Part shown: in pieces, positions 1-64,000 of the stretch
Numbering within the stretch: the stretch's first letter is position 1
Layout of the letters: each line of letters begins with the position of its first letter
Notes under the pieces: generated by a model
The model's input: the letters and a program-made list of their open reading frames with translations, nothing else
Databases searched by the model: none
What the model was told of the DNA's origin: nothing
DNA from: Candidatus Saccharimonadota bacterium
Lineage (GTDB): Bacteria > Patescibacteriota > Saccharimonadia > Saccharimonadales > Saccharimonadaceae
Direction: 5' to 3'
Assembly: GCA_017519305.1 (NCBI GenBank)
Contig: JAFWSN010000001.1
Location: forward strand, 120,296-184,295
Length of the DNA: 64,000 nucleotides
Made by a program: the position numbers and the translations under genes

Positions 1-834
1 ATGGATGTTCCGGTTTATGCTGCTGGCGGCGTTATTTTAACCTCGGCTGGGGAAATTCACGGCATCACTAACGGTATAGAAGTACGCTCCGGTGAACTCA
101 ACATTACTGGCGGTTCCATCACGGTTGATGCCGAAACCAAATATGATGTCGGCCCTAAACCAACCAACGGTTCTTCGATCTTGGGCGCTGCCATCGTCGT
201 CTCTCAGCACACTACGAAAATGCCAATCACCATCAATATTTCCGGCGGCACTTTTACTGCTGATAAAGCATTTGTAGAGGCTAACGTGATTAATAACCCA
301 GATGCATCTATATCTCTGGTTACTGGTGTAGTTACTGGTGGTACTTTTATCTCTACTGATAATACAGGAGGAGCCGAAGCTATTTTGAGCGAGCACTGGA
401 CAGGGTTTATTTCTGGTGGCACCTATTCGGTTAAACCAAAAGATGAATATATTGCTCCGGGCTACGAACTCAAGCAGCGTTCAGAATCCCTTTGGGAAGT
501 AATTCCGGAAGGCTCCGAGGACCAAGTGCCGGTCGACGATGACACTAATCCGGCCGTCCCAGACACTGGTTTTGGTGCCGAAATTGAGCGTTTTAAATCC
601 GCCAAAGACGGCCATTCTGGCAACTTCATTATTATCTTAAGTTTAGTGGCATTTTATCTTGTCTTTATCTATAAACTGTGGTATAATTACCTAGATATTA
701 ACAATAAGGGAAAATATGAGTCGTATCGGAAAACAACCCATCGAGATTCCGGCGGGAGTGACAATCACGGTCGGCGACAAAGAAATTACTGTCGCAGGAC
801 CAAAGGGTTCACTCGTCGTCCCGGTTCAGCCTAA
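1..834 (+). CDS. C-terminal part of a surface protein with a VPDTG sortase-like motif and TM segment (5' truncated by the window edge)
   Basis: Gly/Thr-rich beta-solenoid-like sequence, acidic linker, VPDTG at 556-570, hydrophobic helix FIIILSLVAFYLVFIY, then a basic tail. The frame runs 119 bp into rplF. Confidence 0.7.
   Translation: MDVPVYAAGGVILTSAGEIHGITNGIEVRSGELNITGGSITVDAETKYDVGPKPTNGSSILGAAIVVSQHTTKMPITINISGGTFTADKAFVEANVINNPDASISLVTGVVTGGTFISTDNTGGAEAILSEHWTGFISGGTYSVKPKDEYIAPGYELKQRSESLWEVIPEGSEDQVPVDDDTNPAVPDTGFGAEIERFKSAKDGHSGNFIIILSLVAFYLVFIYKLWYNYLDINNKGKYESYRKTTHRDSGGSDNHGRRQRNYCRRTKGFTRRPGSA
659..687 (+). promoter_or_regulatory. Sigma70-type promoter for rplF-rplR-rpsE-rplO
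   Basis: TTGTCT (659-664), 17-nt spacer, TG-G-TATAAT (-10 at 682-687). Confidence 0.65.
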
Positions 835-1252
835 GACCACTACCAAGGTCGAAGGTACTCAAATTGTCGTCACTCGTGAGAATGACGAACCAAAATCAAA
901 AGCCTGGCACGGTTTGCAACGCGCATTGCTCAACAATGCCGTTGAAGGCGTCACTAAGGGCTTTGAGAAAAAACTTGAAATCAACGGTGTCGGTTTCCGT
1001 CTATCTGGCGGTCCAAAAGACATCGAAATGGCTTTAGGTTTTTCACATCCAGTCAAATACAGTGCTCCAGAAGGCATTACTTTGACTACCAACAAAATGG
1101 AAATCACAGTCTCTGGCATCGACAAACAACAAGTCGGTCAAGTTGCTGCTGAAATCCGTAGCCTCAAGAAACCTGAACCTTACAAAGGTAAAGGTATTAA
1201 GTATGTCGACGAAGTTATTATTCGTAAGGCAGGAAAGGCAGGTAAGAAATAA
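716..1252 (+). CDS. rplF: 50S ribosomal protein L6
   Basis: MSRIGKQPI start; [12 protein letters not shown] motif. Confidence 0.98.
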
Positions 1253-1581
1253 TGAAAGCTGAATATCGCGCTAACCGCACCCGTGCGAAGATTCACGGTA
1301 CTGCCGAGCGCCCACGCTTAAGCGTTAATTTCTCAAATCTTCACATTACTGCACAAATCATCGATGATGACAAAAAAGTTACTTTAGCTTACGCTACAAC
1401 CGTCGGCAAAAAACTTACTGGTAGCAAGACCGAAAAGGCTGCTGTCGTTGGTAAAGAAATTGCTGAAAAAGCTAAAAAAGCCAAAGTTAAAAAAGTCGTC
1501 TTTGATCGCGGTTCTAAAATTTATGCTGGCCGTATGTCTGCACTCGCTGACGCCGCCCGCAAGGAAGGATTGGAGTTTTAA
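1252..1581 (+). CDS. rplR: 50S ribosomal protein L18
   Basis: [34 protein letters not shown]; TAATG overlap with rplF. Confidence 0.97.
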
Positions 1582-1583
1582 TT

Positions 1584-2210
1584 ATGGCCGAAGAAAATAA
1601 AGCCCCAAAAGTTATTAATAAATCCGGCACCCTTAAGATGACGGATGAGACCGCAGCCAAGAAAGAATCTCGTGATATCTCCGGCAAGAAAATGGATCGT
1701 CGTAATCGTCGTGATCGCGTCAAAGCTGACGTCGCTCCAAAAGAATTTGACGAAATCACCATCGCCGTTGATCGCGTTTCTCGTACCGTTGCTGGTGGTC
1801 GCCGCATGCGTTTCAAAGCACTTGTTGCCATTGGAAACCACAAAAACAAAGTTGGTGTTGGTGTAGCTAAAGGTAACGATGTTACCACCGCTGTCGCCAA
1901 GGCTACTTCCAAAGCTAAGAAATCTATGATTACCTTTGCTATGGATGGCGAAACTATCTGCCACGAAGTCGAAACCAAAGTTACTGGCGCCGACATCTTG
2001 ATGAAACCAGCCGCTCCTGGTACTGGTATTATCGCAGGTGGTACCGTTCGTTCAATCATGGGTCTTACTGGTGTTAAAAACCTTATTTCTAAGTCCCTTG
2101 GTTCTACCAACAAAGTCAACATTGCTTACGCTGTAATTGAAGGCCTCAAGCAACAAGTCCCACGTGATCAGTGGAACGGTGTTAAAGCCGCCAAAAAGGA
2201 GACTAAGTAA
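1584..2210 (+). CDS. rpsE: 30S ribosomal protein S5
   Basis: RVSRTVAGGRRMRF, PAAPGTGIIAGG, SKSLGSTN; N-terminal extension. Confidence 0.98.
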   Translation: MAEENKAPKVINKSGTLKMTDETAAKKESRDISGKKMDRRNRRDRVKADVAPKEFDEITIAVDRVSRTVAGGRRMRFKALVAIGNHKNKVGVGVAKGNDVTTAVAKATSKAKKSMITFAMDGETICHEVETKVTGADILMKPAAPGTGIIAGGTVRSIMGLTGVKNLISKSLGSTNKVNIAYAVIEGLKQQVPRDQWNGVKAAKKETK

Positions 2211-2674
2211 TGAAATACAATGATTTAATCGTCGAAAAGAATACTCGCCCATCCCGCAAGGGTCGCGGTATTTCAGCCGGCCAAGGTAAAACCGCTGGTC
2301 GTGGTACCAAGGGTCAAAAAGCCCGTACTGGTCACCGCAAAATGGCTGCTGGCTTCATGGGTGGCCAACGCGCTATCATGCAAGCCATTCCAAAGCTCAA
2401 AGGTTTCAAGAGCATTCACGCTAAAGCCGAAGTTGTCTATACCGATCGTTTGAACGATCTCAAAGGTAACGTCGACAACTTTGTTCTCGCCGACAACAAT
2501 TTGATCTCAGATCCTTATACTAAGGTCAAGGTCATCTCTCGCGGCGAGCTCACCGCTAAGATTAACCTCGAAACTCAATTTGCTTCTAAGACTGCAGTTG
2601 AGGCTCTCGTTAAAGCTGGTGGTAGCTTCAAGAAAGTTCCTGTGCCAATGCGCCCAGCCAAAAAAGCTGAATAA
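2210..2674 (+). CDS. rplO: 50S ribosomal protein L15
   Basis: GRGISAGQGKTAGRGTKGQKARTG, PKLKGF. Directly follows rpsE, with no rpmD between them. Confidence 0.97.
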   Translation: MKYNDLIVEKNTRPSRKGRGISAGQGKTAGRGTKGQKARTGHRKMAAGFMGGQRAIMQAIPKLKGFKSIHAKAEVVYTDRLNDLKGNVDNFVLADNNLISDPYTKVKVISRGELTAKINLETQFASKTAVEALVKAGGSFKKVPVPMRPAKKAE

Positions 2675-2680
2675 AACTTA

Positions 2681-2710
2681 AAAAATAACCCCTTCGGGGG
2701 TTATTTTTTT
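2681..2710 (+). terminator. Rho-independent terminator after rplO
   Basis: AAAAATAACCCC-TTCG-GGGGTTATTTTTTT. Confidence 0.9.
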
Positions 2711-2754
2711 GTCCATAAAGTGCTATTATAAAAAGAGTTAATAGTGGAGTTTTT

Positions 2755-3513
2755 ATGGACCAGAATATGCTGAAAACCAGTAAGAAACAGAGAATTGTCA
2801 TTGCCGTGATTGCTATCTTGATGATCGGCTCTTTTATCGCATCATATGCGGGGATTATTTTATCAAAAAGCGACAGCAGTGCTGCTGACGACACAGACGC
2901 TATTATTGAAAAATATGCTAGCCAGTACTATGAAGTACAGAAAAAAATGGCCAGTGCATCGTCTAGCCAGTTTGATGAATTCATCGCGTTTAAAAATCGT
3001 ATTGTTGCCTATAACGAAAACACCGCCAACGTAAATGGCCTCCAGACTGAGGACCTCAAAATTGGTGATGGCCGCACGCTCGTCGATGGCGACACAGATT
3101 ACCTAGCCTTTTATGTCGGTTGGTGTCCAGACGAAAGCATTTTTGACTCAACCTTTAATTCAAACGAATCGCCAGCTTCGTTTACTGGCATTCTCGACGC
3201 TAGTGTTGGACTAATCGAAGGATGGAACGCCGGTGTTGTCGGTATGAATCTCGGTGGTATCCGCGAAATAACTATCCCCGGTGAATTGGCTTATCAGGAC
3301 ACGACCGAAATTTGTGGTGGCACTTATAAACCACTCAAATTTATCGTAATGGCAGTTGAAAATTCTGGCGATTTTGCCAATCTTAATTCCGAACTTAACC
3401 TAGCTCGCACCAAATATCAGTACGCAAACTGGGGCATTGATTACGACAAACAAATTCAAACTTCCGCTAGCTCCGATGATGATTCAACCGAAGTGGTAGA
3501 GGGCGAAGAATAA
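2755..3513 (+). CDS. Membrane-anchored FKBP-type peptidyl-prolyl isomerase
   Basis: N-terminal TM; DLKIGDG, IFDST, LIEGWNAGVVGMNLGGIREITIPGELAY FKBP motifs. Confidence 0.85.
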   Translation: MDQNMLKTSKKQRIVIAVIAILMIGSFIASYAGIILSKSDSSAADDTDAIIEKYASQYYEVQKKMASASSSQFDEFIAFKNRIVAYNENTANVNGLQTEDLKIGDGRTLVDGDTDYLAFYVGWCPDESIFDSTFNSNESPASFTGILDASVGLIEGWNAGVVGMNLGGIREITIPGELAYQDTTEICGGTYKPLKFIVMAVENSGDFANLNSELNLARTKYQYANWGIDYDKQIQTSASSDDDSTEVVEGEE

Positions 3514-4322
3514 TGCTCGACCTCGCCATTGTTGGAGCTGGCCCAGCAGCGCTTTCGGCCGCAATTTACGCCGCACGCGCCGGGCTAAAAGTGCGTGTTT
3601 TCGAAAAAGGTAGCATGGGCGGAGCACTCGCTCGCATCGCCAGAATCGAAAACTACCCAGGCTTTATGGGTGCCGGTTCAGAGCTGGCTGATAAACTTAA
3701 GACTCAGGCGGCGGAATTTGGCGCCGAATTCGAATATGGCGAATGTCAAAAAGTTGAATACGGCTCGCTTACAATTGATGGCGAAAAAGTTTCTGCTCGC
3801 GCAATTTTGATTGCTACTGGCTCTGGTCCGAAATCTCTAGGAATCGAGGGAATTACGAAGCCGATTTCTTACTGTGCAATCTGTGACGGTGCGTTGTATG
3901 GCGGCAAGCGTCTTGCCGTGGTTGGCAGCGGTAACTCCGCTTTCCAAGAAGCCGCACATCTTGCTGAAATCGCTGAATCGGTTACGATTTTTGCTCACGC
4001 CAAAGTTAAGGCCGAATCGTATTTGATCAAAAATCTTCCAGACAACATTACTATAAAAGAAGATAATAATTTGACTGCTACAGAACTTAATCAATTCGAT
4101 GGTATTTTCGTCTTTATCGGCAAGAGTCCAGCTACGGATTTTCTCGATAAAACATTATTGACGAACGATGGATATATTAAAACCAACAACTATATGACCA
4201 GTGTTACTGGCGTGTTTGCTGCCGGTGACGTACGCGATGGCAGCGTGCAGCAAGTTGTGACCGCTGCCGCTGATGGTGCCAGTGCCGCACTCAGGATAGT
4301 GGACTTCTTAAGAGAAAAATGA
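3513..4322 (+). CDS. trxB: Thioredoxin reductase (compact)
   Basis: GAGPAA, ENYPGF, CAIC redox motif, GSGNSA, GVFAAGDV. Confidence 0.93.
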   Translation: MLDLAIVGAGPAALSAAIYAARAGLKVRVFEKGSMGGALARIARIENYPGFMGAGSELADKLKTQAAEFGAEFEYGECQKVEYGSLTIDGEKVSARAILIATGSGPKSLGIEGITKPISYCAICDGALYGGKRLAVVGSGNSAFQEAAHLAEIAESVTIFAHAKVKAESYLIKNLPDNITIKEDNNLTATELNQFDGIFVFIGKSPATDFLDKTLLTNDGYIKTNNYMTSVTGVFAAGDVRDGSVQQVVTAAADGASAALRIVDFLREK

Positions 4323-4351
4323 TATAATATATCTTAAGGGAGGTGGTCTTT

Positions 4352-4639
4352 ATGAATAGGGCCGTCGTCGGCTATCTCGTTATTATGCTGATCGACATAA
4401 TAATCGGGGCAATTGTTGGACGGAAGGACCGGGCTTTTGTCTGGATCCCGACAATTCTCTCCGCCATCGCGGTGTTCGTTCTGTACTATAAAGATTTAGT
4501 TGCTCTTGTAAAAGAGCAATATTTAGTTCAAAGCGACAGCATCGCCTATATTGGCGTAGCGGTTTTACTTATTCTCATTTCACTTACTTCTCATGCATTT
4601 GCGGAGGCATTTAGCGGGAATGAAGGAGACGGGGATTAA
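4352..4639 (+). CDS. Small hypothetical membrane protein (about 3 TM)
   Basis: ATG 4352 after AAGGGAGGTG SD; TGATATAAT at 4320-4328; hydrophobic segments; downstream hairpin. Confidence 0.65.
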   Translation: MNRAVVGYLVIMLIDIIIGAIVGRKDRAFVWIPTILSAIAVFVLYYKDLVALVKEQYLVQSDSIAYIGVAVLLILISLTSHAFAEAFSGNEGDGD

Positions 4640-4649
4640 TCGGTCTTAC

Positions 4650-4673
4650 GGGCCCCACCAGGGGCCCCTTTTT
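4650..4673 (+). terminator. Intrinsic terminator
   Basis: GGGCCCC-ACCA-GGGGCCC followed by a T tract. Confidence 0.75.
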
Positions 4674-4689
4674 ATGTTAAAATAACTTT

Positions 4690-6045
4690 ATGACACAGCA
4701 AACTTTTTTCTTTTACGATTTGGAAACATCCGGTTTAGACTCGCGCGATGCGCGCATCATGCAGTTTGCTGGACAACGCACAGATCTCGATCTTAATCCA
4801 ATCGGTGAACCAGTTAATATTTTGCTCAAACTAAACGACGATACTTTACCGAGTCCATCAGCGATTGCCGTGACTAAAATTACGCCGCAAAAAACTTTTG
4901 TCGATGGCTTAACCGAAGCCGAATTCGCAAAATTCGTTACCGAAGAAATTTTTACACCAAACACGATTGCCGTCGGCTACAATACCGTACGTTTTGATGA
5001 TGAATTTATGCGCCATCTTTTCTGGCGCACCTTCTATGATCCATATGAATTTGAATGGAAGGACGGTCGTAGTCGTTGGGATTTACTTGATGTAGTTAGA
5101 ATGACGCGCGCACTTCGCCCGGAGGGAATTAACTGGCCGGTGACCGAAGATGGTAAGGCCACTAACCGTTTGGAATTAATTACTAAGCTTAATAATATTT
5201 CCCACGAAAATGCGCACGATGCCGAGGCTGACGTCCAAGCTTCTATCGACGTTGCCAAACTGATTAAAGAAAAACAGCCAGAACTCTTTAACTTTCTTTT
5301 GAAGATTCGCAACAAGAACGATGTCAAGAAAATCGTTAACCTAGATGATAAAAAACCATTTGTTTATTCATCCGGCCGCTATTCATCAAAAACCAACAAG
5401 ACCACGGTGGCCTTTCCTTTAACCAGCTCCAGGAATGGTAATATTTTGGTTTTCGATCTGCGCTATAACCTAGAAGAATTGTTAAAAGACGAAGAACGAA
5501 AATCTTTCTATCCGGTAGTAAAAGAACTTTGTTTTAACCGTTGCCCGGCCGTTGCCCCACTTGGCGTATTGGACAAGGCAGACGGCTGGAAGAAAATTGA
5601 TCTCGACCAAAAAATCGTTGACGAAAATCTCACAGTACTACTAAAACATCCGGAATTCGCCGAAAAAATGCGCGAAGAGGTTGAGAACAAACCAGAATTC
5701 CCGCCAGCTATTGATCCGGAAGCCGCCCTTTACGATGGTTTTTTGAATGACCGCGATCGCATTCGTTGCGAAGCGGTACGCAATGCTAATGCAAATCAAC
5801 TTGCAGACTTCAACCCAGACTTTATCGATGAGAGATTGCCGGAATTGTTATTACACTACAAAGCGAAAAACTTCCCGCAAACTCTAACAGCAGAAGAATC
5901 TAAAAAATGGCAAGAGTATCGTCATGCCCGCTTGGAGCGCCAAGCCCCGGCTTTTCTAACGGAACTCGAAAAAATGACGGACGATTATTTGAAAGAGGAA
6001 TTAAAACTATATTTTGAATCATTAAATGATAGTGACTATTTATAA
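4690..6045 (+). CDS. sbcB: Exodeoxyribonuclease I
   Basis: DEDDh motifs FYDLETSG, GYNTVRFDDE, HDAEADV; ALRPEGINWP; NRLELIT. Confidence 0.95.
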   Translation: MTQQTFFFYDLETSGLDSRDARIMQFAGQRTDLDLNPIGEPVNILLKLNDDTLPSPSAIAVTKITPQKTFVDGLTEAEFAKFVTEEIFTPNTIAVGYNTVRFDDEFMRHLFWRTFYDPYEFEWKDGRSRWDLLDVVRMTRALRPEGINWPVTEDGKATNRLELITKLNNISHENAHDAEADVQASIDVAKLIKEKQPELFNFLLKIRNKNDVKKIVNLDDKKPFVYSSGRYSSKTNKTTVAFPLTSSRNGNILVFDLRYNLEELLKDEERKSFYPVVKELCFNRCPAVAPLGVLDKADGWKKIDLDQKIVDENLTVLLKHPEFAEKMREEVENKPEFPPAIDPEAALYDGFLNDRDRIRCEAVRNANANQLADFNPDFIDERLPELLLHYKAKNFPQTLTAEESKKWQEYRHARLERQAPAFLTELEKMTDDYLKEELKLYFESLNDSDYL

Positions 6046-6081
6046 AACTTATGCTAAAATAATATAAAGAAAGGTGGGCAG

Positions 6082-7023
6082 GTGTCACACAAAGTAATGA
6101 TTGTCGGTACTGGGCATGTCGGCGCGTCGATTGCGTTTGCTATTTTGAACCAGCAAACCGCTGTGAACGAGCTTATTTTGACTGACATAATCGCAAAAGA
6201 CGCCGAAGGTGAAGCGATGGATCTTAGCGACGCGATTGCGGTCGCCCCGAGCTATGTCAAAATTCGCAACGGCACATATAAAGACGCCAAGGATTGCGAC
6301 ATTGTTATTATTACGGCTGGCGCTGCTCAGCACAATAAAGAAACTAGGCGCGACCTTCTAAAAAGAAACGCCAATATCGTCAAGGGCATGGTTGACCAAA
6401 TCATGAACAGTGGCTTTAATGGTATTTTTATCGTTGTGACTAACCCGGTAGACGTAATGAGCTATCTAGTCTGGAAATTCTCTGGTTTGCCTTCCGAAAA
6501 AGTTATTGGTACCGGCACAGTGCTTGATTCTGCTCGTCTTTGCGAACGCATTTCTGAATATGTTGGAGTGAATCCAAAATCAATTCACGCCTATCAAGTT
6601 GGCGAACATGGCGATTCCGAGTTTGCACTCTGGTCTTCGGCAAATATTGGTGGGCAACCAGTCAGCACAATGTTGCCAGCTAGCACGATGAGCGGCATTG
6701 AAGGTTTTGTTCGTGGCAAGGCCTACGATATTATTGAGCGCAAAGGTAATACCGAATATGGTATTGGTGTTTGTACCGTAAGAATCATGAGCTGTATCTT
6801 GAATGACGAGCGTCGTGTATTGTCCGTGTCTAGCTATCATGATTACGATGACGTATATTATGGGTTCCCGGCCGTCGTTGGACGCGAGGGAATTATACGT
6901 CAAATTGATGTCGAACTTTCCGAAGCGGAAGGTATTAAATTAGCAAAATCGGTAAATGTTTTGAGAGATATGGTCGACTCCCTCAATATCAATAAGAAAC
7001 TTGACCGAGTTAAGCGTAAGTAG
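6082..7023 (+). CDS. ldh: L-lactate dehydrogenase
   Basis: GTGHVG Rossmann motif; GAAQHNKETRRDL has Q at the LDH/MDH specificity position; NPVD; GEHGDS. Confidence 0.9.
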   Translation: MSHKVMIVGTGHVGASIAFAILNQQTAVNELILTDIIAKDAEGEAMDLSDAIAVAPSYVKIRNGTYKDAKDCDIVIITAGAAQHNKETRRDLLKRNANIVKGMVDQIMNSGFNGIFIVVTNPVDVMSYLVWKFSGLPSEKVIGTGTVLDSARLCERISEYVGVNPKSIHAYQVGEHGDSEFALWSSANIGGQPVSTMLPASTMSGIEGFVRGKAYDIIERKGNTEYGIGVCTVRIMSCILNDERRVLSVSSYHDYDDVYYGFPAVVGREGIIRQIDVELSEAEGIKLAKSVNVLRDMVDSLNINKKLDRVKRK

Positions 7024-7055
7024 TAAAGTTAAAAAAGATAGATAAAGGAACAAAA

Positions 7056-8249
7056 ATGGATCCACTATATAATAATAATCCAACGCCAACGCCGGCTCCG
7101 AAGCCGACCCCAGCACCAAATGCGATGCCAAATATCGCGATTGCGGGTTCTGCTCCAGCGCCGAATCCAGCACCAGCCCCAGCTCCAGCACCGGCACCAG
7201 AACCAGTTGCGCCAGCACCAGCTGCGCCAACGCCAGCTCCGGTTGCCCCAGAACCAATGTTTGAACCACCAATGCCTCCGGTCCCACCGATGCCTCTAAT
7301 GCAAGGTCCAACGGAGCCAACTGTTCCTACTCCAACGATGGAAGAAATTCCAGCCGCTTCAATGTCTTTCGAAAACGCTTTCGCAAACTCAACTACCCCA
7401 ATCGACAGCAGCGCCTATGGTCTTGATGCTACTGAGCCAGTCGTTCAACCTGGCGTCGAGGAAGTTCGTGATCCAGTAGCAGAAGCTCTAGCCGCTCCGA
7501 TCAAGGCCGCCGATCCTGTTCCTGGCTCTATCGGTAGTGCATTCTCGGTACCACCAGAAGCACCAGAATCTACCTTGGCTGATATGGGAGCATCAGTTCC
7601 TACCACTCCAGTTAGTAACATATCTTTTAGCGATGGTCCGGCTTCAGCCTTCCAGCCAGATGAAGGCTTTGTTCCACATCCACCGCAGAAAGCCAATGCT
7701 AATCTTAAATATATTTTGATTGGCGTTGGGGCATTACTCGCGATCGTATTAGTGATCATTATCATCATGTCGATGGTGCCAAAAGGCTCATCGAATAACT
7801 CTGGCTCAAACGAACAACCTGAGGATCAGCAAGTTCTTACTGTTGACGCTAAGCTATCGTGCAAATACACCATGAAAGAAGCTGACCTCCTCGCCAATTA
7901 CGAAGCCAAGAGCGGAGAAGTTGTTGTTGAGGAAGAATTTAACAAAAACGGTATGGCTGGTTATGATAAGCAAACTACCCTTGAGTTCACCGATGCAGAT
8001 ATTGCTGATGCCGTAGGATCCATCATGATGGATGACGCGGAAAATGAGTTCTTGAGCTATGGTTTATCGGCAGATCCATTTGCGACATCCTTTGCTAGCA
8101 ACTCATCTACGCTTATTATCAAGCAGTCCGTTACTATAGATAGTGCCAACGCAGCGAATATCGAATACTACGGTATTAAGGCCGAAACGACGGCAGATAA
8201 AGAAAAGAGCAAATACGAAGAGCTCGGCTATACTTGTACTGTCGAATAA
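7056..8249 (+). CDS. Hypothetical bitopic membrane protein with Pro/Ala-rich N-terminal region
   Basis: PAPAPAP low-complexity tract, single TM (YILIGVGALLAIVLVIIIIMSMV), acidic C-terminal domain with 2 Cys. Confidence 0.75.
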   Translation: MDPLYNNNPTPTPAPKPTPAPNAMPNIAIAGSAPAPNPAPAPAPAPAPEPVAPAPAAPTPAPVAPEPMFEPPMPPVPPMPLMQGPTEPTVPTPTMEEIPAASMSFENAFANSTTPIDSSAYGLDATEPVVQPGVEEVRDPVAEALAAPIKAADPVPGSIGSAFSVPPEAPESTLADMGASVPTTPVSNISFSDGPASAFQPDEGFVPHPPQKANANLKYILIGVGALLAIVLVIIIIMSMVPKGSSNNSGSNEQPEDQQVLTVDAKLSCKYTMKEADLLANYEAKSGEVVVEEEFNKNGMAGYDKQTTLEFTDADIADAVGSIMMDDAENEFLSYGLSADPFATSFASNSSTLIIKQSVTIDSANAANIEYYGIKAETTADKEKSKYEELGYTCTVE

Positions 8250-8255
8250 AGCAAC

Positions 8256-8286
8256 AAAAACTCCCGGCATATAGCCGGGATTTTTT
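8256..8286 (+). terminator. Intrinsic terminator
   Basis: TCCCGGC-ATATA-GCCGGGA followed by a T tract. Confidence 0.8.
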
Positions 8287-8322
8287 GTTGCTAATAACCT
8301 AAAAATATTGTAAAATTATTGT

Positions 8323-9741
8323 ATGGCAAAAGTTTATCTTACTACAGCAATTCCATATGTTAACGGCGCGCCACACATTGGTCACGCCATGGACTATATT
8401 ATTTCCGACACTTATGCACGCTATCGTAAGCTTCGCGGCGACGAAGTGCGCTTGCAGGCTGGCACTGACGAACATGGTAATAAAATTTTCCGTAAAGCTA
8501 CGGAAACTAATATCCCAGTGCAGGAGTACGTAGATGCTAATGCGCAAAAATTCAAAGATTTCATCAAGAAACTCGATGCCGAATACACTGATTACGTTCG
8601 TACCACCGACGAAGACCACATGAAACGCTGCCAAGAAATTTGGCGCAGAATAAAAGACCATATTTATTCCGCGACTTATGGTGGCTGGTATTGCGTAGGT
8701 TGTGAAAGTTACGTCACACAAAAAGAATATGATGAAAACGGCGGTGTCTGTCCAGACCATCAAAAACCATATGAACGTCTCGAAGAAGAGAATTACTATT
8801 TCAGGATTTCCGATTTCAAAGATGAAATTCGTGCCAAAATCGAAAGCGACGAGATGAAAATCTTGCCAGAATTCCGTAAAAAAGAAATCCTAAAGATGCT
8901 CGAAGAGGCTCCAGACGTTTCAATTTCTCGCCCAACCTCACAATTGACTTGGGGTGTTCCGGTACCGGATGATCCAAATCAGACTATGTATGTTTGGATT
9001 GATGCACTCTCAAACTACATCACGGTCTTAGGCTATCCTGACAAATCTATCGATGAGTGGTGGCCGGCCACGGCACAATTTGTGGGTAAAGATATTTTGA
9101 GATTCCACACTATCATCTGGCCAGCTATGTTACTTGCGCTCGGTTTGCCTTTGCCTAAAGTTGTTTGCTCGCACGGCTTTATTCTTGCCGATGGTCAAAA
9201 AATGTCCAAATCTATTGGTAATGTCGTCGATCCAATCGAGGTGCTCGAAAAGCACGGCACGGATGCCTTCCGCTATTATTTCTTGCGTCACGTTGATACT
9301 TTTGCTGATGGCGATTTTACCTGGGATAAATTCGAAAGCGCATACAACACTGAGCTTGCCAACGATTATGGTAACCTCGTGCAGCGCCTTGCTACGATGG
9401 CGATGAAAAACAATATTGGCGGCAAGGGGATTGAGCCAAAAGAATTGGATGAGGAATATTGTGACTTGATGGATAATTTCGAACTCAGTAAAGCCTTTGA
9501 CTATGTTTGGGAAAAAGTCCAAAACATCAACAAACGTATCGATGATGAAAAACCGTGGATGCTTGCAAAGAGCGGCGAAACAGAAAAACTCCGCCAAGTC
9601 ATGACGTCACTGATCGAAGATTTGAAAACGACTAGCCTTATGCTCTCACCGTTCTTGCCAGACGCAACGAGTAAAGTTGTTGAAATCTTTGCTGGCGAAA
9701 CAATTACGCCACCAAGCGTTCCGCTATTTCCAAAAGATTAA
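8323..9741 (+). CDS. metG: Methionyl-tRNA synthetase (short form)
   Basis: YVNGAPHIGH, GTDEHG, CVGC/CPDH knuckle, KMSKS. Confidence 0.97.
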   Translation: MAKVYLTTAIPYVNGAPHIGHAMDYIISDTYARYRKLRGDEVRLQAGTDEHGNKIFRKATETNIPVQEYVDANAQKFKDFIKKLDAEYTDYVRTTDEDHMKRCQEIWRRIKDHIYSATYGGWYCVGCESYVTQKEYDENGGVCPDHQKPYERLEEENYYFRISDFKDEIRAKIESDEMKILPEFRKKEILKMLEEAPDVSISRPTSQLTWGVPVPDDPNQTMYVWIDALSNYITVLGYPDKSIDEWWPATAQFVGKDILRFHTIIWPAMLLALGLPLPKVVCSHGFILADGQKMSKSIGNVVDPIEVLEKHGTDAFRYYFLRHVDTFADGDFTWDKFESAYNTELANDYGNLVQRLATMAMKNNIGGKGIEPKELDEEYCDLMDNFELSKAFDYVWEKVQNINKRIDDEKPWMLAKSGETEKLRQVMTSLIEDLKTTSLMLSPFLPDATSKVVEIFAGETITPPSVPLFPKD

Positions 9742-9746
9742 TTCAT

Positions 9747-9780
9747 AAAAAATACGCCCCGGATCGAGGCGTATTTTTTT
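9747..9780. terminator. Bidirectional terminator between convergent metG and the aquaporin gene
   Basis: AAAAAATACGCC-CCGGATCGA-GGCGTATTTTTTT. Confidence 0.8.
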
Positions 9781-9789
9781 GTAGGCTAA

Positions 9790-10737
9790 TTAGTTGTTCT
9801 CGCCAGAAAGCTTGCTAGCAAAATCGGCAATATAGAAACCGACTACGCCACCAATCATTGGGAACACTGCGTAGGTAGCAAGTGCGGAGCAGATGCCGCC
9901 AACGATTTCGCCAAAGTTTGCACCAGCGGTTGGGAAGATTTGATACATCAAAGCAACTGCAGGGTTAAACAAATAGTTGTTGCTTAGGCCAAGGAAGGCG
10001 TAAGAAACGATGTAGCCGATCATCAAAGCACCGATAAGGCCACCAGCTACAACTGCTGCGAAAGTGAATACGCTGCGTTTGTAGGCGAGTGCACGGGCAA
10101 AGAAGAAGCCTAGGACAATCGCGCCGAATAGCTCGACTGATGTGACTAGCCAGAAATTACCTTCAGCAACTTCAGCCATGGATGGAATTGCATAAACTGC
10201 AGCTTCGCCACCGAGGCTAAAGAATGCGTTGAAAATTGCCCAACCGAGCCAAGCACCAATGATTTGTGCAATGATGTAGAATACACCACGAACAACTGAA
10301 ACGCGGCGAGTAGCCATCATGCCAGCGGTGATGATTGGGTTGAGATGTGCGCCAGAAAAGGCGAACACGGCTACAGTGATAGCGATGAATGCGAAAACAT
10401 AAATCGCGGCATTGTAGATGCCAAAGAATGAAAGTGCGAACATGACCAAGGTCAAGAGCAAAACACCAACGATTTCACCGATGAGTGCACCGTAGAATTT
10501 CGGTTCTTTAAAGACGGTCATGATGCTTTCGTCTTCGTATTTTTTAGCAAAGAATCCCGAGAAGATTCCTTTTTTCTCCACCTTTTTTGTTTTGGCCGGA
10601 GCTGCGACTAACTTGACGGTAGCGACTGGCTTTTTGGAAGCAACAGTTTTGGACTTAGCGACAGGTTTTTTTGCAGCGGCAGCTTTAGGTTTTGCAGCAA
10701 CTTTCTTTGCTGCAGTCTTTGGCTTGCTTGTTGCCAT
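9790..10737 (-). CDS. MIP/aquaporin family channel with Lys/Ala-rich N-terminal extension
   Basis: SGAHLNPI and LFNPAVA motifs, QIIGAWLG, ELFG; AAGGAGG SD. Confidence 0.88.
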   Translation of the reverse strand: MATSKPKTAAKKVAAKPKAAAAKKPVAKSKTVASKKPVATVKLVAAPAKTKKVEKKGIFSGFFAKKYEDESIMTVFKEPKFYGALIGEIVGVLLLTLVMFALSFFGIYNAAIYVFAFIAITVAVFAFSGAHLNPIITAGMMATRRVSVVRGVFYIIAQIIGAWLGWAIFNAFFSLGGEAAVYAIPSMAEVAEGNFWLVTSVELFGAIVLGFFFARALAYKRSVFTFAAVVAGGLIGALMIGYIVSYAFLGLSNNYLFNPAVALMYQIFPTAGANFGEIVGGICSALATYAVFPMIGGVVGFYIADFASKLSGENN

Positions 10738-10819
10738 TACGACCTCCTTTAATAATAATGGTTTTATTATATCATAGTATTTGTGCTATAATAAAAAAAT
10801 AATTTTAAGCAAAGGAATT

Positions 10820-11050
10820 ATGGGTATTATTGCAAACAAAGACGAAGATAGAAACGCTCAGCTCACACAGCGCATCAATGCTGACCTTAGGGCCAAAATG
10901 TCCGAAACTTCCAAGATCGCTGACGAGCCAGACGCAATTGAAGATTCTGAATATGTAAAAGATTTGAAAAAAACCGGTCGTTTTGGCTGGGTTTGGATTG
11001 TGCTAATTGTATTGGCTTTAATGTCACTCGTTAGTATTATTTTGATTTAG
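10820..11050 (+). CDS. Small hypothetical membrane protein
   Basis: ATG 10820 after AAAGGA; C-terminal TM WVWIVLIVLALMSLVSIILI. Confidence 0.65.
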   Translation: MGIIANKDEDRNAQLTQRINADLRAKMSETSKIADEPDAIEDSEYVKDLKKTGRFGWVWIVLIVLALMSLVSIILI

Positions 11051-11093
11051 TTTTTTCTACCAAAAACCATAACCGTGATATATAATATATATT

Positions 11094-13982
11094 ATGGATG
11101 ATTATGATCTTCAGGATTATGATGACGACAACGACTCTTTTTATTCCTATGATGCCGACAACTCCGGAAACGGTGGTTTTTATAATCCAGTAAGAGACGA
11201 AGAGAATTTCAGTATTCGGCCTGATTTTTTGAAACGTTCAGAAAATGGAGCAGTCGATGATCAAGCATCTACAAATCGCGATAGAAACAACATAGCTAAG
11301 AAAGATTTAAAAAACTCCGAGAATGCCGCTGCAAAAAGTGGCGATAATAACGGAAAGAAAAAAGGTGACGATAAAGGCTCAGCCGTGGGTGGAGCTCGCA
11401 TGCTCGAGAAGGGTGCAGCCGTCGCCAACCCGACCGCAGGCATTATTAATTCGGTTAAAGGCAAGAAGAATGACAAAAATAAAAAAGGCGGGTTTAAAAA
11501 GAAAGCTGCTTCCATTGTCTTAATTCTTTCTATTTTTGGTGGTGGCGCCGGAATTGCATCGGTCGGCCAGATGTTCCAGCCGTTCGCCTATGTTACCAAC
11601 GTGATACAAAACTTTGATGTTAGCAGCTATTCCAGTGCGGCAAGACTAAGAACCACAATGAAAGCTCTGTTCAAAGGGACCAAAGTATCCGCGAAACTCA
11701 CAAATTCATTAGGCAATGTCGGAATTGAAACAGAGGCGGATGCCGATGGCAATTTAACTAAGCTTAAATATGACAGTAATGACGGTAGTACGAAGACGAT
11801 TTCGAGCGAAGCGGAGCTAGATTCGGCGCTTAAAAACGATAAAACATTTTCTGGCAAGACCGCCAAGGCTGCGAATGACATCAACAATGATTCGTTCTTC
11901 GGAAAAGTCAAATCCTATGCCATGGACCGTATCAATGCGCTTAGAAATCGTTGGAATGGCTATAATGACGAAGATGACGCAAACGGATCTGGTCAAAAGT
12001 TCAACGCGATTGCTTCGGGGGAAGAGGCGGAAAGCGGTGCCGGAAAAACAACCATAAAGACGGCCGACGAACAGGGGGAAACCGACGACGATGGAAATGC
12101 AAAGGGGGCTGGAGTCTATAAAAGTAACGACGAAAACCCAGAAACCGTGGATAAGAAAAATACGTTAGACGGTATGCTCAAGGTGGAAGAGGATAGTGGT
12201 GGAGAAGTAAAAATTACTTCTGATAAATTGGATTTGGGGGGCATAAGTAAAATTGCCAAAAGAGCAAGTTTCGTCCATTGTACATATGTTCTGGTCACGC
12301 AAGCCATTGCCGCTATAACCATTGCGCGACAGGTTATGGATATGATTAATGGCGGTAGTGGATATGCGGAGGCTGTCCAAAAGTGTCAAGTTGGCGAAGG
12401 CGGCGAATGCGCTGCTATGCATGGGTATTCAAATAAGACAAACTCTGGTGATTTTTGGCAGGCCACTACGATTCATAGCGTAATGGGCGCTGGGACTCAG
12501 AATAATACGGCTGGCGATGCTAACCTAGAGAATATTTTCAACAATAAAACAATAACATCTATTGTTACCAAGGCTGGAATCGCCATTGATAAATGGAGAG
12601 AGTGTGTCTACATGAAAATGATTTCCGCTGGGTTAGACTTCGCGAGTGACTTGTTTGACGTAGTAAAAACTATTGCGACCGGCGGACTCTATGGTATTGT
12701 TTTGATAGTGAAAAAGTTTATTGTCGGCACCGCCGTAAGCTTGGCCGTTAGTGCCGTAGTGGGCGAGGCCGTCAAAATGATGATTAAAGTCGGAGTAAAT
12801 ATTATGTCTTTTGACAGAATCAAGGATATTGGAACGAAGTTGGCTGGCAATTATTTCACTGGTGGCATGAAGCGTATGTTATATAGTGCAGCGCAGGCCA
12901 ACGGAGCAGCTATGGGCACAACTACGGCCGTAAACATGTTTAACGAATATAAAAATTCCGTTATCGCGGATCGTATGATATACGATCAGGAGAACCTTAG
13001 CCCGTTCGATATCACATCTAAATACACTTTCCTTGGCAGTATAGTTAACTCTATGGCGAAATTCTCCATTTTATCATCAGCCACCACGACACCGTTAATC
13101 AGCAGCATGTCTTCAGTTGGTTCTCTTGTGGCCAGTTCGGTGACTAGTATGATGCCGAAAGCTATGGCCGTTGAATATAACGACGTAGCCGACGCCCCTG
13201 GCGACTGTTGGTTGGTAAATAGTATTGACGCCGTCGGGGATGCTAACCTATGCTTTGAATCTATAATTTCCGACACAAGTACTTTCTCGATTTCATACGA
13301 AGAATCTAAGGATTATTTGTGTGAAAATCGAATGTTGAAAAATTGTGACACGGACCAACCGACCATCTCCTCGGGCTCTACCCTAGCTAAGTATATAGAA
13401 TATTGGACCATGCGAGATACTCATCCCGGTCTAGCAGATAGCGCAATCGTGGATGCTTCGCACAAGGTCAGTACTGGCGATAAAACCGTGGATGGCGTTA
13501 TTAGTAGAGTTCCAATAATCGGTTCGGTGGCTGATTTCGCAAACGCCTCGGGGGAGGAGCAAAACGAGACGGAGATTTTTGGCTCTCACTACGTTGCTGG
13601 TTCGGAAAACTGGGGAGAAGAAGAAAAAAATATCCAGACGTTTCTAGAGTTTGACACTCTCTATGAACAACTTGGCTTAATCGAGACTTCTACTTTAGCG
13701 AGCTACCTAGATGATTATTATGAAAAAAATCCACTCGACAATAGCTATGAGGGGACTTTGGCTAGATTTTCCGGATTGCCAAAAGAAACGGTCATTGATA
13801 CTTTGGCCTATATGGAATATCTAGAGTTCGTGGAAGAATATGAACCGGGGGCACGCTATGCGTTTGGCGATGACGCTATAGATGAGCATATTATGCTTGA
13901 TGAAAACGAGGATAACTTTGAATATTTGCCAGCAACCGAAATCGCTTACTTTGATTTGCGCAGCAGAAACTATACAGTATAA
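11094..13982 (+). CDS. Large hypothetical membrane protein (962 aa)
   Basis: Long ORF; acidic/Asn-rich N-terminus, basic stretch plus TM near aa 140, central hydrophobic Ala/Gly-rich region, several Cys. Confidence 0.8.
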   Translation: MDDYDLQDYDDDNDSFYSYDADNSGNGGFYNPVRDEENFSIRPDFLKRSENGAVDDQASTNRDRNNIAKKDLKNSENAAAKSGDNNGKKKGDDKGSAVGGARMLEKGAAVANPTAGIINSVKGKKNDKNKKGGFKKKAASIVLILSIFGGGAGIASVGQMFQPFAYVTNVIQNFDVSSYSSAARLRTTMKALFKGTKVSAKLTNSLGNVGIETEADADGNLTKLKYDSNDGSTKTISSEAELDSALKNDKTFSGKTAKAANDINNDSFFGKVKSYAMDRINALRNRWNGYNDEDDANGSGQKFNAIASGEEAESGAGKTTIKTADEQGETDDDGNAKGAGVYKSNDENPETVDKKNTLDGMLKVEEDSGGEVKITSDKLDLGGISKIAKRASFVHCTYVLVTQAIAAITIARQVMDMINGGSGYAEAVQKCQVGEGGECAAMHGYSNKTNSGDFWQATTIHSVMGAGTQNNTAGDANLENIFNNKTITSIVTKAGIAIDKWRECVYMKMISAGLDFASDLFDVVKTIATGGLYGIVLIVKKFIVGTAVSLAVSAVVGEAVKMMIKVGVNIMSFDRIKDIGTKLAGNYFTGGMKRMLYSAAQANGAAMGTTTAVNMFNEYKNSVIADRMIYDQENLSPFDITSKYTFLGSIVNSMAKFSILSSATTTPLISSMSSVGSLVASSVTSMMPKAMAVEYNDVADAPGDCWLVNSIDAVGDANLCFESIISDTSTFSISYEESKDYLCENRMLKNCDTDQPTISSGSTLAKYIEYWTMRDTHPGLADSAIVDASHKVSTGDKTVDGVISRVPIIGSVADFANASGEEQNETEIFGSHYVAGSENWGEEEKNIQTFLEFDTLYEQLGLIETSTLASYLDDYYEKNPLDNSYEGTLARFSGLPKETVIDTLAYMEYLEFVEEYEPGARYAFGDDAIDEHIMLDENEDNFEYLPATEIAYFDLRSRNYTV

Positions 13983-14014
13983 AAAAAATACGTCACATGA
14001 GTGACGCATTTTTT
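13981..14014. terminator. Bidirectional terminator
   Basis: A8-TACGTCAC-ATGA-GTGACGCA-T6 between convergent genes. Confidence 0.75.
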
Positions 14015-14025
14015 GTGTCGTCTAA

Positions 14026-14913
14026 TTATTTTTTAGCTAGTGGATCGCCAGTGTACCCATCAAGATAAGCATTAATAAACACTTCTAGCACGTCTGCAGA
14101 ATTTTCCGACATCGTGGTAAGATAAGAAAATTCGTCTTCCGGAGTGTTTTCGAACATATAAATGCGATTATTTTTGACGGTCGGCGTACCATCTTCGTAC
14201 GCACAAACAATCTTTTCGCCAACGCTGTAAAAAATCAATCCGCCATCCGGGTTAATTTTTACAGAAATACCGTTATCGTTTTTTAGGACTATACGATTCG
14301 GACCCTCTTTATAAATATCATTCTTATCGACACCAATTTCTCCAAGCCACTCCTCCATATTCAAGTAACCGCCAGGGTATTCACCGCTAACCTGGCTTTG
14401 GATCTTTGCCGAATTTTTATAAAGATAATCCCGATAATCTACTCCTGGCGTCACTTCTACGCTGCCGGCTTCGTAAACATAATAATCGTTATAACTGTCA
14501 TATTCGCCCACAGCTTTTTCTACCACCGGCTTACCTTTTTTCTTCTCGGTTTCAGAAGTCTCGGTTACAGTTACGGTAGACGTGTCTATATCAACGGCTG
14601 ATTCGGTCGTGTCGGTGGCTGTGTCGGTAATTTTGGTACCTTCGTCACCGGTTTCGCTAGGAGATGATTCTGGTAATTTGTCTTTGGAACAACCATTTGC
14701 AAAAGCAATGGCGGCAGCTAAGGTGCCTAGGAAAGCCCTGCGGCTTATTTTGCCTTTTTCGCCATTAGCAGATACCTCTGCTCTTTTAACTACTTCGTCA
14801 ACCATCTCGTCGGAGACGGGGGCTGCTTCACTAACATTCTCGTCAGGAATGAAAGCTGTTTCGTCAGTGTAATTAGCTTCGTTATTATCAGAAGGATATG
14901 TTTCTCCTGTCAT
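14026..14913 (-). CDS. Hypothetical lipoprotein with twin-arginine-like signal
   Basis: SRRAFLG, hydrophobic stretch, lipobox-like ANGC (Cys75), Thr/Ser/Glu linker; AAGGAG SD. Confidence 0.7.
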   Translation of the reverse strand: MTGETYPSDNNEANYTDETAFIPDENVSEAAPVSDEMVDEVVKRAEVSANGEKGKISRRAFLGTLAAAIAFANGCSKDKLPESSPSETGDEGTKITDTATDTTESAVDIDTSTVTVTETSETEKKKGKPVVEKAVGEYDSYNDYYVYEAGSVEVTPGVDYRDYLYKNSAKIQSQVSGEYPGGYLNMEEWLGEIGVDKNDIYKEGPNRIVLKNDNGISVKINPDGGLIFYSVGEKIVCAYEDGTPTVKNNRIYMFENTPEDEFSYLTTMSENSADVLEVFINAYLDGYTGDPLAKK

Positions 14914-15031
14914 GTTGCTCCTTATTTCATTAACGGAAGGTTACATCGACCTTCTCCTAAAGATAATTCTAATGATTATTTTGAATTTTTCAAGACTCGC
15001 TTTTGTCTCCTATCGGTGATATAATATGTCT

Positions 15032-15988
15032 ATGCAAGAACTCGAGAAATTAAAATCTGATTTAAAAGCTTTAAATGCGGAATATGCCAAGATCAAAGAT
15101 ATCCCAGCCGAGAAACGTGCTGAATTTGGTCGTGAGATGAACGCCAAGAAAAATGCGCTTCTTGAAGCTATCGCTAAGGCTGAGGAGGCTGCGCTCGAAT
15201 CTGAGATTGAGCCACTCGATATTACCGCTCCTACCGCCCCAAACCAACCTATCCCAGAGTTCCTCTCAGCCGAAGGTGGTTCAAAACACCCACTTATGAC
15301 TGAACTTGATCGTGTAATTGAAATCTACCAAATGATGGGTTTCGACGTCGTCGAGCCACGTCAGCTTGATGATGAATATCACATGTTTGATAGCCTAAAC
15401 TTCCCAAAGGGTCATCCGGCGCGCGACGGCTACGATACGTTCCGCACCGAAGAGGGATATATTCCGCCAGCTCACACCTCAACTATGCAAAATCGTGTTC
15501 TTAAAGCCTGCAAAAAGAATCTTGATGAAGGCAAGAATATTGCCGTCGTAGTTCCTGGCCGCGTCTTCCGTAATGAGGACGTCGACACTACTCACGAGCA
15601 CACATTCTACCAGTGCGAAGGTGTTTACGTCTCGAAAGATTGTACTCTCGGCAACATGCTTGGCATTTTGCGTGAATTTTTCGAAAAATATTACGAGCAA
15701 AAACTCGACATTTCTACTCAGCCAGGTTACTTTCCATTTACTGAGCCGTCACTCGAATTCAAGATCGAAAAGCCAAAGGCCCTAGGTGGCAAAAAAGGCG
15801 AGTTTATCGAAATGCTCGGCTGCGGCATGATTCATCCAAACGTTCTTAAAATGGCTGGCATTGACCCAACTATTTACCACGGCTTCGCGTGGGGTGGCGG
15901 CATCGACCGTCTGGTAATGTTGCGCTACGGACTTAAAGATGTGCGTTATTTCGAATCCGGCAAACTTAATTTCTTGAAGGAGTTTTAA
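15032..15988 (+). CDS. pheS: Phenylalanyl-tRNA synthetase alpha subunit
   Basis: HPARD, HTS, GRVFRNE, YFPFTEPS, GFAWGGGIDR. Start moved to 15032 (6 nt after TATAAT). Confidence 0.97.
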   Translation: MQELEKLKSDLKALNAEYAKIKDIPAEKRAEFGREMNAKKNALLEAIAKAEEAALESEIEPLDITAPTAPNQPIPEFLSAEGGSKHPLMTELDRVIEIYQMMGFDVVEPRQLDDEYHMFDSLNFPKGHPARDGYDTFRTEEGYIPPAHTSTMQNRVLKACKKNLDEGKNIAVVVPGRVFRNEDVDTTHEHTFYQCEGVYVSKDCTLGNMLGILREFFEKYYEQKLDISTQPGYFPFTEPSLEFKIEKPKALGGKKGEFIEMLGCGMIHPNVLKMAGIDPTIYHGFAWGGGIDRLVMLRYGLKDVRYFESGKLNFLKEF

Positions 15989-15989
15989 T

Positions 15990-18389
15990 ATGAGAATTTC
16001 TTTAAATTGGCTCAAAAAATATGTCGATATCAACGTTGAAAATGCCGAACTCGAAAAACTTATCGACTCACGCTTGGTAGAAATCGAAGAAATTATTGAC
16101 GAATCTAAAAAATACGAGAATATTTTTGTAGTTGAAGTCGTCGAATGCGAAGCAATCCCGGAGACTCATCTTCATCTTTGCAAAATTAACGCAGGTAACC
16201 ATGAGTTAGCTGATGGAACTGGTCTAGTTCAGGTTGTTTGTGGTGCACCAAACGTTCACGCCGGTATGCTTGCTGCCTGGATTGCTCCAGGTGCAATTGT
16301 GCCAGCTAGTGTTAATGAAGACGCTCCATTCGTAATCGGCAAGCGCAAAATGCTCGGCAAATACGATTCTTACGGTATGCTTGCTGGCGCCGACGAGCTA
16401 GATTTTAGTACTGACCACGCAGCGATTATTGAAATCGATCCAGCTATCGCCAAGCCAGGCGATAAATTCGCCGACGTTTTTGAATTGAACGATGCAGTTC
16501 TTGATATTGAAAACAAGTCTTTGACTCACCGTCCAGACTGTTTTGGTTTGATTGGTTTCGCCAGGGAAGTGGCCGGTGTTCTCGGCCAGAAATTCGATTC
16601 CGATTCAATTGAAGAGATTGCGCCGATTGCTTACGAAAACGCGGAAAAAAGCGTTTCTATTTCGGATCCTGAAATTTGTTCACGCTACTCTGCTGTAGTT
16701 TTGAAAAAACACGGTGAAATCAAAAAGAAATATTTCGGCTTAACCGATACAATTTTGGCCAAAGCCGGCATGCGTCCAGTTGATCCAATTGTAGACGCTA
16801 CGAACTATCTAATGCTTCTCACTGGTCAACCATTACACGCGTTTGATTACGATAAATTCCTCGCCGTTGGCGGCACGACCGAACCAAAAATTGGCGTACG
16901 CCTTGCAAAAGAAGGTGAAAAACTCGTTTTGCTCGACGATTCCGAGATTGAACTTGTTGATACCGATATTGTCATCACTAGTAATGACATTCCTGTCGCG
17001 CTTGCTGGCGCGATGGGCGGCAAGTCTACTATGATCGATGAAAATACCAAGAATGTCATCATTGAATCAGCCGCTTTCAGCCTGTTTAATCTTCGCAAAA
17101 CCCAAATGGCGCACGGTATTTTCTCTGAAGCCATTACACGTTTCACTAAGGGCCAACCAGCCTATCAAACCGTAAACGTCGCCTTGCACTGTGCAGACTT
17201 GCTAAAAGATGGTTTCGTTGTAGAAAAGATTATCGACTCTGGTTACGAACAAAAGGATAACGTTGTAAAAATTACAACACCAGAAATTAATGGTTTGCTC
17301 GGCACAAATTATTCAAACGAGGAAATTGTTAAGACTCTCGAAAACGTTGAATTTAAGGTCGCTGCCGATGGCGATAACCTTACTGTTGCTGCTCCAGCCT
17401 GGCGCACCGACATTCATATCAAAGAAGATATTATTGAGGAAATCGGTCGCCTTAATGGCTATGACAACATTGCTCCGGTTTTACCAGCTCACGCTACTGC
17501 TGAAAAGAATAAAATGGTTGCCATTAAATCCCAAATCCGCAACTTCTTCAGTCTAACCGGTGCCAACGAGCTGCTTACTTATACTTTCGTGCACGGCGAT
17601 TTGCTTGAGAAGGTTGGCCAAGACATCAAGAACTCTTACCGCCTCGTTAACTCAATCTCGCCAGAGCTACAATATCTCCGTCAGCAAATTGTCCCATCAT
17701 TGCTTGTTAAGGCACACGACAACCTCAAGGCCAAGTATTCAAGCTTTGCATTGTTTGAGATGAACCAAACATTCTCACGCAGTACCGGTGTCGACGAAGA
17801 CGGCGTGCCAATTGCCAATAACAACCTCGCTATGGTTGTAGCTGACAACTCTGAAGAAACCAAGTATTATCTTGCGAAGAAATATGTCGAAGAGCTTGGT
17901 AAGAAACTCGGTATTACTCTTTCATTTAAGAAATTCGTACCAGTGCCAAAAGAGGCCTTCTATGAACCAAAGCGTAGCGCGAGTATTTATATTGGCGATA
18001 CAATTGTTGGCTGCATCGGCGAAATCAAAAACAGTGTTTTAAACAAACTCAAACTTCCACGCGGTGTTGCCGCGTTCGAAATTAGCCTAGAAGCTTTGAC
18101 CGAATTTGCTACTCTCAAGAAGGCAGCCCCAGAAATCAGCGACTATCCGACTGTCTCGCGCGATATTACCGTTATTACTGACGCGCCATACGAATCTATC
18201 TTTGAAAAACTCCAAGACAAGCTCGAAAGCCATGATCTAGTGTTCAAGCTTGTCCCAACTTCAATTTATCAAGCCGAAGGCGCTGCTAAGCCAAGCCTCA
18301 GCTTCCACCTTGAATTTGCTGACAAGAACAAGACTCTCGAGTCTGCTGAAATCCTTGCCATTATGGACGAGCTCGAAAAAATCGCCTAA
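15990..18389 (+). CDS. pheT: Phenylalanyl-tRNA synthetase beta subunit
   Basis: VVCGAPNV, HRPDC, GQPLHAFD, WRTDI, EEIGRLNGYDNI, YPTVSRDI. Confidence 0.97.
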   Translation: MRISLNWLKKYVDINVENAELEKLIDSRLVEIEEIIDESKKYENIFVVEVVECEAIPETHLHLCKINAGNHELADGTGLVQVVCGAPNVHAGMLAAWIAPGAIVPASVNEDAPFVIGKRKMLGKYDSYGMLAGADELDFSTDHAAIIEIDPAIAKPGDKFADVFELNDAVLDIENKSLTHRPDCFGLIGFAREVAGVLGQKFDSDSIEEIAPIAYENAEKSVSISDPEICSRYSAVVLKKHGEIKKKYFGLTDTILAKAGMRPVDPIVDATNYLMLLTGQPLHAFDYDKFLAVGGTTEPKIGVRLAKEGEKLVLLDDSEIELVDTDIVITSNDIPVALAGAMGGKSTMIDENTKNVIIESAAFSLFNLRKTQMAHGIFSEAITRFTKGQPAYQTVNVALHCADLLKDGFVVEKIIDSGYEQKDNVVKITTPEINGLLGTNYSNEEIVKTLENVEFKVAADGDNLTVAAPAWRTDIHIKEDIIEEIGRLNGYDNIAPVLPAHATAEKNKMVAIKSQIRNFFSLTGANELLTYTFVHGDLLEKVGQDIKNSYRLVNSISPELQYLRQQIVPSLLVKAHDNLKAKYSSFALFEMNQTFSRSTGVDEDGVPIANNNLAMVVADNSEETKYYLAKKYVEELGKKLGITLSFKKFVPVPKEAFYEPKRSASIYIGDTIVGCIGEIKNSVLNKLKLPRGVAAFEISLEALTEFATLKKAAPEISDYPTVSRDITVITDAPYESIFEKLQDKLESHDLVFKLVPTSIYQAEGAAKPSLSFHLEFADKNKTLESAEILAIMDELEKIA

Positions 18390-18436
18390 AACATAAGAAA
18401 TTTCTAGATTCTTAGCACTTATGTTATAATAAGCTT

Positions 18437-19198
18437 ATGATTTTGTTTGATCGAGTATCAAAAACTTATCCAGGCGATGCGCATCCAGCGCTCGACGATG
18501 TTTCACTTCATATCGAACCAAACGAATTCGTCTTTTTGGTCGGTGTTTCCGGTGCCGGTAAGTCGACCCTCATGAAGATGATTACTAAAGAGGAAAGCCC
18601 GGACACGGGCAAGATTATCATCGGTGGCATCGATCTTGATTTTGTTAAAAAACGTCATATTCCAGAATATCGTCGCCGTCTTGGTGTTGTATTCCAGGAC
18701 TTTAAACTTTTGCCGCGCCGTACGGTCTACGAAAACGTTGCTTTCGCACTTGAAATTGCCGGTATGAGCAATAAGGATATCGAAAAAACCGTGCCAAAAG
18801 TCCTCGAACTCGTCGGCTTGCTTGACCAGGCCAAAAAATTCCCAGATCAAATTTCCGGTGGCCAACGCCAGCGTGTGTCGATTGCTCGTTCGGTTGCTCG
18901 CCAGCCAAAGATTTTGATTGCCGATGAGCCTACTGGCCAGCTCGACAAACTTACTACGGAAGAAATTATTGATTTGTTAAAGAAAATTAACGATTTCGGT
19001 ACGACTATTTTGGTTACGACCCACAACGAAGAAATCGTTAACAATCTCCAAAAGCGCGTAGTCACATTGAAAGATGGTCGCATTGTTAATGATCAGAAAA
19101 ATAACGGTATTTATAAACTCGACGAAACGCCGACACCGAAACCGTCCAGAACGGTTCGTACGCCGGGCCATGCTCTAAAAATGAGGAAGGTTATTTAA
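18437..19198 (+). CDS. ftsE: Cell division ATP-binding protein FtsE
   Basis: GVSGAGKST, GVVFQDFKLL, ISGGQRQRV, ADEPTG; upstream of ftsX. Confidence 0.93.
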   Translation: MILFDRVSKTYPGDAHPALDDVSLHIEPNEFVFLVGVSGAGKSTLMKMITKEESPDTGKIIIGGIDLDFVKKRHIPEYRRRLGVVFQDFKLLPRRTVYENVAFALEIAGMSNKDIEKTVPKVLELVGLLDQAKKFPDQISGGQRQRVSIARSVARQPKILIADEPTGQLDKLTTEEIIDLLKKINDFGTTILVTTHNEEIVNNLQKRVVTLKDGRIVNDQKNNGIYKLDETPTPKPSRTVRTPGHALKMRKVI

Positions 19199-20239
19199 AT
19201 GGTAGAAAAAGACAAACAGCCAAAAACTAAAAAATCGCTCAAGGGAGTAGCTAAAGAAAAGCTTAAAACCATGAAGCGTAGTAGCACCAAGCATCCGATG
19301 CGCGAAAAATCTCGCATCGTCAAATATGGTGCAATTGGCTTTACTCGTAATATTTGGCTTTCTACTGCTGCTACCGCAGTGATGACTTTTACGCTATTTA
19401 TTTTATTTATCACGGTAGTAGCAAGCGTGATTCTCACTAATACTGCCGACGCGATGCGCGAGAAGATCGACATTACCGTCTACTTCAAACCTGGTACCTC
19501 GCAAGAATTATTGGATGATTTGTCCGGAATTATGTTGGAAGATGAAAATGTGAAATCTGTCGAAGTCGCTACTTCACGACAAGAATTCGAAAAATTCCTC
19601 AAAGAGAACCAAGACAACAAAGAACTTCTCGAAGTCGTCGAAGAAGAGGATATGAAACAAGTCATGATTTCTCAGATGCAATCGACGATGCGTATCAAAG
19701 TCTATAACGTGGACGATCTCTCAAGTATCAAAGAAATTGTCGAAAATAATGAGACATATCAGAAAAACCTTGATGCCAAAAAAGCACCGACTTACAATGT
19801 GAACCAAGTCGAAATTGCCACGATTACTACTTGGGCCCGTATTGCTAGGACTGGTGGCTTCGTGCTTGGCATTGTGTTTTTGATTATCTCGGTCTTGATT
19901 ATCTTTAGCACGATTCGCCTCTCGATCTTTAGCCGTCGCGAAGAAATTTACATGATGAAATTGGTCGGTGCCAGCAAAGGTTTTACGCGCGGCCCATTCA
20001 TCGTCGAGGCAGAAATTTGTGGCGCCATCGCCGCAATCTTTGCCGCTACGATTAGCTACTTCTTCTTTAAGATGCTTGCGCCAAAACTCGCCGATTATGG
20101 AATCAGTGTCGATTCAATTTCGAACGTGCTCGAATCCAATAAACTAATCCTAGTTTATGTCGCCTTCATGATTGTCGGTGTATTTATTGGTAGCATTTCG
20201 GCTCGTCTTGCAGTCAAGAAATACCTCAATAAAGCGTAA
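19199..20239 (+). CDS. ftsX: Cell division permease FtsX
   Basis: N-terminal TM, extracellular domain, TIRLSIFSRREEIYMMKLVGAS, GPFIVE. Confidence 0.92.
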   Translation: MVEKDKQPKTKKSLKGVAKEKLKTMKRSSTKHPMREKSRIVKYGAIGFTRNIWLSTAATAVMTFTLFILFITVVASVILTNTADAMREKIDITVYFKPGTSQELLDDLSGIMLEDENVKSVEVATSRQEFEKFLKENQDNKELLEVVEEEDMKQVMISQMQSTMRIKVYNVDDLSSIKEIVENNETYQKNLDAKKAPTYNVNQVEIATITTWARIARTGGFVLGIVFLIISVLIIFSTIRLSIFSRREEIYMMKLVGASKGFTRGPFIVEAEICGAIAAIFAATISYFFFKMLAPKLADYGISVDSISNVLESNKLILVYVAFMIVGVFIGSISARLAVKKYLNKA

Positions 20240-20276
20240 GCTTTACAAGATATAATTTTTATGCTATATAATATAT

Positions 20277-21443
20277 ATGGTAATGCTTAAAGGCTTTAAA
20301 CGATTTACGTTCGCTGTCAGCATGGTAGTCTTAGCCGCCACGCTAGGCGTTTTGATTCCGCGCGGCGAAACAAATGGTTTGTCTAGAGCCTGTCGCAACA
20401 GTGCTGCTTGTATGGAGGCTGTCGCTCGTGAGGAGCAGGCCAATGCTAATGCTGCAGCTGCTGCGAATTCTGCGAACTTATACCAAATCAAAGTCAATGA
20501 GCTGAGCGCTGAGATCGCCAGGAAAGAGGCCGAGATTGCCGATACCGAAGCGCAAATCGCCGAACTAAAGCTAAAAATTGCTGAAGCTGAAGCCGAACTT
20601 CAACGCAAACAAGACGTGCTCGCTGATCTTTTGATTGATATGCATTTTGAAGGTGATTCTGAGCCGATTACGATTCTAGCTGGCAGTAGTTCAATTTCTG
20701 ACCTCGCCGAGAAGCAAGCTCGTAGCGAAGTTGTGAAACAGGAAATCACAGCCGCTACGGAGGTTATCAAGCAAACCAAGGCTCAACTCGAAGCTGATAA
20801 GGCAAGGGTTGAGGATTTGCTCGCTGCGCAACAAGCAGCTAAGAAGGAACTCACCAATACTCGTGCTGAACAACAGGCCTTGGTGGAGAAATATCAAAAC
20901 GACGCCAGTGCATATGCCGCTGCAGCTGAACAAGCTAAAGAAGAACGCCGTGCCGCCGAAAAGGCTGAGCAGGATGCTCATCCAGAGCTCTATCGCGGTA
21001 GTGCCTACACTGGTGACAATACTTACCCATGGCAAGGGGATTGCCCTGGTCGTCAAGACGATTATTCTACTTATATTGATGGCCATGCTATTGGTGGTTT
21101 AGTTTGTGAATGTGTTAGCTATGTTGGCTGGAAGGCCTACGAATATTATGGCGTCTATGCATCATGGGGTAATGCCTATTCTTGGGATGACGTAGCTAGA
21201 TATTATGGTTATCGCGTAGACAATACGCCATCTGAAGGCTCAATTGGTCAGACCGATAGCGGCTATTGGGGCCACGTTTTCTGGGTTGAAAGCGTCAATG
21301 GCGACGGTTCAATCAATGTAACTGAGTATAATAACTCCTACGCAACCTACCTTTATTCTGGTTCTTACCACTTTGGCGACTTTGGCGCTCGTCAAATCCC
21401 AGCTAGCGAAGTCTGGCGTTATAACTACATTCATTTTGAGTAA
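20277..21443 (+). CDS. Secreted coiled-coil plus CHAP-domain peptidoglycan hydrolase (PcsB/CwlO-like)
   Basis: Signal peptide, long coiled coil with ITILAGSSSISD, CHAP motifs ECVSYV, WGNA, GHVFWVE, VTEYN. Confidence 0.88.
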   Translation: MVMLKGFKRFTFAVSMVVLAATLGVLIPRGETNGLSRACRNSAACMEAVAREEQANANAAAAANSANLYQIKVNELSAEIARKEAEIADTEAQIAELKLKIAEAEAELQRKQDVLADLLIDMHFEGDSEPITILAGSSSISDLAEKQARSEVVKQEITAATEVIKQTKAQLEADKARVEDLLAAQQAAKKELTNTRAEQQALVEKYQNDASAYAAAAEQAKEERRAAEKAEQDAHPELYRGSAYTGDNTYPWQGDCPGRQDDYSTYIDGHAIGGLVCECVSYVGWKAYEYYGVYASWGNAYSWDDVARYYGYRVDNTPSEGSIGQTDSGYWGHVFWVESVNGDGSINVTEYNNSYATYLYSGSYHFGDFGARQIPASEVWRYNYIHFE

Positions 21444-21483
21444 AAATTCACACACGATAAAGCGATTGTGCTAAAATAAATTA

Positions 21484-22692
21484 ATGAGTGTGAAATCGAA
21501 AAGTCTACCAAAAGAGAGAAAAACTAGTCTTGGCAACGCGATTATTATCGGTGCCGTATTAGCAGTAGTGGGTTTCATTGCGGGTCTTAATGCTCCGGCG
21601 ATGATAAACTGGCTTGCGCCTTATTTTGGTGGAAAATCTTACGTTAAATCCGACATTGACTGGTCCGTACTCGACACAGTTTATGAAAAATTAATCAATT
21701 ATTATGATGGTGAAATTTCTAAAACCGACGTTATCGAAGGTGCCAAAAAAGGCCTCACTGAAGCACTTGGCGATCCATACACTTCCTATATGGATGCTGA
21801 AACCGCCAAAGATTTCTTGGCCGAATTGCATGGTGAAATTGATTCTGCCGGTATCGGTGTTGAGATGGGGCTCCGCGATGGCTATGTTCGTGTTTTAAGG
21901 ACTTTGCCAGATAACCCAGCTCGCGCAGCAGGTATTCTGGCTGGCGACATTTTGTACAAAGTTGACGGCGAAGAGATTTGGGATTTGTCGGTCGACGAAG
22001 TCGCTCAAAAAGTGCGTGGTGAACGCGGTAGCGAAGTTACGATTACCGTGGTTCGTGATGGCGAAGAACTTTCCTTCACTATGAAACGTGACACGATTAA
22101 TAATGTTTCTGCTTACACAGAATACGATGGTCAAACCGCAATAATCACGATCACGAGATTTGACAACGACACTGGCCGCATCGTCAAGAATGAAGTTAAC
22201 GAGAATTTCGACAGTCACAATGTCAATAAAGTCATTCTGGACTTGCGCGGTAACGGTGGTGGTTATGTTTCGGCTGCCCAAGAACTACTTAGCCTCTGGG
22301 TAGACGGCGATACTATCTTGATTCAAAAATCTAAACACGAACGCGATTCGTCACTTTCTACTACTTCTGGTCGCGCCCGACTTGCCGGTATTAAAACTAT
22401 TGTGCTCGTAGATGGCTCAACCGCCTCTGCATCAGAAATCGTAGCTGGTGCTTTGCAAGATTATGAAAAGGCCACGATTCTTGGTGAAAAAACCTACGGT
22501 AAAGGTGTTGTGCAAAACATGTTCGAGCTCAGCGGCTCTACAATTCTTAAAGTTACCACAGCTAGCTGGTACACTCCGCTTGGCCGATCCATCAATAAAA
22601 CCGGTATCGAACCAGATGTAGAAGTCAAACGTTCTTATGACGACATCAACAACATGGTTGATCCGCAGATGGATGCTGCAAAGAACATGTAG
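21484..22692 (+). CDS. S41 family carboxyl-terminal processing protease
   Basis: LGDPYTSY, PDZ with GIGVEM, DLRGNGGG, TASASEIVAGALQD, GEKTYGKG. Confidence 0.93.
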   Translation: MSVKSKSLPKERKTSLGNAIIIGAVLAVVGFIAGLNAPAMINWLAPYFGGKSYVKSDIDWSVLDTVYEKLINYYDGEISKTDVIEGAKKGLTEALGDPYTSYMDAETAKDFLAELHGEIDSAGIGVEMGLRDGYVRVLRTLPDNPARAAGILAGDILYKVDGEEIWDLSVDEVAQKVRGERGSEVTITVVRDGEELSFTMKRDTINNVSAYTEYDGQTAIITITRFDNDTGRIVKNEVNENFDSHNVNKVILDLRGNGGGYVSAAQELLSLWVDGDTILIQKSKHERDSSLSTTSGRARLAGIKTIVLVDGSTASASEIVAGALQDYEKATILGEKTYGKGVVQNMFELSGSTILKVTTASWYTPLGRSINKTGIEPDVEVKRSYDDINNMVDPQMDAAKNM

Positions 22693-22703
22693 GACGAGGC
22701 CTA

Positions 22704-23960
22704 TTATTCTATACTTTTTTCGAGTACTTCTCGGTAGATTTCTTCAAAGCGTTCCAAAGTACGATTGATATCGTGTTTCTGGGCAATCTCTAAACTTTTT
22801 TCTGAATAGGAAGCTTGTAGTTTTGGCTTGCGGAGAATCTTAATAATTCCTTTTGCAATACCATCAACATCTTTCGGCACGCAGAGCTCACCATTTTTAC
22901 CGTCTTGGCAAACTTCGCGCACGGCGCCTTTATCTACCGCAACGAGTGGCAAGCCGGTGGCGGCAGCTTCAATCAAGACAATGCCTTGGGTCTCGATTTC
23001 GCTAGCCGTAGCAAACAGATCGCCGATTTTGTAGATTTCGTATAAATCTGGTGGCATTACACGACCAAGGAAGTAAACCGAATCCTCGAGCCCGAGCTTA
23101 ATAGCCTGTCTTACGAGATTGGCGCGGTCTACGCCGTCGCCTACAACTACGAATATTGCCTCCGGAATTTTAAATAAAACTTTCTTAAAGGCCTTAAGCA
23201 CAGTGCCAATTTGCTTTTCTGGATCAACGCGACCAACATAGAGCACGGTTGGACAACCCTTTGGAATGCGATATTTTTCAAAAATTTTTGGTGAAGCTTT
23301 GCCTGGTTTAAAAGCCGACAAATCTACACCGTTTGAAACAGCTTCGACTGGCACTTTGAAGTTTTTCTTGCGTTTAAAAATTAAATCGTCGATTGCCATT
23401 TGAGTCGGCATCGTGACATAATCACTCTTTTTCTGACGACCAACGAAATAAGCTGCGAGCGCCACATTAACAGGTTTTTTAACAATAGTTGGGAGCTTCA
23501 AAGGATCCGTAATCACGTCTGGAAAATTATGCTCAGTAGTAATTAGTGGAATTTCGTGTTTGTGTGCAAAGCGTACTACAGCGATTCCAATCGGGTCGGA
23601 AGTCTGGCAGTGAATCACGTCTGGACGGAAACGCGAAAGAGCCTTCTTGACCTCGTTGCCGGGAGTAACTGAAGCATGAAAACCGTCTTTATATATTACG
23701 CGCGGCAATTCTTTGCCGAAAAGTTTTTTCTTTGGCGGCACAGGATTAATCTGGTCAGGATAAACCGGGAGTTCGATTGATTTAAGATAAACGGTTTTTA
23801 CGCCATCGAGCATTACGGTATGCTTTTTGCCGGTTTGGCTTGGGCAAAGCACCATTACTTCGTGCCCACGTTTAGCTAGACCAACGGCCAAGTTGTGTGA
23901 AAAAGTGGCCACACCATTAGTCATCGGATAATAAACTGCGGTTGCGATAGCGATTTTCAT
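22704..23960 (-). CDS. GT4 family glycosyltransferase
   Basis: YPMTNGVA, VSNGVDL, YVGRVDPEK, ETQGIVLIEAAATGLP. Confidence 0.9.
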   Translation of the reverse strand: MKIAIATAVYYPMTNGVATFSHNLAVGLAKRGHEVMVLCPSQTGKKHTVMLDGVKTVYLKSIELPVYPDQINPVPPKKKLFGKELPRVIYKDGFHASVTPGNEVKKALSRFRPDVIHCQTSDPIGIAVVRFAHKHEIPLITTEHNFPDVITDPLKLPTIVKKPVNVALAAYFVGRQKKSDYVTMPTQMAIDDLIFKRKKNFKVPVEAVSNGVDLSAFKPGKASPKIFEKYRIPKGCPTVLYVGRVDPEKQIGTVLKAFKKVLFKIPEAIFVVVGDGVDRANLVRQAIKLGLEDSVYFLGRVMPPDLYEIYKIGDLFATASEIETQGIVLIEAAATGLPLVAVDKGAVREVCQDGKNGELCVPKDVDGIAKGIIKILRKPKLQASYSEKSLEIAQKHDINRTLERFEEIYREVLEKSIE

Positions 23961-24463
23961 AAGCTCATTATAGCATACATCGAAATGCCGGCTGCAACCG
24001 AGACATTAAACGATTCTTTTTTACCGCGCATCGGAATTTCAAGGAACAAATCTATTAAGTCATAAAGTTCGTGAGAAATTCCGTGGACTTCTTCGCCAAG
24101 AATTAAGACTACCTTGTCAGATAACCTACTTCTAAGTTCTGGAGAATTTATTTTAATTAAACGGTCGTCATTAATGTTATTTTCTAGACCAATAATTTGG
24201 TAGCCTGCAGCCTTGAATTTGGCTAATTTGTTAGCAATATCATCAGTAAAAGTAATTTTCAGCATGTCTTCGGCGCCGAGGGCAGTTTTATGAATTTCTT
24301 TATCAAGCTTGGCGCGCAGATGTGGCAAAAGGGCATTGTCGTGAACGCGCGGGGTATAACCCGAAAATACGATTTCACTCGCACCAAAACCTTCCGCCGT
24401 GCGCAGGATGGCGCCAACGTTGTAAGTTGAGCGAATATTATCTAGAACTACGACCAATTCCAT
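23957..24463 (-). CDS. SpoU/TrmH family RNA methyltransferase
   Basis: LDNIRSTYNVGAILRTAEGFG, LGEEVHG, ESFNVSVAAG. Start reassigned to ATG at 24463. Confidence 0.88.
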   Translation of the reverse strand: MELVVVLDNIRSTYNVGAILRTAEGFGASEIVFSGYTPRVHDNALLPHLRAKLDKEIHKTALGAEDMLKITFTDDIANKLAKFKAAGYQIIGLENNINDDRLIKINSPELRSRLSDKVVLILGEEVHGISHELYDLIDLFLEIPMRGKKESFNVSVAAGISMYAIMSL

Positions 24464-24498
24464 GATGAAATTATACCAGATTATGGTATAATATTGCC

Positions 24499-26883
24499 AT
24501 GGAAAGATATGACCCAATCAAAATCGAAGAAAAATGGCAAAAGCGTTGGGAGGAAGAAAAACCTTACACCGCAGTAGAAAAAGAGAACGTTCCAAAGATG
24601 TACCTGGCGGAAATGTTCCCGTACCCATCGGGAGCTGGCCTCCACGTTGGTCACGTGCGAAACTTTACGATTGTTGATGTCCTATCTCGTTTCTATGCGC
24701 AGCAAAAAGTTAATGTAATGCGCCCATTTGGTTATGATACCTTTGGTTTACCAGCCGAGAACTACGCCATTAAAACCGGCACGGCCCCACAGGAAATCAC
24801 CAAAATCAATATTGATAACTTCCGCAAGCAAGCTAAGCGCCTCGGTTTCGCTATTGATTGGGATCGCGAAATCAATACTTCGGATCCAGAATATTACAAA
24901 TGGACCCAGTGGTGTTTCTTGCAGCTATTCAAGAAAGGCCTCGCCTACCAAAAAGAGTCATATCAATGGTGGTGCCCAGTTGATCAAACCGTGCTGGCAA
25001 ACGAGCAGGTAGAGAACGGCTGCTGCTGGCGCTGTGGTCACGAAGTTGAAAAACGCAAAATGAAACAATGGTTCTTCAAGATTACTGCCTATGCCGATGA
25101 ACTCTTGGATGAAATTGACGCCCTTGATTGGCCAGAAAAAATCAAGACCATGCAAAAGAACTGGATTGGCCGTTCCGAAGGCGCTCTTGTCGATTTTGCC
25201 GTTGAAGATTCTGACGAAAAAATCAAAGTCTTTACTACTCGCGTTGACACTATCTTTGGTGTTAGCTTCCTTGCGCTCGCTCCAGAACATCCACTAGTTT
25301 CAAAACTCGTCGGCGAAAAGACAAAAGAAGAAGTTGAAAATTACTGCAAGAACGCAATTAAAAAATCCGAAATCGAACGCCAAGAAAACAAAGAAAAGAC
25401 CGGTGTTTTTACTGGCTCTTATGCAATTAACCCACTGAATGGCGAAAAGGTGCCAATCTGGGTTGCTGACTATGTTTTGTCTGGCTATGGCGAAGGCGCC
25501 GTGATGGGTGTGCCGGCTCACGATGAACGCGACTTTGAGTTTGCCGAAAAATTCGATTTACCAATTAGAAAAGTCATCGAAAAACCAGAAAACTCTACCG
25601 ACGACGACAAATGCTACCATGGCGAAGGCGTCTTGGTAAATTCCGGCCAATTTAACGATACAAGAAGCGAAGATGCTCGCGAACAAATCGCCGCTTGGCT
25701 CGAAGAGCGCGGCATCGGCAAACCACAAGTTACCTACAAGATGCGTGACTGGTTGATCTCGCGCCAACGCTATTGGGGCTGTCCAATTCCTATCGCCTAC
25801 GATAAGGACGGTAATCCACATGCTATTCCAGAAGATCAACTTCCAGTCGTTATTCCAGAAGTCGAAGACTACAAACCAGATAATTCTGGTCGCTCTGCTC
25901 TCGCCAAATGTAAAGACTGGCTCAAAGTCACGATTGATGGGGAAGAGATGACCCGTGAAACCGATACGCTCGACGGCTATGCTTGTTCTAGCTGGTATCT
26001 TTGGCGCTATGTCTCTACACATGATGATAAGCATGCTTGGAATCCAGAAGCTATTAAATACTGGGCTCCAACCGATGTCTATGTTGGCGCAGACCACGCC
26101 GTGGCACACCTCCTTTATGTGCGTTTCTGGTGCAAATTCTTTGCCGATGAAGGTTACTTGCCGTTCCGCGAACCAATCAAAAAATTGATTTATCACGGCT
26201 ACATCAACGCGCCGGATGGCAAGAAAATGTCCAAGAGTAAGGGCAACGTGATTGATCCGCTCGACGTGATTAATGATGGCTACGGCGCCGACACACTCCG
26301 TACTTACGAAATGTTTATTGGTCCAGTCGAGCTTGATGCTGCCTGGGACCCACGCTCGGTAGGCGGCGTTTATCGCTTCCTCGGTCGTTCCTGGAGCCTC
26401 GCCTTTGGCGAACCGGCAAAAGCCGAGAAAGATGCTAACATTGTACTCCGCAACAAAACCATCAAGCGTGTCACCGACGACATTCATCGTTGTAGCTTCA
26501 ACACTGCCGTCGCTGCCTTAATGGAATACGTGAACGAGCTTTATAAAGTTGGTGTTGAGCCGGCCGATGTCGAAACTTTGGCTAAGTTACTCAAACCATT
26601 TGCTCCACATCTCGCCTGCGAGATTTTGGAAAAGATCGGTGCAAACGATGATGAGTGGCCAGTTTGGGATAATAATTATCTTGTCGAAGACACCGTTGAG
26701 ATAGTTGTCCAAGTTAACGGCAAGCTTCGTGCTAAACTTTCTGTCGCTCTTGAAGATTTGGAAGACGAAGAAAAAATTAAATCCCTTGCTCTTGCTGACG
26801 AAAAAGTTAAGAAATTTGTCAGTGATGAGCCAAAGAAAGTTATCTTTGTTAAACAAGCTAAACTCGTTAACGTTGTCGCATAA
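24499..26883 (+). CDS. leuS: Leucyl-tRNA synthetase
   Basis: MFPYPSGAGLHVGH, editing domain with GVPAHDERD, WLISRQRYWG, KMSKS. Confidence 0.98.
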   Translation: MERYDPIKIEEKWQKRWEEEKPYTAVEKENVPKMYLAEMFPYPSGAGLHVGHVRNFTIVDVLSRFYAQQKVNVMRPFGYDTFGLPAENYAIKTGTAPQEITKINIDNFRKQAKRLGFAIDWDREINTSDPEYYKWTQWCFLQLFKKGLAYQKESYQWWCPVDQTVLANEQVENGCCWRCGHEVEKRKMKQWFFKITAYADELLDEIDALDWPEKIKTMQKNWIGRSEGALVDFAVEDSDEKIKVFTTRVDTIFGVSFLALAPEHPLVSKLVGEKTKEEVENYCKNAIKKSEIERQENKEKTGVFTGSYAINPLNGEKVPIWVADYVLSGYGEGAVMGVPAHDERDFEFAEKFDLPIRKVIEKPENSTDDDKCYHGEGVLVNSGQFNDTRSEDAREQIAAWLEERGIGKPQVTYKMRDWLISRQRYWGCPIPIAYDKDGNPHAIPEDQLPVVIPEVEDYKPDNSGRSALAKCKDWLKVTIDGEEMTRETDTLDGYACSSWYLWRYVSTHDDKHAWNPEAIKYWAPTDVYVGADHAVAHLLYVRFWCKFFADEGYLPFREPIKKLIYHGYINAPDGKKMSKSKGNVIDPLDVINDGYGADTLRTYEMFIGPVELDAAWDPRSVGGVYRFLGRSWSLAFGEPAKAEKDANIVLRNKTIKRVTDDIHRCSFNTAVAALMEYVNELYKVGVEPADVETLAKLLKPFAPHLACEILEKIGANDDEWPVWDNNYLVEDTVEIVVQVNGKLRAKLSVALEDLEDEEKIKSLALADEKVKKFVSDEPKKVIFVKQAKLVNVVA

Positions 26884-29329
26884 TTAAAAATCACAAATAG
26901 ATTATTTTTAGAGACATCTTCTATAATGCGTAAATACATATTATAGTGCAATGGTTTTATAAACTGTTTCTTTTAGTCTCTAAAAATAACTATTTTGTGA
27001 TTTTTTGTTGCAAAGCACAATTTGTTTATGCTAAAATAAAAGCATGAAGGGAATGTGTTGGACTGCGCAGAAAAAGCGTGGCATAGGTAGTGTCATAAAC
27101 CATGCTCTGGTATTGCTTGGTGTTTCGTTCCTGACGTTTTCATTGATTACTCTTAATACAGTTAGCGCCGCAACCGGACCGTTTAAAATTACTGACGCCA
27201 GTATTGCTGCTAAGTCGACCGACGTTGATGCTACTATTGTCAGCTTCGAAGACGCCGAAATAAACTCTTAAGCCACTTTCCATCGGCTGAACGACAGCGT
27301 TACTTATTTAGTTACGATTAGTAATATTGGCGACAAATCTTATACTATCAATTCTATTACAGACAATAATACCAACACGCATCTTACCTACAACTATTCT
27401 ACTCACGCGGGCGAAGAAATTGCTGCTGGCAGCGACCTAGCTTTAGAAGTAGAGATTGTTTATACTGATGTCGTTGCAGAAATCACTGATCGCGTTCAAA
27501 ACTTAGATATTGAATTTATTATCGACTATGAAGAGGAAGACGATATAGTGGTCCCGGACACTGGCGACGATGATGCCGTTGTACCAGATACTGGCGTCGG
27601 GACTAATGATGCTAGGTCTAAAGCCGATTTAATTCTTCCAACTACTACGGCTATTGGTATTATTCTCTTGGCGATTGGTTTATTTAGGAGCAAACTAAGT
27701 AACAAGACTAAAGTCGCTGCTCTTATCTTTGTTGGCACCCTTGCTGGAGTTTCAACAGCGCACGCCGTAAGCCGTAGCTTTGCTTTCGAATTTTGTGCCG
27801 ATGCCAATCTTAAGAACATTCTTGCCATTGTTATTGAGGGGCAAGATGGCTACACGGTAATCTCTTACGGCGACACTTTGGCGCTCGACGACCCGACCGC
27901 CAGTACCGGATACAAATTCTCTGGGTGGAAAGATGAAGTGGGGAACGACTTTGATCCAGCCGCGCCAATTGCCGACGACGCTACGATTCATCCAACTTTC
28001 TCGCCAATCCAGTATACTATAGCCGTAGATACGGATGGCGATGGGGCCGCAGATACTAACTTGGACGCTGTTTACGATACTTTTATAAGGCTTCCACAAA
28101 ATACCGCTAAAACCGGCTACGATCCGGGTGGCTGGACTGACGGCTACAATAATTATCTTAGTGGCGGCAGGGTTGTAAACCTTACTGCCGTGGACGGTGA
28201 TACGATTCAGCTTTCACCAGTCTATATTCCACATCAAATTGTGATTTCTTTCTCCCGTGGTGAAGGAGTCACCGATGCATCTGGTACGGTACAGGATAAG
28301 CAATTGGCTTATAATCAATCCGTTACTATGCCGAGCCGCGAAAATGGAGGTATTTTCTCTAGACCTGGCTACACTCAGACTGGATGGGAATGCGACGTGG
28401 CACCAGGCACAATATTCAGCCCAGGCGAGATCATTGTTAACTGGAATTATGATACTCCACGAGTAACTTGTAGTGCAGTTTGGACAGGGAATCAATATAC
28501 GATTCATTTTGTGAAAGGCGCCGACGACGCCACCGGTAGTATGGACGATATATCTTCTATTAGCTACGGAGATGATACTCCGCTACCGCTAAATACTTTT
28601 GCTCGTGAAGGATATCGTTTTACGGGTTGGAAATGGGGAAACTCTGGCGACTTGATTGAGGATGGTTCGAGTGCTGGGCAATTTGCTACTACGCAGGGGG
28701 CTACGGTGTCTCTTTGGGCACAATGGGAAGTGCTTCCTTATGCTATGCTAGATACCGGGTTAAATTTTAATAAAAAAATAAAAAAGATAGTTCACGGAGA
28801 GAATATTCCTGATGACTTTTTTGACTGGAATATTTTTGCTATTGAAATGGCCGATGCCTTGCCAGCAGATTTTGATACGGAAGATACAGCAAACATCATC
28901 TCTGCCCCAGATTCACCAATTAAGGTTTATGCTTGGTATGATAATGACGCTATCGATGTGACTGGCGATGAAATAAAAGATGGTGCAATATTTGTTTATT
29001 CCGATGCTAGTACCATTAAAGGTAATCCAGATATGAGTTATATGTTTTCGGGGACAGGAGATCTTTTCTCCGTATCTTTCCTAGAATATGTTGACACTTC
29101 CAGTACAACCGATATGAGCTATATGTTCTATTATACGGATCTCATTCCTCTCTCTATCCCCGCTATTAATACTGCAAATGTAACTAATATGTCTTATATG
29201 TTCGCCGATTCAAATGCAGTATATGAACCTCTTGTCCTTCCAGACTCCTTTGATACTTCAAATGTGACCGACATGTCTTACATGTTTTGGAACGTTCACA
29301 ATTCTGTATCGTTAACTCTTCCGGACACT

Positions 29330-29590
29330 TTTGACACCTCAAACGTAACGACCATGGCGCACATGTTTGAAGGTCTGGAGGTTGAAGAAGTTACTCTTCC
29401 GGACTCTTTCAATACTTCCAATGTAACCGATATGGAATCTATGTTCAGTGGCTTGCATGCCACCTCCTTTACCCTTCCAAGATCCTTTGACACCTCAAAC
29501 GTAACGACCATGGCGCACATGTTTGAAGGTCTGGAGGTTGAAGAAGTTACTCTTCCGGACTCTTTCAATACTTCCAATGTAACCGATATG
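29330..29590 (+). repeat. Exact 105-bp direct repeat (29330-29434 = 29486-29590)
   Basis: Identical sequence at 156-nt spacing (two 26-aa LRR units). Confidence 0.9.
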
Positions 29591-29626
29591 AGTTATATGT
29601 TCGGCGGCTCAACCAGTCTTGTTTCT

Positions 29627-30130
29627 CTCACTCTCCCAGATTCCTTCAACACCTCCAACGTAACAAATATGGGCGGTATGTTCTCCGGTATGTCCTCCCT
29701 CACTACTCTCACTCTCCCAGATTCCTTCAACACCTCCAGCGTAACAAGTATGGATAGTATGTTCTGCGACATGACCTCCCTCACCACCCTCACCCTCCCA
29801 GATTCCTTCAACACCTCCAGCGTAACAAGTATGAGCGGTATGTTCTCTAACACGAGAGCCCTCACTACTCTCACTCTCCCAGATTCATTCAACACCTCCA
29901 GCGTAACAAATATGAACAGTATGTTCTCTAACATGTCCTCCCTCACTACTCTCACTCTCCCAGACTCATTCAACACCTCCAACGTAACAAGTATGGGCTA
30001 TATGTTCTCCGGTATGTCCAAGCTCACTACTCTCACCCTCCCAGATTCCTTCAACACCTCCAGCGTAACAAGTATGAACAGTATGTTCTATAACATGAAA
30101 GCCCTCACTACTCTCACCCTCCCAGATTCC
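29627..30130 (+). repeat. 81-bp (27-aa) tandem repeat, 6 full copies plus a partial copy
   Basis: Unit CTCACYCTCCCAGAYTCMTTCAACACCTCC..., starts at 29627, 29708 and onward every 81 nt. Confidence 0.92.
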
Positions 30131-30326
30131 TTTATTATTGGAAGTGATACAACGACAAGCTACATTTTTACCAGTATCCGAACCACCGCCACCCTCTATG
30201 CTACAAATGCCACTGTGCGTTCGCTCTGGCCGGGCATACTAGGGAATTAGTGGCCTTGCAACAAATTGCAAATAGTGGTAGAATAGTTTAAATTATCTAT
30301 TTATAACAACATTAAGGAGCATTTAA

Positions 30327-30530
30327 ATGCCTGAACCTAAAAAGCAAAGCAGTCCAAGAAAAACTGGTCTTCGCCGCTCGCACCTTCGCCTTAAATTGGC
30401 TCGTGCCGTAAACGCAAAGTCTCCAGTCAAAGCTTTTGAGACCGCTAAAAAGACCCCAAATCTTAAGGTCAAAACCGTTAAAGCTGCCAAAAAAGCAGAA
30501 ACTAAAAAAACCACTAAAAAATCTAAGTAA
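30327..30530 (+). CDS. rpmF: 50S ribosomal protein L32 (Cys-free form, Lys-rich tail)
   Basis: [19 protein letters not shown]; AAGGAG SD; upstream of nusB. Confidence 0.8.
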
Positions 30531-30544
30531 TTTATAGGAATATT

Positions 30545-31054
30545 ATGGCTAGTAATCGACATTTAGGTAGAGTAATCGTATTACAAGGTTTGTATGAATT
30601 CGAACTTAGGACTCTGGCGGGCGACCAAGAAGTCGATTTGGATACTGTCATTGCCAAGAATATCGAGCCTTATGAAAAGGCTCTCGGTGATACCGAATTT
30701 GTGTATAAATTAGCACACGGCGTAGTTGAGCATATGAATGAGCTCGACGAAGCTTTGCAGCCAATGGCCCCAGAATGGCCTATTTCATCAATTTCAGCAA
30801 TCGATCGCAACGTTCTTCGCATCGGCCTCTACGAACTTTCTGAGTGCCGCGACTCTATCCCACCGAAAGTTGCCATCAACGAAGCCGTGGAGCTTGCTAA
30901 AGCCTTCGGCTCAGACAATTCTTCTAAGTTTATTAACGGTGTGCTAGGCACCGCCTTTAAGGCACTCCATCTGGACCAAGAAGAGGCGTCGGAAGGAAAA
31001 CATGAATCAAGAAGTCAAACAGTCGACGGAACCGACAGCGAGGAGAACGCTTAA
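30545..31054 (+). CDS. nusB: Transcription antitermination factor NusB
   Basis: [42 protein letters not shown]. Confidence 0.95.
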
Positions 31055-31583
31055 AGTCCCAGAGGCTTTGCCGACTGAGACTATCAAGGAATCACCCCTT
31101 GCTAAACTAAAATCAGCCGTTTTTCGTAAGAAACCGGCCATCCAGGAAATTGTGCGTGAGCCGACCTCGGGCGGCATTATTTTCCGTCTCTCCGAAGATC
31201 AAAAAGATATCGAAATTCTCCTAATCCAGGACTCCAAAGAGCGCTGGACTATTCCAAAAGGTCACATCGAACCGGGTGAAACCGCTAAAATGACCGCACG
31301 TCGCGAGATCGAAGAAGAAACCGGCCTCAAAAACGTTTCCATTCTTTCTTGGCTCGGCAAAATCCATTTCAAATATCGCCGTCTCGAGAAACTCGTCCTT
31401 ATGACTACTCAAGTCTATCTTGTACAGGCACTCGACAAAAACGAAATGCCAATGAAAGAAAAATGGATGAAGGGCATTCAATGGTTTAAATTTGCAGACG
31501 CCATTGATGCCATCGAATATGAAGACATCGAAAAATTGATGCTTATCGCAAAGAAGAAGATTCGCTCCGGCGATTTTAAGTAA
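31002..31583 (+). CDS. NUDIX hydrolase
   Basis: Nudix box [25 protein letters not shown]. Confidence 0.88.
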
Positions 31584-31608
31584 AACCAGTAGAAAAATAG
31601 GAGGCAAA

Positions 31609-32322
31609 ATGGACACGACACCATATCAAGAATTTGCGAAGGCCAAGCTCGGCTTCGCTTTTAATGACATTGAGCTATTAGTTACCGCCTTAACGCACCG
31701 TAGCTATGTAAACGAGCACAAAGCTAGCGTGCATGACCACAACGAACGCCTAGAATTCCTTGGCGACGCCATTCTCGAAATGGTATCTTCAGATTTCTTG
31801 TATCGCAACTACAACGAACCTGAGGGTATCATGACTTCTTGGCGCGCCGCCCTTGTGCGTACCGAATCAATCGGTGCTGCCGGCAAAGAACTTGGCTACG
31901 AGCCACTCGTCCGTCTTTCTAAAGGGGAAAAACACGGTTCAGAGCGTGCCCACGATGTGATTCTTGCGGACTGCTTTGAGGCTGTAATCGGCGCGATTTA
32001 CTTGGATCAAGGTTATGAAGCTGCCAAAGATTTCATTTATAAACATATTTTGAATAAAATTGACGAAATTCTTGAAGATGAGTCTTGGCGCGATCCAAAA
32101 TCATACTTCCAAGAATTGGCCCAGAAAAATGCCGGTGTTACTCCGGTCTACCGTACACTCAAAGAAGAAGGCCCAGACCACGACAAGAACTTTACTGTTG
32201 GTGTTTATGTTGGCGACGAATTGAAGGGCGTAGGGAACGGCCATTCTAAGCAAGAGGCTCAGACCGCCGCCGCTAAAGAGGGCGTTAAAAGTTATAAAGC
32301 TGCTGAAAAAGCCACAAAATAG
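31609..32322 (+). CDS. rnc: Ribonuclease III
   Basis: ALTHRSY, NERLEFLGDAIL, DCFEAVIGAIYLD, dsRBD with SKQEAQTAAA. Confidence 0.97.
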   Translation: MDTTPYQEFAKAKLGFAFNDIELLVTALTHRSYVNEHKASVHDHNERLEFLGDAILEMVSSDFLYRNYNEPEGIMTSWRAALVRTESIGAAGKELGYEPLVRLSKGEKHGSERAHDVILADCFEAVIGAIYLDQGYEAAKDFIYKHILNKIDEILEDESWRDPKSYFQELAQKNAGVTPVYRTLKEEGPDHDKNFTVGVYVGDELKGVGNGHSKQEAQTAAAKEGVKSYKAAEKATK

Positions 32323-32363
32323 TAAAGTCTTGCAAAAACCACAAAAAGTAGTATAATTGCCTC

Positions 32364-32636
32364 ACGATTGAGGTGCTATATCATATAGAAAAACAGGGTT
32401 CCCTCCCAAATTTTTCGACAACAGATTCACCCTAATCGCGAACCTAACAAAATCATCGGCCATTACTGCCAAAACCAACACCAAATATATATTCCAATTC
32501 ACTATGGTTCATCTTCGAGCCTTATCGAAGAGTATCCCTTGGCCGATTGATTAACCCATGAGGGTTGTTGGCTGGCAGGCCAACAACCCAATTACCATTA
32601 CCCCCAGCCCCCCTATGGGTTGGGGGCTTCTAAGTT
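32364..32636 (+). ncRNA. Candidate structured non-coding RNA or attenuator (unassigned)
   Basis: TTGCAA-16-TATAAT (32330-32357) upstream, several long helices, GC-rich terminal hairpin, no long ORF. Confidence 0.5.
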
Positions 32637-32702
32637 TTTAAAATGCTATTGTTTTTTGAATTTTGCTAACGTATAATTTTACTAAGTAAGTGGAGTTATA
32701 AA

Positions 32703-35700
32703 ATGCAAGATTATCAAGTAGTCTTGGTTAGCTTGGATTCTTTTTTGGGATTCTTGCGCTGGGGTTTCGCGTTCTTATTATTGTTTTTAGCCTTGTTTAT
32801 GATGTATAAGCAGCATGGTAAACCGGGTGAAAAAGCCAGCTGGAAATTCTTTGTTGCTGCAGTTGTTGTAATCCCGTTTTTAATTTTCTCGCTTGTGAAG
32901 ATTAACCGCCCAGTCAACACTCCGGCCAGCAGCGACGAGATCAGTGTCGAGGATAATGTTCCAGTGCCTAAAACGAGCGCGAATAGCTCCACTCCAACCT
33001 CGGAAGATAACTCCAGCTCTGGCGCTAATTATTCCGGCATTTATTCTGGTAGCCAAAATAACTCCAATAACTCTTCTACTAATCCAAGTACTCCAGATAA
33101 TTCGGGTACCCCAGATAATCCAAGCACTCCAGATAACCCGAGCCAGCCAGATACTCCAGACGAGCCGGACGAACCAGTAGAATATACAGTCACGGTCAAC
33201 CACTACAAACAGGCCATCGATGGCTCATATGGTTCGATGCCGGATGAATATGAATCACTTACCGGCCACACTGGCGACGAACTTAACCCAGCAGTCAAAA
33301 CTTATACCGGTTTCAAAACTCCAGAAGCGCAGACCATTACTCTAGAAAACGATAACGTAACGGTCAATTATTGTTACGAACGCAACACCACGACCATTGT
33401 TTTCGACCCAGACTACGAAGAAGCTGAGGGCGAGATGGCTGACATTGTTGTACCATACGAGGCCACTATTATTATTCCATCCAGTGGTTATACCATGGAT
33501 GGTTATCTTCCTGATTATTGGGAAGCTTACGACGAGGACGACGAGTGGTATGATGATTACAATTTTGGCGATGAATTTACCGCTGAGTCGGAAGAAACCA
33601 CCCTTTATTTCTATCTAATTTGGGAACGAAAGGCGTCGACCATCAGTAATTCTAACGGCTCTGTCAATATCAAGATTAGTGCGACTTTGAATGGCGCCAC
33701 GAATTTTGGCAAATATAACGGCACGCCAAACTTCGACGAGATCGACAGCGAAGTCGATATCAGAACTGGCGGCAATACTCCGACTTATATCTGGAAAGAC
33801 GGCGAAAATGCATATTGGTGGAGCGAGGTGACCCCTTCAATCACGAACGCCAGGAATATGTTTGGTGGCGCAGAGATTGCCAATATTGATTTGTCCGGCT
33901 TCAAGACGACTGATACCACTGATATGTCTTATATGTTTGCAGAATCCAAAGTTACGAGCGTAAACTTCGGTGATTTCAACACTGCAAAAGTAACGACTAT
34001 GACGGAGATGTTCTCCAACTCTACTATTTCCTCGATTGATTTCGGCACCAAATTCAATACCGGGAAGGTAAAGAATATGTCTAAGATGTTCGCCTTTGAC
34101 GCATCGGAGGCAGGAGAAAGTAGCCGATTAACATCGATAGATCTTTCCTCTTTTGATCTTAGTAGCGTAACAACGATGGCCAACATGTTTAATGGTTGCT
34201 CAAATCTCCAGCAGGTTACTTTTGGTAACAACGTTGACACGTCCAAGGTACAGTCGATGGCAGGCATGTTTAGGGGCACGTCGTCACTCAGTACCATTGA
34301 CCTCTCGAAATTCACGACACCGGCGCTCACCAATATGAATAGTATGTTTAGGGATTCTGGCGTGACCACGCTTGATTTAAGCACGTTTGACGTTGATGGC
34401 GTAAAGAACTTCGGTAGTTTACTTCATAATGCGATGAATCTCACTACCGTCGATTTTAGCGGTTGGATAATTACTCGTTCAATCTTAGACCTCAATGGCA
34501 CGGCCGGGATGTTCTCTCAAAACTCCAGCCTGACCACTATTTATGTTGATGATAATTCTGACTTCTCTGGGTTAGAGAGAAACGATTTACTTTTCTCTAC
34601 TATGTCAACCAACCTTGTTGGCGGCAACGGTACGATTTGGTCTGGAAATGACTCAAGCGTCTGGACTAATGTCTATGCAAGGGTCGATGATCCAATCCAT
34701 GATCAACCTGGCTGGTTTACGCTAAAAAATCCAGACACGGTCACGTTTGATGCTGGAGAAGGTTCTGCTTCTTATAATTCATACAACTATATCCCTGGCA
34801 CCACATACGGCGCCTTCCCAACGGTCACCCCGCCGCAGGGTAAAAAGTTCGTGAATTGGTCTACTTCTAACGAAAATAATTTCCCAGTAACAGAGTCTAT
34901 GACGGCCGAGTCTGGCACGATTTATGCTTGGTACAAGGACCTTGAGGCAAACGCCAGACTAAGAGCGGGCGCTATCGCCGAAGCTTATCAAGCGCTAAGC
35001 TATGATGGTACATCTTACCCTACTTCATTTAGTCGTAGCGACACCGCGCCAAGCTGTTCTCAAACGACCTGTATCTCTATGGAATCAGACGATTCGGATC
35101 ATGAGATTATTGGTTTCCGCACGCGTGACGCATTCTATTACTACACGACAGGCGCAAAGGTGTTCTTACCGGTAAATTCTAGCGACTTATTCTACTTCGA
35201 CAGTGATAATCCAAATACTGCACTAACATCAATTGATATGTCTGGCTTTGATGCTTCCGAAGTGCAAACTATGGATAGCGCCTTTAGGGCCCTCACGAAA
35301 CTCACCAGCTTGAATCTTAGCATGCTCGACACAAGCAATGTTACTAATATGAATACTATGTTTGACCAAGACAGATCGTTGACGAGCCTCACTCTTGGCG
35401 GCAGCTTTACGACCGAAAATGCGGTTTATATGAATGGATTCTTGGCCTGGTGCACTAGCTTAAGCTCCTTTGATGCTTCCCAGATCGATACCTCTTCGGC
35501 GACGAGCCTCGGCGGTATGTTTAGCTATTCTGGCATCACTAGCCTAGACCTCTCCAGTTGGGATGTCAGTAACGTTGAGACTATCAGCGGTATATTTAGT
35601 GGCATGAATGATTTGACGACCGTCAATATGAGCGGTTGGGGCGAGAGCAAAATAACGAATCTTTCTGGCCTGTTCGGCTGGCTGCCATCTCTCGTAGAAG

Positions 35701-36971
35701 TTGACCTGGCCGGCTTTGATACTTCAAACGTCACGAATATGTCTAGCATGTTCGAGCATAGCTACGGCGAATCGGTGCTAACGACAATTTATGTTGACGA
35801 ATCATTCTCCACGGAAAGCGTCACAAATGATGCTCGTATGTTCTTTGCTACGACCAATCTGGTTGGTGGCGAAGGCACGGCATTTGCGACCGATGCGCAT
35901 GAGGATAGTTTGTATGCCCGCATTGATAATCCGGACGGCGGCACGCCTGGCTACCTAACGCTGAGAACCGCCACCATAGAATACGCTTCAGACTTCACGA
36001 CTGCCTTTTCCTCGGGCATCCTAAAGTCAATTACTCGTTCGGCGACATTGCCAGATAATTGTCCGAGTAGTAGGTGCAGAGACATATCGTCATCTAATTC
36101 TCAGACGCCGCTCTATGCTTGGCAAGTCGACGATAAAGGATATTATTATACAAAAGCCAGCAAAATCATTGCTCCAGTCAATATGAAAAATATGTTCGCC
36201 TTCTTCTCGGTGCTAGAAACAACGGATATATTCCAGTATCTAGACGTCAGCAATACTACATCTATGGAGGGGTTGTTCCGCAATTCTACCAAACTGACAA
36301 CAATTGACCTGTCGACGTGGAAAACAGAGAGCCTAGTAACAACGGACAACATGTTCTCATCGGCCATTAGCCTTGAGCGTGTGGTGTTCGGTGCTGGTTT
36401 TGATACTAGCAAAGCAACAAGCATGAAGTATATGTTTAGCGGAACGAATTCGCTTAGCGAAATCGACCTATCCCAGATCGAGACGCAATCGGTTACCGGT
36501 GACGGCTTCACTGGCATGTTTAACTCTACTGGTCTAGAGAGAATCGATCTTAGTACTTTTAGTACAGCCGGGGGGCCAACCGTTCTGTCAGTCCTATTTA
36601 CTAATTCATTAAACACAAAATATATCAGTCTGGCCGGATGGGACCTTTCCGGGGTCACGAGAATCAATCAGCTATTCTCTGGACTCACCTCCTTGGAAGA
36701 GATAGATTTTTCAGTGGTAAATGCTAAAAACGTTACTGATATAAGTGCGATGTTTAAGGGTTGCACGAGCCTAAAGACTATTTACGTGACGGAGAATCCA
36801 TTTGATCTCGACAAAATCACGAGCTCCAATGAGGTATTCTATAATACGCCGCAACTAAAAGGTGGTGATGGTACGACGTGGAGCAGTGAGAATGCTAACT
36901 TTAAAAGGTATGCCAGAATCGACGATCACGCAAATAACGTTTGGGCGTACTTCACCAAAAAAACCGAATAG
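32703..36971 (+). CDS. Large BspA/DUF285 LRR surface protein (1422 aa)
   Basis: Two N-terminal TMs, TPDNP linker, MucBP-like and InlB-B-like modules, three LRR blocks each ending in an L(V/K)GGxGT...YAR(I/V)D cap. Confidence 0.85.
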   Translation: MQDYQVVLVSLDSFLGFLRWGFAFLLLFLALFMMYKQHGKPGEKASWKFFVAAVVVIPFLIFSLVKINRPVNTPASSDEISVEDNVPVPKTSANSSTPTSEDNSSSGANYSGIYSGSQNNSNNSSTNPSTPDNSGTPDNPSTPDNPSQPDTPDEPDEPVEYTVTVNHYKQAIDGSYGSMPDEYESLTGHTGDELNPAVKTYTGFKTPEAQTITLENDNVTVNYCYERNTTTIVFDPDYEEAEGEMADIVVPYEATIIIPSSGYTMDGYLPDYWEAYDEDDEWYDDYNFGDEFTAESEETTLYFYLIWERKASTISNSNGSVNIKISATLNGATNFGKYNGTPNFDEIDSEVDIRTGGNTPTYIWKDGENAYWWSEVTPSITNARNMFGGAEIANIDLSGFKTTDTTDMSYMFAESKVTSVNFGDFNTAKVTTMTEMFSNSTISSIDFGTKFNTGKVKNMSKMFAFDASEAGESSRLTSIDLSSFDLSSVTTMANMFNGCSNLQQVTFGNNVDTSKVQSMAGMFRGTSSLSTIDLSKFTTPALTNMNSMFRDSGVTTLDLSTFDVDGVKNFGSLLHNAMNLTTVDFSGWIITRSILDLNGTAGMFSQNSSLTTIYVDDNSDFSGLERNDLLFSTMSTNLVGGNGTIWSGNDSSVWTNVYARVDDPIHDQPGWFTLKNPDTVTFDAGEGSASYNSYNYIPGTTYGAFPTVTPPQGKKFVNWSTSNENNFPVTESMTAESGTIYAWYKDLEANARLRAGAIAEAYQALSYDGTSYPTSFSRSDTAPSCSQTTCISMESDDSDHEIIGFRTRDAFYYYTTGAKVFLPVNSSDLFYFDSDNPNTALTSIDMSGFDASEVQTMDSAFRALTKLTSLNLSMLDTSNVTNMNTMFDQDRSLTSLTLGGSFTTENAVYMNGFLAWCTSLSSFDASQIDTSSATSLGGMFSYSGITSLDLSSWDVSNVETISGIFSGMNDLTTVNMSGWGESKITNLSGLFGWLPSLVEVDLAGFDTSNVTNMSSMFEHSYGESVLTTIYVDESFSTESVTNDARMFFATTNLVGGEGTAFATDAHEDSLYARIDNPDGGTPGYLTLRTATIEYASDFTTAFSSGILKSITRSATLPDNCPSSRCRDISSSNSQTPLYAWQVDDKGYYYTKASKIIAPVNMKNMFAFFSVLETTDIFQYLDVSNTTSMEGLFRNSTKLTTIDLSTWKTESLVTTDNMFSSAISLERVVFGAGFDTSKATSMKYMFSGTNSLSEIDLSQIETQSVTGDGFTGMFNSTGLERIDLSTFSTAGGPTVLSVLFTNSLNTKYISLAGWDLSGVTRINQLFSGLTSLEEIDFSVVNAKNVTDISAMFKGCTSLKTIYVTENPFDLDKITSSNEVFYNTPQLKGGDGTTWSSENANFKRYARIDDHANNVWAYFTKKTE

Positions 36972-37004
36972 ACAAAATCAACAGAGATAAAACCGCCTCC
37001 CAGA

Positions 37005-37033
37005 TTGACATAAGCGCTAAAACGTGCTATAAT
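37005..37033 (+). promoter_or_regulatory. Consensus sigma70 promoter
   Basis: TTGACA-17 nt-TATAAT with TG extension. Confidence 0.8.
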
Positions 37034-37079
37034 TAAAGGAGTATGTCATGGCTCAGGAAACTGAAGGGAGGTGGTTTTT

Positions 37080-37613
37080 ATGGCATGCAAATGGAACGAC
37101 GGTATTGATCGGGAAGTCGACTTTAAAAAGGAGTTTGACGGGGATCATATCTATGATGTGATTCCATCCGGAGAAATCGATGATGACTTGGAGGTGGGGG
37201 AAAAACTTTCCGCTCCAAGGAAAATCAAGAAGGTGGTCTCCGACCCGACACGGTTGCCGCTTGCAAATCTCGACAAAGAGGAAAGGCGTCAGTATTACAG
37301 ATTACTGATAGATATCCTCGACGCCGGGGTGCGCTACAACCACATCCTTAATGGGCTGACTGGTCCAGAACCGGCCGAACGAAGGATGAGGCAAAGCTAC
37401 GGTCTAGAGGGCCGCAGGGCCGCAATAGCGGAAAAGGATCGTCTATATAAGATGATTCGAGATAAAGTAGAGAGATTCAATAGAGTATTCTCAAAATATC
37501 TCGAGCAGGAGCTTACTCTTGAGTGGGTAGTCCTGCACGCTAGAAAACGGCACGTCGAGACGATAAAAAAGACCCGCGAAGCGGGCGAGATTATTCCATT
37601 TTGGAAAATCTGA
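37080..37613 (+). CDS. Hypothetical protein
   Basis: ATG after AAGGGAGGTG; own promoter and downstream hairpin (37620-37653); no recognised motif. Confidence 0.65.
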   Translation: MACKWNDGIDREVDFKKEFDGDHIYDVIPSGEIDDDLEVGEKLSAPRKIKKVVSDPTRLPLANLDKEERRQYYRLLIDILDAGVRYNHILNGLTGPEPAERRMRQSYGLEGRRAAIAEKDRLYKMIRDKVERFNRVFSKYLEQELTLEWVVLHARKRHVETIKKTREAGEIIPFWKI

Positions 37614-37704
37614 CATCTTAGCCCTAGGCAGCCAGCCTGGGGCTTTATTTTTTTAAAGAAATAGTGTATAATACAAAAGTTATTAATTTTAAGGAGAAAA
37701 TCCA

Positions 37705-38157
37705 ATGCTCGCGATTCGCATGCAACGTAATGGCCGTGCACATCTTCCGATGTACAGGATAGTCGTCCAAGAAGCGCAGCGTCACCCTCTTTCAGGTCGT
37801 GTCGTTGCTGAGGTCGGCAATTACAACCCAGCAACCAAAAAGGTCGTCTTAGACTCTGAAAAGGTCGAATTCTACCTTAAAAATGGTGCTAAACCATCTT
37901 CTCGTGTCGCCTTCGTCTTTAAGAAGAACGGCGTCAAACTTCCAGATTGGTACAAAGAAGCTCCTCAGAAGTCTGCCAAAGGCAAACACCAAGACAAGCT
38001 TCGCAAGAACCAACCAAAAGAAGAGCCAGTTGAAGAAGCTCCAGTTGCTGAAGAAGCCCCAGTTGAGGCTCCAGTCGAGGAAGCTCCAGCAGAAGCCCCA
38101 GCCGAAGAAGCTGCTCCTGCCGAAGCTCCAGCTGAAGAAACTCCAGCCGAAGCCTAA
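37705..38157 (+). CDS. rpsP: 30S ribosomal protein S16 with acidic Glu/Ala/Pro tail
   Basis: MLAIRMQRNGR, YRIVV, VGNYNP, GAKPS. Confidence 0.95.
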   Translation: MLAIRMQRNGRAHLPMYRIVVQEAQRHPLSGRVVAEVGNYNPATKKVVLDSEKVEFYLKNGAKPSSRVAFVFKKNGVKLPDWYKEAPQKSAKGKHQDKLRKNQPKEEPVEEAPVAEEAPVEAPVEEAPAEAPAEEAAPAEAPAEETPAEA

Positions 38158-38166
38158 TTCAAGGAT

Positions 38167-38200
38167 AAAAATAACCCCTGCCATAAGGGGTTATTTTTTT
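38167..38200 (+). terminator. Intrinsic terminator after rpsP
   Basis: AAAAATAACCCC-TGCCATAA-GGGGTTATTTTTTT. Confidence 0.88.
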
Positions 38201-38249
38201 GTCTAATATGATATACTATCTGCAGTTGGTTCCGAAAGGGGGAATAATC

Positions 38250-39071
38250 ATGGATAGAGAACCAAAGCATTTCAAAGATTCGCACGCACACACGAGTAGT
38301 AGCCATGATGGCAAATCTATGATCGAGGAATACCTTGCGGTGGCAGCCGAAAGGGGGGTAGACGAGATTACGTTCACAGACCATTACGATATCTATGACG
38401 GTGTAAAATCTAGGCTCCAAACCCTAGACATAGACCGCTGTTATCTTAGTTATCTTGGCCAAACCGCCGGGGTGGATTTAGCGACCCATTTCGGTATCGA
38501 AATTGGTTTGCGGCCAGAAGTCGAGAAGCAGATTAAAGATATGGTGAAAGAACATCGGGAGTTCGATTTCATTATTGGCTCGTCACACATTACTTGTGGC
38601 AAAGACATGTCGATGGACCCGAGTTTCTTCGCCGGGTATACCAGAAATCAGGCGTATACACGGTATTTCGAGGAAGTTCTAGAGAACATCAGAATGTGTG
38701 ACGATGAATTCGATGTTTATGGCCACTTGGACTATGTAGTGCGCTACGGTGGTTACGCCAGCAAAATTATTGACTACACAGAGTTTAAGAATGTGCTCGA
38801 CCAAATCCTCGCTACCCTTATTAAGAAAGGTAAAGGAATCGAGATTAATACCTCTGGTATTCGTTATGGGCTCGCCAGCCCGCATCCGAACAAAGAAATT
38901 CTCGCGAGATACCGCGAGCTGGGTGGCCGGATTATCACGATTGGCTCTGATGCTCACTGTGTGGACCATTTGGCGGGAGACTTTGACGTAGCCTACCAAA
39001 TGGCAAAAGAAGCTGGTTTTAATGAGGTTGCGGTCTTTGAAAAACGTGAACCGAGATTCGTTAGAATCTAA
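38250..39071 (+). CDS. PHP-family phosphatase (histidinol-phosphatase HisJ-like)
   Basis: HAHT, TDH, GIEIG, IIGSSH, GHLDY, EINTSG, TIGSDAH; ATG 38250 after GAAAGGGGG. Confidence 0.85.
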   Translation: MDREPKHFKDSHAHTSSSHDGKSMIEEYLAVAAERGVDEITFTDHYDIYDGVKSRLQTLDIDRCYLSYLGQTAGVDLATHFGIEIGLRPEVEKQIKDMVKEHREFDFIIGSSHITCGKDMSMDPSFFAGYTRNQAYTRYFEEVLENIRMCDDEFDVYGHLDYVVRYGGYASKIIDYTEFKNVLDQILATLIKKGKGIEINTSGIRYGLASPHPNKEILARYRELGGRIITIGSDAHCVDHLAGDFDVAYQMAKEAGFNEVAVFEKREPRFVRI

Positions 39072-39076
39072 CATGG

Positions 39077-39103
39077 AACCGGGCGGACAACGCCCGGTTT
39101 TTT
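39077..39103 (+). terminator. Intrinsic terminator
   Basis: AACCGGGCG-GACAA-CGCCCGGTT followed by a T tract. Confidence 0.85.
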
Positions 39104-39166
39104 GTTTGCAATTTAGCGTTTATGTTATAATAAGACCATATAATTTAAAAATTTGGAGATACCTAA

Positions 39167-39595
39167 ATGGCAACCATTGACCAACAATTCGTAGAATACA
39201 TCGTAAAGACCCTAGTCAATAATCCTGACAAAGTTTCCGTTGACCGCATTATCGATGAGAAAGGTGTTTTGCTATCGCTCACTGTTGATCCAGAGGATAT
39301 TGGTCGTGTAATTGGCAAGCGTGGCGCTACTGCTCAGTCACTTCGTACTTTGCTTCGCGCTCTTGGTACCAAGAACGATGCCCGTTATAATCTTAAGATC
39401 GTGAACACTGACGAAGAAGGCGCTGCTAAGCCAGCTGCTAAAGCCGAAAAACCAGTCGAAGAAGCTGCAGAAGCCCCAGCCGCTGAAGCTGATGATATCG
39501 TCGAAGACGACACCGTTGAAGAAGCTGAAGAATCTTCCGCTCTCGCCGAAAAAACTCGCGCTGAGCTCGCCGATCTCGATGATCTCGACATCTAA
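39167..39595 (+). CDS. khpA: KH-domain RNA-binding protein (KhpA/UPF0109-like)
   Basis: LVNNPDKV, DIGRVIGKRGATAQSLRTLL; near rpsP. Confidence 0.85.
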   Translation: MATIDQQFVEYIVKTLVNNPDKVSVDRIIDEKGVLLSLTVDPEDIGRVIGKRGATAQSLRTLLRALGTKNDARYNLKIVNTDEEGAAKPAAKAEKPVEEAAEAPAAEADDIVEDDTVEEAEESSALAEKTRAELADLDDLDI

Positions 39596-39604
39596 TTAAG
39601 AAAC

Positions 39605-39636
39605 AAAATCAGGGTCAAAAAGGCCCTGATTTTTTT
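39605..39636 (+). terminator. Intrinsic terminator
   Basis: AAAATCAGGGTC-AAAAA-GGCCCTGATTTT. Confidence 0.8.
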
Positions 39637-39695
39637 GTTGAAAAAACTTTAAAAAAGTCCTTGACCGAGCCTCCAAATTAGGATAAAATAAACAT

Positions 39696-39776
39696 AAGCT
39701 AACTAACTGCGAGTTAACTTACAATTTGTTGAGAGTTTATCTATGTCTAAAAACCCACCTTTTTAGGTGGTTTTTT
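39696..39776 (+). ncRNA. Candidate ~80-nt small RNA
   Basis: TTGACC-17-TAAAAT (39661-39689), internal hairpin, terminator CCACCT-TTTT-AGGTGG-T6. Confidence 0.4.
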
Positions 39777-39788
39777 GGGCAAAAACCC

Positions 39789-39973
39789 TTGTCAAAACTC
39801 AAAGAAAGGAGTAAACTAGTTTCAAGAAGTAGTGTGACATATTTTTGGTTGTCGTTCGAACTGGCAATTCGGGCGATGAAAGTATGTCAGTAATCTTCGG
39901 CGCTGAGATCTTTGTTCATCTAAGTAACAGAGGTCAAAAAAGATTATTAAACTAAAAACAAGAAGGGTATCTA
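39789..39973 (+). promoter_or_regulatory. rpoB promoter and structured ~150-nt 5' leader
   Basis: TTGTCA-17-TAAACT (39789-39817); two multi-helix domains before the GTG start. Confidence 0.55.
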
Positions 39974-42900
39974 GTGAGTACTAAACCGAAAAACGGTGAA
40001 CGTATGTTTTTCACCGAAGGTGACCAAGCACTCCCAATTCCTGATTTGATTGCACATCAAAAGGACTCTTGGGAAGACTTTGTCAAAAACGGACTCCGCG
40101 AGATTTTTACCGAGCTTAATCCAATCGACGATTACACCGGTCAAAAACTCTCTCTCCGTTTTAAAGATTATTATTTTAAAGAGCCGAAGCAAACCGAACG
40201 TGACGCCAAATACAACCTCGCAACCTACGAGGCTCCGCTTCATGTCTTGGTTGAGCTAGAAAACAAGGTAACCGGCACCAAAAAAGAGCAAGACATCTAC
40301 TTTGGTGACTATCCTTGGATGACCGATCGTGCTACCTTCATTATTAACGGTACCGAACGTGTTATCGTTTCTCAGTTGATTCGTTCAGCTGGTGTTTTCT
40401 TTACTGCTGACCACATTGGTCTTCGCAATTACTACGGTGCTAAGGTGATTCCTGGCCGTGGTGCTTGGCTCGAGTTTGAGACCGCTGCAAACGGTTCAAT
40501 CAACGTCAAGATTGACCGCCGCCGCAAGGTGCCAGTCACAACCTTCATGCGCGCTCTTGGTATGACTAAATCCGAAATCAAGAGCAAATTCGAACAGGTC
40601 GATACTGGCGAAATCAATTACATTGATTCGACTTTCGAAAAAGACACCACCTCTACTCAAGGTGAGGCCTTGCTCGAGGTTTACCGCCGTCTTCGCCCAG
40701 GTGATCTCGCCACAGTCGAAAACGCTAAATCAATGATTGAGCGCACTTTCTTCGATCCAAAACGCTATGATTATTCAAACGTTGGTCGTTTCAAGATTAA
40801 CAGCCGCCTTGGCTTTGATACGCCAAACGAACCAAAATTCCGTACTTTGCAGATGGAAGACCTCATTGCTATCGTAGCTGAGATTATCCGTCTCAATAAT
40901 ACGCAAGAACCAGCCGACGATATCGACTCCTTGGCTAACCGCCGCGTCAAACTCGTTGGCGAGTTGGTCCAACGCCAATTCCGTCTTGGTATGCTCCGCT
41001 TGCAGCGCAACATCCTCGACCGTATGTCGATGGCTAACCCAGAAGAAGTTACTCCATCCCAACTCCTTAACTCTCGCCCAGTCGTGGCCGCTGTTAAAGA
41101 GTTCTTCGCTAGCTCACAGCTCAGCCAGTTGATGGATGAAACCAACCCATTCTCTGAACTTGCACACAAACGTCGTCTAAGTTCGATGGGTCCTGGTGGT
41201 TTGACTCGTGAACGTGCCGGCTTCGATGTCCGTGACGCCCACCCAACCCACTACGGCCGCATCTGTACCGTTGAAACCCCAGAAGGTGGTAACGTCGGTC
41301 TCGTGCTTAACCTTGCAACTTATGCTCGCATTAACGAATATGGCTTCATCGAAGCGCCATACCGCGTCGTTAAAAACGGCAAAGTTACTGATGAAGTAGT
41401 CTACGTTGATGCTGCTGCTGAAAACGATATGATTATCGCTGACGCATCTGTTAAATTGAATAAAGATGGTAAATTCGTTGAGGAATGGGTCTCTGCTCGT
41501 GTCCACGGCGCGCCAGCCCAGGTCGAGTCAAAGAACGTTACTCATATCGATGCTGCCCACAAGGAAATTCTTGGTGTATCAGCCAGCTTGATTCCATTCG
41601 TTGAGAAAAACCGTGTTGACCGCTCTCTCATGGCCTGCGCCATGCAGAAACAGGCAGTCCCACTACTCAAGACCGATAACCCAATCGTTGGTACTGGTAT
41701 TGAGCGTGAAGTCGCTAAGAACACTTCACAGGTCGTCTTTGCCGAAGGCGCCGGTGTCGTGAAGAAAGCCGACGGCGAATCTGTTATTGTTGCTTACGAT
41801 AAAGGTGGTGACAAAGAATACAAACTCGTTCACTTCGAAAAGACCAATGATGACCGCTGTTACAACCAACACTGCCGCGTAGCTCGTGGTCAAAAGGTCA
41901 AAAAAGGCGACGTCATCATCGAGGGTGCATCTATCAATGATAATGAACTCGCTCTTGGCCGCGACCTTCTCGTTGCCTTCATGCCATGGCGTGGTTACAA
42001 CATGGATGATGCTATCGTCATTTCTAACCGCCTAGTCGAAGATGATACTTTGACTTCTATCAACATCAAAGACTTCGACGTCGAAGTCCGCGAAACCAAA
42101 CTTGGTCCAGAACAAGTTACTCGTGATATTCCAAACGTTTCTGAACACTCTCTCCGCCACCTTGGCGAAGACGGTATCGTTACAGTTGGTTCCGAAGTTG
42201 CTCCTGGTGATATCCTCGTTGGTAAAATTACGCCAAAGGGTGAACAGGAACTTAGCTCAGAGGAGCGCCTCCTCCGTGCTATCTTCGGTGAAAAAGCCAA
42301 AGACGTCCGCGATACTTCAGTTCGTATGAACGGTTCATCTACTGGTAAAGTTGTCGACGTCCGCGTTTACACTCGTGAACAAGGCCACGAACTCAAAGCC
42401 GGTGTCCTCATGCAAATCAAGATCTTCGTCGCTGAAATGCGCAAAATCGGCGTCGGTGATAAGCTTGCAGGTCGCCACGGTAACAAAGGTGTGGTCTCCC
42501 GCGTTCTCCCAGTAGAAGATATGCCATTCATGGCTGATGGTACTCCAATCGATGTAGTGCTTTCACCAATGGGTGTGCCTTCCCGTATGAACCTCGGTCA
42601 GCTCTTTGAAACTCACCTTGGTATGGCTGCTCGCGCTCTTGGTTACAAGGTCGCAACCCCATCCTTTAACGGTGTCCCAGATGAAAAAATCAGCGATGAG
42701 CTCGAAAAAGCTGGATTTGATCGTGATGGTCGCGTCCAACTCTTCGACGGTCTCACCGGTGAACCATTCGAAGAACGCACCTCAGTCGGTGTGATGCACA
42801 TGCTCAAACTTCACCACATGGTCGAAGACAAGATCCACGCTCGTTCAACCGGTCCTTACACCATGGTTACCCAACAGCCACTCGGTGGTAAAGCCCAGAA

Positions 42901-43348
42901 CGGTGGTCAGCGCTTCGGTGAAATGGAGGTGTGGGCTCTTGAGGCTTATGGTGCTGCTACCACGCTTCAGGAAATGCTCACCATCAAATCTGATGATGTT
43001 TACGGCCGCGCTAAAGCATACGAATCAATCATCAAACGTGAACCAATCGAAGGTCCAAAGCTTCCAGAAGGTTTCAACGTCTTGGTTAAGGAACTTCAAG
43101 GTCTTGGCCTTAAGGTTGACCTCCTCGATCACGGCGAAGCCGCTGATGCTGGCGACGTAATTGAAAAGACCTCACGCGAGATTGAGCGTACCAAAGATGA
43201 TCAATCGATTTACGATCAACACAAGAAGGATGCCGAACCAGAAATCGTCGACCTCGATGCCGAGGAAGAGGCTGCTCTGGAAGATGAAGGCATGGAAATA
43301 ATAGAAGAAGAGGACGATGGTACAGTCGACCTCGGAGAGGAGTTCTAA
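39974..43348 (+). CDS. rpoB: RNA polymerase beta subunit
   Basis: SQLSQLMDETNP, ETPEG, GDKLAGRHGNKG, GGQRFGEMEVWALEAYGA. Confidence 0.99.
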   Translation: MSTKPKNGERMFFTEGDQALPIPDLIAHQKDSWEDFVKNGLREIFTELNPIDDYTGQKLSLRFKDYYFKEPKQTERDAKYNLATYEAPLHVLVELENKVTGTKKEQDIYFGDYPWMTDRATFIINGTERVIVSQLIRSAGVFFTADHIGLRNYYGAKVIPGRGAWLEFETAANGSINVKIDRRRKVPVTTFMRALGMTKSEIKSKFEQVDTGEINYIDSTFEKDTTSTQGEALLEVYRRLRPGDLATVENAKSMIERTFFDPKRYDYSNVGRFKINSRLGFDTPNEPKFRTLQMEDLIAIVAEIIRLNNTQEPADDIDSLANRRVKLVGELVQRQFRLGMLRLQRNILDRMSMANPEEVTPSQLLNSRPVVAAVKEFFASSQLSQLMDETNPFSELAHKRRLSSMGPGGLTRERAGFDVRDAHPTHYGRICTVETPEGGNVGLVLNLATYARINEYGFIEAPYRVVKNGKVTDEVVYVDAAAENDMIIADASVKLNKDGKFVEEWVSARVHGAPAQVESKNVTHIDAAHKEILGVSASLIPFVEKNRVDRSLMACAMQKQAVPLLKTDNPIVGTGIEREVAKNTSQVVFAEGAGVVKKADGESVIVAYDKGGDKEYKLVHFEKTNDDRCYNQHCRVARGQKVKKGDVIIEGASINDNELALGRDLLVAFMPWRGYNMDDAIVISNRLVEDDTLTSINIKDFDVEVRETKLGPEQVTRDIPNVSEHSLRHLGEDGIVTVGSEVAPGDILVGKITPKGEQELSSEERLLRAIFGEKAKDVRDTSVRMNGSSTGKVVDVRVYTREQGHELKAGVLMQIKIFVAEMRKIGVGDKLAGRHGNKGVVSRVLPVEDMPFMADGTPIDVVLSPMGVPSRMNLGQLFETHLGMAARALGYKVATPSFNGVPDEKISDELEKAGFDRDGRVQLFDGLTGEPFEERTSVGVMHMLKLHHMVEDKIHARSTGPYTMVTQQPLGGKAQNGGQRFGEMEVWALEAYGAATTLQEMLTIKSDDVYGRAKAYESIIKREPIEGPKLPEGFNVLVKELQGLGLKVDLLDHGEAADAGDVIEKTSREIERTKDDQSIYDQHKKDAEPEIVDLDAEEEAALEDEGMEIIEEEDDGTVDLGEEF

Positions 43349-43349
43349 T

Positions 43350-46300
43350 ATGGCTTGGATGGATAATTTTATCAGTGCCTCTGACTTTGATTCAATCCGT
43401 CTAACAGTGGCCAATGCGGACGACATCTTAAACTGGAGCTATGGCGAAGTTACAAAGCCAGAAACCATTAACTACCGTACCCAAAAACCGGAACGTGATG
43501 GTCTCTTCTGCGAACGTATCTTCGGTCCAACCAAAGATATCAATCCACATGATTCAAAACTAAAAGGTGTGCGCTCTCGTGAAGCTGCCGTCGATAAGGA
43601 AGGTAACCTCGTTACTAAATCTATCGCCCGCCGCGAACGCATGGGTCACATCTCCCTCGCTGCACCAGTTGCTCACATCTGGTTCATGCGTGGTACCCCA
43701 TCAGCGATTAGTCTTTTGCTCGATATCACTGTTAAAAACATTGAGAAAGTTGTCTACTTTGCAACTTACCTCATCACCGAAGCAAAAGATGAAGAAATTG
43801 CTAAAACTCTCGAATCACTCGAGAACCAAACCATCGCCGCTCGTGAGGCTATCCGCCTTCGCTACGAGAAGGAATCTAAAGATGGTGATGTAAAAGCTCT
43901 TGCTGAAGCTCAGACTAAAGAATTGGCTGAACTCGAGAGTGATTACCAAGCTAAAAAATCGATGCTCGAATCCTTCAAGAAAGGCGGCACGATTACTGAA
44001 GTTGAATATCGTAATCTTCCAGAAGAATACGAAGATTTGATTACTGTCGAGATGGGCGCAACCGCCATCAAGAAAATGCTCGACGAAATCGATCTCGACC
44101 AACTTATCGAAAAACTTCACGCTGAAGCTAAAGAAGCTAAAGGCCAAAAAGAGAAAAAGATTCAAAAACGTCTTAAAACTCTCGAAGGCATGCAGGCTGC
44201 TGGTATCAAGCCAACTGATCTTGTCTTGACTGTTATCCCAGTCATCCCACCAGATCTACGTCCAATGATCGCACTTCCTGGTGGTCGCTTCGCAACCTCA
44301 GATCTTAACGATCTTTATCGCCGCGTGATCAACCGTAACAACCGTTTGCGCAAACTTCTCGACCTTAACGCTCCAGAAGTTATCTGCCGCAACGAGATGC
44401 GCATGCTCCAAGAGGCTGTAGATGCTCTTATTGACAACTCTGCTTCTCATGCTGCCAGCTCTAGCAACGGTCGTCGCAAACTTAAATCACTTTCCGACCT
44501 CCTCAAAGGTAAACAGGGTCGCTTCCGCCAGAACCTTCTTGGTAAACGCGTCGACTACTCTGGTCGTTCAGTGATTGTCGTTGGTCCGGAACTTCGTCTT
44601 AACGAATGTGGTTTGCCAAAACAAATGGCACTTGAGCTCTTTAAGCCATTCGTCATTTCTTGGCTCATTGCTAACGAACACGCCAACAATATCCGCTCAG
44701 CTTCTCGCTTGATCGAAGCTAAAGAAACCGTCGTTTGGGATGCTTTGGACGAGGTAATTAAGGGTAAATATGTGCTCTTAAACCGTGCACCATCCCTTCA
44801 CCGTTTGTCCGTTCAGGCCTTCCAACCACGCCTTATCGATGGTAAAGCTATCAAACTTCATCCACTCGTAGCATCTGGTTTCAACGCCGACTACGATGGT
44901 GACCAGATGGCTGTTCACCTACCACTCTCTGACGCTGCTCAGGCTGAGGCTCGTGAACTCATGGCTGCTGATAAGAACCTTTTGAAACCTGCTGATGGCG
45001 CGCCAGTGCTCGCTATTTATCAGGACGTCGTGCTCGGTGCTTACTACCTTACTTACGACAAGCCAGGTACTGACCAAGGCGATCCAAAAGCCTTCTCATC
45101 AGTCTACGAAGCTGAACTCGCTTACGACCAGGGAATCATCCACTTGCAAACCCCAATTCGCGTGTTTGCGAAGCGCGAGATTCGCGATACTACTCTTGGC
45201 CGTGTTATCTTCAACGAAATCTTGCCAAAAGATTATCCATACGATAACTCAGTCCAGACCAAGAAACACCTTTCTAAGGTCATGGCCGACATCTTTGATA
45301 TGTACGGTGCTGAAGTAACGGTTAAAACCGCTGACGCCCTCAAGGATCTCGCCTTCGAATATGAGACTATCGCTTCAATCTCTACCGCTAAGGATGATTA
45401 TCCAACCTACGACGAAATTGATGACTTCCTCGCTGAAGGTGACGCCAAAACCGCCCTCATTCAGGAACAATTCAACGAAGGTCTTGTTACCGAAGAAGAA
45501 CGTTACAAACTCACTATCGCCAACTGGCGTGATATCGATAAGAAGATTTCTGACTTCCTTCAGAGCAAACTTGCCGAGATGGATACCGATATCGCTGTGA
45601 TGGTTAACTCCGGTGCTCGTGGTAACATTTCTAACATTAAGCTTGCTTCCGCCGAGATTGGTATCATGGTGGATATTAACAACAACGAAATTGAGCTTCC
45701 AGTTAAATCAAGCTACAAGAAAGGTCTTAACACCCTCGAATCCTTCATCGCCACTCGTGGTGCACGTCAAGGTCAGGTGTCTACCGCTCTTCGTACCGCT
45801 GACTCTGGTTACCTCACCCGTCGTCTCGTTGACGTCTCCCAAGATGTCTTTACTACCGACGAAGAAGCTGAAGACCCAGGTTACACTGTTAACCGTGAAG
45901 ATTCTGAACAATCTGGCGTGCCATTCAAGGCATGGATCTCCGGTCGCTATGCCGCCGAAGCTGTTCCAGGCTATGTCGAAGCTGACGAATTGATCACCCC
46001 TGATCTTGCTGCTCAAATCGACGCCGATGATAACGTCAAATCAGTCAAGATTCAATCTGTACTTTCAACCACTGCTGTTAACGGCATCCCACGCAAAGCT
46101 TACGGCGTTGATATGTCTACCCGTGAACTCGTGGCCGCCAACCAACCAGTCGGTGTGATTGCCGCTCAATCCCTTGGTGAACCAGGTACCCAGCTTACCC
46201 TCGATACCAAACACGGTTCTGGTGTGGCAGGTTCTGGTGCTATCGCCCGTGGTCTTCCTCGTGTTGAAGAGCTTCTCGAAGCCCGCAGCCCGAAAGGTCA

Positions 46301-47171
46301 AGCTTACATCTCTACCATCGATGGTACGGTTGAAGCTTGGGAAGATGGTAACCACTATGTGGTTCAAATCACCCCACAATCTGGCGATATTGAACGTTAT
46401 GAACTTAATGGTCGCAAGGCCGAAGTCAAGGATGGTCAATCAGTTAAAGCTGGTGCTACCTTGGTCAAGAAGGCTGGCAAAGATGCTGCTATCAAGGCTA
46501 AATTCGACGGTATCGTTGAACTAGTCAAAGATGGTATTGTGCTCGTTGCTGCTGCTACTGCTCCAGTTCGCGTTGAAATCCCTGGCGATGCTGAACTTCT
46601 CGTCAAGAATGGCGACGTCGTCGCTGCTGGTGATCGTCTCACCACCGGTTCTTTGAACCTCCAAGACCTCATGAAGTACAAAGGTATCGAAGCTGCTGAA
46701 CGCTACATCATGAACGATGTTCTTAACGTTTACGCCGCTCAGGGCCACGAAATCTCACCGAAACACCTTGAGATTCTCGTTCGCCAAATGTTCTCTCGTG
46801 TACAGATCAACGAACCTGGTGACTCTAGCTTCGTTTCAGGCGATATCGTCTCGAAAGCTGCTGCTGTTACCGAGAACCAGAGACTCGAAGCCGCCGGCAA
46901 GGCTCCAGCTACCTGGACCAACTTGCTCCTTGGTATCACCAAAGTCTCTATCTTCTCCGATTCGTTCTTGTCTGCTGCATCCTTCCAGGATACGACTCGC
47001 GTTCTTATTAATGCCGCTATCAACGGTCGCGTCGACCACTTGAACGGCCTCAAAGAGAACGTCATCATCGGTCGCAAGATTCCTGTAGGTACTGGCGTCA
47101 AGCCAATCGAAACCGAAGAGGAATTAATTTCCGAAGGTGAACCAACCGAAGAGGAAATCGCTGAACTCTAA
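43350..47171 (+). CDS. rpoC: RNA polymerase beta' subunit
   Basis: KPETINYRT, GRFRQNLLGKRVDYSGR, NRAPSLHR, NADYDGD, ASFQDT. Start at ATG 43350 after GAGGAG. Confidence 0.99.
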   Translation: MAWMDNFISASDFDSIRLTVANADDILNWSYGEVTKPETINYRTQKPERDGLFCERIFGPTKDINPHDSKLKGVRSREAAVDKEGNLVTKSIARRERMGHISLAAPVAHIWFMRGTPSAISLLLDITVKNIEKVVYFATYLITEAKDEEIAKTLESLENQTIAAREAIRLRYEKESKDGDVKALAEAQTKELAELESDYQAKKSMLESFKKGGTITEVEYRNLPEEYEDLITVEMGATAIKKMLDEIDLDQLIEKLHAEAKEAKGQKEKKIQKRLKTLEGMQAAGIKPTDLVLTVIPVIPPDLRPMIALPGGRFATSDLNDLYRRVINRNNRLRKLLDLNAPEVICRNEMRMLQEAVDALIDNSASHAASSSNGRRKLKSLSDLLKGKQGRFRQNLLGKRVDYSGRSVIVVGPELRLNECGLPKQMALELFKPFVISWLIANEHANNIRSASRLIEAKETVVWDALDEVIKGKYVLLNRAPSLHRLSVQAFQPRLIDGKAIKLHPLVASGFNADYDGDQMAVHLPLSDAAQAEARELMAADKNLLKPADGAPVLAIYQDVVLGAYYLTYDKPGTDQGDPKAFSSVYEAELAYDQGIIHLQTPIRVFAKREIRDTTLGRVIFNEILPKDYPYDNSVQTKKHLSKVMADIFDMYGAEVTVKTADALKDLAFEYETIASISTAKDDYPTYDEIDDFLAEGDAKTALIQEQFNEGLVTEEERYKLTIANWRDIDKKISDFLQSKLAEMDTDIAVMVNSGARGNISNIKLASAEIGIMVDINNNEIELPVKSSYKKGLNTLESFIATRGARQGQVSTALRTADSGYLTRRLVDVSQDVFTTDEEAEDPGYTVNREDSEQSGVPFKAWISGRYAAEAVPGYVEADELITPDLAAQIDADDNVKSVKIQSVLSTTAVNGIPRKAYGVDMSTRELVAANQPVGVIAAQSLGEPGTQLTLDTKHGSGVAGSGAIARGLPRVEELLEARSPKGQAYISTIDGTVEAWEDGNHYVVQITPQSGDIERYELNGRKAEVKDGQSVKAGATLVKKAGKDAAIKAKFDGIVELVKDGIVLVAAATAPVRVEIPGDAELLVKNGDVVAAGDRLTTGSLNLQDLMKYKGIEAAERYIMNDVLNVYAAQGHEISPKHLEILVRQMFSRVQINEPGDSSFVSGDIVSKAAAVTENQRLEAAGKAPATWTNLLLGITKVSIFSDSFLSAASFQDTTRVLINAAINGRVDHLNGLKENVIIGRKIPVGTGVKPIETEEELISEGEPTEEEIAEL

Positions 47172-47187
47172 AAATAGAGATTAGCAC

Positions 47188-47219
47188 AAAAAATCCACCC
47201 CGTTATGGGGTGGGTTTTT
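47188..47219. terminator. Bidirectional terminator after rpoC
   Basis: AAAAAATCCACCCC-GTTAT-GGGGTGGGTTTTT. Confidence 0.85.
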
Positions 47220-47233
47220 GTTGGAGGGATGTT

Positions 47234-48025
47234 TTACCAGCGATCCGGGATGAAAATTTCGAATGGCTGTACCTTTCCGCGCACAAAATTACCCTGTACG
47301 CCAAAAATTTTCAAGCCATCGACCCGTGACATCTCTGGTGCTTTGGTTACGAGCGGCACGACAATGTTTTCCATAAAGTCGCTTATCAGGTAATTATAAA
47401 GCGGTTTGAAATTTTTCGGTATGTGGGCCTCAACGAGTTCTTTTTCGTATCCACACTGCTTAATCAAAAACTCTACCCGCGCCTTGCGCTGCTCAGCGTA
47501 TTTATCCGTGTAGACGTGTCTGTAAAAAGTGCCACTGATTCGGAGAATGTCGGCTCGATTTCTGATAAATAGAACCTCTTTCCAGGGAATTTCGAAGTGC
47601 TCATGCACGGCCAATCCCTTGGTTAGCTCCCCTCCATCAAAACCTTTACCGACAAAATCAATCGTGACGCTCTTATTAGTAGAGAAAACAGCGTTAAAGC
47701 CACCATCGTAGAGGTACCTCGGTACAGTAGTTTCTTTCGTGTCCATTACCAGAATGACTCCGTTGGGATTTTCCGCCTGAACCATCTTTAATGCTCTGGG
47801 CAGATCATCTGGATAACCGCTAGTCCCAGCAAACGAGCATTTCGTCGACATTCCGATTGGGAAATCCACTCGCTGCACGACAAATTTGCCAAACTGACTT
47901 CTAATAGTCTCCCACTCTTCGGCCGAAGAAATAATCGCCATTTTTTCGAATGGCGCTACCTCGGGTAGATACTTTTTGAGCAGCATTACGCCGCGAGCCT
48001 TATTGTAATCTTTTGGGTTTTTCAT
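47234..48025 (-). CDS. Hypothetical protein
   Basis: 263-aa ORF with AAGGGAGGTG SD and a TGTTATAAT -10; no confident motif. Confidence 0.7.
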   Translation of the reverse strand: MKNPKDYNKARGVMLLKKYLPEVAPFEKMAIISSAEEWETIRSQFGKFVVQRVDFPIGMSTKCSFAGTSGYPDDLPRALKMVQAENPNGVILVMDTKETTVPRYLYDGGFNAVFSTNKSVTIDFVGKGFDGGELTKGLAVHEHFEIPWKEVLFIRNRADILRISGTFYRHVYTDKYAEQRKARVEFLIKQCGYEKELVEAHIPKNFKPLYNYLISDFMENIVVPLVTKAPEMSRVDGLKIFGVQGNFVRGKVQPFEIFIPDRW

Positions 48026-48126
48026 ATAAAAACACCTCCCTTAAAGAACGAAATTTCCCACCAAATTTATTACTATTATAACATATTTTACAGAGGACAA
48101 CAAACGGCGATAAGGGGTAGCATATA

Positions 48127-48155
48127 TTGACAAATTAAGACGCTTATGCTATAAT
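48127..48155 (+). promoter_or_regulatory. Consensus sigma70 promoter
   Basis: TTGACA-17-TATAAT with TG extension. Confidence 0.8.
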
Positions 48156-48239
48156 CAAAGATAGATGAAAATTGTTCCTTACCAAGTTACTTAGGCAAAC
48201 CTAAGTTTTTGGGAGGGGAAACTTAAGGAGGGTACTATC

Positions 48240-48755
48240 ATGAGAGATCATTTACTTTTACCAATTTTCGCACTGGTTATAGCGTGCCTCGTTCTGGGGT
48301 ACAACATTGGTTATTCCTTCGCTAGATACGAAGGTAGTAACCAATGGACGGACGGCGTCATTACGGCGACGTTCGACGAAAAAACCGGCACGTTGACTTT
48401 CTCTGGCGAAGGAGCGGTGTATCACGCTAAAGACTGGGTCAACGTTAAACCGCAGCTCGTCAAGAAAATGGTTTTCGCAGACGGGATAAATTATGTTCGT
48501 GACTGCGAGTTCACCGGCGGCACAGGCCCAATTTCTTACGTCAACCTCGAGGAGATTGTCTTCGAGGGCGACCTTATCGAAATTGGCGACTGCGCTTTTA
48601 GCGGTAATGTCAACCTCAAAAAGGTTGAATTCCAAAAAGGATGTTCCCAGATTGGGACATTGGCATTTTATCACTGCCTCTCTCTCGAGGACATCAATAT
48701 GCCGGACGGTTGTGAATACCGGCACGGCGACCTCATGGAGGACGCAAAAGCCTAA
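48240..48755 (+). CDS. Small exported leucine-rich repeat protein (BspA/TpLRR type)
   Basis: Signal/TM; TGTLTFSGEG cap; IGDCAFSGNVNLKKV and IGTLAFYHCLSLEDI repeats. Confidence 0.75.
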   Translation: MRDHLLLPIFALVIACLVLGYNIGYSFARYEGSNQWTDGVITATFDEKTGTLTFSGEGAVYHAKDWVNVKPQLVKKMVFADGINYVRDCEFTGGTGPISYVNLEEIVFEGDLIEIGDCAFSGNVNLKKVEFQKGCSQIGTLAFYHCLSLEDINMPDGCEYRHGDLMEDAKA

Positions 48756-48824
48756 GCAAAATTCCGGTTCCTGTCATGCCACCAGCATGATGGGGGCCGG
48801 TTTTTCTTTTTGAAGCATAAAAAA

Positions 48825-48901
48825 TGGTGGGGATATCAGGACTTGAACCTGAGACCTCGTCATTATCAGTGACGCGCTCTAACCAGCTGAGCTATATCCC
48901 C
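48825..48901 (-). tRNA. tRNA-Ile(GAU)
   Basis: Cloverleaf GGGGATAT...CCCCACCA; anticodon arm CGTCA-CTGATAA-TGACG. Confidence 0.96.
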
Positions 48902-48905
48902 AGAT

Positions 48906-48982
48906 TGGTGGAGTAACAGGGATTCAAACCCTGGACCTCTGCCTTGCAAAGGCAGCGCTCTAATCAGCTGAGCTATTACCCC
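48906..48982 (-). tRNA. tRNA-Ala(UGC)
   Basis: GGGGTAA/TTACTCC acceptor with G3:U70; CTGCC-TTTGCAA-GGCAG; CCA encoded. Confidence 0.95.
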
Positions 48983-49087
48983 AGTGCTATCTATTATACG
49001 GCAATTTCTAGAAAAGTCAAACAAAAAAGTTCCTCAAAAAACAAAATTCTATGATATGATAGATACAGTTAAATTGTAGAGGTATCC

Positions 49088-50518
49088 ATGCATTTCAAGA
49101 CTATTTTCAAATCTCTCAAGAATAAAGACATGCTTCGCCGTGTTTTCATTATTCTTGGTATCCTAGTGGCCTATCGTCTGCTTGCCCACATTCCAGTACC
49201 GATGGGAAACGCATCAACTTTCCAGGAAGCTGTCGCTAACCTGCTCAATAAATCCGACTTCTCGAGCTTCCTTAACCTTATCTCTGGTGGTGGTCTTGCC
49301 TCATTCAGTATTATCTTAGTCGGTCTTTCACCATACATTACCGGCTCAATCATTATTCAGCTTCTCACCAAAGCGATTCCGTCTCTCGAAGAGCTTTCGC
49401 AAGATGGTGAAACTGGTCGTCGCAAGATCAACCAGTGGACCCGCATGCTCACTATTCCTCTAGCAATTGTTCAATCTATCGCTTATATCTTTATCCTTTA
49501 TCAATCTACCGTCGCAAACGGCGTTGGTACTTTTGAGCCAACCATGGGCGACTGGATTCTCTCTGTTACCGCTATGACCGCCGGTTCCGTCATCTTGATG
49601 TGGCTTGGTGAGCTCATTACCGAACAGGGCATCGGCAACGGTATTTCTATGATTATCTTCGCCTCTATTATTTCTCAGCTTCCAACCACGCTTGCTAGCC
49701 TCGGTGGCGCTTTGCTCGACACGACAAACGGCTCGCTTAGCCTCTTCGGTTGGTTTGAGCTCCCAGTTAACCCGACTATCTTCTGGATCACGCTCGGCTT
49801 CGCTATTGCTATGCTGGTAGTAATATTCTTCTTAGTCAAGCTCAACGAGGCTCAGAGGGTAATTACAATCAACTACGCTAAGCGTGTTCACGGTAACACT
49901 AGCTACGGCGGCATCAAATCAATCTTACCAATCAAGCTCATCGCCGCTGGCGTTATTCCAGTCATCTTCGCTACGGCTTTCTTGTCATTGCCAGCCCTTA
50001 TTGGCCAGGTAATTACATCGGTCAATCCAGAAAATACCCTCGGTACGACCTTAACAACACTCTTTACGGCGCCATCCGCCAGCAATTTCAGCACCATGTA
50101 TCCAGACGGTATCACTGCACAATGGTTCCTCTACCCAGCAATCTACTTCGTCCTAGTTATCATGTTCACCTATTTCTACACGTCAATCATCTTTAATACC
50201 AACGAGATTGCCGACAACCTCCAAAAACAAGGTGGCTTCATTGAGGGTGTTCGCCCAGGCATCACCACGGCCAAATATCTCGGCAAAGTTGTTAATCGCC
50301 TCAATCTCTTTGGTGCATTAGCTCTTGGCCTCATCGCTATGTTGCCATTCATTACAGACTATATCTTCATCGTTTTAATTGGCTATCCAATTGGTCTCTC
50401 TATCTCTGGTACTGGTCTTCTTATCGTGGTCACCGTCGCTCTTGAAAACCTCCGCTCTCTGGATTCCCGCGCGCTAATGGTAACATACGACGACTTCAGC
50501 AATGAATCTCAAGACTAG
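49088..50518 (+). CDS. secY: Preprotein translocase subunit SecY
   Basis: GLSPYITGSIIIQLL, GETGRRKINQWTR, GIGNGIS, AGVIPVIFA, GGFIEGVRPG. Confidence 0.98.
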   Translation: MHFKTIFKSLKNKDMLRRVFIILGILVAYRLLAHIPVPMGNASTFQEAVANLLNKSDFSSFLNLISGGGLASFSIILVGLSPYITGSIIIQLLTKAIPSLEELSQDGETGRRKINQWTRMLTIPLAIVQSIAYIFILYQSTVANGVGTFEPTMGDWILSVTAMTAGSVILMWLGELITEQGIGNGISMIIFASIISQLPTTLASLGGALLDTTNGSLSLFGWFELPVNPTIFWITLGFAIAMLVVIFFLVKLNEAQRVITINYAKRVHGNTSYGGIKSILPIKLIAAGVIPVIFATAFLSLPALIGQVITSVNPENTLGTTLTTLFTAPSASNFSTMYPDGITAQWFLYPAIYFVLVIMFTYFYTSIIFNTNEIADNLQKQGGFIEGVRPGITTAKYLGKVVNRLNLFGALALGLIAMLPFITDYIFIVLIGYPIGLSISGTGLLIVVTVALENLRSLDSRALMVTYDDFSNESQD

Positions 50519-51188
50519 GCACTGGGGGCGAATTGCATTAATCGTAGCTGGCGTACTCGTCGCCGGATTAATCTTGACATTCTTCCTTCGCGTCATGCTT
50601 TGGGAAAAAGATTACTACGAGCAGAAAAAAGGCTCCGAGCGAGCCCTTCCGGAACATGTCGAGATTGAGGGCGTCGTAGACGAAACCCCAATCACCGAAG
50701 AACAGATCGTAGAATACACGGTGGCCCCAGGAAGCCCACGCTATCTTACTATTGGCAAAATTGACGTCAGCCAGGCTAGAATTATCCAGGTAGGCACGCT
50801 TAAAAACGGCGAAATGGGCACACCAAACAATATTTTTGACGCCGGCTGGTATAACCAGACTAATCGCCCGGGCGAAGGTGGCAAAATCATTATTGATGGA
50901 CACAATGGTGGTCCAACCAAATCAGGTATCTTTAAGAGGCTCCCAGAGCTCGAAAATGGCGACATCGTCTCAATTGAACGTGGCGATGGTATGAAATTCG
51001 ACTACCGTGTTGTCGAGAGCGTTAGCCGCGAAGTAAAAACCGGCGCAGCTAGTACTGAGATGCTTAAAGCCTTTCAAACACCAAATGTCGAGACCGTCGT
51101 TTTGATCACTTGTACTGGCGAATGGCTCGAGAACGAGAGCACTTATAGTCAACGCCAATTCGTCTACGCCGAGCTGGTTACCGAATAG
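50502..51188 (+). CDS. Sortase (class F-like)
   Basis: N-terminal membrane anchor; AGWY, IIIDGH (His), LITC (Cys), SQR (Arg); 17-bp overlap with secY. Confidence 0.85.
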   Translation: MNLKTRHWGRIALIVAGVLVAGLILTFFLRVMLWEKDYYEQKKGSERALPEHVEIEGVVDETPITEEQIVEYTVAPGSPRYLTIGKIDVSQARIIQVGTLKNGEMGTPNNIFDAGWYNQTNRPGEGGKIIIDGHNGGPTKSGIFKRLPELENGDIVSIERGDGMKFDYRVVESVSREVKTGAASTEMLKAFQTPNVETVVLITCTGEWLENESTYSQRQFVYAELVTE

Positions 51189-51264
51189 GCCAAAAATCAT
51201 CAAAAAATCTCTTAAAAAGTCATTTACAAATAGTCCATTTTGTGCTACAATGAGCGAGTAATTT

Positions 51265-51489
51265 ATGGCTAGTCAAAAAGAAGTGATTAAACTCACGGGT
51301 AAAGTCGTTGAGTCTTTGCCTAATACCCAATTTCGGGTTGAACTCGAGAATGGCCATATTATTGTTGCTCATATGAGCGGACGTATGCGTAAGAATTACA
51401 TCCGTCTCGTGCCGGGCGACAGAGTCGAGGTTGAGTTAACCCCTTACGATCTTACAAAGGGCAGAATCAGCTTTCGTCTCAAAGATTAA
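51265..51489 (+). CDS. infA: Translation initiation factor IF-1
   Basis: [36 protein letters not shown]. Confidence 0.98.
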
Positions 51490-51497
51490 TATTAACC

Positions 51498-51608
51498 GTT
51501 ACAGTTTTCATAACACATTTTCGCGAAGTGTTATGAGGATTTTAGCGATTAAAAGTCTAAAATGGGTCATTTCTGTGCCCAGTAGTCTTTTACGCTAATT
51601 ACTGTGAC
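51498..51608 (+). promoter_or_regulatory. Structured three-way-junction RNA element upstream of rpmJ
   Basis: GTTACAGT/ACTGTGAC closing stem enclosing a 9-bp hairpin and a long interrupted hairpin. Confidence 0.5.
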
Positions 51609-51634
51609 AATAAAAGAAAGGAATCTTTTAACAC

Positions 51635-51751
51635 ATGAAAGTACGTGCTAGTGTTAAAAAAATCTCCCCTGATGACATCATTGTCCGCCGCAAAGGTGTA
51701 CTTCGTGTTATCAACAAGAAAAAACCTAAAAATAAGCAAAGGCAGGGTTAA
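51635..51751 (+). CDS. rpmJ: 50S ribosomal protein L36 (Cys-free form)
   Basis: Translated by hand as [38 protein letters not shown]; absent from the ORF track. Confidence 0.95.
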
Positions 51752-51756
51752 AATAT

Positions 51757-52143
51757 ATGGCTAGAATTGCTAGCGTCGTTATTCCTTCCGACAAACAGGT
51801 CTGGATTGCATTGACCTATGTTTACGGAATCGGCAGAACGACATCTAAAGCCATCCTTGCGGAGGCTAAAATCGAGCCTACCACTCGGGTGAAAGATCTC
51901 ACCGAGGCTGAAGAACAGAAAATCAACGACATTATTTCCGCGAAATATCATGTTGAAGGTGATCTACGTCGTCTCGTGAGCAATAATATTAAACGCTTGA
52001 AGGATATCAACTCTTATAAAGGTATCCGCCACAAGGCTAAATTACCAGTCAACGGCCAACGTACTCGTACGAATGCACGTACACGTAAGGGTAAGGCGAT
52101 CGCGGTCGGTGGTGCACAACCAAAAGCAGCAAGTAAAACTTAG
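51757..52143 (+). CDS. rpsM: 30S ribosomal protein S13
   Basis: [34 protein letters not shown]. Confidence 0.98.
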
Positions 52144-52158
52144 AAAGGAGTATGAATT

Positions 52159-52608
52159 ATGGCAGAAGAAGAAGTTAAAACTACTACTGTCGCAGCTGAG
52201 CCAGAAATCGAAGCTGAAAAAGCTCCTAAAGCTAAGTCTGCGAAGAAAACTAAACGTGTTGTTACGGCTGGACAATTGCATATCCAAGCTACTTTCAACA
52301 ATACAATTGTCAGTGTTACTGATAAAAACGGCGGTATCTTGACCTCATCATCCGCTGGAGCCAATGGCTTCCGTGGTTCGAAGAAGGGCACAGCTTACGC
52401 TGCTCAAATCGCCGCTGAAAAAGCTCTTGAAAAAGCCAAAAAGGACTTTTCATTAAGTTCTGTTGACGTATTCGTCAAAGGTATCGGCCTTGGCCGCGAT
52501 AGCGCAATCCGCGCCGTCTCAGCTTTCGGCATCAAGATCGACAGTATTACTGATGTAACCCCTATCGCTCACGGTGGTGTGCGTCCTAAGGGAGAAAGGA
52601 AACAGTAA
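52159..52608 (+). CDS. rpsK: 30S ribosomal protein S11
   Basis: ATFNNTIVS, GFRGSKKGTAYAAQ, DVTPIAHGG. Confidence 0.97.
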   Translation: MAEEEVKTTTVAAEPEIEAEKAPKAKSAKKTKRVVTAGQLHIQATFNNTIVSVTDKNGGILTSSSAGANGFRGSKKGTAYAAQIAAEKALEKAKKDFSLSSVDVFVKGIGLGRDSAIRAVSAFGIKIDSITDVTPIAHGGVRPKGERKQ

Positions 52609-53225
52609 TGGCACGTGATTATTCTCCAATCGTAAAACAAAGCCGTCGTGAAGGTTTTGCGCTTGCCTCAAAAGCACACAAAGTCATGGCAAAGAAATCT
52701 GGTATCCCAGGTGAACATGGCGATATGCGCGTACGTGGTGGTAGCCTCTATCTCACACAGCTCCGCGAAAAGCAAAAAGTTCGCCGCTTGTACGGCCTTC
52801 TCGAAAAGCAATTCGCAAAATTAATGAAAGAAGCCCAAAAAGCCGATGGTCTTACCGGCGAGAAACTCCTCGAACTCTTGGAGCGCCGCGCTGATAACGC
52901 CGTCTTCCGTGCTGGTTTTGCGACTACTCGTCGCCAAGCTCGCCAATTGGTTTCTCATGGACATTTCCTACTTAATGGTCGTCGTGTCGACATCCCATCA
53001 ATTCGTTTGAATCCTGGTGATGTTCTCGAAGTTCGTCCACGCTCAGCTAAGACTGAATATTTCAAAAATATTGCAGACGTGATGAGCGCATCTGGCCAAG
53101 CTCCACTTTCATGGTTGAAGGCCGATGGTAAGAAATTGAAAATTGAAATTACCGGTTTACCGAAGCGCGAAGAAGCTGAGGTGGGCATTAATGAGCAATT
53201 AATCGTTGAGTATTACTCACGCTAA
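52608..53225 (+). CDS. rpsD: 30S ribosomal protein S4
   Basis: QLREKQKVRRLYG, LERRADNAVFRAG, ARQLVSHGH, VEYYSR. Confidence 0.98.
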   Translation: MARDYSPIVKQSRREGFALASKAHKVMAKKSGIPGEHGDMRVRGGSLYLTQLREKQKVRRLYGLLEKQFAKLMKEAQKADGLTGEKLLELLERRADNAVFRAGFATTRRQARQLVSHGHFLLNGRRVDIPSIRLNPGDVLEVRPRSAKTEYFKNIADVMSASGQAPLSWLKADGKKLKIEITGLPKREEAEVGINEQLIVEYYSR

Positions 53226-53240
53226 GGAGAAAACTAGAAT

Positions 53241-54191
53241 ATGACAACAAAAGTTATTCACGAAGCAACATTAGCTGGTGTCAAAGAGCTCGGAGAAAAC
53301 AGTGCCGAATTTACCATCAAGCCACTTTACTATGGCTATGGCAACACTCTCGGTAACTCCCTCCGCCGCGTTCTCCTTTCTAGCGTGAAAGGTGCAGCTA
53401 TTACCGCCTTCTCAATCGAAGGTTCAACTCATGAATTCGCAGCCATCAAAGGTATCCGCGAAGACGTTGTCGATATTATGCTCAATTTGAAGAACATTCG
53501 CTTCAAATGTCATAACGATAATCCTGTTGAACTCACTCTTGAGATTAAAGGTGATAAGCAATCTGAAAAAGATGGCGACAAACGTGTTGTTGCTGGTGAC
53601 ATCAAACTCCCAGCCGACATCGAAGTTGCTAATCCAAACCAAGTTATCTGCCACATCGATGATCCAAAATTCGTCCTCAAGATGCATTTCATCGTCGAAA
53701 CTGGCCGCGGTTACCTTACTATCGAGAAATCTGGTGAGGAACGCGTACATGGTGATATGATTGCGCTCGATGCTGTATTTACTCCAGTTTTGCGCGTACG
53801 CTACAAAGTTGAAAACACTCGTGTCGGTCAAGATACGAACCTTCAACAATTAACTTTGACCATTGATACCGATGGCACTATTACTCCAAAGGAAGCCTTT
53901 GAGGAAGCTGCTGCTATCTTGGTCAACCAATATACCGCCCTCGCTGGCAGCACTACCGTCGAAACTGCTCCAGCCCCAGGCCTTAAGTCCGAAGAAGATG
54001 ATTCAAGCTTGATGCTTCCTATTGAAGACCTTGATCTCTCAGCTAGGACCGCTAATGCACTTCTTAACAATGATATTAAAACCGTTCGTGATCTCGTCAT
54101 GCTCTCTGAGAATGATTTGAAAGATTTGAAGGGCTTTGGTTCGAAGGCATTAGACGAAGTTAAAGAAAAATTAACGGAGTTTAAATTCTAA
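53241..54191 (+). CDS. rpoA: RNA polymerase alpha subunit
   Basis: GYGNTLGNSLRRVLLSS, IALDAVFTPV, alphaCTD LSARTANAL. Confidence 0.98.
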   Translation: MTTKVIHEATLAGVKELGENSAEFTIKPLYYGYGNTLGNSLRRVLLSSVKGAAITAFSIEGSTHEFAAIKGIREDVVDIMLNLKNIRFKCHNDNPVELTLEIKGDKQSEKDGDKRVVAGDIKLPADIEVANPNQVICHIDDPKFVLKMHFIVETGRGYLTIEKSGEERVHGDMIALDAVFTPVLRVRYKVENTRVGQDTNLQQLTLTIDTDGTITPKEAFEEAAAILVNQYTALAGSTTVETAPAPGLKSEEDDSSLMLPIEDLDLSARTANALLNNDIKTVRDLVMLSENDLKDLKGFGSKALDEVKEKLTEFKF

Positions 54192-54192
54192 T

Positions 54193-54576
54193 ATGCATCG
54201 CCACGGATACAAAGGCCGCAAGTTCGGCCGTGAAACCGACCAGAGGTTGGCACTCCGCCGCGGGCTGATGTGCTCTCTGATTAAATATCAATCTATAACA
54301 ACTACCCTTGCTAAGGCTAAAGAAATTCGCCGTGACGCCGAGAAGCTTATCACCATCGCTAAGAAAGGTGGTCTTGCTAACCGTCGTGTTGTGATTGCTC
54401 GTTTGAACAGCATCGAAGCTGGCGATCTTCTCGTTGACGTAATTGCCCCACAAATCAAGCGTGATTCCGGCTACCTCAGAATTGAGCGTGCTGGTGTCCG
54501 CAAAGGTGACAATTCCGAAATGGCAACCATTTCTTTCGTTGACGGAATCAGCCTAGACAAAAAGGAGGCTAAATAA
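54193..54576 (+). CDS. rplQ: 50S ribosomal protein L17
   Basis: MHRH, ITTTLAKAKE, EKLIT, GYLRI, GDNSEMA. Confidence 0.96.
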   Translation: MHRHGYKGRKFGRETDQRLALRRGLMCSLIKYQSITTTLAKAKEIRRDAEKLITIAKKGGLANRRVVIARLNSIEAGDLLVDVIAPQIKRDSGYLRIERAGVRKGDNSEMATISFVDGISLDKKEAK

Positions 54577-55001
54577 TGAAAACCTATTCTCAAAAAGGTT
54601 CAGAAGTTAGCCGCGAATGGTGGGTAATTGACGCTTCGACTTTACCACTCGGTAAACTTGCTGTCGTTATCGCCGACAAGTTGATGGGTAAATCCAAAGT
54701 AACCTATACCCCACATATCGACAACGGTGACTACGTCGTTGTAACGAACGCCAAGAACCTCGTCGTGACTGGCAACAAAATGGTTGATAAGAAATATTAT
54801 CGCCACAGTGGATTCCCAGGTGGTTTGACCGAACTCAAACTCGAGGAAGTTCTTGAAAAAGATCCTACCCTCGCAATTAAAGAAGCAGTCAAGGGAATGC
54901 TCCCGAAGAATAAACTCGCAGCTGACCGCATGGCTCGCCTTCGCGTTTTCGAAGGTGCTGAGCACGCACACACTGCTCAAAATCCAAAGGAGATTAAATA
55001 A
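54576..55001 (+). CDS. rplM: 50S ribosomal protein L13
   Basis: WWVIDA, YTPHIDNGDYVVVTNA, YYRHSGFPGGL, GMLPKN. Confidence 0.98.
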   Translation: MKTYSQKGSEVSREWWVIDASTLPLGKLAVVIADKLMGKSKVTYTPHIDNGDYVVVTNAKNLVVTGNKMVDKKYYRHSGFPGGLTELKLEEVLEKDPTLAIKEAVKGMLPKNKLAADRMARLRVFEGAEHAHTAQNPKEIK

Positions 55002-55402
55002 TGACTACTGCTAAATCATATGTTTACGGTCTCGGTCGCCGCAAAGCTGCAACCGCAACCGCTCGTCTCTACAAAGGTAAAGGCAACATTACAATTAACG
55101 ACAAAGCAGCTCTCGATTATCTCTCTGGTAACAAAACTTACCTCGCTGAGATTACCGATCCGCTAGCTCTCGTTAGTAAACAAAAAGACTACGACATCAC
55201 TATCCTTGTCAAGGGTGGTGGTCTCGCTGGCCAAGTTGACGCTATTAAACTCGCAATTTCAAAAGCTCTCGTTACTGAGGCTCCAGATCTTCGCCCAGTT
55301 CTTAAGAAAGCTGGTCTCATCAAGCGTGATCCACGTGAGAAAGAACGCAAGAAATACGGTCTTCGCTCCGCTAGGAAACGCGAACAGTTCAGCAAGCGTT
55401 AA
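55001..55402 (+). CDS. rpsI: 30S ribosomal protein S9
   Basis: GRRKAATA, GGGLAGQ, RDPREKERKKYG, QFSKR. Confidence 0.98.
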   Translation: MTTAKSYVYGLGRRKAATATARLYKGKGNITINDKAALDYLSGNKTYLAEITDPLALVSKQKDYDITILVKGGGLAGQVDAIKLAISKALVTEAPDLRPVLKKAGLIKRDPREKERKKYGLRSARKREQFSKR

Positions 55403-55410
55403 TCAATTGC

Positions 55411-55441
55411 AAAAAGTACCCCTCACAAGGGGTACTTTTTT
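55411..55441 (+). terminator. Terminator of the infA-rpsI ribosomal cluster
   Basis: AAAAAGTACCCC-TCACAA-GGGGTACTTTTT. Confidence 0.88.
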
Positions 55442-55460
55442 GTGCTATAATGTTTGCTAT

Positions 55461-55536
55461 GGGGCGTTAGCTCAGCTGATAGAGCGCAGCATTCGCATTG
55501 CTGAGGTCGCGGGTTTGATTCCCGCACGCTCCACCA
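55461..55536 (+). tRNA. tRNA-Ala(CGC)
   Basis: GGGGCGT/ACGCTCC acceptor with G3:U70; CAGCA-TTCGCAT-TGCTG; CCA encoded. Confidence 0.94.
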
Positions 55537-55603
55537 AAAATGAAAAAAACGAGAGTTCACTCTCGGCTTTTTATTTTTTTTAGGACGCGTCCCGGGAATA
55601 TGT

Positions 55604-55621
55604 TTCCCGCACGCTCCACCA
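55604..55621 (+). repeat. 18-bp direct repeat of the tRNA-Ala(CGC) 3' end
   Basis: TTCCCGCACGCTCCACCA at 55519-55536 and 55604-55621. Confidence 0.9.
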
Positions 55622-55635
55622 CATTTTATGGACAT

Positions 55636-55665
55636 AAAAAATAACCCCCGTAGGGGTTATTTTTT
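55636..55665. terminator. Bidirectional terminator
   Basis: AAAAAATAACCCC-CGTA-GGGGTTATTTTTT. Confidence 0.85.
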
Positions 55666-55675
55666 AGTGGCTTAA

Positions 55676-56071
55676 TTATTTGCCAAGGCTCTTTTTGATT
55701 GGAACCCATGGTGCAGCAGCTGCAAGAACACCAAAGATAGCGGTCCAGTAGAGGCCGATACCTGCGCTAGCGTATGAACCGAGGCTACCAGCATCAGCGA
55801 TCTTGACGATGGCCAAGATGAGGATGATGGCGCCGAGTACCGAGATAGCGATCTTGGCGTATAGGTGAATGTCTTCTTTCATGATGAAAGCGCAAGCGAT
55901 GGCTGCAATTGCCAAGAAGGCAATGAAAGTGAGCCAACCGTCACCTTCAGAACCAGCTGCTGAGACTGAAACACCAAGGACGGAAACCGTAACCCATGGC
56001 AAGAAGGTACCGATACAACCGATCAATGCAACTGCACCGGCAACAATACTTTTTAATGAAACTTTTTTCAT
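55676..56071 (-). CDS. Hypothetical 4-TM membrane protein
   Basis: Four hydrophobic segments, FLPW and GDGW motifs; AAAGGA SD. Confidence 0.75.
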   Translation of the reverse strand: MKKVSLKSIVAGAVALIGCIGTFLPWVTVSVLGVSVSAAGSEGDGWLTFIAFLAIAAIACAFIMKEDIHLYAKIAISVLGAIILILAIVKIADAGSLGSYASAGIGLYWTAIFGVLAAAAPWVPIKKSLGK

Positions 56072-56128
56072 ATTATTCCTTTATATTAATTACTTTTATT
56101 ATTGCATAAGCGCGAATTCAGTGCAAGA

Positions 56129-57529
56129 CTAAATCGCAGGAACAGGGAATTTAAGAGCGAGTTCGCGAACTTCATCTCTGATGGCATCGAGTTTGTCTTT
56201 GAAGTCAACCAACTTCTCTTCGGAGCCAGCCTCGACACAGATATCGGCAACTTGTTTCATCCAACCACCAAGAGTCTTCATTTCCTCGACGCCAAGACCA
56301 CGGGTAGTGATGGCTGGGGTGCCAAGACGCACGCCAGACGGGCGGAAGGCGCCACCCTTATCGGAAGCAACAGCGTTTGCGTTCAAAGTTAAGCCAACCA
56401 TGTCGAGTGCGCGCTCGTAAATCTTACCATCAAAGCCAAAGCTCTTCTTGACATCGGCGAGAATTAAATGGTTCTCGGTGCCGTCACCTTGGAGTACGAA
56501 GCCATATTTTTTGAGCTCTTCAGCAAGAGTTTTAGCATTAAGAACAATATTCTTAGCATATTCCTTGAATTCTGGCTTCAGATCTTCGCCAAATGCCACA
56601 GCTTTTGCAGCGATTACGTGTTCGAGTGGGCCGCCCTGGGTGCCAGGGAAGACTGCGCGGTCAATCAAGATAGGAATATTAGCAAGCTTCTTTTCTGGTT
56701 TCTTGAGTGGGGAAGCAACGTTCCCTTTTGACAAGATGATACCGCCACGTGGACCGCGCAAAGTCTTGTGGGTCGTAGTAGTCATCACGTCAAAGCCATG
56801 ATCTAGTGGGTTTGGATGTACGCCACCAGCGATTAGGCCAGCTACGTGTGCCATGTCGGCCATGAGTAGGATTTCGTGACCAAATTTCTTCTCGGCGGCC
56901 TCGCGAATTTTGGCAACGCGGTCGAAATCAGGAATTTTCATAAAGGCGGAATAGCCTACAAGCATGATTTTTGGATCACAGTCGAGAGCTTTTTTCTCGA
57001 AGTCTTCATAATCAATATCGCCATCTTCGCCCACGCCGTAGCCGACGAAGTTATAGATATGGGCAGAAAGAGTAACTGGAGCGCCGTGGGTTAAATGACC
57101 ACCAGCTGGAAGCGACATACCGAGTACAGTGTCACCTGGCTCAAGCCAAGCGTAATAGACGGCATTGTTTGCCTGAGCGCCAGAATGTGGCTGAACGTTG
57201 GCATGATCAGCATTAAAGAGGCGGCAAGCGCGGTCGATAGCAATACGCTCGACGCGGTCGATGTTTTCCTGACCACCGTAATAGCGGTAGTTTGGTAAGA
57301 TTTCCTTAGCGATACGAGACTCGTCCCATTCCTCAAAATCTGCCTCATCGGCGCGGCCACAGCCAACACCGTCAAAATGCGGGTAACCTTCGGAATATTT
57401 GTTGGTCAAAATTGAACCCATAGCTTCAAGCACGGCGGCCGAAACATAGTTTTCGCTTGGAATCAATTCCAAACCTTCACTTTGCCTCTTTTTCTCACCC
57501 TCAATTAAATCGAATATCGGATCTTTCAT
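56129..57529 (-). CDS. glyA: Serine hydroxymethyltransferase
   Basis: LIPSEN, NKYSEGYP, VQPHSGAQAN, DMAHVAGL, TTTHKTLRGPRGG, SGVRLGTPAITTRG. Confidence 0.98.
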   Translation of the reverse strand: MKDPIFDLIEGEKKRQSEGLELIPSENYVSAAVLEAMGSILTNKYSEGYPHFDGVGCGRADEADFEEWDESRIAKEILPNYRYYGGQENIDRVERIAIDRACRLFNADHANVQPHSGAQANNAVYYAWLEPGDTVLGMSLPAGGHLTHGAPVTLSAHIYNFVGYGVGEDGDIDYEDFEKKALDCDPKIMLVGYSAFMKIPDFDRVAKIREAAEKKFGHEILLMADMAHVAGLIAGGVHPNPLDHGFDVMTTTTHKTLRGPRGGIILSKGNVASPLKKPEKKLANIPILIDRAVFPGTQGGPLEHVIAAKAVAFGEDLKPEFKEYAKNIVLNAKTLAEELKKYGFVLQGDGTENHLILADVKKSFGFDGKIYERALDMVGLTLNANAVASDKGGAFRPSGVRLGTPAITTRGLGVEEMKTLGGWMKQVADICVEAGSEEKLVDFKDKLDAIRDEVRELALKFPVPAI

Positions 57530-57538
57530 GTTGTCTCC

Positions 57539-58018
57539 TTAGTTAATTTTGGTATATTTGGCGAAAGCGTAGGTTAAATCATCGCTGTTACCTTTCCTTA
57601 TTATGGTTTTTTCGTAAAGTTTTTCGTTAAATTTCGGGAAGAACGTGTCGGCTTCATGCTCTGCATCTACCTCTGTTAAATAAAGGTTTTTAGCAAGCGG
57701 CAAAAATTCTTTATAAACAAATCCGCCACCAATCACAAAAATTTCTTCGTCAGTATCTAGATTTTTACTAATAAAATCATCCAAGTCGGTTACTGGAATA
57801 ACATCTTCTGGCAACTTTTCTGGACTATGGGTTAAAACGTAATTCGTGCGGCCAGGTAGGGCGTGCGGCAAAGAGAAAAATGTGCGATCGCCCATAATCA
57901 CCGGATGCCCCATTGTGGTCTCTTTGAAGAATTTCATATCTTCTTTAATATGAAAAACTAGGTCGCCATTTAGGCCAAGTTCACGATTTTTTCCAACACA
58001 CGCAATAATACTAAACAT
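57539..58018 (-). CDS. folA: Dihydrofolate reductase
   Basis: IIAC, DMKFFK, VIMGDRTF, LPGRTN, IGGG, DTFFP. Confidence 0.93.
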   Translation of the reverse strand: MFSIIACVGKNRELGLNGDLVFHIKEDMKFFKETTMGHPVIMGDRTFFSLPHALPGRTNYVLTHSPEKLPEDVIPVTDLDDFISKNLDTDEEIFVIGGGFVYKEFLPLAKNLYLTEVDAEHEADTFFPKFNEKLYEKTIIRKGNSDDLTYAFAKYTKIN

Positions 58019-58019
58019 A

Positions 58020-58958
58020 TTACTCCGTCACCGGCATCGAGATTTTGCCCTGATGCTCATAATTTTCCAGCTTGATATCTTTGAGTTCTTTAGAATTGTC
58101 AAACTTAAAGAAATCCTTGATTTCTGGGTTAATCCAAAGCTTTGGCGCGTCAAAGAGTTTACCGTCTTTTTTGAGCTTCTCATCGCGACGAGCGAGTTGT
58201 TCTTTGATGCCGTCGATTTGGTTTTCATAAATATGGGCATTATTAATTACGTAGGTAAATTGACCAGGTTTGAGGCCGGTAGATTGTGCGATCAAATGGC
58301 AGAGTACGGCGTACTGGGCCACATTGAATGGCATGCCGAGCGGCACATCGTTCGAGCGTACGGTAACCATCATGTTGAGTTTGTCGCCAGTCACATTCCA
58401 TTGCGAATTCCAAACACAAGATGGCAAAGCGGCAGTTGGAAGCCATTCATTTTGCCAGAGCGACATAATCATACGGCGGTTGGCCGGGTCGGTTTTGAGT
58501 GTTTCGATAAGAGAAGGCGTGAGCTGATATTTATTAACAATCCAGCCGTAGGCGGTACCAATAGTGTGTGCAAATTCTTTGCCGAAATGTTTGCCCATAT
58601 AATCGCCATTCTCATCGATTTCCCATTCATCCCAAATTTTGATGCCACGGTCGTGTAGCCAGCGCACATCATTGCTCATAGCCTGGTAAATCCAAAGCAT
58701 CTCGAGCACAGCGGTTTTGAACGCAACAAATTTAGTAGTAAGAATCGGGAATTCTTCCGAGAGATCAAAAGTGAGTACCTGATGAGGGAGAGAATAAGTC
58801 GTAGTCGGCTTAGCAGTCTGCGCTACATGGGTCGGCATGTTGGTGCCAGTCGAAGCAGCGGTCTTTTTGCTTAGGACTTTCGGATCAGTGGTAACTTTCT
58901 CGCCGTATTTTAGAATCCTTTCACAAAGGTCAAGATACGACTCATCAAATTTGCTCAT
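58020..58958 (-). CDS. thyA: Thymidylate synthase (ThyA)
   Basis: FPILTTK, EMLWI, IWDEW, RRMI, LPSC, RSNDVPLGMPFN, HIYEN. Confidence 0.95.
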   Translation of the reverse strand: MSKFDESYLDLCERILKYGEKVTTDPKVLSKKTAASTGTNMPTHVAQTAKPTTTYSLPHQVLTFDLSEEFPILTTKFVAFKTAVLEMLWIYQAMSNDVRWLHDRGIKIWDEWEIDENGDYMGKHFGKEFAHTIGTAYGWIVNKYQLTPSLIETLKTDPANRRMIMSLWQNEWLPTAALPSCVWNSQWNVTGDKLNMMVTVRSNDVPLGMPFNVAQYAVLCHLIAQSTGLKPGQFTYVINNAHIYENQIDGIKEQLARRDEKLKKDGKLFDAPKLWINPEIKDFFKFDNSKELKDIKLENYEHQGKISMPVTE

Positions 58959-59032
58959 AAAACCTCCTTTAATATTTTTATTTTAGCATAAAAAAAGCCC
59001 AGGCAATACTTTGTCTGGACTTAAAAGGTTGG

Positions 59033-59878
59033 TTAGTTGTGTGATGCAATGAAGTCGTTCAGCCAGCCTATCTCTTTGCCGCGAATGGCCAGAGAGAAAG
59101 ACTGAATAATCTCGAGGAAAACAGCAGTATATTTCCAGTATTTTTCATCAAAGAAAATCGGATAAATTACAAGGGTATGATAGAACCAGTTGTCTACCGG
59201 AGAATCATTGCCAGTATATTCCATATGGCTCCGGTCTAACGCGGACACATCTTTGTAATTCATGCTGCCTTTTTTACCCTCGGCTTCGAGGATAAAGTTT
59301 TTCAGAATGGCACCGCATTTGTCGATCTGGGTGCCAATCACGCCAAGCTCGGTCTGGTCTTCGCCCTTGAGCTCTTTGGTCGCCTGCATTTCGCGCATCA
59401 GGCCGACGCCAAGATTAACCAGGGCCGGAGGAAAACCAGCTTTGATGAGATAATTTTCGATGAAAGCAAACTCGTCTTTGTCTTTGGCTTCGTTGTCTCT
59501 TGTGCCGTCGTCGGGAATGTCGCCAGTGCCAAGCTCTCCAAGTTCGTGTATCGTAACCAGGAAATGCAGCAGGTAAAAGCGATAATGCCCGCCGTAGCGT
59601 TCGTATTCGCCGTCGGGCTGCCGAAACATCCACGGATAGAATACGCTTAACAAAAAAACAATATTCTTCAATTCATCGCAGTGCTCCTGATCGGATTGCA
59701 CGCGATTCTTGAAGAATGGTCCTTCTACCGACCTATCAAGCAGTTTGTCGCGTTCCTCTGTGCCAAAATAGCCACAAAGAATCGCGCCGCTCCTTTTGAT
59801 GTTGCTAAGCGCAATAAGAGGTCGGTAAGCCTCATAGAATTTTCTTCCTGTTTCTGTTGCATGAATAGGTCTCAACAT
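59033..59878 (-). CDS. HD-domain protein (YfbR/HDDC2-like, divergent)
   Basis: IKRSG, SDQEH, HELGE..GDI (HE in place of HD), IDK. Confidence 0.6.
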   Translation of the reverse strand: MLRPIHATETGRKFYEAYRPLIALSNIKRSGAILCGYFGTEERDKLLDRSVEGPFFKNRVQSDQEHCDELKNIVFLLSVFYPWMFRQPDGEYERYGGHYRFYLLHFLVTIHELGELGTGDIPDDGTRDNEAKDKDEFAFIENYLIKAGFPPALVNLGVGLMREMQATKELKGEDQTELGVIGTQIDKCGAILKNFILEAEGKKGSMNYKDVSALDRSHMEYTGNDSPVDNWFYHTLVIYPIFFDEKYWKYTAVFLEIIQSFSLAIRGKEIGWLNDFIASHN

Positions 59879-60054
59879 CAGAAACCCCCCTTTCTAAATT
59901 GTAATGTGCTCCACCAACCTTTTCGGCCATTATAACATGTTTTCCGCCGATACGGTAGCCGAGTTTTACCCCGAGGAAGGCTTAAGCAGATTGACTAAAA
60001 GCGCAATCTATGATATAATAAAAAGACATTCTATATTGAAAGGGGGGCTTTTCC

Positions 60055-60717
60055 ATGAAGAAAAGTACCAGAAAGAACATTACAATCGAGATAACAAAGG
60101 GAACCAGGATCGAGGAGATCCATCTGAAGAACGTACGACACACCGAAATCGGCGTTGATATTGCCATATCGGCAATCGACATGCATTTGGCGTGCGGCTC
60201 TCCGAGTTTCATCACACATGATGAGGCGGCGACACTGACGTCCGTTATCGGCAATCGCGTCATGGTGGACAAGAAGGCTACGGTAGAGTATGTCTACTGG
60301 GCAGTTATCGCTGAACATGCTTGTAATTCAGACGATAAATGCTTCTGTAGCAAGCCTTTACCAGAGAAAACTAGTCCCACCAGATTTGCTGTGGCGGAGG
60401 AAATTCTCCTCATGGAGATGTCCGATGCCGATAAGATGGCATATCTACCACTTCGAATTACCGCCTATAAGACTCGTCGGAAACTCGAGGCTAGAAGTGG
60501 TAGACAGCAACAGCCGCGGGTGCGGGATGACGATACGGTCGAAGATGTCACTGCGTTTTTCCGCAGAGCGCTTGCGACTGGCAAGATGCCGAATCTCAAG
60601 CCTCAGATAGTGGAAAAAGAAGTGGGGAACAAGCCAGATCGTTTCGATTTGGTAATTGGGTTTCTTGAAGAACAGCTCAACCAGCTGCGGATAAAAGAAA
60701 TTACTTCTGCTTCTTAA
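60055..60717 (+). CDS. Hypothetical protein
   Basis: TTGACT-17-TATAAT (59991-60019), GAAAGGGGGG SD, hairpin terminator 60757-60788; no recognised motif. Confidence 0.65.
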   Translation: MKKSTRKNITIEITKGTRIEEIHLKNVRHTEIGVDIAISAIDMHLACGSPSFITHDEAATLTSVIGNRVMVDKKATVEYVYWAVIAEHACNSDDKCFCSKPLPEKTSPTRFAVAEEILLMEMSDADKMAYLPLRITAYKTRRKLEARSGRQQQPRVRDDDTVEDVTAFFRRALATGKMPNLKPQIVEKEVGNKPDRFDLVIGFLEEQLNQLRIKEITSAS

Positions 60718-60879
60718 AAAGTGGCAGAATTCTCCATAGTTATTCTCCTTGTCTGCGGGGTCGATGCATAAGCATCGGCCCCATTTTTATGCAATAAAAT
60801 GCGAAAATTAAAATGCTTGTGTATGCAAAATGCTCATGTTACCATAAAAATAATATTTACATAAAAACGTGGAGGTTTT

Positions 60880-63315
60880 GTGGGAAAAATTAAGGTTTTT
60901 CTGGCTGCGTTAGCGCTTTGCGCGGTGCCAGTAATTCTATATTCTACCGCTTCAGCAGCGGGGAACTTTGGACTAGAAAATATTACGGTGCTTGATAAAG
61001 CTACTGACGTTGTTGCGGAAACGCCAACTGTTTCCGGCAATACCGCAACCTCCACGATCATTTTCCACCAACTAGACGACTATGTCGTGTACAATTTAAG
61101 CCTAAAAAACTCCACTTCTACTTCTTTTCAAATCCTAGACATCACGGACGACAACGCTAGTGAATTGGTAGAATACTCATACGATAACCACGCAGACGAG
61201 GTGGTCGAATCCGGTGAGGCGCTCAATCTCGAAGTCACTATTACCTACGTGCAGGAGCACCTAGACGACAGTGATCGTACTATCGACAACAATGTTAAAT
61301 TCACAGTTTCCTACCTAGACTTACTGACCGGCGAGGTCGAAGAAGACGAAGTGGTCTTAGTGCCGAATACCGGTGCGAGCACATTTCTGGGCGGGATTTT
61401 TAGTAGTGCCTCCAACGCTATCGTCTTGGCTGCCCTAATTTTGGCTGGCATTGCGTTTGTTGTCGCACTTATTTATAAAAAGAAACGTGCCGTGTTGGTC
61501 TTGGCTTTTGCGATCATGTCTGTTGTTGCTGGCTTCTCTTACATGAATGCTGTAGCTGAAGAGGCTGAAGATATGGACATAACGTTTAGTAGTGAAATCA
61601 GATTGAGAGACTATGTCTATGGCGAAGTCTATTATAAGGACTCTTATACTGGCGAGGACGCCTATATGGATCCTGAAGAATTTGGCGGCCCTATGCCTTA
61701 TACTGAATGTTTGGAAAATGAATATTGGTATTGTCGCTACTTTGGTGATATTTTTGACCCTGAATGGTGGGATGCTCCACAGGGCTTGATGATTACTGGT
61801 TTTCAATTTACTGGCACCAATACGGAAGTTGACCCAGAGGCACTTATTTTGGATGATTTTAGTGTGACTATTATCTATGGTGAGCCAACATTTAACATTA
61901 CTTATGATTATGAAGGCGGTACGGTGGCAGAAGCTAATCCTGCTTCCGTTAAGGCTTCTGATGAACCGTTTACTTTGCATGCACCGACTAAAGATGGGGT
62001 ATTATTCGGCTGTTGGCAAGAGTCTGGTATGCCGGCGGGTCAGTGTCAGAGTGAAATAACTATCAACCCAAGTGAATTAACCAGAGATTTGCATTATAAA
62101 GCTATTTATGAGTTTGAAGCTGTAATTTATGACCAATATGGGAACGAGCTCGAGCGTGGTAGAGCGATTGACGGCGTTGGGCTTGGTTCAGGTTATTATT
62201 ATTCCGTTGTATTTATGAACGTGTCTGGGTATAAAGTTAATAGTGGTTCTTGCACTAACGGTCAGCGCCTAAGATATATGGGTAGCAGTACCGCTCCTTA
62301 TCCTTCATATGAGGTAGATAGTATTTCTGCAAGTACCGTTTGTACGCTTAATATTGTAACCGTCCCAATGGAAGTTAGTTTGAATGTCATTGGTGGAACT
62401 GGCTCTGGAACGCTCAATGTGGCGCTTGGTGAAGATGCAATTTTTGAGAATATAACAGCAAATGCAGGTTACATGTTGGCAGACAGTGTAAGTTGTACTA
62501 ACGATCAGACTGCTGCAATTTCCGGGAACAAAGTGGTTGTCAGTAATGTTACTAAAAATACTCAATGTACTGTCAGGAACACTCAGCTTTCATTTTACAC
62601 TATGACCGAAATGCAACAGATGACTCCTGAAATGTGCGCGTCGGCCACCACGCCGAATGTGGGAGCAACTCAGTTTGATGCCACTGGGAATTATAAAAAC
62701 AACAAAAACTATATTCCGCGCAGAACCCTCGTCGATACACGTGATAACAAAACTTATCAAGTTTCTAAGCTTGCCGATGGCAAATGTTGGATGACTCAGA
62801 ACCTAGCTATAGGAAACGCCGAAGCTACAATGACGCTCACTCCAGAAGACTCTGATGTCCTCGGTGCCTTTACGTTGCCAAAAAGCGATATAACTGTTTT
62901 TGCGGGCACCGTAGATATTAGCGCTGTTTATGTTGATGATACATTTGGCGGGTACTATTCTTCGAGGACTGCTAATGCGGACTCTGTGCAGGCTGGGGAT
63001 GCATCGATTTGTCCGAAAGGCTGGACGTTGCCAACTATCACGAATACCTCTGGTGATTGGACGAATTTGATTAATAAATATAATTACTCTAGCGTTCGCT
63101 CGCTTTACAATGAACCAATTAATCTCACTCATAGCTATTATGTTAAAAATGGTGCGATTTATCGCAATAATGTGTTTGATACATATTATATTGGTCCTAC
63201 AGTGAATAGCGCGTATTCATTTAGTAGCTTGGGTGTTACCATAAACGATAACTGGACGGGTACTTCTAGAATTGAAAGTGGCGAAGGCGGAAACGTCCGC
63301 TGTATTGCGAGATAA
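60880..63315 (+). CDS. Surface protein with internal VPNTG motif, InlB-B-like repeats and C-terminal FISUMP (Fib_succ_major) domain
   Basis: Signal peptide; VPNTG 61360-61374; TM-KKKR-hydrophobic-AVA; DTRDNKTY, GKCWMTQNL, SICPKGWTLP, NVRCI. Confidence 0.82.
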   Translation: MGKIKVFLAALALCAVPVILYSTASAAGNFGLENITVLDKATDVVAETPTVSGNTATSTIIFHQLDDYVVYNLSLKNSTSTSFQILDITDDNASELVEYSYDNHADEVVESGEALNLEVTITYVQEHLDDSDRTIDNNVKFTVSYLDLLTGEVEEDEVVLVPNTGASTFLGGIFSSASNAIVLAALILAGIAFVVALIYKKKRAVLVLAFAIMSVVAGFSYMNAVAEEAEDMDITFSSEIRLRDYVYGEVYYKDSYTGEDAYMDPEEFGGPMPYTECLENEYWYCRYFGDIFDPEWWDAPQGLMITGFQFTGTNTEVDPEALILDDFSVTIIYGEPTFNITYDYEGGTVAEANPASVKASDEPFTLHAPTKDGVLFGCWQESGMPAGQCQSEITINPSELTRDLHYKAIYEFEAVIYDQYGNELERGRAIDGVGLGSGYYYSVVFMNVSGYKVNSGSCTNGQRLRYMGSSTAPYPSYEVDSISASTVCTLNIVTVPMEVSLNVIGGTGSGTLNVALGEDAIFENITANAGYMLADSVSCTNDQTAAISGNKVVVSNVTKNTQCTVRNTQLSFYTMTEMQQMTPEMCASATTPNVGATQFDATGNYKNNKNYIPRRTLVDTRDNKTYQVSKLADGKCWMTQNLAIGNAEATMTLTPEDSDVLGAFTLPKSDITVFAGTVDISAVYVDDTFGGYYSSRTANADSVQAGDASICPKGWTLPTITNTSGDWTNLINKYNYSSVRSLYNEPINLTHSYYVKNGAIYRNNVFDTYYIGPTVNSAYSFSSLGVTINDNWTGTSRIESGEGGNVRCIAR

Positions 63316-63403
63316 AAAATGGTCTTCCCGCTACGCGGGAGACCATCGGGCGTCACCTCAAAAAATCCAAAGCAAGCTTTGGATTTTTATTCGGTTCCTA
63401 CGA

Positions 63404-63479
63404 TGGTGGAGCATAGGAGATTCGAACTCCTCACCTCTTCCATGCCATGGAAGCGCTCTACCAAATGAGCTAATGCCCC
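63404..63479 (-). tRNA. tRNA-Ala(GGC)
   Basis: GGGGCAT/ATGCTCC acceptor with G3:U70; CTTCC-ATGGCAT-GGAAG; CCA encoded. Confidence 0.96.
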
Positions 63480-63539
63480 ATCAGGACTATTCTATTATAG
63501 CACACTTCTATGATATAATCAAAGGCGAAAGGAGCAAAT

Positions 63540-64000
63540 ATGCAAACAATCTTAACCGGTATCCGGTCAAATAGTGTACTAACTTTAGGCAATTATCTTG
63601 GCGCCCTCCTTCCGATGGTCCGCCTCGCCAACGAGTACAGTAAAGACTGGCAAGTCAACATTTTTGTTCCAGATCTTCATTCGATTATTTCTGACGTCGA
63701 CGGTAGTCTCAAAGAAAACACCATCCGCAGTATCAAATATTACCTTGCTGCCGGTCTCGAAATCAACGATAACGTCCATATTTATCGCCAATCCTACGTT
63801 CCGGCTCATTCTGAGCTTTGCTGGATTTTGAACTGTGTTGCCACCATGGGTGAAACTTCTCGCATGATCCAATTCAAGGAGAAAAGCAAAGGTCAAGAAT
63901 CCTGCAATGTTGGTATCTTCGACTACCCAATTTTGATGGCTGCAGACATCTTGCTCTACGATGCGACTTTTGTCCCAGTGGGCGAAGACCAATTCCAGCA
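63540..64000 (+). CDS. trpS: Tryptophanyl-tRNA synthetase (3' truncated by the window edge)
   Basis: Translated by hand: TGIRSN..LTLGNYLGA, VPDLHS, RQSYVPAHSEL, YPILMAADILLY, VPVGEDQ. Absent from the ORF track because there is no stop in the window. Confidence 0.95.
   Translation, partial: MQTILTGIRSNSVLTLGNYLGALLPMVRLANEYSKDWQVNIFVPDLHSIISDVDGSLKENTIRSIKYYLAAGLEINDNVHIYRQSYVPAHSELCWILNCVATMGETSRMIQFKEKSKGQESCNVGIFDYPILMAADILLYDATFVPVGEDQFQ

Follow-up and report, generated by a model that had tools for sequence, protein, structure and literature searches.

The 380-nt gap between rnc and a large adhesin gene in this genome appears to house a previously uncatalogued, folded RNA of ~270 nt that is kept in only four sister species of Candidatus Nanosyncoccus. 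In our view it is probably a stand-alone, highly structured non-coding RNA (ncRNA) gene of ~265-290 nt, whose product would work in trans by way of its fold; that there is a transcript, where it ends and how abundant it is we infer from sequence. By kind, it would belong to the orphan structured bacterial ncRNAs, combining the lack of an Rfam match with strong covariation and two candidate pseudoknots. Patescibacteria are ultra-small and depend on a host, and to our knowledge few ncRNAs other than housekeeping ones have been described in them; literature searches found neither a description of such an RNA nor anything on structured RNAs of Saccharibacteria/CPR. Throughout, the window denotes the whole stretch of DNA that was analysed (64,000 nt, C10:120296-184295 of genome G000, the assembly being 97% complete and 786 kb long); feature coordinates are collected in Table 1.

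Table 1. Predicted RNA elements and neighbouring genes, in window coordinates
Feature	Position	Strand	Description
rnc	31609-32322		Pfam Ribonuclease III + dsrm (Pfam search)
Sigma-70-type RNA promoter	32330-32357: -35 TTGCAA 32330-32335, 16-nt spacer, -10 TATAAT 32352-32357	+	10/12 matches
P1, 5' hairpin domain	32362..32441	+	pair probabilities 0.8-1.0
P1 core helix	32365-32370 / 32433-32438, then 32372-32375 / 32428-32431	+	CGAUUG/UAAUCG (first segment)
P1 apical part	32388-32393 / 32411-32416 and 32396-32398 / 32405-32407	+	C-rich loop UUCCCU
P2 domain	32451..32552	+	closing helix 32451-32462 / 32540-32552, 12 bp and one bulged U; variable interior
P2 interior hairpin	32512-32518 / 32525-32531	+	
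PK1 5' partner CUGCC	32466..32470	+	3 nt past P2 5' strand; complement of GGCAG 32574-32578
J2/3 AACCCAU, PK2 5' strand (alternative helix or second pseudoknot)	32553..32559	+	pairs with 32615-32621
P3 hairpin	32562..32589	+	11 bp plus U·G, loop UGGCAG; pair probability 1.0
PK1 3' partner GGCAG in P3 loop	32574-32578	+	
J3/4 single-stranded linker AAUUACCAUUA	32590..32600	+	consensus A(C/U)UUACC(A/U)U(U)A
P4 C-rich hairpin CCCCCAGCCC / GGGUUGGGGG	32601..32626	+	loop CCCUAU
PK2 3' strand AUGGGUU in P4	32615-32621	+	
3' tail CUUCUAAGUUUUU	32627..32656	+	second U run 32651-32656; terminator hairpin absent here
Window-specific hairpin	32672-32683 / 32689-32700 (32672..32700)	+	12 bp, 3 of them G·U; outside the conserved RNA
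Adhesin gene	32703..36971	+	1422-aa DUF285 / BspA-type LRR surface protein (Pfam)
ORF of ~180 aa	37071-37613		3' of adhesin; homologous to relatives' pre-rpsP ORF
rpsP	37705-38157		3' of adhesin; Pfam S16

A sequence-only reading of this gap had already proposed that a promoter there serves a structured RNA of ~270 nt belonging to no assigned family, a proposal now borne out by the conservation of the promoter, by covarying helices and by the lack of any match in Rfam. The promoter that it named is present, with transcription predicted to start at ~32363-32365, and the closing helix of P2 and the perfect hairpin P3 both lie where it had placed them. Furthermore, CTGCCA at 32466-32471 is, as it stated, the exact complement of the P3 loop, and the two strands that it suggested as an alternative pairing (AACCCAT and ATGGGTT) are indeed complementary. 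The terminal GC hairpin that it described at 32601-32628 is present too, is C-rich and in fact spans 32601-32610 / 32617-32626. Three sister species keep the helices, along with the loop contact and the alternative pairing.

Considered as a single sequence, the region folds well. Positions 32360-32640 of the + strand reach -89.6 kcal/mol with z = -6.2 relative to 200 dinucleotide shuffles (z = -4.3 for the - strand), and the main helices have base-pair probabilities of 0.9-1.0. The z-score alone is not distinctive, because 8 of the 75 intergenic gaps of at least 200 nt in this genome also reach z <= -6, most of them holding tRNAs and terminators. Likewise, the chance of finding a 6-nt loop complement (p ~0.03) or a 7-nt alternative pairing (p ~0.06) in one sequence makes each of them unremarkable, and both gain weight only from the comparative data. 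As a separate observation, strongly folding gaps with z of -5 to -9 occur elsewhere in the genome (C10:42263-42621, C10:316597-316930, C10:367744-367989, C10:266709-267040 and C10:403127-403449), some of which carry tRNAs plus long perfect hairpins; the printed folds of two of them are without a tRNA, one featuring a hairpin of ~27 bp (C10:367744-367989) and the other G/C-rich hairpins (C10:403127-403449).

Relatives of the RNA were beyond the reach of BLAST: with the region as query, 61 and subsequently 369 genomes of the same genus yielded only chance matches inside ORFs and promoter look-alikes. In the regions downstream of rnc from 30 genomes of the genus and 80 metagenome contigs, with rnc up to 91% identical, neither BLAST nor nhmmer detected a homologue, and R1, a covariance model derived from the window sequence alone with its predicted fold, detected none in the first 100 of those loci. 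The orphan status suggested by BLAST and by this survey was overturned by the whole-genus covariance-model search, in which R1, run over the 369 genomes, gave full-length matches in the genomes G181 (46.4 bits), G223 (46.3 bits) and G164 (26.9 bits). A second model, R2, was made from the four sequences for the 3' domain only, since the model alignment, at 438 columns, was too wide for a full-length one. R2 scores the four genomes at 83-111 bits and the next best at 27 bits, its marginal matches in G261 and G011 being ordinary terminators and not homologues.

The distribution that emerges is very narrow: 4 of the 369 species of the genus and 0 of ~400 other genomes of the order, a set spanning 255 genera in which no further member was found. 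A pattern scan of 185,579 species genomes returned the three relatives and four chance matches that fail the model; with a looser pattern, viral contigs gave 65 pattern matches, none of which fits the model, and BLAST against phage genomes gave no match. The relatives found by the pattern scan are Candidatus Saccharibacteria / Candidatus Nanosyncoccus MAGs from herbivore guts, and the three are the closest known to this genome, with rnc proteins 95-98% identical.

All four copies of the RNA sit directly after rnc, behind one common promoter: TTGC(A/C)A-N16/17-TATAAT, with the spacer AAAA(A)CCNCAAAA, precedes each of the three homologues. In G223 a terminator lies between rnc and this promoter, and the RNA would therefore form a transcription unit of its own. 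In G181, G223 and G164 the conserved tail, whose motif is kept as CU(U/C)CUAAGUUUU or UACUAUGGUUUU, leads to a canonical hairpin and U6 terminator and then to a well-formed promoter for the next gene, which is rpsP in G181 and an ORF of 167-199 aa followed by rpsP in G223 and G164; a terminator hairpin after the tail was not found in the window. The ORF of G223 and G164 evolves fast, with 22-29% identity between species. No ORF is shared among the four RNAs, and the small ORFs, including one of 46 aa on the - strand that is hydrophobic, have no Pfam match and are not conserved. Taken together, a promoter, terminators in three species, the lack of an ORF and compensatory changes are what is expected of a stand-alone ncRNA gene. 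It is because the relatives have a terminator, a new promoter and different genes after the RNA that we favour such a gene.

Two observations on the wider neighbourhood may be added here. The stretch from rnc to rpsP is a hot spot of gene content across the genus (window 32323-37704; loci L006-L114 and L128-L131), holding differing small ORFs, an adhesin or nothing depending on the species, and the pre-rpsP ORF of ~170-200 aa shows 22-29% identity between sister species as against 95-98% for the rnc protein. In addition, a promoter near-identical to that of the RNA, CTTGCAAAAACCACAAAATATAGTATAAT, occurs in another species (L115, G082:C14, ~3761-3788; 27/29 identical to 32330-32357), where it drives an unrelated gene for a 317-aa protein; the spacer AAAAACCACAAAA may thus be a promoter module that is reused within the genus.

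Evidence that the region is maintained as an RNA comes from the comparison of its helices. Among the four species the RNA as a whole is 54-63% identical; rnc nucleotides are 82-90% identical and their four-fold degenerate sites 49-66%, from which it follows that neutral sequence has largely turned over. Independent folds of the four sequences nonetheless give one shared four-domain architecture. P2 forms a helix of 12-14 bp at an equivalent place in all four of them, around an interior of ~30 to 100 nt, and the P1 core helix is found in four of four species, as is P4, while the apical extension of P1 and its C-rich loop are absent in G164. Changes on both sides of a pair affect 11/12 positions in P2, 8/11 in P3, 4/9 in the P1 core helix, 3/7 in PK2 and 1/10 in P4, where three further changes are one-sided, making 27 compensatory positions in total. 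The changes in P4 include the double change from A-U to C-G at position 6 and a change from G·U to G-C at position 7. Pairing is canonical in 206 of 208 cells, as against 29-47% when the partners are slid, and 13 G·U pairs compared with 2 A·C mismatches identify the + strand as the RNA strand. A count on the model alignment of the 3' domain agrees (97.6% paired versus 39-57% when slid, with 11 double-change pairs); 0 of 500 shuffles are as good, and RNAalifold concurs. The motifs CUGCC (CUGCU in G223), GGCAG, UUACC and GCCCCC are invariant amid the variable sequence, and in the four-sequence alignments of J3/4 UACC and its flanking bases do not vary.

These counts come with a caveat of scale: they rest on n=4 sequences, too few for R-scape-type statistics. 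The MAFFT full-length alignment mis-aligns the 5' half of the RNA, which led to placement by hand there; for each sequence P1, P2 and PK2 were hand-placed on conserved anchors, and the model was the template to which the alignments made by the tools were fitted.

Both long-range contacts gain from the comparison. For PK1, the 5' partner is invariant in three species and the CUGCU of G223 preserves a G·U pair, while GGCAG, on the 3' side of the P3 loop, is unchanged although that loop and the P2 interior vary in length and sequence. The contact is one that we infer from the conservation of both partners and not from covariation, the single change being one-sided. For PK2, equivalents in an unchanged register are GUCCAAG/CUUGGGC in G181, GCCCAU/AUGGGC in G223 and GCCCG/CGGGC in G164, and the n=3 compensatory changes (A-U to G-C twice, U-A to A-U once) would amount, as a rough estimate, to a support of ~p = 0.03. 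The outer half of P4 has a compensatory change of its own, from A-U to C-G. Since PK2 and outer P4 each carry such changes, both helices seem to be selected, and the arrangement could be either an H-type pseudoknot, in which J2/3 pairs with the P4 loop and inner 3' strand alongside outer P4, or two alternating states. As far as the comparison of sequences can tell, the alternative pairing makes more sense within a stand-alone RNA, where it would be either a second pseudoknot or a conformational switch.

Our proposal for how the RNA works runs as follows. A strong sigma-70 promoter of its own, directly after rnc, would drive an RNA whose fold comprises P1 as the 5' hairpin, P2 as a long helix that closes a variable interior, and two further hairpins, the perfect P3 and the C-rich P4. 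The CUGCC inside P2 would pair with the GGCAG of the P3 loop, so that P2, PK1 and P3 could stack, and J2/3 would pair with the loop and 3' strand of P4 to give an H-type pseudoknot with outer P4 or an alternative state. The folded RNA, together with its conserved single strands (the UUACC linker, the GCCCCC loop and the 3' tail), would then act in trans by binding a protein or another RNA, rather than serve as a leader of the gene downstream. A role that depends on the fold is favoured because the RNA is almost fully structured, has two long-range contacts and offers only short conserved single strands. Within this trans-acting role we would tentatively put a protein- or ligand-binding scaffold first and, as a rather doubtful second, a base-pairing regulator; RNAduplex comparison of the RNA with the rnc and nudix translation starts identified no target. 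The very narrow distribution argues against a core role, and a cis leader, a substrate or decoy of RNase III, or no function at all are less likely than action in trans.

A bolder version deserves mention, speculative as it is and in our judgement unlikely: a compact double-pseudoknot RNA of very recent origin, or recently acquired, in the ancestor of the four Nanosyncoccus species, which might work through its fold as a decoy or substrate whose stacked P2-PK1-P3 helix engages the neighbouring RNase III, as a small ribozyme or as a ligand sensor. If true, it would be a rare, datable instance of a complex functional RNA coming into being within a minimal genome.

We regard as improbable the idea that the RNA is a cis-acting leader, a riboswitch or attenuator in which the choice between P4 and the J2/3 pairing sets read-through into the downstream gene, here the adhesin. 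This had been one of two suggestions of the sequence-only reading, the other being a novel sRNA, and it can draw on the conservation of two mutually exclusive pairings, on the lack of a terminator hairpin between the RNA and the adhesin in the window and on the broken spacer of the local promoter (TTGAAT-9-TATAAT). On the other hand, a constant class of downstream gene, the hallmark of such leaders, is not found: depending on the species it is the adhesin, rpsP or an unrelated-looking ORF, and three of the four species place a canonical terminator and a well-formed promoter before it. The adhesin itself occurs in this genome alone among the four RNA-bearing species and has no orthologue in the three relatives. 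The GC hairpin fares no better in the part given to it, that of terminator in a terminator/antiterminator switch. An intrinsic terminator or attenuator has its GC hairpin directly before a U tract, whereas 8 nt separate the end of P4 (32626) from the start of the U run (32635), which makes P4 a poor intrinsic terminator; the terminator scan did not call P4, and the true terminator of the relatives is a separate hairpin further downstream. P4 is thus a part of the conserved fold and not the terminator, and the RNA, judged by its setting in the relatives, would not be a dedicated regulator of the adhesin.

What the adhesin gene seems to be, instead, is a genome-specific insertion that now separates the RNA from the next gene's conserved promoter, with loss of the RNA terminator. 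We conclude this because the promoter, the ORF and rpsP all sit past the adhesin in the window: a TTGACA..TGCTATAAT promoter and then the order of ORF and rpsP are kept after the adhesin stop codon, and the window sequence beyond that stop matches what follows the RNA terminator in G223 and G164. A search for close orthologues of the adhesin found none; its homologues share repeat-domain similarity only, at ~40% identity over ~20% of the query, and their upstream regions are not comparable with the RNA locus. With the terminator lost and the adhesin inserted, this genome alone may allow transcription begun at the strong RNA promoter to continue into the adhesin gene. The local adhesin promoter has its nearest -35-like element, TTGAAT, only 9 nt upstream of TATAAT, and the window-specific hairpin (32672-32700) pairs that TATAAT box with the Shine-Dalgarno GGAG of the adhesin. 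This hairpin is possible only in transcripts that start upstream of the TATAAT box, and it would be predicted to mask the Shine-Dalgarno sequence in read-through transcripts.

Another reading ties the RNA to the enzyme encoded upstream: a stacked P2-PK1-P3 helix of ~28 bp would be a substrate or decoy for RNase III. The RNA adjoins rnc in four of four species, and helices of 12-14, 5 and 10-12 bp would lie end to end if PK1 forms. However, that adjacency may be merely inherited, and the other 365 species of the genus have rnc without such an RNA, which leaves us thinking this quite improbable.

Still less do we believe that the region is non-functional, a fast-evolving spacer whose successive hairpins would be rnc terminators or DNA-level palindromes. 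The abundance of strongly folding gaps in this genome, a region identity close to that of silent sites and the very narrow distribution would all be in keeping with it. Against it speak a conserved promoter directed into the region, the 27 positions with compensatory changes, an excess of G·U over A·C that is strand-specific and hence at the RNA level, and motifs that stay invariant in variable surroundings.

Divergent membership of a known family was considered as well. The gathering scan of the window with Rfam 15 found only 4 tRNAs, and a permissive scan of positions 32250-32750 (501 nt, E <= 10) returned only Atu_C10 at 15.1 bits against a gathering threshold of 60 (E = 2.7), which is noise; the Infernal/Rfam check advised in the sequence-only reading therefore matched no family, and of the homologues after rnc that it advised collecting three were found, with abundant compensatory changes. 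The same reading had set tmRNA and RNase P RNA aside, rightly so, as both sit elsewhere in the genome on another contig: a tmRNA by the Rfam model at C2:13652-14006 (77.7 bits) and RNase P RNA at C2:17160-17487 (227.9 bits). ARAGORN reports no tmRNA in the window or the genome, the one detected with Rfam being atypical enough to escape it.

Two slots in this genome look empty. For SRP RNA, neither RF00169 nor RF01854 has a match in the genome, and when 28 genomes drawn from 7 genera of the order were searched with RF00169, every one lacked a match; the 97%-complete assembly contains no open frame with the DT[AS]GR GTPase motif, and tblastn with a hand-entered E. coli Ffh query gave a best E of 0.5, so that Ffh/FtsY is not detectable and the SRP system seems to be absent from the genome. 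SRP RNA is expected wherever Ffh is present and to be conserved across related species, and its hallmarks are a helix 8 that carries a GNRA tetraloop, and internal loops that are conserved. The RNA was considered as the missing SRP RNA and rejected: it occurs in only 4/369 species, alongside no Ffh/FtsY, and its hairpins are perfect, without helix-8-type loops. For 6S RNA, a rod made from paired 5' and 3' ends with a large central bubble, RF00013 matches neither the locus nor any other place in the genome, and the candidacy of our RNA was dismissed, each of the four folds being a chain of distinct domains in which the 5' end does not pair with the 3' end and no rod forms. That a divergent known family (SRP RNA, 6S, tmRNA, RNase P, T-box, raiA or another ornate RNA) was missed by the Rfam models is consequently hardly credible to us, the apparent vacancy of the SRP and 6S slots notwithstanding.

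We return to the reading that we prefer, a stand-alone RNA acting in trans, and to what it would mean. With genomes of ~0.8 Mb, Patescibacteria can spare hardly any DNA that serves no purpose. The RNA retains its four helices and both long-range contacts while the sequence drifts at the rate of silent sites, which points to selection on the fold. There is a lesson in method, too: BLAST over 369 congeneric genomes gave nothing, and a covariance model made from a single sequence recovered the homologues. The narrow distribution limits the general importance of the RNA, and it also makes two questions tractable: how the RNA arose, and what effect the neighbouring adhesin insertion has.

Comparison with known systems helps to place the RNA. 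In the fluoride, ZTP and preQ1 riboswitches a pseudoknot competes with a hairpin, and our RNA resembles them in that one strand, the 3' strand of a GC-rich hairpin, takes part in two pairings that exclude each other and are both conserved with compensatory changes. It departs from them in that the hairpin lies 8 nt from the U run, that three species have a separate terminator and a new promoter, that the downstream genes are not conserved and that no conserved core of the ligand-binding type was identified. RsaE/RoxS and LhrC are base-pairing sRNAs with C-rich loops in Gram-positive bacteria. Like them, the RNA has an independent promoter and C-rich stretches, namely CCCUCCC, which three species carry in the P1 loop, and GCCCCC, which all four have in the P4 loop or close to it; unlike them, it is mostly base-paired and has two to three times their length, and the C-rich loop of P1 is absent in G164. 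Closest in character are the ornate ncRNAs (raiA motif RNA, HEARO, OLE, ROOL and GOLLD), orphan structured bacterial ncRNAs that came out of comparative genomics. Our RNA differs from these in having no sequence or model match to them, the existing Rfam models having been scanned, in being smaller than OLE, ROOL and GOLLD, in being confined to four sister species as opposed to a phylum or class, and in lacking a recurrent protein-gene partner. Overall, it is like them in being free-standing, with its own promoter and terminator and no ORF, and in uniting multiple helices, long-range or pseudoknot contacts and heavy covariation in a lineage-restricted RNA.

What the first reader, a model, noticed from the sequence alone, without database searches (positions are those of the whole stretch)
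43539..43604. RNA polymerase beta' N-terminal zinc-binding domain has lost all four cysteines
Seen: KD-INPHDSKLKGVRSREAAVDKEG aligns without gaps to E. coli [24 protein letters not shown], so C70/C72/C85/C88 become P/D/V/E. Known: this Zn ribbon is highly conserved in bacteria and contacts promoter-spacer DNA and factors such as phage antiterminators. Inference: a Zn-free fold, or an alternative ligand set using H/D/E.
Basis: partly seen in the sequence, partly recalled or inferred. Interest (0 to 1): 0.72.

Follow-up and report, generated by a model that had tools for sequence, protein, structure and literature searches.

The report
RNA polymerase without its zinc sites
In this Saccharibacteria (TM7) genome and its whole order, the largest RNA polymerase subunit has replaced all eight cysteines of its two normally near-universal zinc sites. 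The first zinc domain is kept at full length under strong selection, so the enzyme probably works without structural zinc.

Summary
rpoC (window 43350-47171, 1273 aa, single copy) aligns without gaps to solved beta' chains across the N-terminal zinc-binding domain. The four ligand cysteines are P66, D68, V81 and E84. The second beta' zinc site (E. coli C814/C888/C895/C898) is also gone (A840, T907, P914, A917).

All 84 loci sampled from the same order (labelled Saccharimonas, Nanosynbacter, Saccharimonadales) lack the cysteines. All 20 sister-order genomes of the same class keep eight. About 370 other Patescibacteria and 150 Bacilli gave no further loss. With the zinc-site columns removed, a tree puts the Cys-free proteins in one clade (support 100).

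The replacement peptide is under strong purifying selection and keeps five of six basic DNA/RNA-contacting residues. H67 and residue 84 vary, so a replacement His/Glu metal site is unlikely.

The loss belongs to a stepwise removal of Cys-zinc sites. L36, L31, S14 and primase lost theirs order-wide, NrdR at family level, and DnaJ in this genus. UvrA, LigA, RadA and Fpg keep theirs.

AlphaFold models were too poor to show the fold. I found no published description. Earlier reports of this scan describe the same thing in other genomes.

The parts
43350..47171 (+). rpoC, RNA polymerase beta' subunit, 1273 aa, single copy; only 3 Cys in the protein
   Evidence: Translation. Pfam Rpb1 domains 1-5. 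One match in the genome. Database clusters of 1273 aa. Cys count.
43521..43643 (+). Cys-free counterpart of the beta' zinc-binding domain (residues 58-98, FGPTKDINPHDSKLKGVRSREAAVDKEGNLVTKSIARRERM)
   Evidence: Gapless alignment to solved beta' chains. Conservation over 84 order loci, with synonymous to nonsynonymous codon differences of 4.2:1.
43545..43553 (+). First knuckle: P66-H67-D68 in place of C70-x-C72 (E. coli numbering)
   Evidence: P66 in 39/41, H67 in 36/41 and D68 in 41/41 distinct peptides.
43590..43601 (+). Second knuckle: V81-D82-K83-E84 in place of C85-x-K87-C88. K83 corresponds to the DNA-contacting K87.
   Evidence: V81 in 36/41; D82 invariant; K83 in 40/41; position 84 is N27/E8/K6. 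The K74/K87 DNA contacts are described in bioRxiv 10.1101/2020.01.02.893370.
45867..45869 (+). A840 in place of the second-site ligand C814, with a one-residue deletion next to it
   Evidence: Alignment with 20 sister-order proteins and E. coli. Alignment to solved S. aureus and cyanobacterial beta' chains. Coordinates.
46068..46100 (+). T907, P914 and A917 in place of the second-site ligands C888, C895 and C898
   Evidence: Three of 13 order members keep a relic C888; none keeps the other three.
39974..43348 (+). rpoB, beta subunit. Its stop codon lies one base before the rpoC start.
51635..51751 (+). rpmJ, ribosomal protein L36 in a zinc-independent form ([38 protein letters not shown]); belongs to the same lineage-wide trend
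   Evidence: tblastn. Cys-free in 5 further order genomes; 3 Cys in all 6 sister genomes. Coordinates.
24499..26883 (+). leuS. One of its two Cys-knuckle pairs present in the sister order is replaced (Y-DKDGN / TID--GEE).
15026..15988 (+). pheS, lacking the Cys4 insertion present in the sister-order orthologue

Best explanation
This is the functional, single-copy rpoC of a Saccharibacteria bacterium. Both structural Zn(Cys)4 sites of beta' were replaced once, in the ancestor of the order that holds Saccharimonas and Nanosynbacter. The N-terminal zinc-binding domain was not deleted. It persists at its exact length as a metal-free module held by selection.

Shown: the cysteines are gone, the change is order-wide and monophyletic, the new sequence is under purifying selection, and the lysines and arginines that touch spacer DNA and nascent RNA in E. 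coli are kept.

Inferred: the domain still forms the two-knuckle ribbon. The first knuckle would be stiffened by an Asn-Pro-His-Asp turn. The second would be a D-K-(N/E)-G tight beta-turn, and Pro66/Val81 would fill the place of the metal. The core enzyme would then carry no structural zinc.

Also inferred: the change is part of a continuing, stepwise trimming of Cys-zinc sites from housekeeping proteins. These include the ribosome, RNA polymerase, primase, aminoacyl-tRNA synthetases, SecA, and later NrdR and DnaJ. This lowers the cell's zinc demand. It is not a general avoidance of cysteine.
For: - Gapless alignment with Cys replaced by P/D/V/E. The second site is replaced by A/T/P/A.
- All 84 order loci are Cys-free; all 20 sister-order genomes keep 8 Cys.
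- With the zinc columns removed, the tree gives one Cys-free clade with SH-aLRT 100 and a single change.
- The ZBD core has 14 invariant positions; synonymous to nonsynonymous codon differences are 4.2:1.
- The counterparts of E. coli K74, K76, K79, R81 and K87 are kept as K70, K72, R75, R77 and K83. K74 and K87 contact DNA.
- Both AlphaFold models place a hairpin at AAV/DKEGN/LVT, but at low confidence.
- Wider trend against the nearest sister genome G031: RpoC (two sites), DnaJ, NrdR, two PilB paralogues, LeuRS, AlaRS, GatB, PheS, S14, L36, L31, DnaG, SecA tail and IleRS lose Cys knuckles.
- UvrA-, LigA- and RadA-sized proteins (assigned by size only), plus Fpg, GlyRS and ComM, keep their knuckles.
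- Timing: L36, L31, S14 and DnaG were lost order-wide, NrdR only in family f1, and the DnaJ domain only in this genus.
- Total Cys is 0.94% here against 0.58% in the sister, so this is not Cys avoidance.
Against: - No metal measurement or reliable structure exists. pLDDT at the domain is only about 50-62, so 'folded' and 'Zn-free' are inferences.
- D68 and D82 are invariant and could in principle bind a metal.
- Zinc transporter content does not separate the order from its sisters. ZnuA is absent in all 24 genomes, and ZIP is patchy in both groups. A zinc-scarcity driver therefore has no independent support.
- Zinc-dependent proteins remain (RseP HExxH, Fpg finger, likely UvrA and LigA), so the cell still needs zinc.
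- The proteome comparison rests on one sister genome plus 10 spot-checked genomes.
Confidence: 0.75

Rival explanations
1. The domain still binds a metal (Zn, or Mg/Mn/Fe) through a new oxygen/nitrogen ligand set such as D68, D82, H67 and E/N84.
For: D68 and D82 are invariant in 41 distinct peptides, and H67 is present in 36 of 41. They lie next to the former ligand positions.
Against: - H67 is N or Y in five peptides, and position 84 is N, E or K.
- Two of the four former ligand positions are Pro and Val.
- Two carboxylates alone do not make a tight structural site.
- The second site is replaced by A/T/P/A or Ser, with no candidate ligands.
Confidence: 0.08
2. The former zinc ribbon no longer folds as a ribbon. 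It has become a flexible basic loop, or a new interaction surface with a changed role, for example because partners such as Rho are absent.
For: AlphaFold gives low confidence for residues 58-98 in both models. Rho is absent from all 24 sampled genomes of the class, so one known ZBD partner is missing.
Against: - The length is exactly preserved, 14 positions are invariant, and Gly73 and Gly85 are conserved as in canonical ribbons.
- Both models predict the same hairpin.
- Rho is also absent in the sister orders that keep all four Cys, so loss of Rho does not explain the change.
- Low pLDDT is expected for a beta' fragment modelled alone with 19-31 sequences.
Confidence: 0.12
3. The fold and the zinc-free state are as in the best explanation, but the driver is different. 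Either Cys4-Zn sites were removed to protect against thiol oxidation, or they were lost by a neutral ratchet in a small population. Zinc economy was not the cause.
For: Zinc importer content does not differ between the order and its sisters. The losses came stepwise over a long time, as a ratchet would predict.
Against: - Total cysteine is higher here than in the sister genome (0.94% against 0.58%). That argues against general thiol avoidance.
- The sites lost are concentrated in presumably abundant proteins (ribosome, RNA polymerase, synthetases, SecA). Rarer repair proteins keep theirs. This fits a saving scaled by abundance, though abundance is inferred.
- The same three ribosomal proteins are the ones other bacteria swap for zinc-independent forms under zinc starvation (PMC5912738 and PMC13343924, listed).
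Confidence: 0.25
4. Assembly or sequencing artefact, pseudogene, or a decaying second copy.
For: None found.
Against: The reading frame is intact at 1273 aa with all Rpb1 domains. The genome has one copy. The same state occurs in 76 distinct DNA sequences from independent assemblies and in 120 protein clusters.
Confidence: 0.01

Closest known systems
Canonical bacterial beta' zinc-binding domain (zinc ribbon; E. coli C70/C72/C85/C88) and second beta' zinc site (C814/C888/C895/C898)
   Same: Same gene, same position and same segment length. The flanks are conserved (FGP..KD and RRERMGH). Five of six basic residues are kept, including those matching the DNA-contacting K74 and K87.
   Different: All eight ligand cysteines are replaced. 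From memory: in E. coli, laboratory mutants of these cysteines are defective. Second-site mutants fail to assemble (Markov et al. 1999). ZBD mutants alter termination and antitermination (King et al. 2004). Both papers appear in the reference list seen; neither was readable here.
Zinc-independent (C-) forms of ribosomal proteins L31, L36, S14 and others
   Same: A Cys4 zinc ribbon is replaced by a Cys-free version that does the same job. This genome itself carries C- L36, L31 and S14, while sister orders carry the Cys forms.
   Different: In well-studied bacteria the C- forms are extra paralogues switched on by zinc starvation (PMC5912738, PMC13343924, PMC7363858). Here the Cys-free version is the only copy, it is constitutive, and the protein is RNA polymerase.
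Adenylate kinase lid domain: Cys4-Zn in many Gram-positive bacteria, a His/Ser/Asp/Thr hydrogen-bond network in E. coli (from memory, not checked here)
   Same: A structural zinc knuckle is replaced by polar and hydrophobic residues while the small domain keeps its fold.
   Different: A different protein. That case has solved structures on both sides; this one has none.
Divergent ZBDs of Mycoplasma-like Bacilli
   Same: A fast-evolving, reduced-genome lineage with a strongly remodelled ZBD sequence (48-56% identity to the canonical query).
   Different: They change the spacing (CxxC...Cx5C) but keep all four cysteines. This shows how unusual complete loss is.

Membership tests
Bacterial RNA polymerase beta' subunit (RpoC) | Rpb1 domains 1-5 in order, at full length | tested here: met
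   PF04997, PF00623, PF04983, PF05000 and PF04998 all hit, E 7e-73 to 7e-5.
Bacterial RNA polymerase beta' subunit (RpoC) | Catalytic NADFDGD-type aspartate triad | tested here: met
   NADYDGDQMAVH is present in the translation.
Bacterial RNA polymerase beta' subunit (RpoC) | rpoB-rpoC operon context and a single copy | tested here: met
   rpoB ends one base before the rpoC start. The genome gives one match.
Canonical beta' zinc-binding domain (Cys4 zinc ribbon) | Four cysteine ligands, CxC...CxxC | tested here: not met
   P66, D68, V81 and E84.
Canonical beta' zinc-binding domain (Cys4 zinc ribbon) | Segment position and length between FGPxKD and RRERMGH | tested here: met
   30 residues, no gaps against E. 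coli, M. smegmatis and the sister orders.
Canonical beta' zinc-binding domain (Cys4 zinc ribbon) | Basic residues on the ribbon that contact DNA or RNA | tested here: met
   K70, K72, R75, R77 and K83 are conserved; only the R77 counterpart is lost (G73).
Canonical beta' zinc-binding domain (Cys4 zinc ribbon) | Binds one Zn ion; ribbon fold | not testable with these tools
   AlphaFold pLDDT is about 50-62 at the domain.
Second beta' zinc site (C814/C888/C895/C898) | Four cysteine ligands | tested here: not met
   A840, T907, P914 and A917.
Zinc-independent (C-) variants of zinc-ribbon proteins | Orthologue of a Cys4 protein with the ligands replaced, while close relatives keep the Cys form | tested here: met
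   The order against its sister orders.
Zinc-independent (C-) variants of zinc-ribbon proteins | Coexists with a Cys-containing paralogue and is induced by zinc starvation (Zur regulon) | tested here: not met
   Only one rpoC is present. Regulation was not tested.

The most novel reading that the evidence does not exclude
The order Saccharimonadales, which includes cultivable human oral epibionts such as Nanosynbacter, would run transcription, priming and translation on machines stripped of structural zinc. RNA polymerase would have no zinc at either beta' site, the primase no zinc ribbon, and the ribosome would carry C- L31, L36 and S14. This would be the first natural cellular multisubunit RNA polymerase without zinc. 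RNA polymerase is a textbook reason why zinc is held to be essential, so the case would weaken that argument. It would also record a zinc-sparing programme that is still advancing, with NrdR and then DnaJ lost in this lineage.
Probability: 0.55. Interest if true: 0.82.

Novelty: new variant of a known kind. Interest (0 to 1): 0.72.

Why it matters
The two beta' zinc sites are treated as fixed features of bacterial RNA polymerase. A recent paper cites RNA polymerase as an example of why no organism is known to live without zinc (PMC11112998).

A whole order has replaced all eight ligands and still keeps the first domain under selection. This offers a natural experiment on what the zinc is for: folding, assembly, or contact with nucleic acid. 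It also gives a template for a metal-free ribbon.

Because cultivated members exist, it is a testable case of how a minimal epibiont lowers its metal needs. The stepwise order of losses gives a time-line of this process: first RNA polymerase, primase and ribosome, then NrdR, then DnaJ.

Tried and rejected
- **AlphaFold2, residues 1-250** with 19 Cys-free sequences, and residues 8-422 with 31. Both gave pLDDT of about 50-62 at the domain, too low to judge the fold. I did not run fold searches on such models.
- **General cysteine depletion.** Rejected: 0.94% Cys here against 0.58% in the sister genome.
- **Zinc importers as a discriminator.** ZnuA is absent from all 24 genomes. ZIP is patchy in both groups and absent here. 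Neither is informative.
- **Loss of Rho as the cause.** Rho is absent in the whole class, including the orders that keep the cysteines.
- **A complete purge of Cys4 sites.** Rejected: 17 proteins here still have two or more CxxC motifs. They include Fpg, GlyRS and ComM (identified) and proteins the size of UvrA, LigA and RadA.
- **Independent loss elsewhere.** G443 (another Patescibacteria family) shows GGKYK..IISEKCG. This sits at a contig end, needs only single-base changes, and its second site is intact, so I do not count it.
- **The search for homologous proteins** returned only near-identical genus members and added no diversity.
- **Papers not held:** Lane and Darst 2010, Markov 1999 and Makarova 2001.
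- **Literature searches** for any prior description found nothing relevant.

Full report
**The observation**

The finding lies in rpoC. The gene runs from ATG 43350 to the stop at 47171 (1273 aa). It starts one base after the rpoB stop codon. Pfam finds all five Rpb1 domains, and the catalytic NADYDGD motif is present.

Coordinates 43539-43604 encode I64-G85. HMMER aligns residues 10-148 without gaps to solved beta' chains of Mycobacterium and Streptomyces. The four ligand cysteines of the N-terminal zinc-binding domain (ZBD) correspond to P66, D68, V81 and E84. The genome (786 kb, 11 contigs, 97% complete) has one rpoC.

**The second zinc site is also gone**

I aligned the protein with 12 full-length order members, 20 sister-order proteins and E. 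coli beta'. The second zinc site (E. coli C814, C888, C895, C898) is A840, T907, P914 and A917 here. Alignment to solved S. aureus and cyanobacterial chains confirms this. The whole protein has three cysteines, none at a ligand position.

**Who has it**

- Named relatives show that the organism is a Candidatus Saccharibacteria bacterium. The closest is a goat-ileum MAG at 94% identity.
- Records labelled Saccharimonas, Nanosynbacter and Saccharimonadales are all Cys-free. Several other 'Saccharibacteria', other Patescibacteria, Chloroflexota and Firmicutes keep four Cys.
- In anonymised genome sets, every sampled member of the same order is Cys-free. That is 84 loci, at least 22 families and 76 distinct DNA sequences.
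- All 20 genomes from other orders of the same class keep all eight cysteines.
- I built a maximum-likelihood tree of full-length RpoC with the zinc-site columns removed. It puts the Cys-free proteins in one clade (SH-aLRT 100, one change needed). Families f23, f24 and f28 form the sister group.
- In a sample of 400 Patescibacteria genomes, only the order scores low against a canonical ZBD query. The 14 lowest-scoring outsiders all have four Cys.
- In 150 genomes of class Bacilli, including Mycoplasma-like ones, the 25 lowest scorers all keep four Cys, some with altered spacing.
- Three order members keep a relic C888. This fits one ancestral loss of the second site followed by decay of the last ligand.

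**Is the domain still used?**

- Among 41 distinct peptides, K62, D63, I64, D68, K70, G73, R75, R77, E78, A80, D82, G85, V88 and T89 never vary.
- Synonymous codon differences outnumber nonsynonymous ones 4.2 to 1.
- The counterparts of E. coli K74, K76, K79, R81 and K87 are kept. K74 and K87 contact promoter DNA in E. coli (bioRxiv 10.1101/2020.01.02.893370).
- The former ligand positions are P (39/41), D (41/41), V/I (40/41) and N/E/K. The neighbouring H67 is N or Y in five peptides.

A replacement His/Glu metal site is therefore not conserved. Only D68 and D82 could serve, which is too few for a structural site. I infer a metal-free ribbon, with an Asn-Pro-His-Asp turn and a D-K-(N/E)-G tight turn in place of the two knuckles. 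This reading rests on sequence only. Both AlphaFold runs were poor at this domain (pLDDT about 50-62), although both drew the hairpin around DKEGN.

**Context in the proteome**

I compared all proteins of this genome with a complete genome of the nearest sister clade (G031), giving 307 reciprocal best pairs. Total cysteine is higher here (0.94% against 0.58%). Yet paired Cys knuckles present in the sister are missing here in 12 pairs, against 4 the other way and 10 shared.

Identified losses:
- RpoC (two sites)
- DnaJ (the Cys-rich domain is deleted)
- NrdR
- two PilB/GspE ATPases
- LeuRS (one site), AlaRS, IleRS, PheS and GatB
- ribosomal S14, L36 and L31
- the DnaG primase zinc ribbon
- the SecA C-terminal tail

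Knuckles are retained in Fpg, GlyRS, ComM, the prepilin peptidase, a ComF-like protein and a recombinase. MurT keeps a Cys pair of its own that had no match in the sister comparison. Proteins the size of UvrA, LigA and RadA also keep theirs, though I assigned those three by size only.

Spot checks in five more order genomes and five more sister genomes give a time-line:
- L36, L31, S14 and DnaG are Cys-free in the whole order.
- NrdR lost its ribbon only in family f1.
- DnaJ lost its domain only in this genus.

The process is therefore stepwise and ongoing. It is aimed at zinc sites, not at cysteine in general. I read it as zinc sparing weighted towards abundant proteins, but abundance is inferred.

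Importer genes give no independent support. ZnuA is absent from all 24 genomes tested, and ZIP is patchy in both groups. Rho is absent from the whole class, so its loss does not explain the change.

**What is known**

Full-text searches found no description of a Cys-free beta' or a zinc-free RNA polymerase in Saccharibacteria or elsewhere. A recent paper cites RNA polymerase as an example of zinc's essentiality (PMC11112998).

The closest precedents are:
- the zinc-independent paralogues of ribosomal proteins (PMC5912738, PMC13343924, PMC7363858);
- from memory, the zinc-free lid of E. coli adenylate kinase.

Earlier reports of this scan describe the same state in at least eight other Saccharibacteria genomes. 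They are not independent evidence. One of them suggested the whole class might be affected, which my sister-order data contradict.

**Verdict**

The finding is real, robust and larger than reported. It is a new variant of a known enzyme, not a new kind of system. Its central claims, no zinc and a retained fold, still need a metal assay and a structure.

Noticed in passing
window 51635-51751 (+): rpmJ (ribosomal protein L36) is a zinc-independent form. The C, C, C, H ligands are S, D, N, N. The same holds in five other order genomes, while all six sister genomes keep three Cys plus His.
   Followed up: yes
G000 contig C2 69648-71291 (outside the window); L296-L300: The DnaG primase zinc ribbon (CPFH...HCFGCG) is Cys-free order-wide (SPF...WHDFSSGKGG). 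One sister-order family (G033, f25) has the same Cys-free WHDFSS motif and a C- S14, although its RpoC keeps 8 Cys. This could be convergence or gene transfer.
   Followed up: partly
G000 contig C2 181828-182733 and 49885-50340 (outside the window): DnaJ lacks the whole Cys-rich domain only in this genus; five other order genomes, one from the same family, keep 8 Cys. NrdR lost its zinc ribbon only in family f1.
   Followed up: yes
window 24499-26883 and 15026-15988: LeuRS has lost one of two Cys-knuckle pairs. PheS lacks a Cys4 insertion found in the sister genome.
   Followed up: partly
whole genome G000 and 23 relatives: No Rho and no ZnuA-type zinc binding protein in any of the 24 sampled genomes of the class. 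A ZIP transporter is absent from this genome and patchy elsewhere.
   Followed up: partly
L221/L222 (G443 contig C9, contig end): A Patescibacteria genome of another family has a truncated rpoC starting GGKYK..IISEKCG. This apparently gives C72 to G and C85 to S by single-base changes, while the second zinc site is intact. It may be an assembly-end error or a partial independent loss.
   Followed up: partly
L268-L272 (small Bacilli genomes read with TGA=Trp): Mycoplasma-like beta' ZBDs are strongly remodelled, with an insertion and new spacing (CPICG...C-x5-C), yet keep four cysteines.
   Followed up: yes
whole proteome, G000 against G031: This genome has more cysteine overall (0.94%) than its sister-order relative (0.58%), even though it has fewer Cys4 zinc sites.
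   Followed up: partly
window 43346-43352: The rpoB stop TAA and the rpoC start ATG are separated by a single base (TAA-T-ATG). A longer in-frame ATG at 43317 overlaps rpoB and is probably not used, since database proteins are 1273 aa.
   Followed up: partly

Follow-up and report, generated by a model that had tools for sequence, protein, structure and literature searches.

We report that the gene for the RNA polymerase beta' subunit (rpoC) in a 64,000-nucleotide stretch of DNA from Candidatus Saccharimonadota bacterium (hereafter the window) encodes a protein that has no cysteine at the ligand positions of either of the two zinc sites of bacterial beta'. Our best explanation, to which we assign a probability of roughly 0.85, is that the gene is a genuine, functional and single-copy rpoC, and that its second zinc-site module, a segment of approximately 120 residues that lies between bridge helix and trigger loop, would have been converted from a Zn(Cys)4-clamped to a metal-free fold. 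The most likely cause of this conversion would be a lineage-wide shedding of Cys4 sites, which is the weakest part of the explanation.

The gene is plainly a genuine member of the bacterial RNA polymerase beta' (RpoC) family. The longest rpoC open reading frame spans positions 43317..47171 on the plus strand (1284 amino acids; residue numbers throughout refer to this frame) and encloses the stretch 45860-46110, where the cysteine-free second site was noticed. Database homologs that are 100% identical to the product comprise 1273 amino acids and start 11 residues downstream of the start of the longest frame, and from their length the true start is probably the ATG at position 43350, which places rpoC at 43350..47171 (+) and gives a product of 1273 amino acids. 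This ATG lies one base past the stop of rpoB (beta subunit; 39974..43348, plus strand), which is located directly upstream and encodes a protein with four cysteines, none of which is in a known zinc site. All five Rpb1 domains are present in the rpoC product and in order (PF04997, PF00623, PF04983, PF05000 and PF04998; Pfam E-values from 7e-73 to 7e-5). Moreover, the product is collinear over its full length with solved bacterial beta' chains (PDB, E = 0), and beta' chains were the best Foldseek matches to its AlphaFold2 (AF2) models (E = 1e-42). The catalytic motif, NADYDGDQM, has kept all three Asp residues and carries Tyr instead of the Phe of NADFDGD; the sequence of the bridge helix is TALRTADSGYLTRRLVDV and that of the trigger loop, which has the expected His, is GEPGTQLTLDTKH. 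Together with the rpoB-rpoC gene order, one single rpoC match was found in the genome, which is available as a 786-kb draft assembly of 11 contigs and 97% completeness.

In canonical bacterial beta', four cysteines (C814, C888, C895 and C898 in E. coli) form the second zinc site. Alignment with E. coli K-12 RpoC using MAFFT placed A851 (codon GCT, positions 45867-45869), T918 (ACC, 46068-46070), P925 (CCA, 46089-46091) and A928 (GCT, 46098-46100) at the corresponding positions in the window RpoC. Each of these codons is two or three base changes away from TGY, which rules out sequencing slips. The preliminary description of the window had called the second site cysteine-free, and this was confirmed; the strings that it quoted are present at residues 835-853 and 913-930. 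Specifically, the former represents the first arm of the former zinc site (RRLVDVSQDVFTTDEEAED; nucleotides 45819-45875, plus strand), in which A851 stands for C814, and the latter the remnant of the zinc knuckle (QSVLSTTAVNGIPRKAYG; nucleotides 46053-46106, plus strand), with T918, P925 and A928 for C888, C895 and C898. The spacing C ... C-x6-C-x2-C that characterises a Zn(Cys)4 second site is therefore missing from the window RpoC, as is the conserved Arg that precedes the C888 equivalent by five residues; this near-universal residue (R883 in E. coli) is replaced by Q913 (46053-46055). The window RpoC and the canonical E. coli second site thus have the gene, the position of the module between bridge helix and trigger loop, its length and the flanking motifs (RRLVDV ... 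YG.D ... GEPGTQL) in common, whereas the window protein has A/T/P/A, none of which can serve as a metal ligand, for the four cysteines and Gln for R883.

The register of these assignments was the same in phmmer alignments to Clostridium beta' chains (PDB) as in the MAFFT alignment with the E. coli protein. The C814 column differs by one residue between alignments, and the loop DVFTTDEEAEDPGY offers no possible ligand in either of them. Moreover, the multiple alignment of RpoC that the preliminary description had proposed as a check turned up no substitute Cys or His ligand at the second site. Alternative second-site ligands reached by realignment are ruled out, since the three alignments (phmmer against PDB, MAFFT with E. 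coli K-12 and MAFFT with the clade) agree to within one residue, at C814, and Cys and His residues are out of reach. On the basis of these data we infer that the second site of the window RpoC binds no zinc.

The loss of both zinc sites is a shared derived trait of one order, the Saccharimonadales, and has a single origin on the stem of that order. The closest database homologs of the window RpoC (at least 120, with 86-100% identity) are all without the knuckle cysteines, and according to whole-genome searches every sampled family of the order is without both sites. In the sister orders of the same class all 20 loci keep eight of the eight zinc-site cysteines, and the second-site cysteines are also kept in the 13 loci from other classes of Patescibacteria. 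A maximum-likelihood tree based on 89 beta' sequences grouped the 49 zinc-less tips as monophyletic with support 1.0, and as their sister a zinc-bearing clade (L048, L049 and L054), also with support 1.0; the stem branch of the zinc-less clade is 3.5 times the median internal branch. One metagenome-assembled genome (MAG) titled "Candidatus Saccharimonadales bacterium" is zinc-less, and six titled "uncultured Candidatus Saccharibacteria" keep both sites; together with the sister orders these six rule out that the loss extends to the whole phylum or to all "Saccharibacteria".

Among 42 full-length members of the order, the position of C895 is occupied by Pro (33), Ser (seven), Ala (one) or Asp (one) and that of C898 by Ser (31) or Ala (11), and neither ever by Cys. 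At the C888 position Cys remains in four of the 42, and some of the families concerned (L012 and L015; L075 and L076) have also kept Cys at the C814 position. With no knuckle Cys in any member of the order and orphan cysteines at C814 and C888 in some families, the CxxC knuckle appears to have been lost first. The simplest reading would be that the knuckle was destroyed on the stem and that the orphan cysteines have been decaying since.

To place these losses among bacteria at large, beta' sequences from across bacteria were surveyed through 150 representatives of clusters formed at 50% identity. Of these, only the Saccharibacteria-like clusters P0123-P0127 and P0212 are without both sites, and four clusters, P0180, P0181, P0197 and P0203, have lost the second site and kept the four first-site cysteines; second-site-only loss outside Saccharimonadales hence amounts to approximately 2-3% of the sampled beta' clusters. 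Cluster P0181 represents the class Opitutae of Verrucomicrobiota, with the knuckle absent in 119 of 119 among the matches listed, and its relatives without the knuckle include Cerasicoccus arenae, Rubellicoccus peritrichatus and MAGs labelled Puniceicoccales and Opitutales. P0203 corresponds to a large Acidimicrobiia-like group (labels Acidimicrobiia, Acidimicrobiales and Acidimicrobiaceae), in which the knuckle is absent in 120 of 120 among the matches listed. That all Acidimicrobiia are without the second site is ruled out: Iamia sp. and another Acidimicrobiia MAG keep it. One further case, Brevibacterium sp. UMB10442, came from a named sample of 80 loci, a broad set obtained in a search seeded with a sister-order protein. 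Some candidates for second-site loss were discounted, i.e., clusters P0136, P0214, P0250 and P0260, which represent one-residue register shifts, and among the candidates from a regex screen a Gracilibacteria locus (an alternative code shortens its frame), N-terminally truncated loci and cases explained by earlier KRLVD-like motifs.

The preliminary description had named the same loss being common across bacteria as something that would speak against its reading, and this applies in part. The loss is recurrent, in Opitutae, the Acidimicrobiia-like group, Brevibacterium, P0180 and P0197, but at approximately 2-3% of the clusters it is uncommon. The preliminary interpretation, although sound in substance, overstated the uniqueness of the second-site loss, since this site is lost elsewhere too, and what was seen only in Saccharimonadales is the loss of both sites. 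Judging from these sequences, the second site is dispensable and its loss is not unique. The same solution in at least four other bacterial lineages, reached independently, argues that zinc is not intrinsically required at the second site, and its appearance in free-living Opitutae and Acidimicrobiia that an epibiotic lifestyle is not needed for the loss.

The second-site-only losers (Opitutae, the Acidimicrobiia-like group, Brevibacterium sp. UMB10442, P0197 and P0180) have in common with Saccharimonadales that the second site is gone and that its replacements are convergent; they differ in that they keep the four first-site cysteines, whereas Saccharimonadales are without both sites. Specifically, in independent losers C895 has become Pro, Ser or Thr, C898 has become Ala or Ser (occasionally Gly, His or Asp), and C888 has become Thr, Ser, Ala, Asp or His. 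The knuckle motif G-I-P-R-K-A-Y-G of TM7 can be compared with x-I-P-A-K-A-Y-G of Opitutae, and the longer motifs of the losers are SPLTH..IPAKAYG (Opitutae), SPLTDDS..GISAxSYG (Acidimicrobiia-like), ..ISAQHYG (Brevibacterium) and ..GLSTRSYG (P0197). Moreover, the Arg equivalent to R883 is present in 213 of 219 zinc-bearing sequences (97%) vs three of 47 zinc-less ones. Each of the independent lineages has replaced it: Saccharimonadales have Gln, Met or Leu, Opitutae Met or Leu, the Acidimicrobiia-like group Leu, P0197 Cys and Brevibacterium His.

These substitutions suggest how the module might hold together without metal. The negative charge of the Zn(Cys)4 centre was probably offset by the R883-equivalent Arg, which would be dispensable once that centre was gone. 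Pro, Ser or Thr at the C895 position may cap the short helix that follows, which fits the predicted secondary structure, and the small Ala or Ser at C898 could, with Thr, Ser or Ala at C888, fill the former metal cavity; the metal-free module would then be held together by ordinary packing. For the helix-capping, packing and Arg-zinc proposals alike, the support comes from a DSSP string and from covariation. Helix-capping preferences are known, and the proposal for Pro/Ser/Thr at C895 agrees with them.

The zinc-less module is not degenerating and is as conserved as in zinc-bearing relatives. Its length is unchanged in the zinc-less clade (119-120 amino acids), and the column entropy of the knuckle is 1.09 there vs 1.20 in the zinc-bearing clade, and that of the first arm 1.12 vs 1.44 in zinc-bearing relatives. 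In an AF2 model of residues 600-1284 (685 amino acids), residues 850-929 had pLDDT values of 85-93 and constitute the best part of the model, the alignment behind which included zinc-bearing sister sequences; according to the DSSP string a short helix (926-929) directly follows P925. For an isolated fragment of 171 amino acids, modelled with zinc-less sequences only, pLDDT was 83-94 in the core (855-914) and 56-66 in the knuckle. Foldseek superpositions of both models gave rmsd values of 13-15 Å, which are set by domain placement and do not inform on knuckle geometry.

The RNA polymerase sites are not the only zinc sites that have disappeared in this lineage. RecR has lost its Cys4 finger in 13 of 13 members of the order, and 16 of 16 genomes outside it (sister orders and other classes) keep the finger; this loss maps to the same branch as those of the RNA polymerase sites. 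A deletion has removed the zinc module of DnaX (four Cys, approximately 11 residues) not only in the order but also in seven sister families, and this loss is for that reason older or has occurred repeatedly. The window itself also harbours rpmJ (51635..51751, plus strand; C10:171927-172043 in the genome), identified by motif and length only, and the predicted L36 protein of 38 amino acids is cysteine-free and may represent a further lost Cys3His zinc site. The preliminary description had the two beta' sites lost independently of each other. They are indeed physically separate, but both losses fall on one stem branch of one order together with that of the RecR Cys4 finger, and for that reason this looks like a single lineage-level episode rather than two unrelated events.

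Taken at face value, structural Cys4 sites would have been shed stepwise, that of DnaX earlier, then those of RNA polymerase (both sites) and RecR, with L36 affected too. Such a shedding of structural zinc sites, in replication, repair, transcription and translation, would have been selective and would not have produced a zinc-free cell. General cysteine depletion is ruled out: Cys constitutes 0.95% of the proteome, which is ordinary, and paired CxxC (Cys4) modules, recognised by eye, are kept in RadA, PriA, UvrA, Fpg, a MurT-like ligase, a ComF-like protein, PilD and rubrerythrin. The driver could be zinc economy or the avoidance of oxidisable thiols in a tiny epibiont. Searches of this genome for ZnuA and ZIP transporters found neither; across the genus, 13 of 13 genomes lack ZIP and four of the 13 have ZnuA, and the other eight families of the order that were sampled do have ZIP. 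The kept Cys4 modules, the ordinary Cys content and the presence of ZIP in other families of the order weaken the zinc-economy motive.

The same data bear on a different cause, namely that with selection relaxed in a reduced genome the site would have decayed neutrally rather than by adaptation, zinc being not strictly necessary for a module that had acquired a few compensating changes. We regard this as a real possibility, although with the odds somewhat against it. The many Cys4 modules that were kept, the normal Cys content and the long stem branch fit neutral decay, as does the fact that the second site was also lost by unrelated bacteria that are free-living and have large genomes (the Acidimicrobiia-like group includes contigs of 3-5 Mb, and Rubellicoccus peritrichatus, P0400, one of 5.8 Mb). 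However, at least three Cys4 sites in two proteins (two in RNA polymerase, one in RecR) vanish on one branch, with DnaX earlier and a zinc-less L36, and this concentration of Cys4 losses is above what would be expected for unlinked neutral events; that the module, after the loss, is conserved as in zinc-bearing clades likewise argues against neutral decay.

It is improbable that the second site still binds a metal through different ligands (His, Asp, Glu or a distant Cys) that a plain alignment would miss. The first arm is acidic (DEEAED), carboxylate-rich sites are able to bind Mg, Ca or Mn, and ligand substitution does occur in beta', as illustrated by cluster P0270, in which C814 has become His and the other three second-site cysteines are kept. 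Yet the acidic residues of the first arm are not conserved across the order, and the module between RRLVD and GEPGTQ (119 amino acids) has neither Cys nor His, with Ala, Thr, Pro and Ala at the ligand-equivalent positions; the whole window RpoC has only three cysteines (65, 357 and 431), all far from either zinc site. The loss of the second-shell Arg is, moreover, as expected if the anionic centre is gone. We give slightly less credence still to a clamp supplied in trans by a separate small zinc-binding protein or by another subunit: no points in favour of such a clamp were found, the module is of full length and predicted by AF2 to fold alone, and the matching substitutions in five unrelated lineages argue for an intramolecular solution. 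An artefact (a pseudogene, misassembly, contamination or a second intact rpoC elsewhere) is conceivable for a draft genome of this kind, but can practically be dismissed given an open frame with all Rpb1 domains and NADYDGD, no internal stops and one genome match, ligand codons two to three bases off Cys codons and more than 160 independent sequences, drawn from many assemblies, that share the cysteine-free state.

The putative conversion of the second module to a metal-free fold is accompanied by the loss of the first zinc site, for which the preliminary description was likewise correct in stating that it is cysteine-free. In the MAFFT alignment, C70, C72, C85 and C88 of E. coli K-12 correspond to P77, D79, V92 and E95 in the window RpoC, and the cysteines of the canonical N-terminal zinc-binding domain are missing from the window protein and from all members of the order. 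The remnant of this domain (IFGPTKDINPHDSKLKGVRSREAAVDKEGNLVT; 43518..43616, plus strand) is of full length and is the most conserved part of RpoC within the order (entropy 0.30); H78, D79 and D93 are invariant and could in principle bind a metal. The preliminary description went on to regard the enzyme as completely Zn-free, which holds to the extent that both sites are without Cys ligands, but the absence of zinc is a prediction from sequence, albeit a well-supported one, and H78, D79 and D93 remain.

In the textbook view all cellular multisubunit RNA polymerases are zinc metalloenzymes. Our data suggest that the RNA polymerase of the window organism and its order probably folds without structural zinc. 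We lean towards a more specific reading, in which the Saccharimonadales enzyme would be without any structural zinc and the folding role of the second zinc would be bypassed by a small, repeatedly evolved substitution rule. Under this rule a non-basic residue would take the place of R883, with Pro, Ser or Thr for C895, Ala or Ser for C898 and small residues at C814 and C888, and at least five lineages would have arrived at it independently.

The introduction of PMC11112998 counts RNA polymerase among the essential zinc enzymes. The full-text literature on zinc and RNA polymerase, on Saccharibacteria, TM7 and Patescibacteria, and on Cys814 and Cys888 yielded no description of a zinc-less beta' in Saccharibacteria or elsewhere, and no published description of the second-site-only losers (Opitutae, Acidimicrobiia-like and others) was found. 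New here are the recurrent second-site-only loss and its convergent substitutions. An entire order, including human-associated TM7, manages without either zinc site, and several unrelated groups, some of whose members are cultured, are without the second only; these represent natural experiments on the real role of zinc in RNA polymerase, on the minimal set of substitutions that replaces it, and on zinc supply and thiol oxidation in epibionts with reduced genomes. Annotation and modelling of beta' from these lineages should not presuppose zinc sites.

Zinc at the second site of E. coli is reportedly needed for productive folding and assembly of beta', in work attributed to Markov and co-workers (1999, Genes Dev 13:2439), which PMC11112998 cites; the role in folding and assembly to which the preliminary description had linked this site agrees with that work. 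With such a requirement in E. coli and no ligands in the window RpoC, the requirement must be bypassed here. In the multisubunit polymerases of archaea and eukaryotes, the largest subunit is not known to have a zinc site at the exact second-site position; the region from bridge helix to trigger loop contains a different insertion, and with several zinc sites in other places these polymerases remain zinc enzymes. A closer parallel is provided by the "C-minus" paralogs of zinc-ribbon ribosomal proteins (L31, L33, L36 and S14), which Makarova in 2001 and Panina in 2003 are said to have described as zinc-independent replacements, and which usually represent a second, Zur-regulated copy. As in these paralogs, a Cys4 or Cys3His site has given way to what would be a metal-free version of the same fold, and the L36 encoded in the window is of that type. 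Unlike them, in the window genome it is the sole copy of an essential enzyme subunit that has been permanently converted.

Cysteine zinc ligands are also lost in three other proteins encoded by the genome that carries the zinc-less RpoC. Specifically, ribosomal protein L36 (window 51635-51751) is of the cysteine-free form, with its Cys3His zinc ligands replaced, and is apparently the sole copy as judged by motif search. The other two genes are located on the same contig outside the window. In RecR (contig positions 245903-246505; locus L098) the Cys4 zinc finger is lost and the first Cys alone remains; the finger is lost in all 13 members of the order Saccharimonadales that were examined, and the CxxC...CxxC arrangement is retained in 16/16 genomes representing sister orders and other classes. 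DnaX (contig positions 241387-242796; locus L128) is missing the four-Cys zinc module that lies between the Walker A and DAAS motifs, which shortens this interval by about 11 residues. The order has the deletion in common with seven sister families (f19, f20, f21, f24, f25, f29 and f31), so the deletion either predates the loss of the polymerase zinc sites or occurred more than once.

Zinc transporters were surveyed in the whole genome and 20 relatives, covering 13 genomes of the window's genus and eight other families. A ZIP-family transporter was found in none of the 13 genomes of the genus vs all eight of the other families sampled, and a ZnuA-family binding protein was present in only 4/13 genomes of the genus; neither was found in the window's own genome.

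Outside the order, the second beta' zinc site is lost while the first is retained in Opitutae (Verrucomicrobiota; P0181/P0359/P0400), an Acidimicrobiia-like group (P0203/P0424/P0429), Brevibacterium sp. UMB10442 (locus L216) and two unnamed clusters (P0197 and P0180). The replacements are convergent among these lineages, and one of them is the loss of the Arg found at position 883 in E. coli (R883). Another database beta' protein, P0270 (1897 aa), has His at the C814 equivalent and retains the three remaining second-site cysteines, and its second site is possibly a Cys3His variant.

The catalytic loop motif of the window's RpoC (residues 522-530, window about 44880-44906) reads NADYDGD instead of the usual NADFDGD, a Tyr form present in 24/42 order members vs 0/18 sister-order sequences. 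The trigger loop (residues 954-966, window 46176-46214) reads GEPGTQLTLDTKH vs GEPGTQLTMRTFH in E. coli, and the changes include M932L, F935K and R933D, the last at a position where the E. coli Arg normally contacts substrate. Among the 42 trigger loops of the order, LTLDTKH is present in 13 and LSLDSKH in six, while R or K is retained at the R933 position in the rest. Within the zinc-less clade, P0124-P0126 constitute a subgroup on a long branch with N-terminal insertions of 40-100 residues, and their bridge helix ends in RKLVYVAQ or RRLVYVAQ, vs RRLVDV.

Follow-up and report, generated by a model that had tools for sequence, protein, structure and literature searches.

A variant trigger loop and bridge helix in the RNA polymerase of Candidatus Nanosyncoccus: a probable co-evolved re-wiring of the catalytic module

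The RNA polymerase β′ subunit of Candidatus Nanosyncoccus has aspartate at the position of the canonical trigger-loop arginine, lysine two residues further on, and a bridge helix from which the hinge lysine and its aspartate partner are both absent. These substitutions probably reflect a re-wiring, by co-evolution and with compensation, of the bundle that the trigger helices form with the bridge helix in the sole RNA polymerase of the organism. Every cellular RNA polymerase depends on the movements of its trigger loop and bridge helix, which determine its speed, accuracy and pausing, and mechanistic models take Arg933 and Lys781 (E. coli numbering) as fixed in bacteria. Nanosyncoccus is a genus of gut Saccharibacteria.

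The rpoC gene and its active-site substitutions

The window, by which we mean the whole stretch of 64,000 nucleotides that was analyzed, contains the following features.

39974-43348, + strand: rpoB (β subunit), directly upstream of rpoC (translation)
43317-47171, + strand: rpoC (RNA polymerase β′ subunit), longest open reading frame 1284 aa (ORF list and translation)
45321-45323, + strand: β′ residue 669 (Val), Ala in canonical relatives and Val in 10/10 of the Asp subclade
45675-45677, + strand: β′ residue 787, Ala in 22/22 canonical relatives and Ile, Val or Met in 10/10 of the Asp subclade
45756-45812, + strand: N-terminal half of the bridge helix, RGARQGQVSTALRTADSGY, residues 814-832 (translation)
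45768-45782, + strand: variant hinge Q818-G-Q820-V821-S822, equivalent to E. coli K781-G-L-A-D785
46176-46214, + strand: first trigger helix, GEPGTQLTLDTKH, residues 954-966 (translation)
46215-46265, + strand: trigger-loop tip and second trigger helix, GSGVAGSGAIARGLPRV, residues 967-983 (translation and alignment of relatives)

The ATG at 43350 is likely to be the true start of rpoC, giving a protein of 1273 aa. It lies downstream of the rpoB stop and is preceded by GGAGAGGAG, and the database copies of RpoC are also 1273 aa in length; with this start the annotated residue numbers fall 11 below those of the longest ORF. The protein matches the Pfam profiles PF04997, PF00623, PF04983, PF05000 and PF04998, corresponding to Rpb1 domains 1-5 in order (E-values 7.5e-73 to 6.7e-5), and the catalytic Asp triad motif NADFDGDQM is found as NADYDGDQM at residues 523-531. 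Its best relatives are all bacterial β′ subunits, and a homologue search with the trigger-loop region returned near-identical Nanosyncoccus proteins only. There is one full-length match to rpoC in the genome (786 kb, 97% complete, 11 contigs), with no internal stops. That the gene encodes the functional and only β′ subunit of Candidatus Nanosyncoccus is the best explanation of these observations. The translation of rpoB contains the motifs DRSLM, HGNKGVVSR and GVPSRMN, which we take to hold the equivalents of the NTP-phosphate ligands R678, K1073 and R1106 of E. coli β, and comparison of the rpoB catalytic motifs across relatives revealed no change that tracks the state of the trigger loop.

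At 46176-46223 rpoC encodes GEPGTQLTLDTKHGSG. Within the first trigger helix G954 is encoded by ggt (46176-46178), L962 by ctc (46200-46202), D963 by gat (46203-46205), T964 by acc (46206-46208), K965 by aaa (46209-46211) and H966 by cac (46212-46214), where L962, D963, K965 and H966 are the equivalents of M932, R933, F935 and H936 in E. coli. A sequence-only reading of this DNA had described the replacement of QLTMRTFH by QLTLDTKH within 46180-46230, with Arg changed to Asp and a Lys two residues on. The translation bears this out, and those coordinates cover the motif. The stacking residue, as Leu (L962), and H966 are both kept, and the residue at the position of the canonical Arg933 is Asp963. 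The tip of the loop has one residue more, with the SI3 insertion absent, and in the second trigger helix A975, A977 and R978 are equivalent to D1133, T1135 and G1136. Position 1136 is Gln in most polymerases without SI3 (PMC4756841).

The bridge helix reads GARQGQVSTALR. With E. coli numbering anchored on 778-GARKGL-783, D785, T786 and N792 (PMC5791816, PMC13198411, PMC3957892), the changes are K781Q, L783Q, A/I784V, D785S and K789R, and residue 792 is Asp. The canonical hinge GARKGL is absent, with GARQGQ in its place, and Asp785, the partner of Lys781, is replaced by Ser822. The departure of GARQGQVSTAL from GARKGLADTAL had been pointed out in the sequence-only reading and is confirmed by translation of residues 814-832; its coupling to the trigger loop and second trigger helix had not been described there. 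Residue 787, some 30 residues upstream of the bridge helix, is probably in the F-loop region, judging from the numbering offset.

The positions that are changed have been studied in other polymerases. In the E. coli Michaelis complex (2026) only two residues of the closed trigger loop are in direct contact with the substrate, M932, which stacks, and H936, which reaches the β-phosphate, and the polar ligands of the NTP are β R678, K1073 and R1106 together with β′ H936 (PMC13198411). The earlier statement that Arg933 contacts the incoming NTP follows older work, and does not hold in this newer structure where direct contact is made by M932 and H936 alone. Conservative substitutions of R933 and H936 appear in the background passage of the same paper as having modest effects. 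R933A and R933N alter the cleavage of backtracked RNA (10.1101/2024.06.20.599782), and Thermus Q1254, equivalent to E. coli G1136, contacts R933 in a backtracked complex (PMC4756841). One study calls K781 'the invariant lysine in bacteria' and finds the K781A enzyme inactive (PMC3077646). In E. coli K781Q is ~150-fold slower, and K781 pairs with β′ D785 or with the β fork (PMC5791816); D785A leaves <20% of activity (PMC3077646, PMC5791816). The binding site of streptolydigin follows the bridge helix and the ordered trigger loop (PMC3957892), and in Pol II the trigger loop co-evolves with the enzyme background (PMC12391331). Our literature search found no paper that connects Saccharibacteria with either the bridge helix or the trigger loop.

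Distribution of the variants and coupling between sites

The same trigger-loop motif is present in all 19 of the same-genus species genomes that include the region, and in 80 out of 80 named Ca. Saccharibacteria or Nanosyncoccus MAGs. The 13-residue trigger-loop peptide is identical in 99/99 Nanosyncoccus genomes, where it is encoded by 90 distinct DNA versions of the 39-nt segment, and it is present in >100 distinct 90%-identity protein clusters. We conclude from these comparisons of sequence that the states of the trigger loop, second trigger helix and bridge helix in Nanosyncoccus are fixed and under purifying selection.

Asp at the position of the trigger-loop Arg was found in 108 of 401 sampled Saccharimonadales genomes (~27%), in at least four configurations, DSKH, DTKH, DVFH and DTFH; the variant configurations span several habitats, including gut, groundwater and sludge. 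The possibility that the variant would prove to be common among Saccharibacteria, raised by the earlier reading as a point against its significance, is thus realized in part for Asp933. The trigger-loop variant is less unique than had been assumed, and the bridge-helix Gln781 is the rarer feature. Apart from Nanosyncoccus, the only carriers of the latter that we found are eight further genera of its family, and a scan of 281 genomes of the order likewise placed it within the family alone. Three matches in the scan of the order for Asp933 (G081, G299 and G354) were rejected as due to chance, and a QLTLD..H match, QLTLDTTH in G335, was rejected as not being rpoC. In a set of 150 diverse representatives position 781 was Lys in 139/142 and position 933 was Arg in 122/140. 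Other families of Patescibacteria have Gln, His or Gly at position 933.

Within the family (f1) the states form a graded series, given here in the order trigger loop, bridge helix and second trigger helix. One step has R/K/N-T-F-H, RKGLID and GGDITQ. Further steps are N-V-F-H, RQGLIS and GGDITQ (G221), N-T-F-H, RQGLIS and GSGAISQ (G341), D-T-F-H, RQGLVS and GSGAIAQ (G425, G464 and G436), and D-T-K-H, RQGLVS and GSGSVAQ (G458). G435 and Nanosyncoccus have D-T-K-H, RQGQVS..R and GSGAI[A/S]R, with Arg at 1136, and these two are nested in the tree among the D-T-F-H lineages (support 95/96 and 100/99). Residues 818, 821, 822, 975, 977, 669 and 787 separate the Asp subclade (10/10) fully from the canonical members of the family (22/22); at the fixed bridge-helix differences Q replaces K, V replaces I and S replaces D.

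In a separate Asp lineage (families f15, f16, f17, f24 and f27; D-V/T-F-H) the changes D785S and T1135S are found again. Those Asp lineages that also have Lys935 (f35, f40, f47 and the DSKH families) have kept D785. Where 933 is Arg, Lys or Asn, Ser785 is never found together with K781, and Ser785 with Asn933 is seen where 781 is Gln. Taken together, the alignments show that the trigger loop has evolved in concert with the second trigger helix and the bridge helix. A phylogenetically independent-pairs test gave 3 pairs in the same direction and 0 in the opposite (p = 0.25), the origins being too few for significance.

The coupling does not follow a simple rule. G711, from the sister order, has D-T-F-H-K with the canonical D785, and hence Asp933 without Lys935 is not strictly bound to D785S; its Lys at 937 may substitute. 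We rejected a strict rule based on an R933-D785 salt bridge, whereby Asp933 forces D785S, because f35, f40, f47, the DSKH families and G711 all have Asp933 together with Asp785. A constant net charge over positions 933, 935, 781, 785 and 1133 was also rejected, as the observed configurations do not fit. The base of family f1 is poorly split, with the fully canonical G473 in a polytomy with the Asp subclade. In the order-wide rpoC tree the early-branching lineages are mostly Asp933, so that Asp could be the ancestral state with Arg re-acquired. The trees fit either polarity, and a claim that Asp933 was gained independently from Arg was dropped.

A proposed explanation and its alternatives

In the compensated re-wiring that we favor, the unit affected would be the three-helix bundle of the bridge helix and the two trigger helices, which is the mobile catalytic module. 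Catalysis would be retained because the NTP-positioning residues are kept (L962 for M932 and H966 for H936). Two sets of ionic contacts found in canonical enzymes would be lost, the K781-D785 pair inside the bridge helix and those that R933 makes with residue 1136 and its neighbors. A neutral hinge and the pair D963/R978, in which the charges are reversed, would stand in for them, and K965 would bring more positive charge near to the substrate or the RNA 3′ end. The D963-R978 pairing and the role of K965 are deduced from one literature contact plus covariation. The net effect would be a shift in the ease of trigger-loop folding and of hinge bending in the bridge helix, which would in turn alter elongation rate, pausing, backtracking and intrinsic cleavage, with no loss of activity. 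Folding, pausing and backtracking behavior are probably changed; the wider suggestion of altered catalysis, fidelity, pausing or inhibitor sensitivity is plausible. That the changes occur together, are fixed and are borne by living cells implies compensation. The re-wiring might be adaptive, or it might be compensated near-neutral drift in an episymbiont with a tiny genome, and the sequence does not separate these.

We tentatively suggest a possible route, in the form of a stepwise natural suppressor pathway, held by Saccharimonadales polymerases, across the region of multisubunit RNA polymerase that is most conserved. In the Nanosyncoccus lineage K781-D785 and Arg933 would have been swapped for a neutral hinge, Asp933-Arg1136 and Lys935, leading to a different regime of folding and translocation, with intermediates in G221, G341, G425, G458 and G435. 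If this is true then pausing or backtracking could, for example, be suited to episymbiont life, and the extant intermediates would allow the epistatic path to be rebuilt and measured.

Position 933 is Arg, Lys, Asn or Asp between genera of one family with the remaining motif constant, and R to K to N to D are single-nucleotide steps of which all four states are found. Together with the frequency of Asp933 in the order, the Gln, His or Gly at this position in other Patescibacteria families, and the modest effects of conservative R933 and H936 substitutions mentioned in the background to PMC13198411, this could be read as relaxed constraint, whereby Arg933 became dispensable in Saccharimonadales and drifted near-neutrally in small, bottlenecked episymbiont populations, with no coupling and enzyme behavior unchanged. 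We consider this unlikely, as the configurations are invariant inside each lineage though synonymous change is saturated, the fully discriminating substitutions cluster in two elements, the second trigger helix and the bridge helix, and the same substitutions arise in parallel in an independent lineage. Moreover, in E. coli K781Q and D785A impair the enzyme severely, so that neutrality without compensation is unlikely.

The changed residues (781-785, residue 787 of the likely F-loop region and those of the trigger loop) lie in a region to which known inhibitors bind, and the Saccharibacteria in culture live on Actinobacteria, among which antibiotic producers are numerous. The changes in hinge, F-loop and trigger loop might then have been selected for resistance, by abolishing the site at which a natural inhibitor from hosts or neighbors, for example one directed at the bridge-helix cap or the trigger loop, binds RNA polymerase. 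We regard this as quite improbable; position 792 is Asp, which is the streptolydigin-sensitive state (PMC3957892), an inhibitor for this habitat is not known, and the presence of several configurations over gut, groundwater and sludge disfavors a single selective agent. Lastly, although the source is a metagenome-type assembly of 11 contigs, an error of assembly, binning or frameshift, or a decaying or second rpoC copy, has next to no likelihood for a single rpoC with no internal stops and all its Pfam domains that adjoins rpoB, and whose trigger-loop peptide recurs in >100 distinct 90%-identity clusters and, with 90 DNA versions, in 99 assemblies that come independently from numerous studies and host animals, which disposes of the assembly error that the earlier reading had allowed for.

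The Arg to Asp change alone is common in the order and probably does not entail loss of a direct substrate contact, and in that respect the finding carries less weight than was first held. About a quarter of species in a large, thriving group are without Arg933, and one clade is also without the Lys-Asp hinge pair, which shows that these residues are replaceable once their neighbors change too. The living intermediates provide a ready series for the study of active-site epistasis, complementing deep mutational scans of yeast Pol II, and the graded related genera are a natural record of change in a nearly frozen enzyme core. The observations also bear on the transfer of RNA polymerase inhibitors, and of rules based on E. 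coli, to bacteria of the candidate phyla radiation.

Comparison with known polymerases

The Nanosyncoccus subunit is the same protein as the canonical β′ of E. coli (GEPGTQLTMRTFH / 778-GARKGLADTALK) and Thermus, with the same domain order and NAD(F/Y)DGD motif. It shares with canonical β′ the stacking residue (Leu for Met932), His936, the GLPRV hinge and T786, and like Thermus and Bacillus it lacks the SI3 insertion. It differs in R933D, F935K, D1133A, T1135A, Arg1136, K781Q, L783Q, D785S and K789R. The E. coli mutants K781Q/A, D785A and R933A/N/Q are altered at the same positions, and there the single changes cripple or alter the enzyme. In Deinococcus and Thermus natural substitutions at 1136 (G1136M/Q), a position that contacts R933, tune RNA cleavage (Esyunina et al. 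2016, PMC4756841). Those polymerases keep R933, F935, K781 and D785, whereas in Nanosyncoccus the residues on either side of the 933-1136 contact have changed and their charges seem to be exchanged (Asp963/Arg978).

The DSKH type, from many other Saccharimonadales families (QLSLDSKHR...D[D/E]TAQGL[S/N/T]R, with bridge helix RK[A/S/T]LIDIAL), has Asp933 and Lys935 in common with Nanosyncoccus, which belongs to the same order. It keeps K781 and D785, changes the hinge residue G782, has T786I, T931S and T934S, gains Arg937 and is without Pro1139, the proline of the GLPRV hinge. Nanosyncoccus, in contrast, keeps T931, T934, G937, G782, T786 and P1139 and changes K781 and D785. The two types are not sister groups in the rpoC tree.

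Rpb1 of Pol II has the trigger loop QMTLNTFH and the bridge helix GGREGLIDTAV. It resembles Nanosyncoccus in having Leu as the stacking residue and a small, non-basic residue at the position of the Arg, which is Asn in Pol II and to which Asp is isosteric. Nanosyncoccus differs in having Asp rather than Asn, Gln rather than Glu, Lys935 rather than Phe and Ser785 rather than Asp, and with Asp963 and Gln818 it does not match the archaeal/eukaryotic-type module (LNTFH; GGREGL). Its RpoC is phylogenetically bacterial, and the resemblance is at most convergent. In both enzymes the equivalent of residue 781 is other than Lys, being Glu in archaea and eukaryotes (PMC5791816), and Asn933 forms are present in sister genera of Nanosyncoccus.

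The rpoC product and its active-site helices

The two large subunits are encoded as follows:

39974-43348, + strand, rpoB, upstream of rpoC
43317-47171, + strand, rpoC, longest open reading frame, 1284 aa, Rpb1 domains 1-5 (Pfam)

The rpoC product contains the catalytic motif NADYDGDQM, and judged on its sequence it is a bacterial β′ subunit by every structural criterion. The gene is single in the source genome (786 kb, 11 contigs, 97% complete) and has no internal stops. At the gene junction (43317-43352) the longest frame has a 32-nt overlap with the end of rpoB. The real start is probably the ATG at 43350, since this lies just past the rpoB stop (TAA, 43346-43348), is preceded by GGAGAGGAG and matches the length of identical database proteins (1273 aa); residue numbers in publications would accordingly lie 11 below the longest-frame numbers used here. 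The protein has three cysteines only (residues 65, 357 and 431), so that neither four-cysteine zinc site of E. coli β′ can exist.

The trigger loop is GEPGTQLTLDTKHGSGVAGSGAIARGLPRV (residues 954-983) and the bridge helix RGARQGQVSTALRTADSGY (residues 814-832). The translation thus bears out the sequence-only reading, which had reported QLTLDTKH in place of the canonical trigger-loop motif and a deviant bridge helix. D963 is encoded by gat (46203-46205) and K965 by aaa (46209-46211). For E. coli numbering, published positions served as anchors: 778-GARKGL-783 and D785 (PMC5791816), T786, the 785-788 turn, I937 through A941 and T1131 (PMC13198411), N792 (PMC3957892) and G1136 (PMC4756841), with L930, M932, R933 and H936 as further literature anchors. 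The conserved residues Arg933, Lys781 and Asp785 are all replaced.

E. coli β′ residues and their counterparts in the window
Bridge helix: K781 to Q818; L783 to Q820; A784 (Ile in relatives) to V821; D785 to S822; K789 to R826; N792 to D829
First trigger helix: M932 to L962; R933 to D963; F935 to K965; H936 kept as H966
Second trigger helix: D1133 to A975; T1135 to A977; G1136 to R978

The same trigger-loop and bridge-helix motifs occur in 19 of 19 same-genus species genomes covering the region and in 80 of 80 named MAGs (Candidatus Saccharibacteria or Candidatus Nanosyncoccus, from the guts of sheep, goat, yak, buffalo, deer and mouse), at an overall identity of 79-88%. Across these 99 genomes the 39-nt trigger-loop segment exists in 90 DNA versions, all encoding GEPGTQLTLDTKH, and the bridge-helix segment in 88 versions encoding a single peptide. 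Assembly error, raised earlier as a possible explanation, is excluded by this constancy; the Nanosyncoccus motif is real and, on the evidence of these alignments, under selection.

Distribution of the trigger-loop aspartate

Among 150 diverse β′ representatives (50%-identity clusters), Arg933 is present in 122/140, Phe935 in 126/140, Lys781 in 139/142 and Asp785 in 137/142. QLTMRTFH is found in most genomes of Patescibacteria outside the window's order. Other replacements of the arginine occur there: Gln in all sampled members of family f89, including G490 (QMTMQTFHK), His in family f128 (QLTLHSKH) and Gly in one genome, G494 (QLTLGSKHK). A scan for D-x-(K/R-like)-H matched 10 genomes, all in the window's order, and none of about 375 other Patescibacteria.

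Within the order, G-E-x3-Q-L-x-L-D-x-x-H matched 111 of 401 sampled genomes (87 of 255 genera). Removal of three non-rpoC matches left 108 genomes with Asp (27%), comprising ~91 QL[S/K]LDSKH, 7 QLTLDTKH, 7 QLTLDVFH and 3 QLTLDTFH. The change from Arg to Asp flagged in the window thus occurs commonly among Saccharimonadales, of which only a minority carry the exact Nanosyncoccus motif. Gln781 was found in the window's family only (281 high-quality genomes of the order scanned); no other element of the finding is as rare. No paper on the subject came up in full-text searches for Saccharibacteria, TM7, Nanosynbacter or Patescibacteria together with the trigger loop or the bridge helix.

Three rpoC matches (G296:C1:549569-551275, G490:C1:27892-31746 and G028:C25:8-697) each contain one in-frame TAA, which could be sequencing error, pseudogene or recoding.

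Coupled changes and their order

In the sequences compared, every trigger-loop type is paired with a bridge helix of its own.

Trigger-loop types (first trigger helix; bridge helix; second trigger helix)
Canonical: L[R/K/N]TFH; RKG[L/M]IDTAL; [G/E]DIT[Q/T]GLPR
DSKH families: ..DSKHR..; RK[A/S/T]LIDIAL (hinge Gly782 lost, T786I); D[D/E]TAQGL[S/N/T]R (hinge Pro lost)
f15, f16, f17, f24, f27: DVFH or DTFH; RKGMISTAL (D785S); [D/E]DISQ (T1135S)
f35, f40, f47: DTKH; canonical RKGLIDTAL; [E/S]DVT[T/R/K]G
Nanosyncoccus and relatives: DTKH; RQG[L/Q]VSTAL; GSGAI[A/S][Q/K/R]G

The window type is distinct from DSKH, the commoner type in this order. In DSKH polymerases (loci L175-L194; genomes G027, G074, G055, G056 and others) G782 becomes A/S/T, T786 becomes Ile, and the trigger-loop hinge proline is replaced (GLPRV to GL[S/N/T]RV), a remodelling that is deeper than in the window. 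In the order-wide rpoC tree one well-supported clade of 28 sequences mixes DSKH-type and fully canonical families; either a set of ~10 residues was gained or lost repeatedly, or lineages exchanged parts of rpoC, or the gene tree misleads.

When 10 Asp-subclade sequences (genera of the window's family, f1, with Asp933) were compared with 22 canonical ones, the sole complete separators were 818, 821 and 822 in the bridge helix, 975 and 977 in the second trigger helix, 669, and 787, about 30 residues ahead of the bridge helix. D785S and T1135S also occur together in the independent DVFH/DTFH lineage (10/10 sequences). In a 69-sequence set Ser785 was found with Asp933 only, and Asp-x-Phe-His in the order always with Ser785; in G221 and G341, added later, Ser785 also accompanies Asn933 where 781 is Gln. 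An independent-pairs test gave three pairs in the same direction and none opposite (p = 0.25), too few origins for significance.

Within rpoB there are some clade-specific changes, and none in the fork loop, NMQRQ, GYN(F/M)(E/D)D, HGNKG or GGQRFGEME tracks the trigger-loop state. At residues 670-684 (about 41985-42005 in the window) GYNFEDS (E. coli E813-D814) becomes GYNMDDA in nearly all f1, and GYNMEDA in its genus G468; other families of the order keep GYNFED (loci L142-L160). By this comparison the GYNMDDA change does not follow the trigger-loop state.

Graded series in f1 (first trigger helix; bridge helix; second trigger helix; genera)
1: L[R/K/N]TFH; RKGLID; GGDITQ; most genera
2: LNVFH; RQGLIS; GGDITQ; G221
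3: LNTFH; RQGLIS; GSGAISQ; G341
4: LDTFH; RQGLVS; GSG[A/S]I[A/S][Q/K]; G425, G464, G436
5: LDTKH; RQGLVS; GSGSVAQ; G458
6: LDTKH; RQGQVS..R; GSGAI[A/S]R; G435 and Nanosyncoccus

At position 933 Arg, Lys, Asn and Asp are joined by single-nucleotide steps, and all four states are found. Nanosyncoccus and G435 are nested in LDTFH/RQGLVS lineages (support 95/96 and 100/99), and therefore the last steps, F935K, L783Q, K789R and Arg1136, are derived. The early steps may have run in either direction. The base of f1 is a polytomy, in which the fully canonical genus G473 sits with the Asp subclade; order-wide, Asp is present in early branches and in the sister order (G711, LDTFHK), and at least six changes of state are needed.

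A proposed rewiring of the helix bundle

Sequence comparison establishes that this is the sole polymerase, that the residues are fixed and that the changes are coupled; the enzyme must presumably be active. Arg933 is linked with pausing, backtracking and cleavage. In the E. coli Michaelis complex M932 (stacking) and H936 (β-phosphate) place the substrate directly, and Arg933 is absent from the direct polar ligands listed (PMC13198411), weakening the earlier premise that the arginine contacts the NTP. Basic chemistry would probably not be affected, because both substrate-positioning residues are kept, as Leu for M932 and His for H936. The equilibrium of trigger-loop folding, the bending of the hinge, pausing and backtracking are likely to be affected.

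K781 has been described as invariant among bacterial RNA polymerases, and the K781A enzyme failed in every assay (PMC3077646); K781Q works about 150-fold more slowly and tends to hypertranslocate, and K781 alternates ion pairs between β′ D785 and the β fork (PMC5791816). R933A and R933N shift the cleavage of backtracked RNA (10.1101/2024.06.20.599782). Arg933 touches the 1136-equivalent residue in a Thermus backtracked complex, and position 1136 in SI3-less polymerases is normally Gln, His or Met (PMC4756841). In Pol II the trigger loop and enzyme background co-evolve (PMC12391331).

[quoted passage not shown] This contact model is based on covariation and one published contact. The window protein resembles Pol II in its small non-basic residue at 933 and non-Lys at 781, but is not of that lineage. 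Outside the window, at G000:C10:326932-327135 in the same genome, lies a gene of the GreA/GreB family (open frame of 153 aa, 63 bits); with GreA encoded, factor-dependent cleavage is available.
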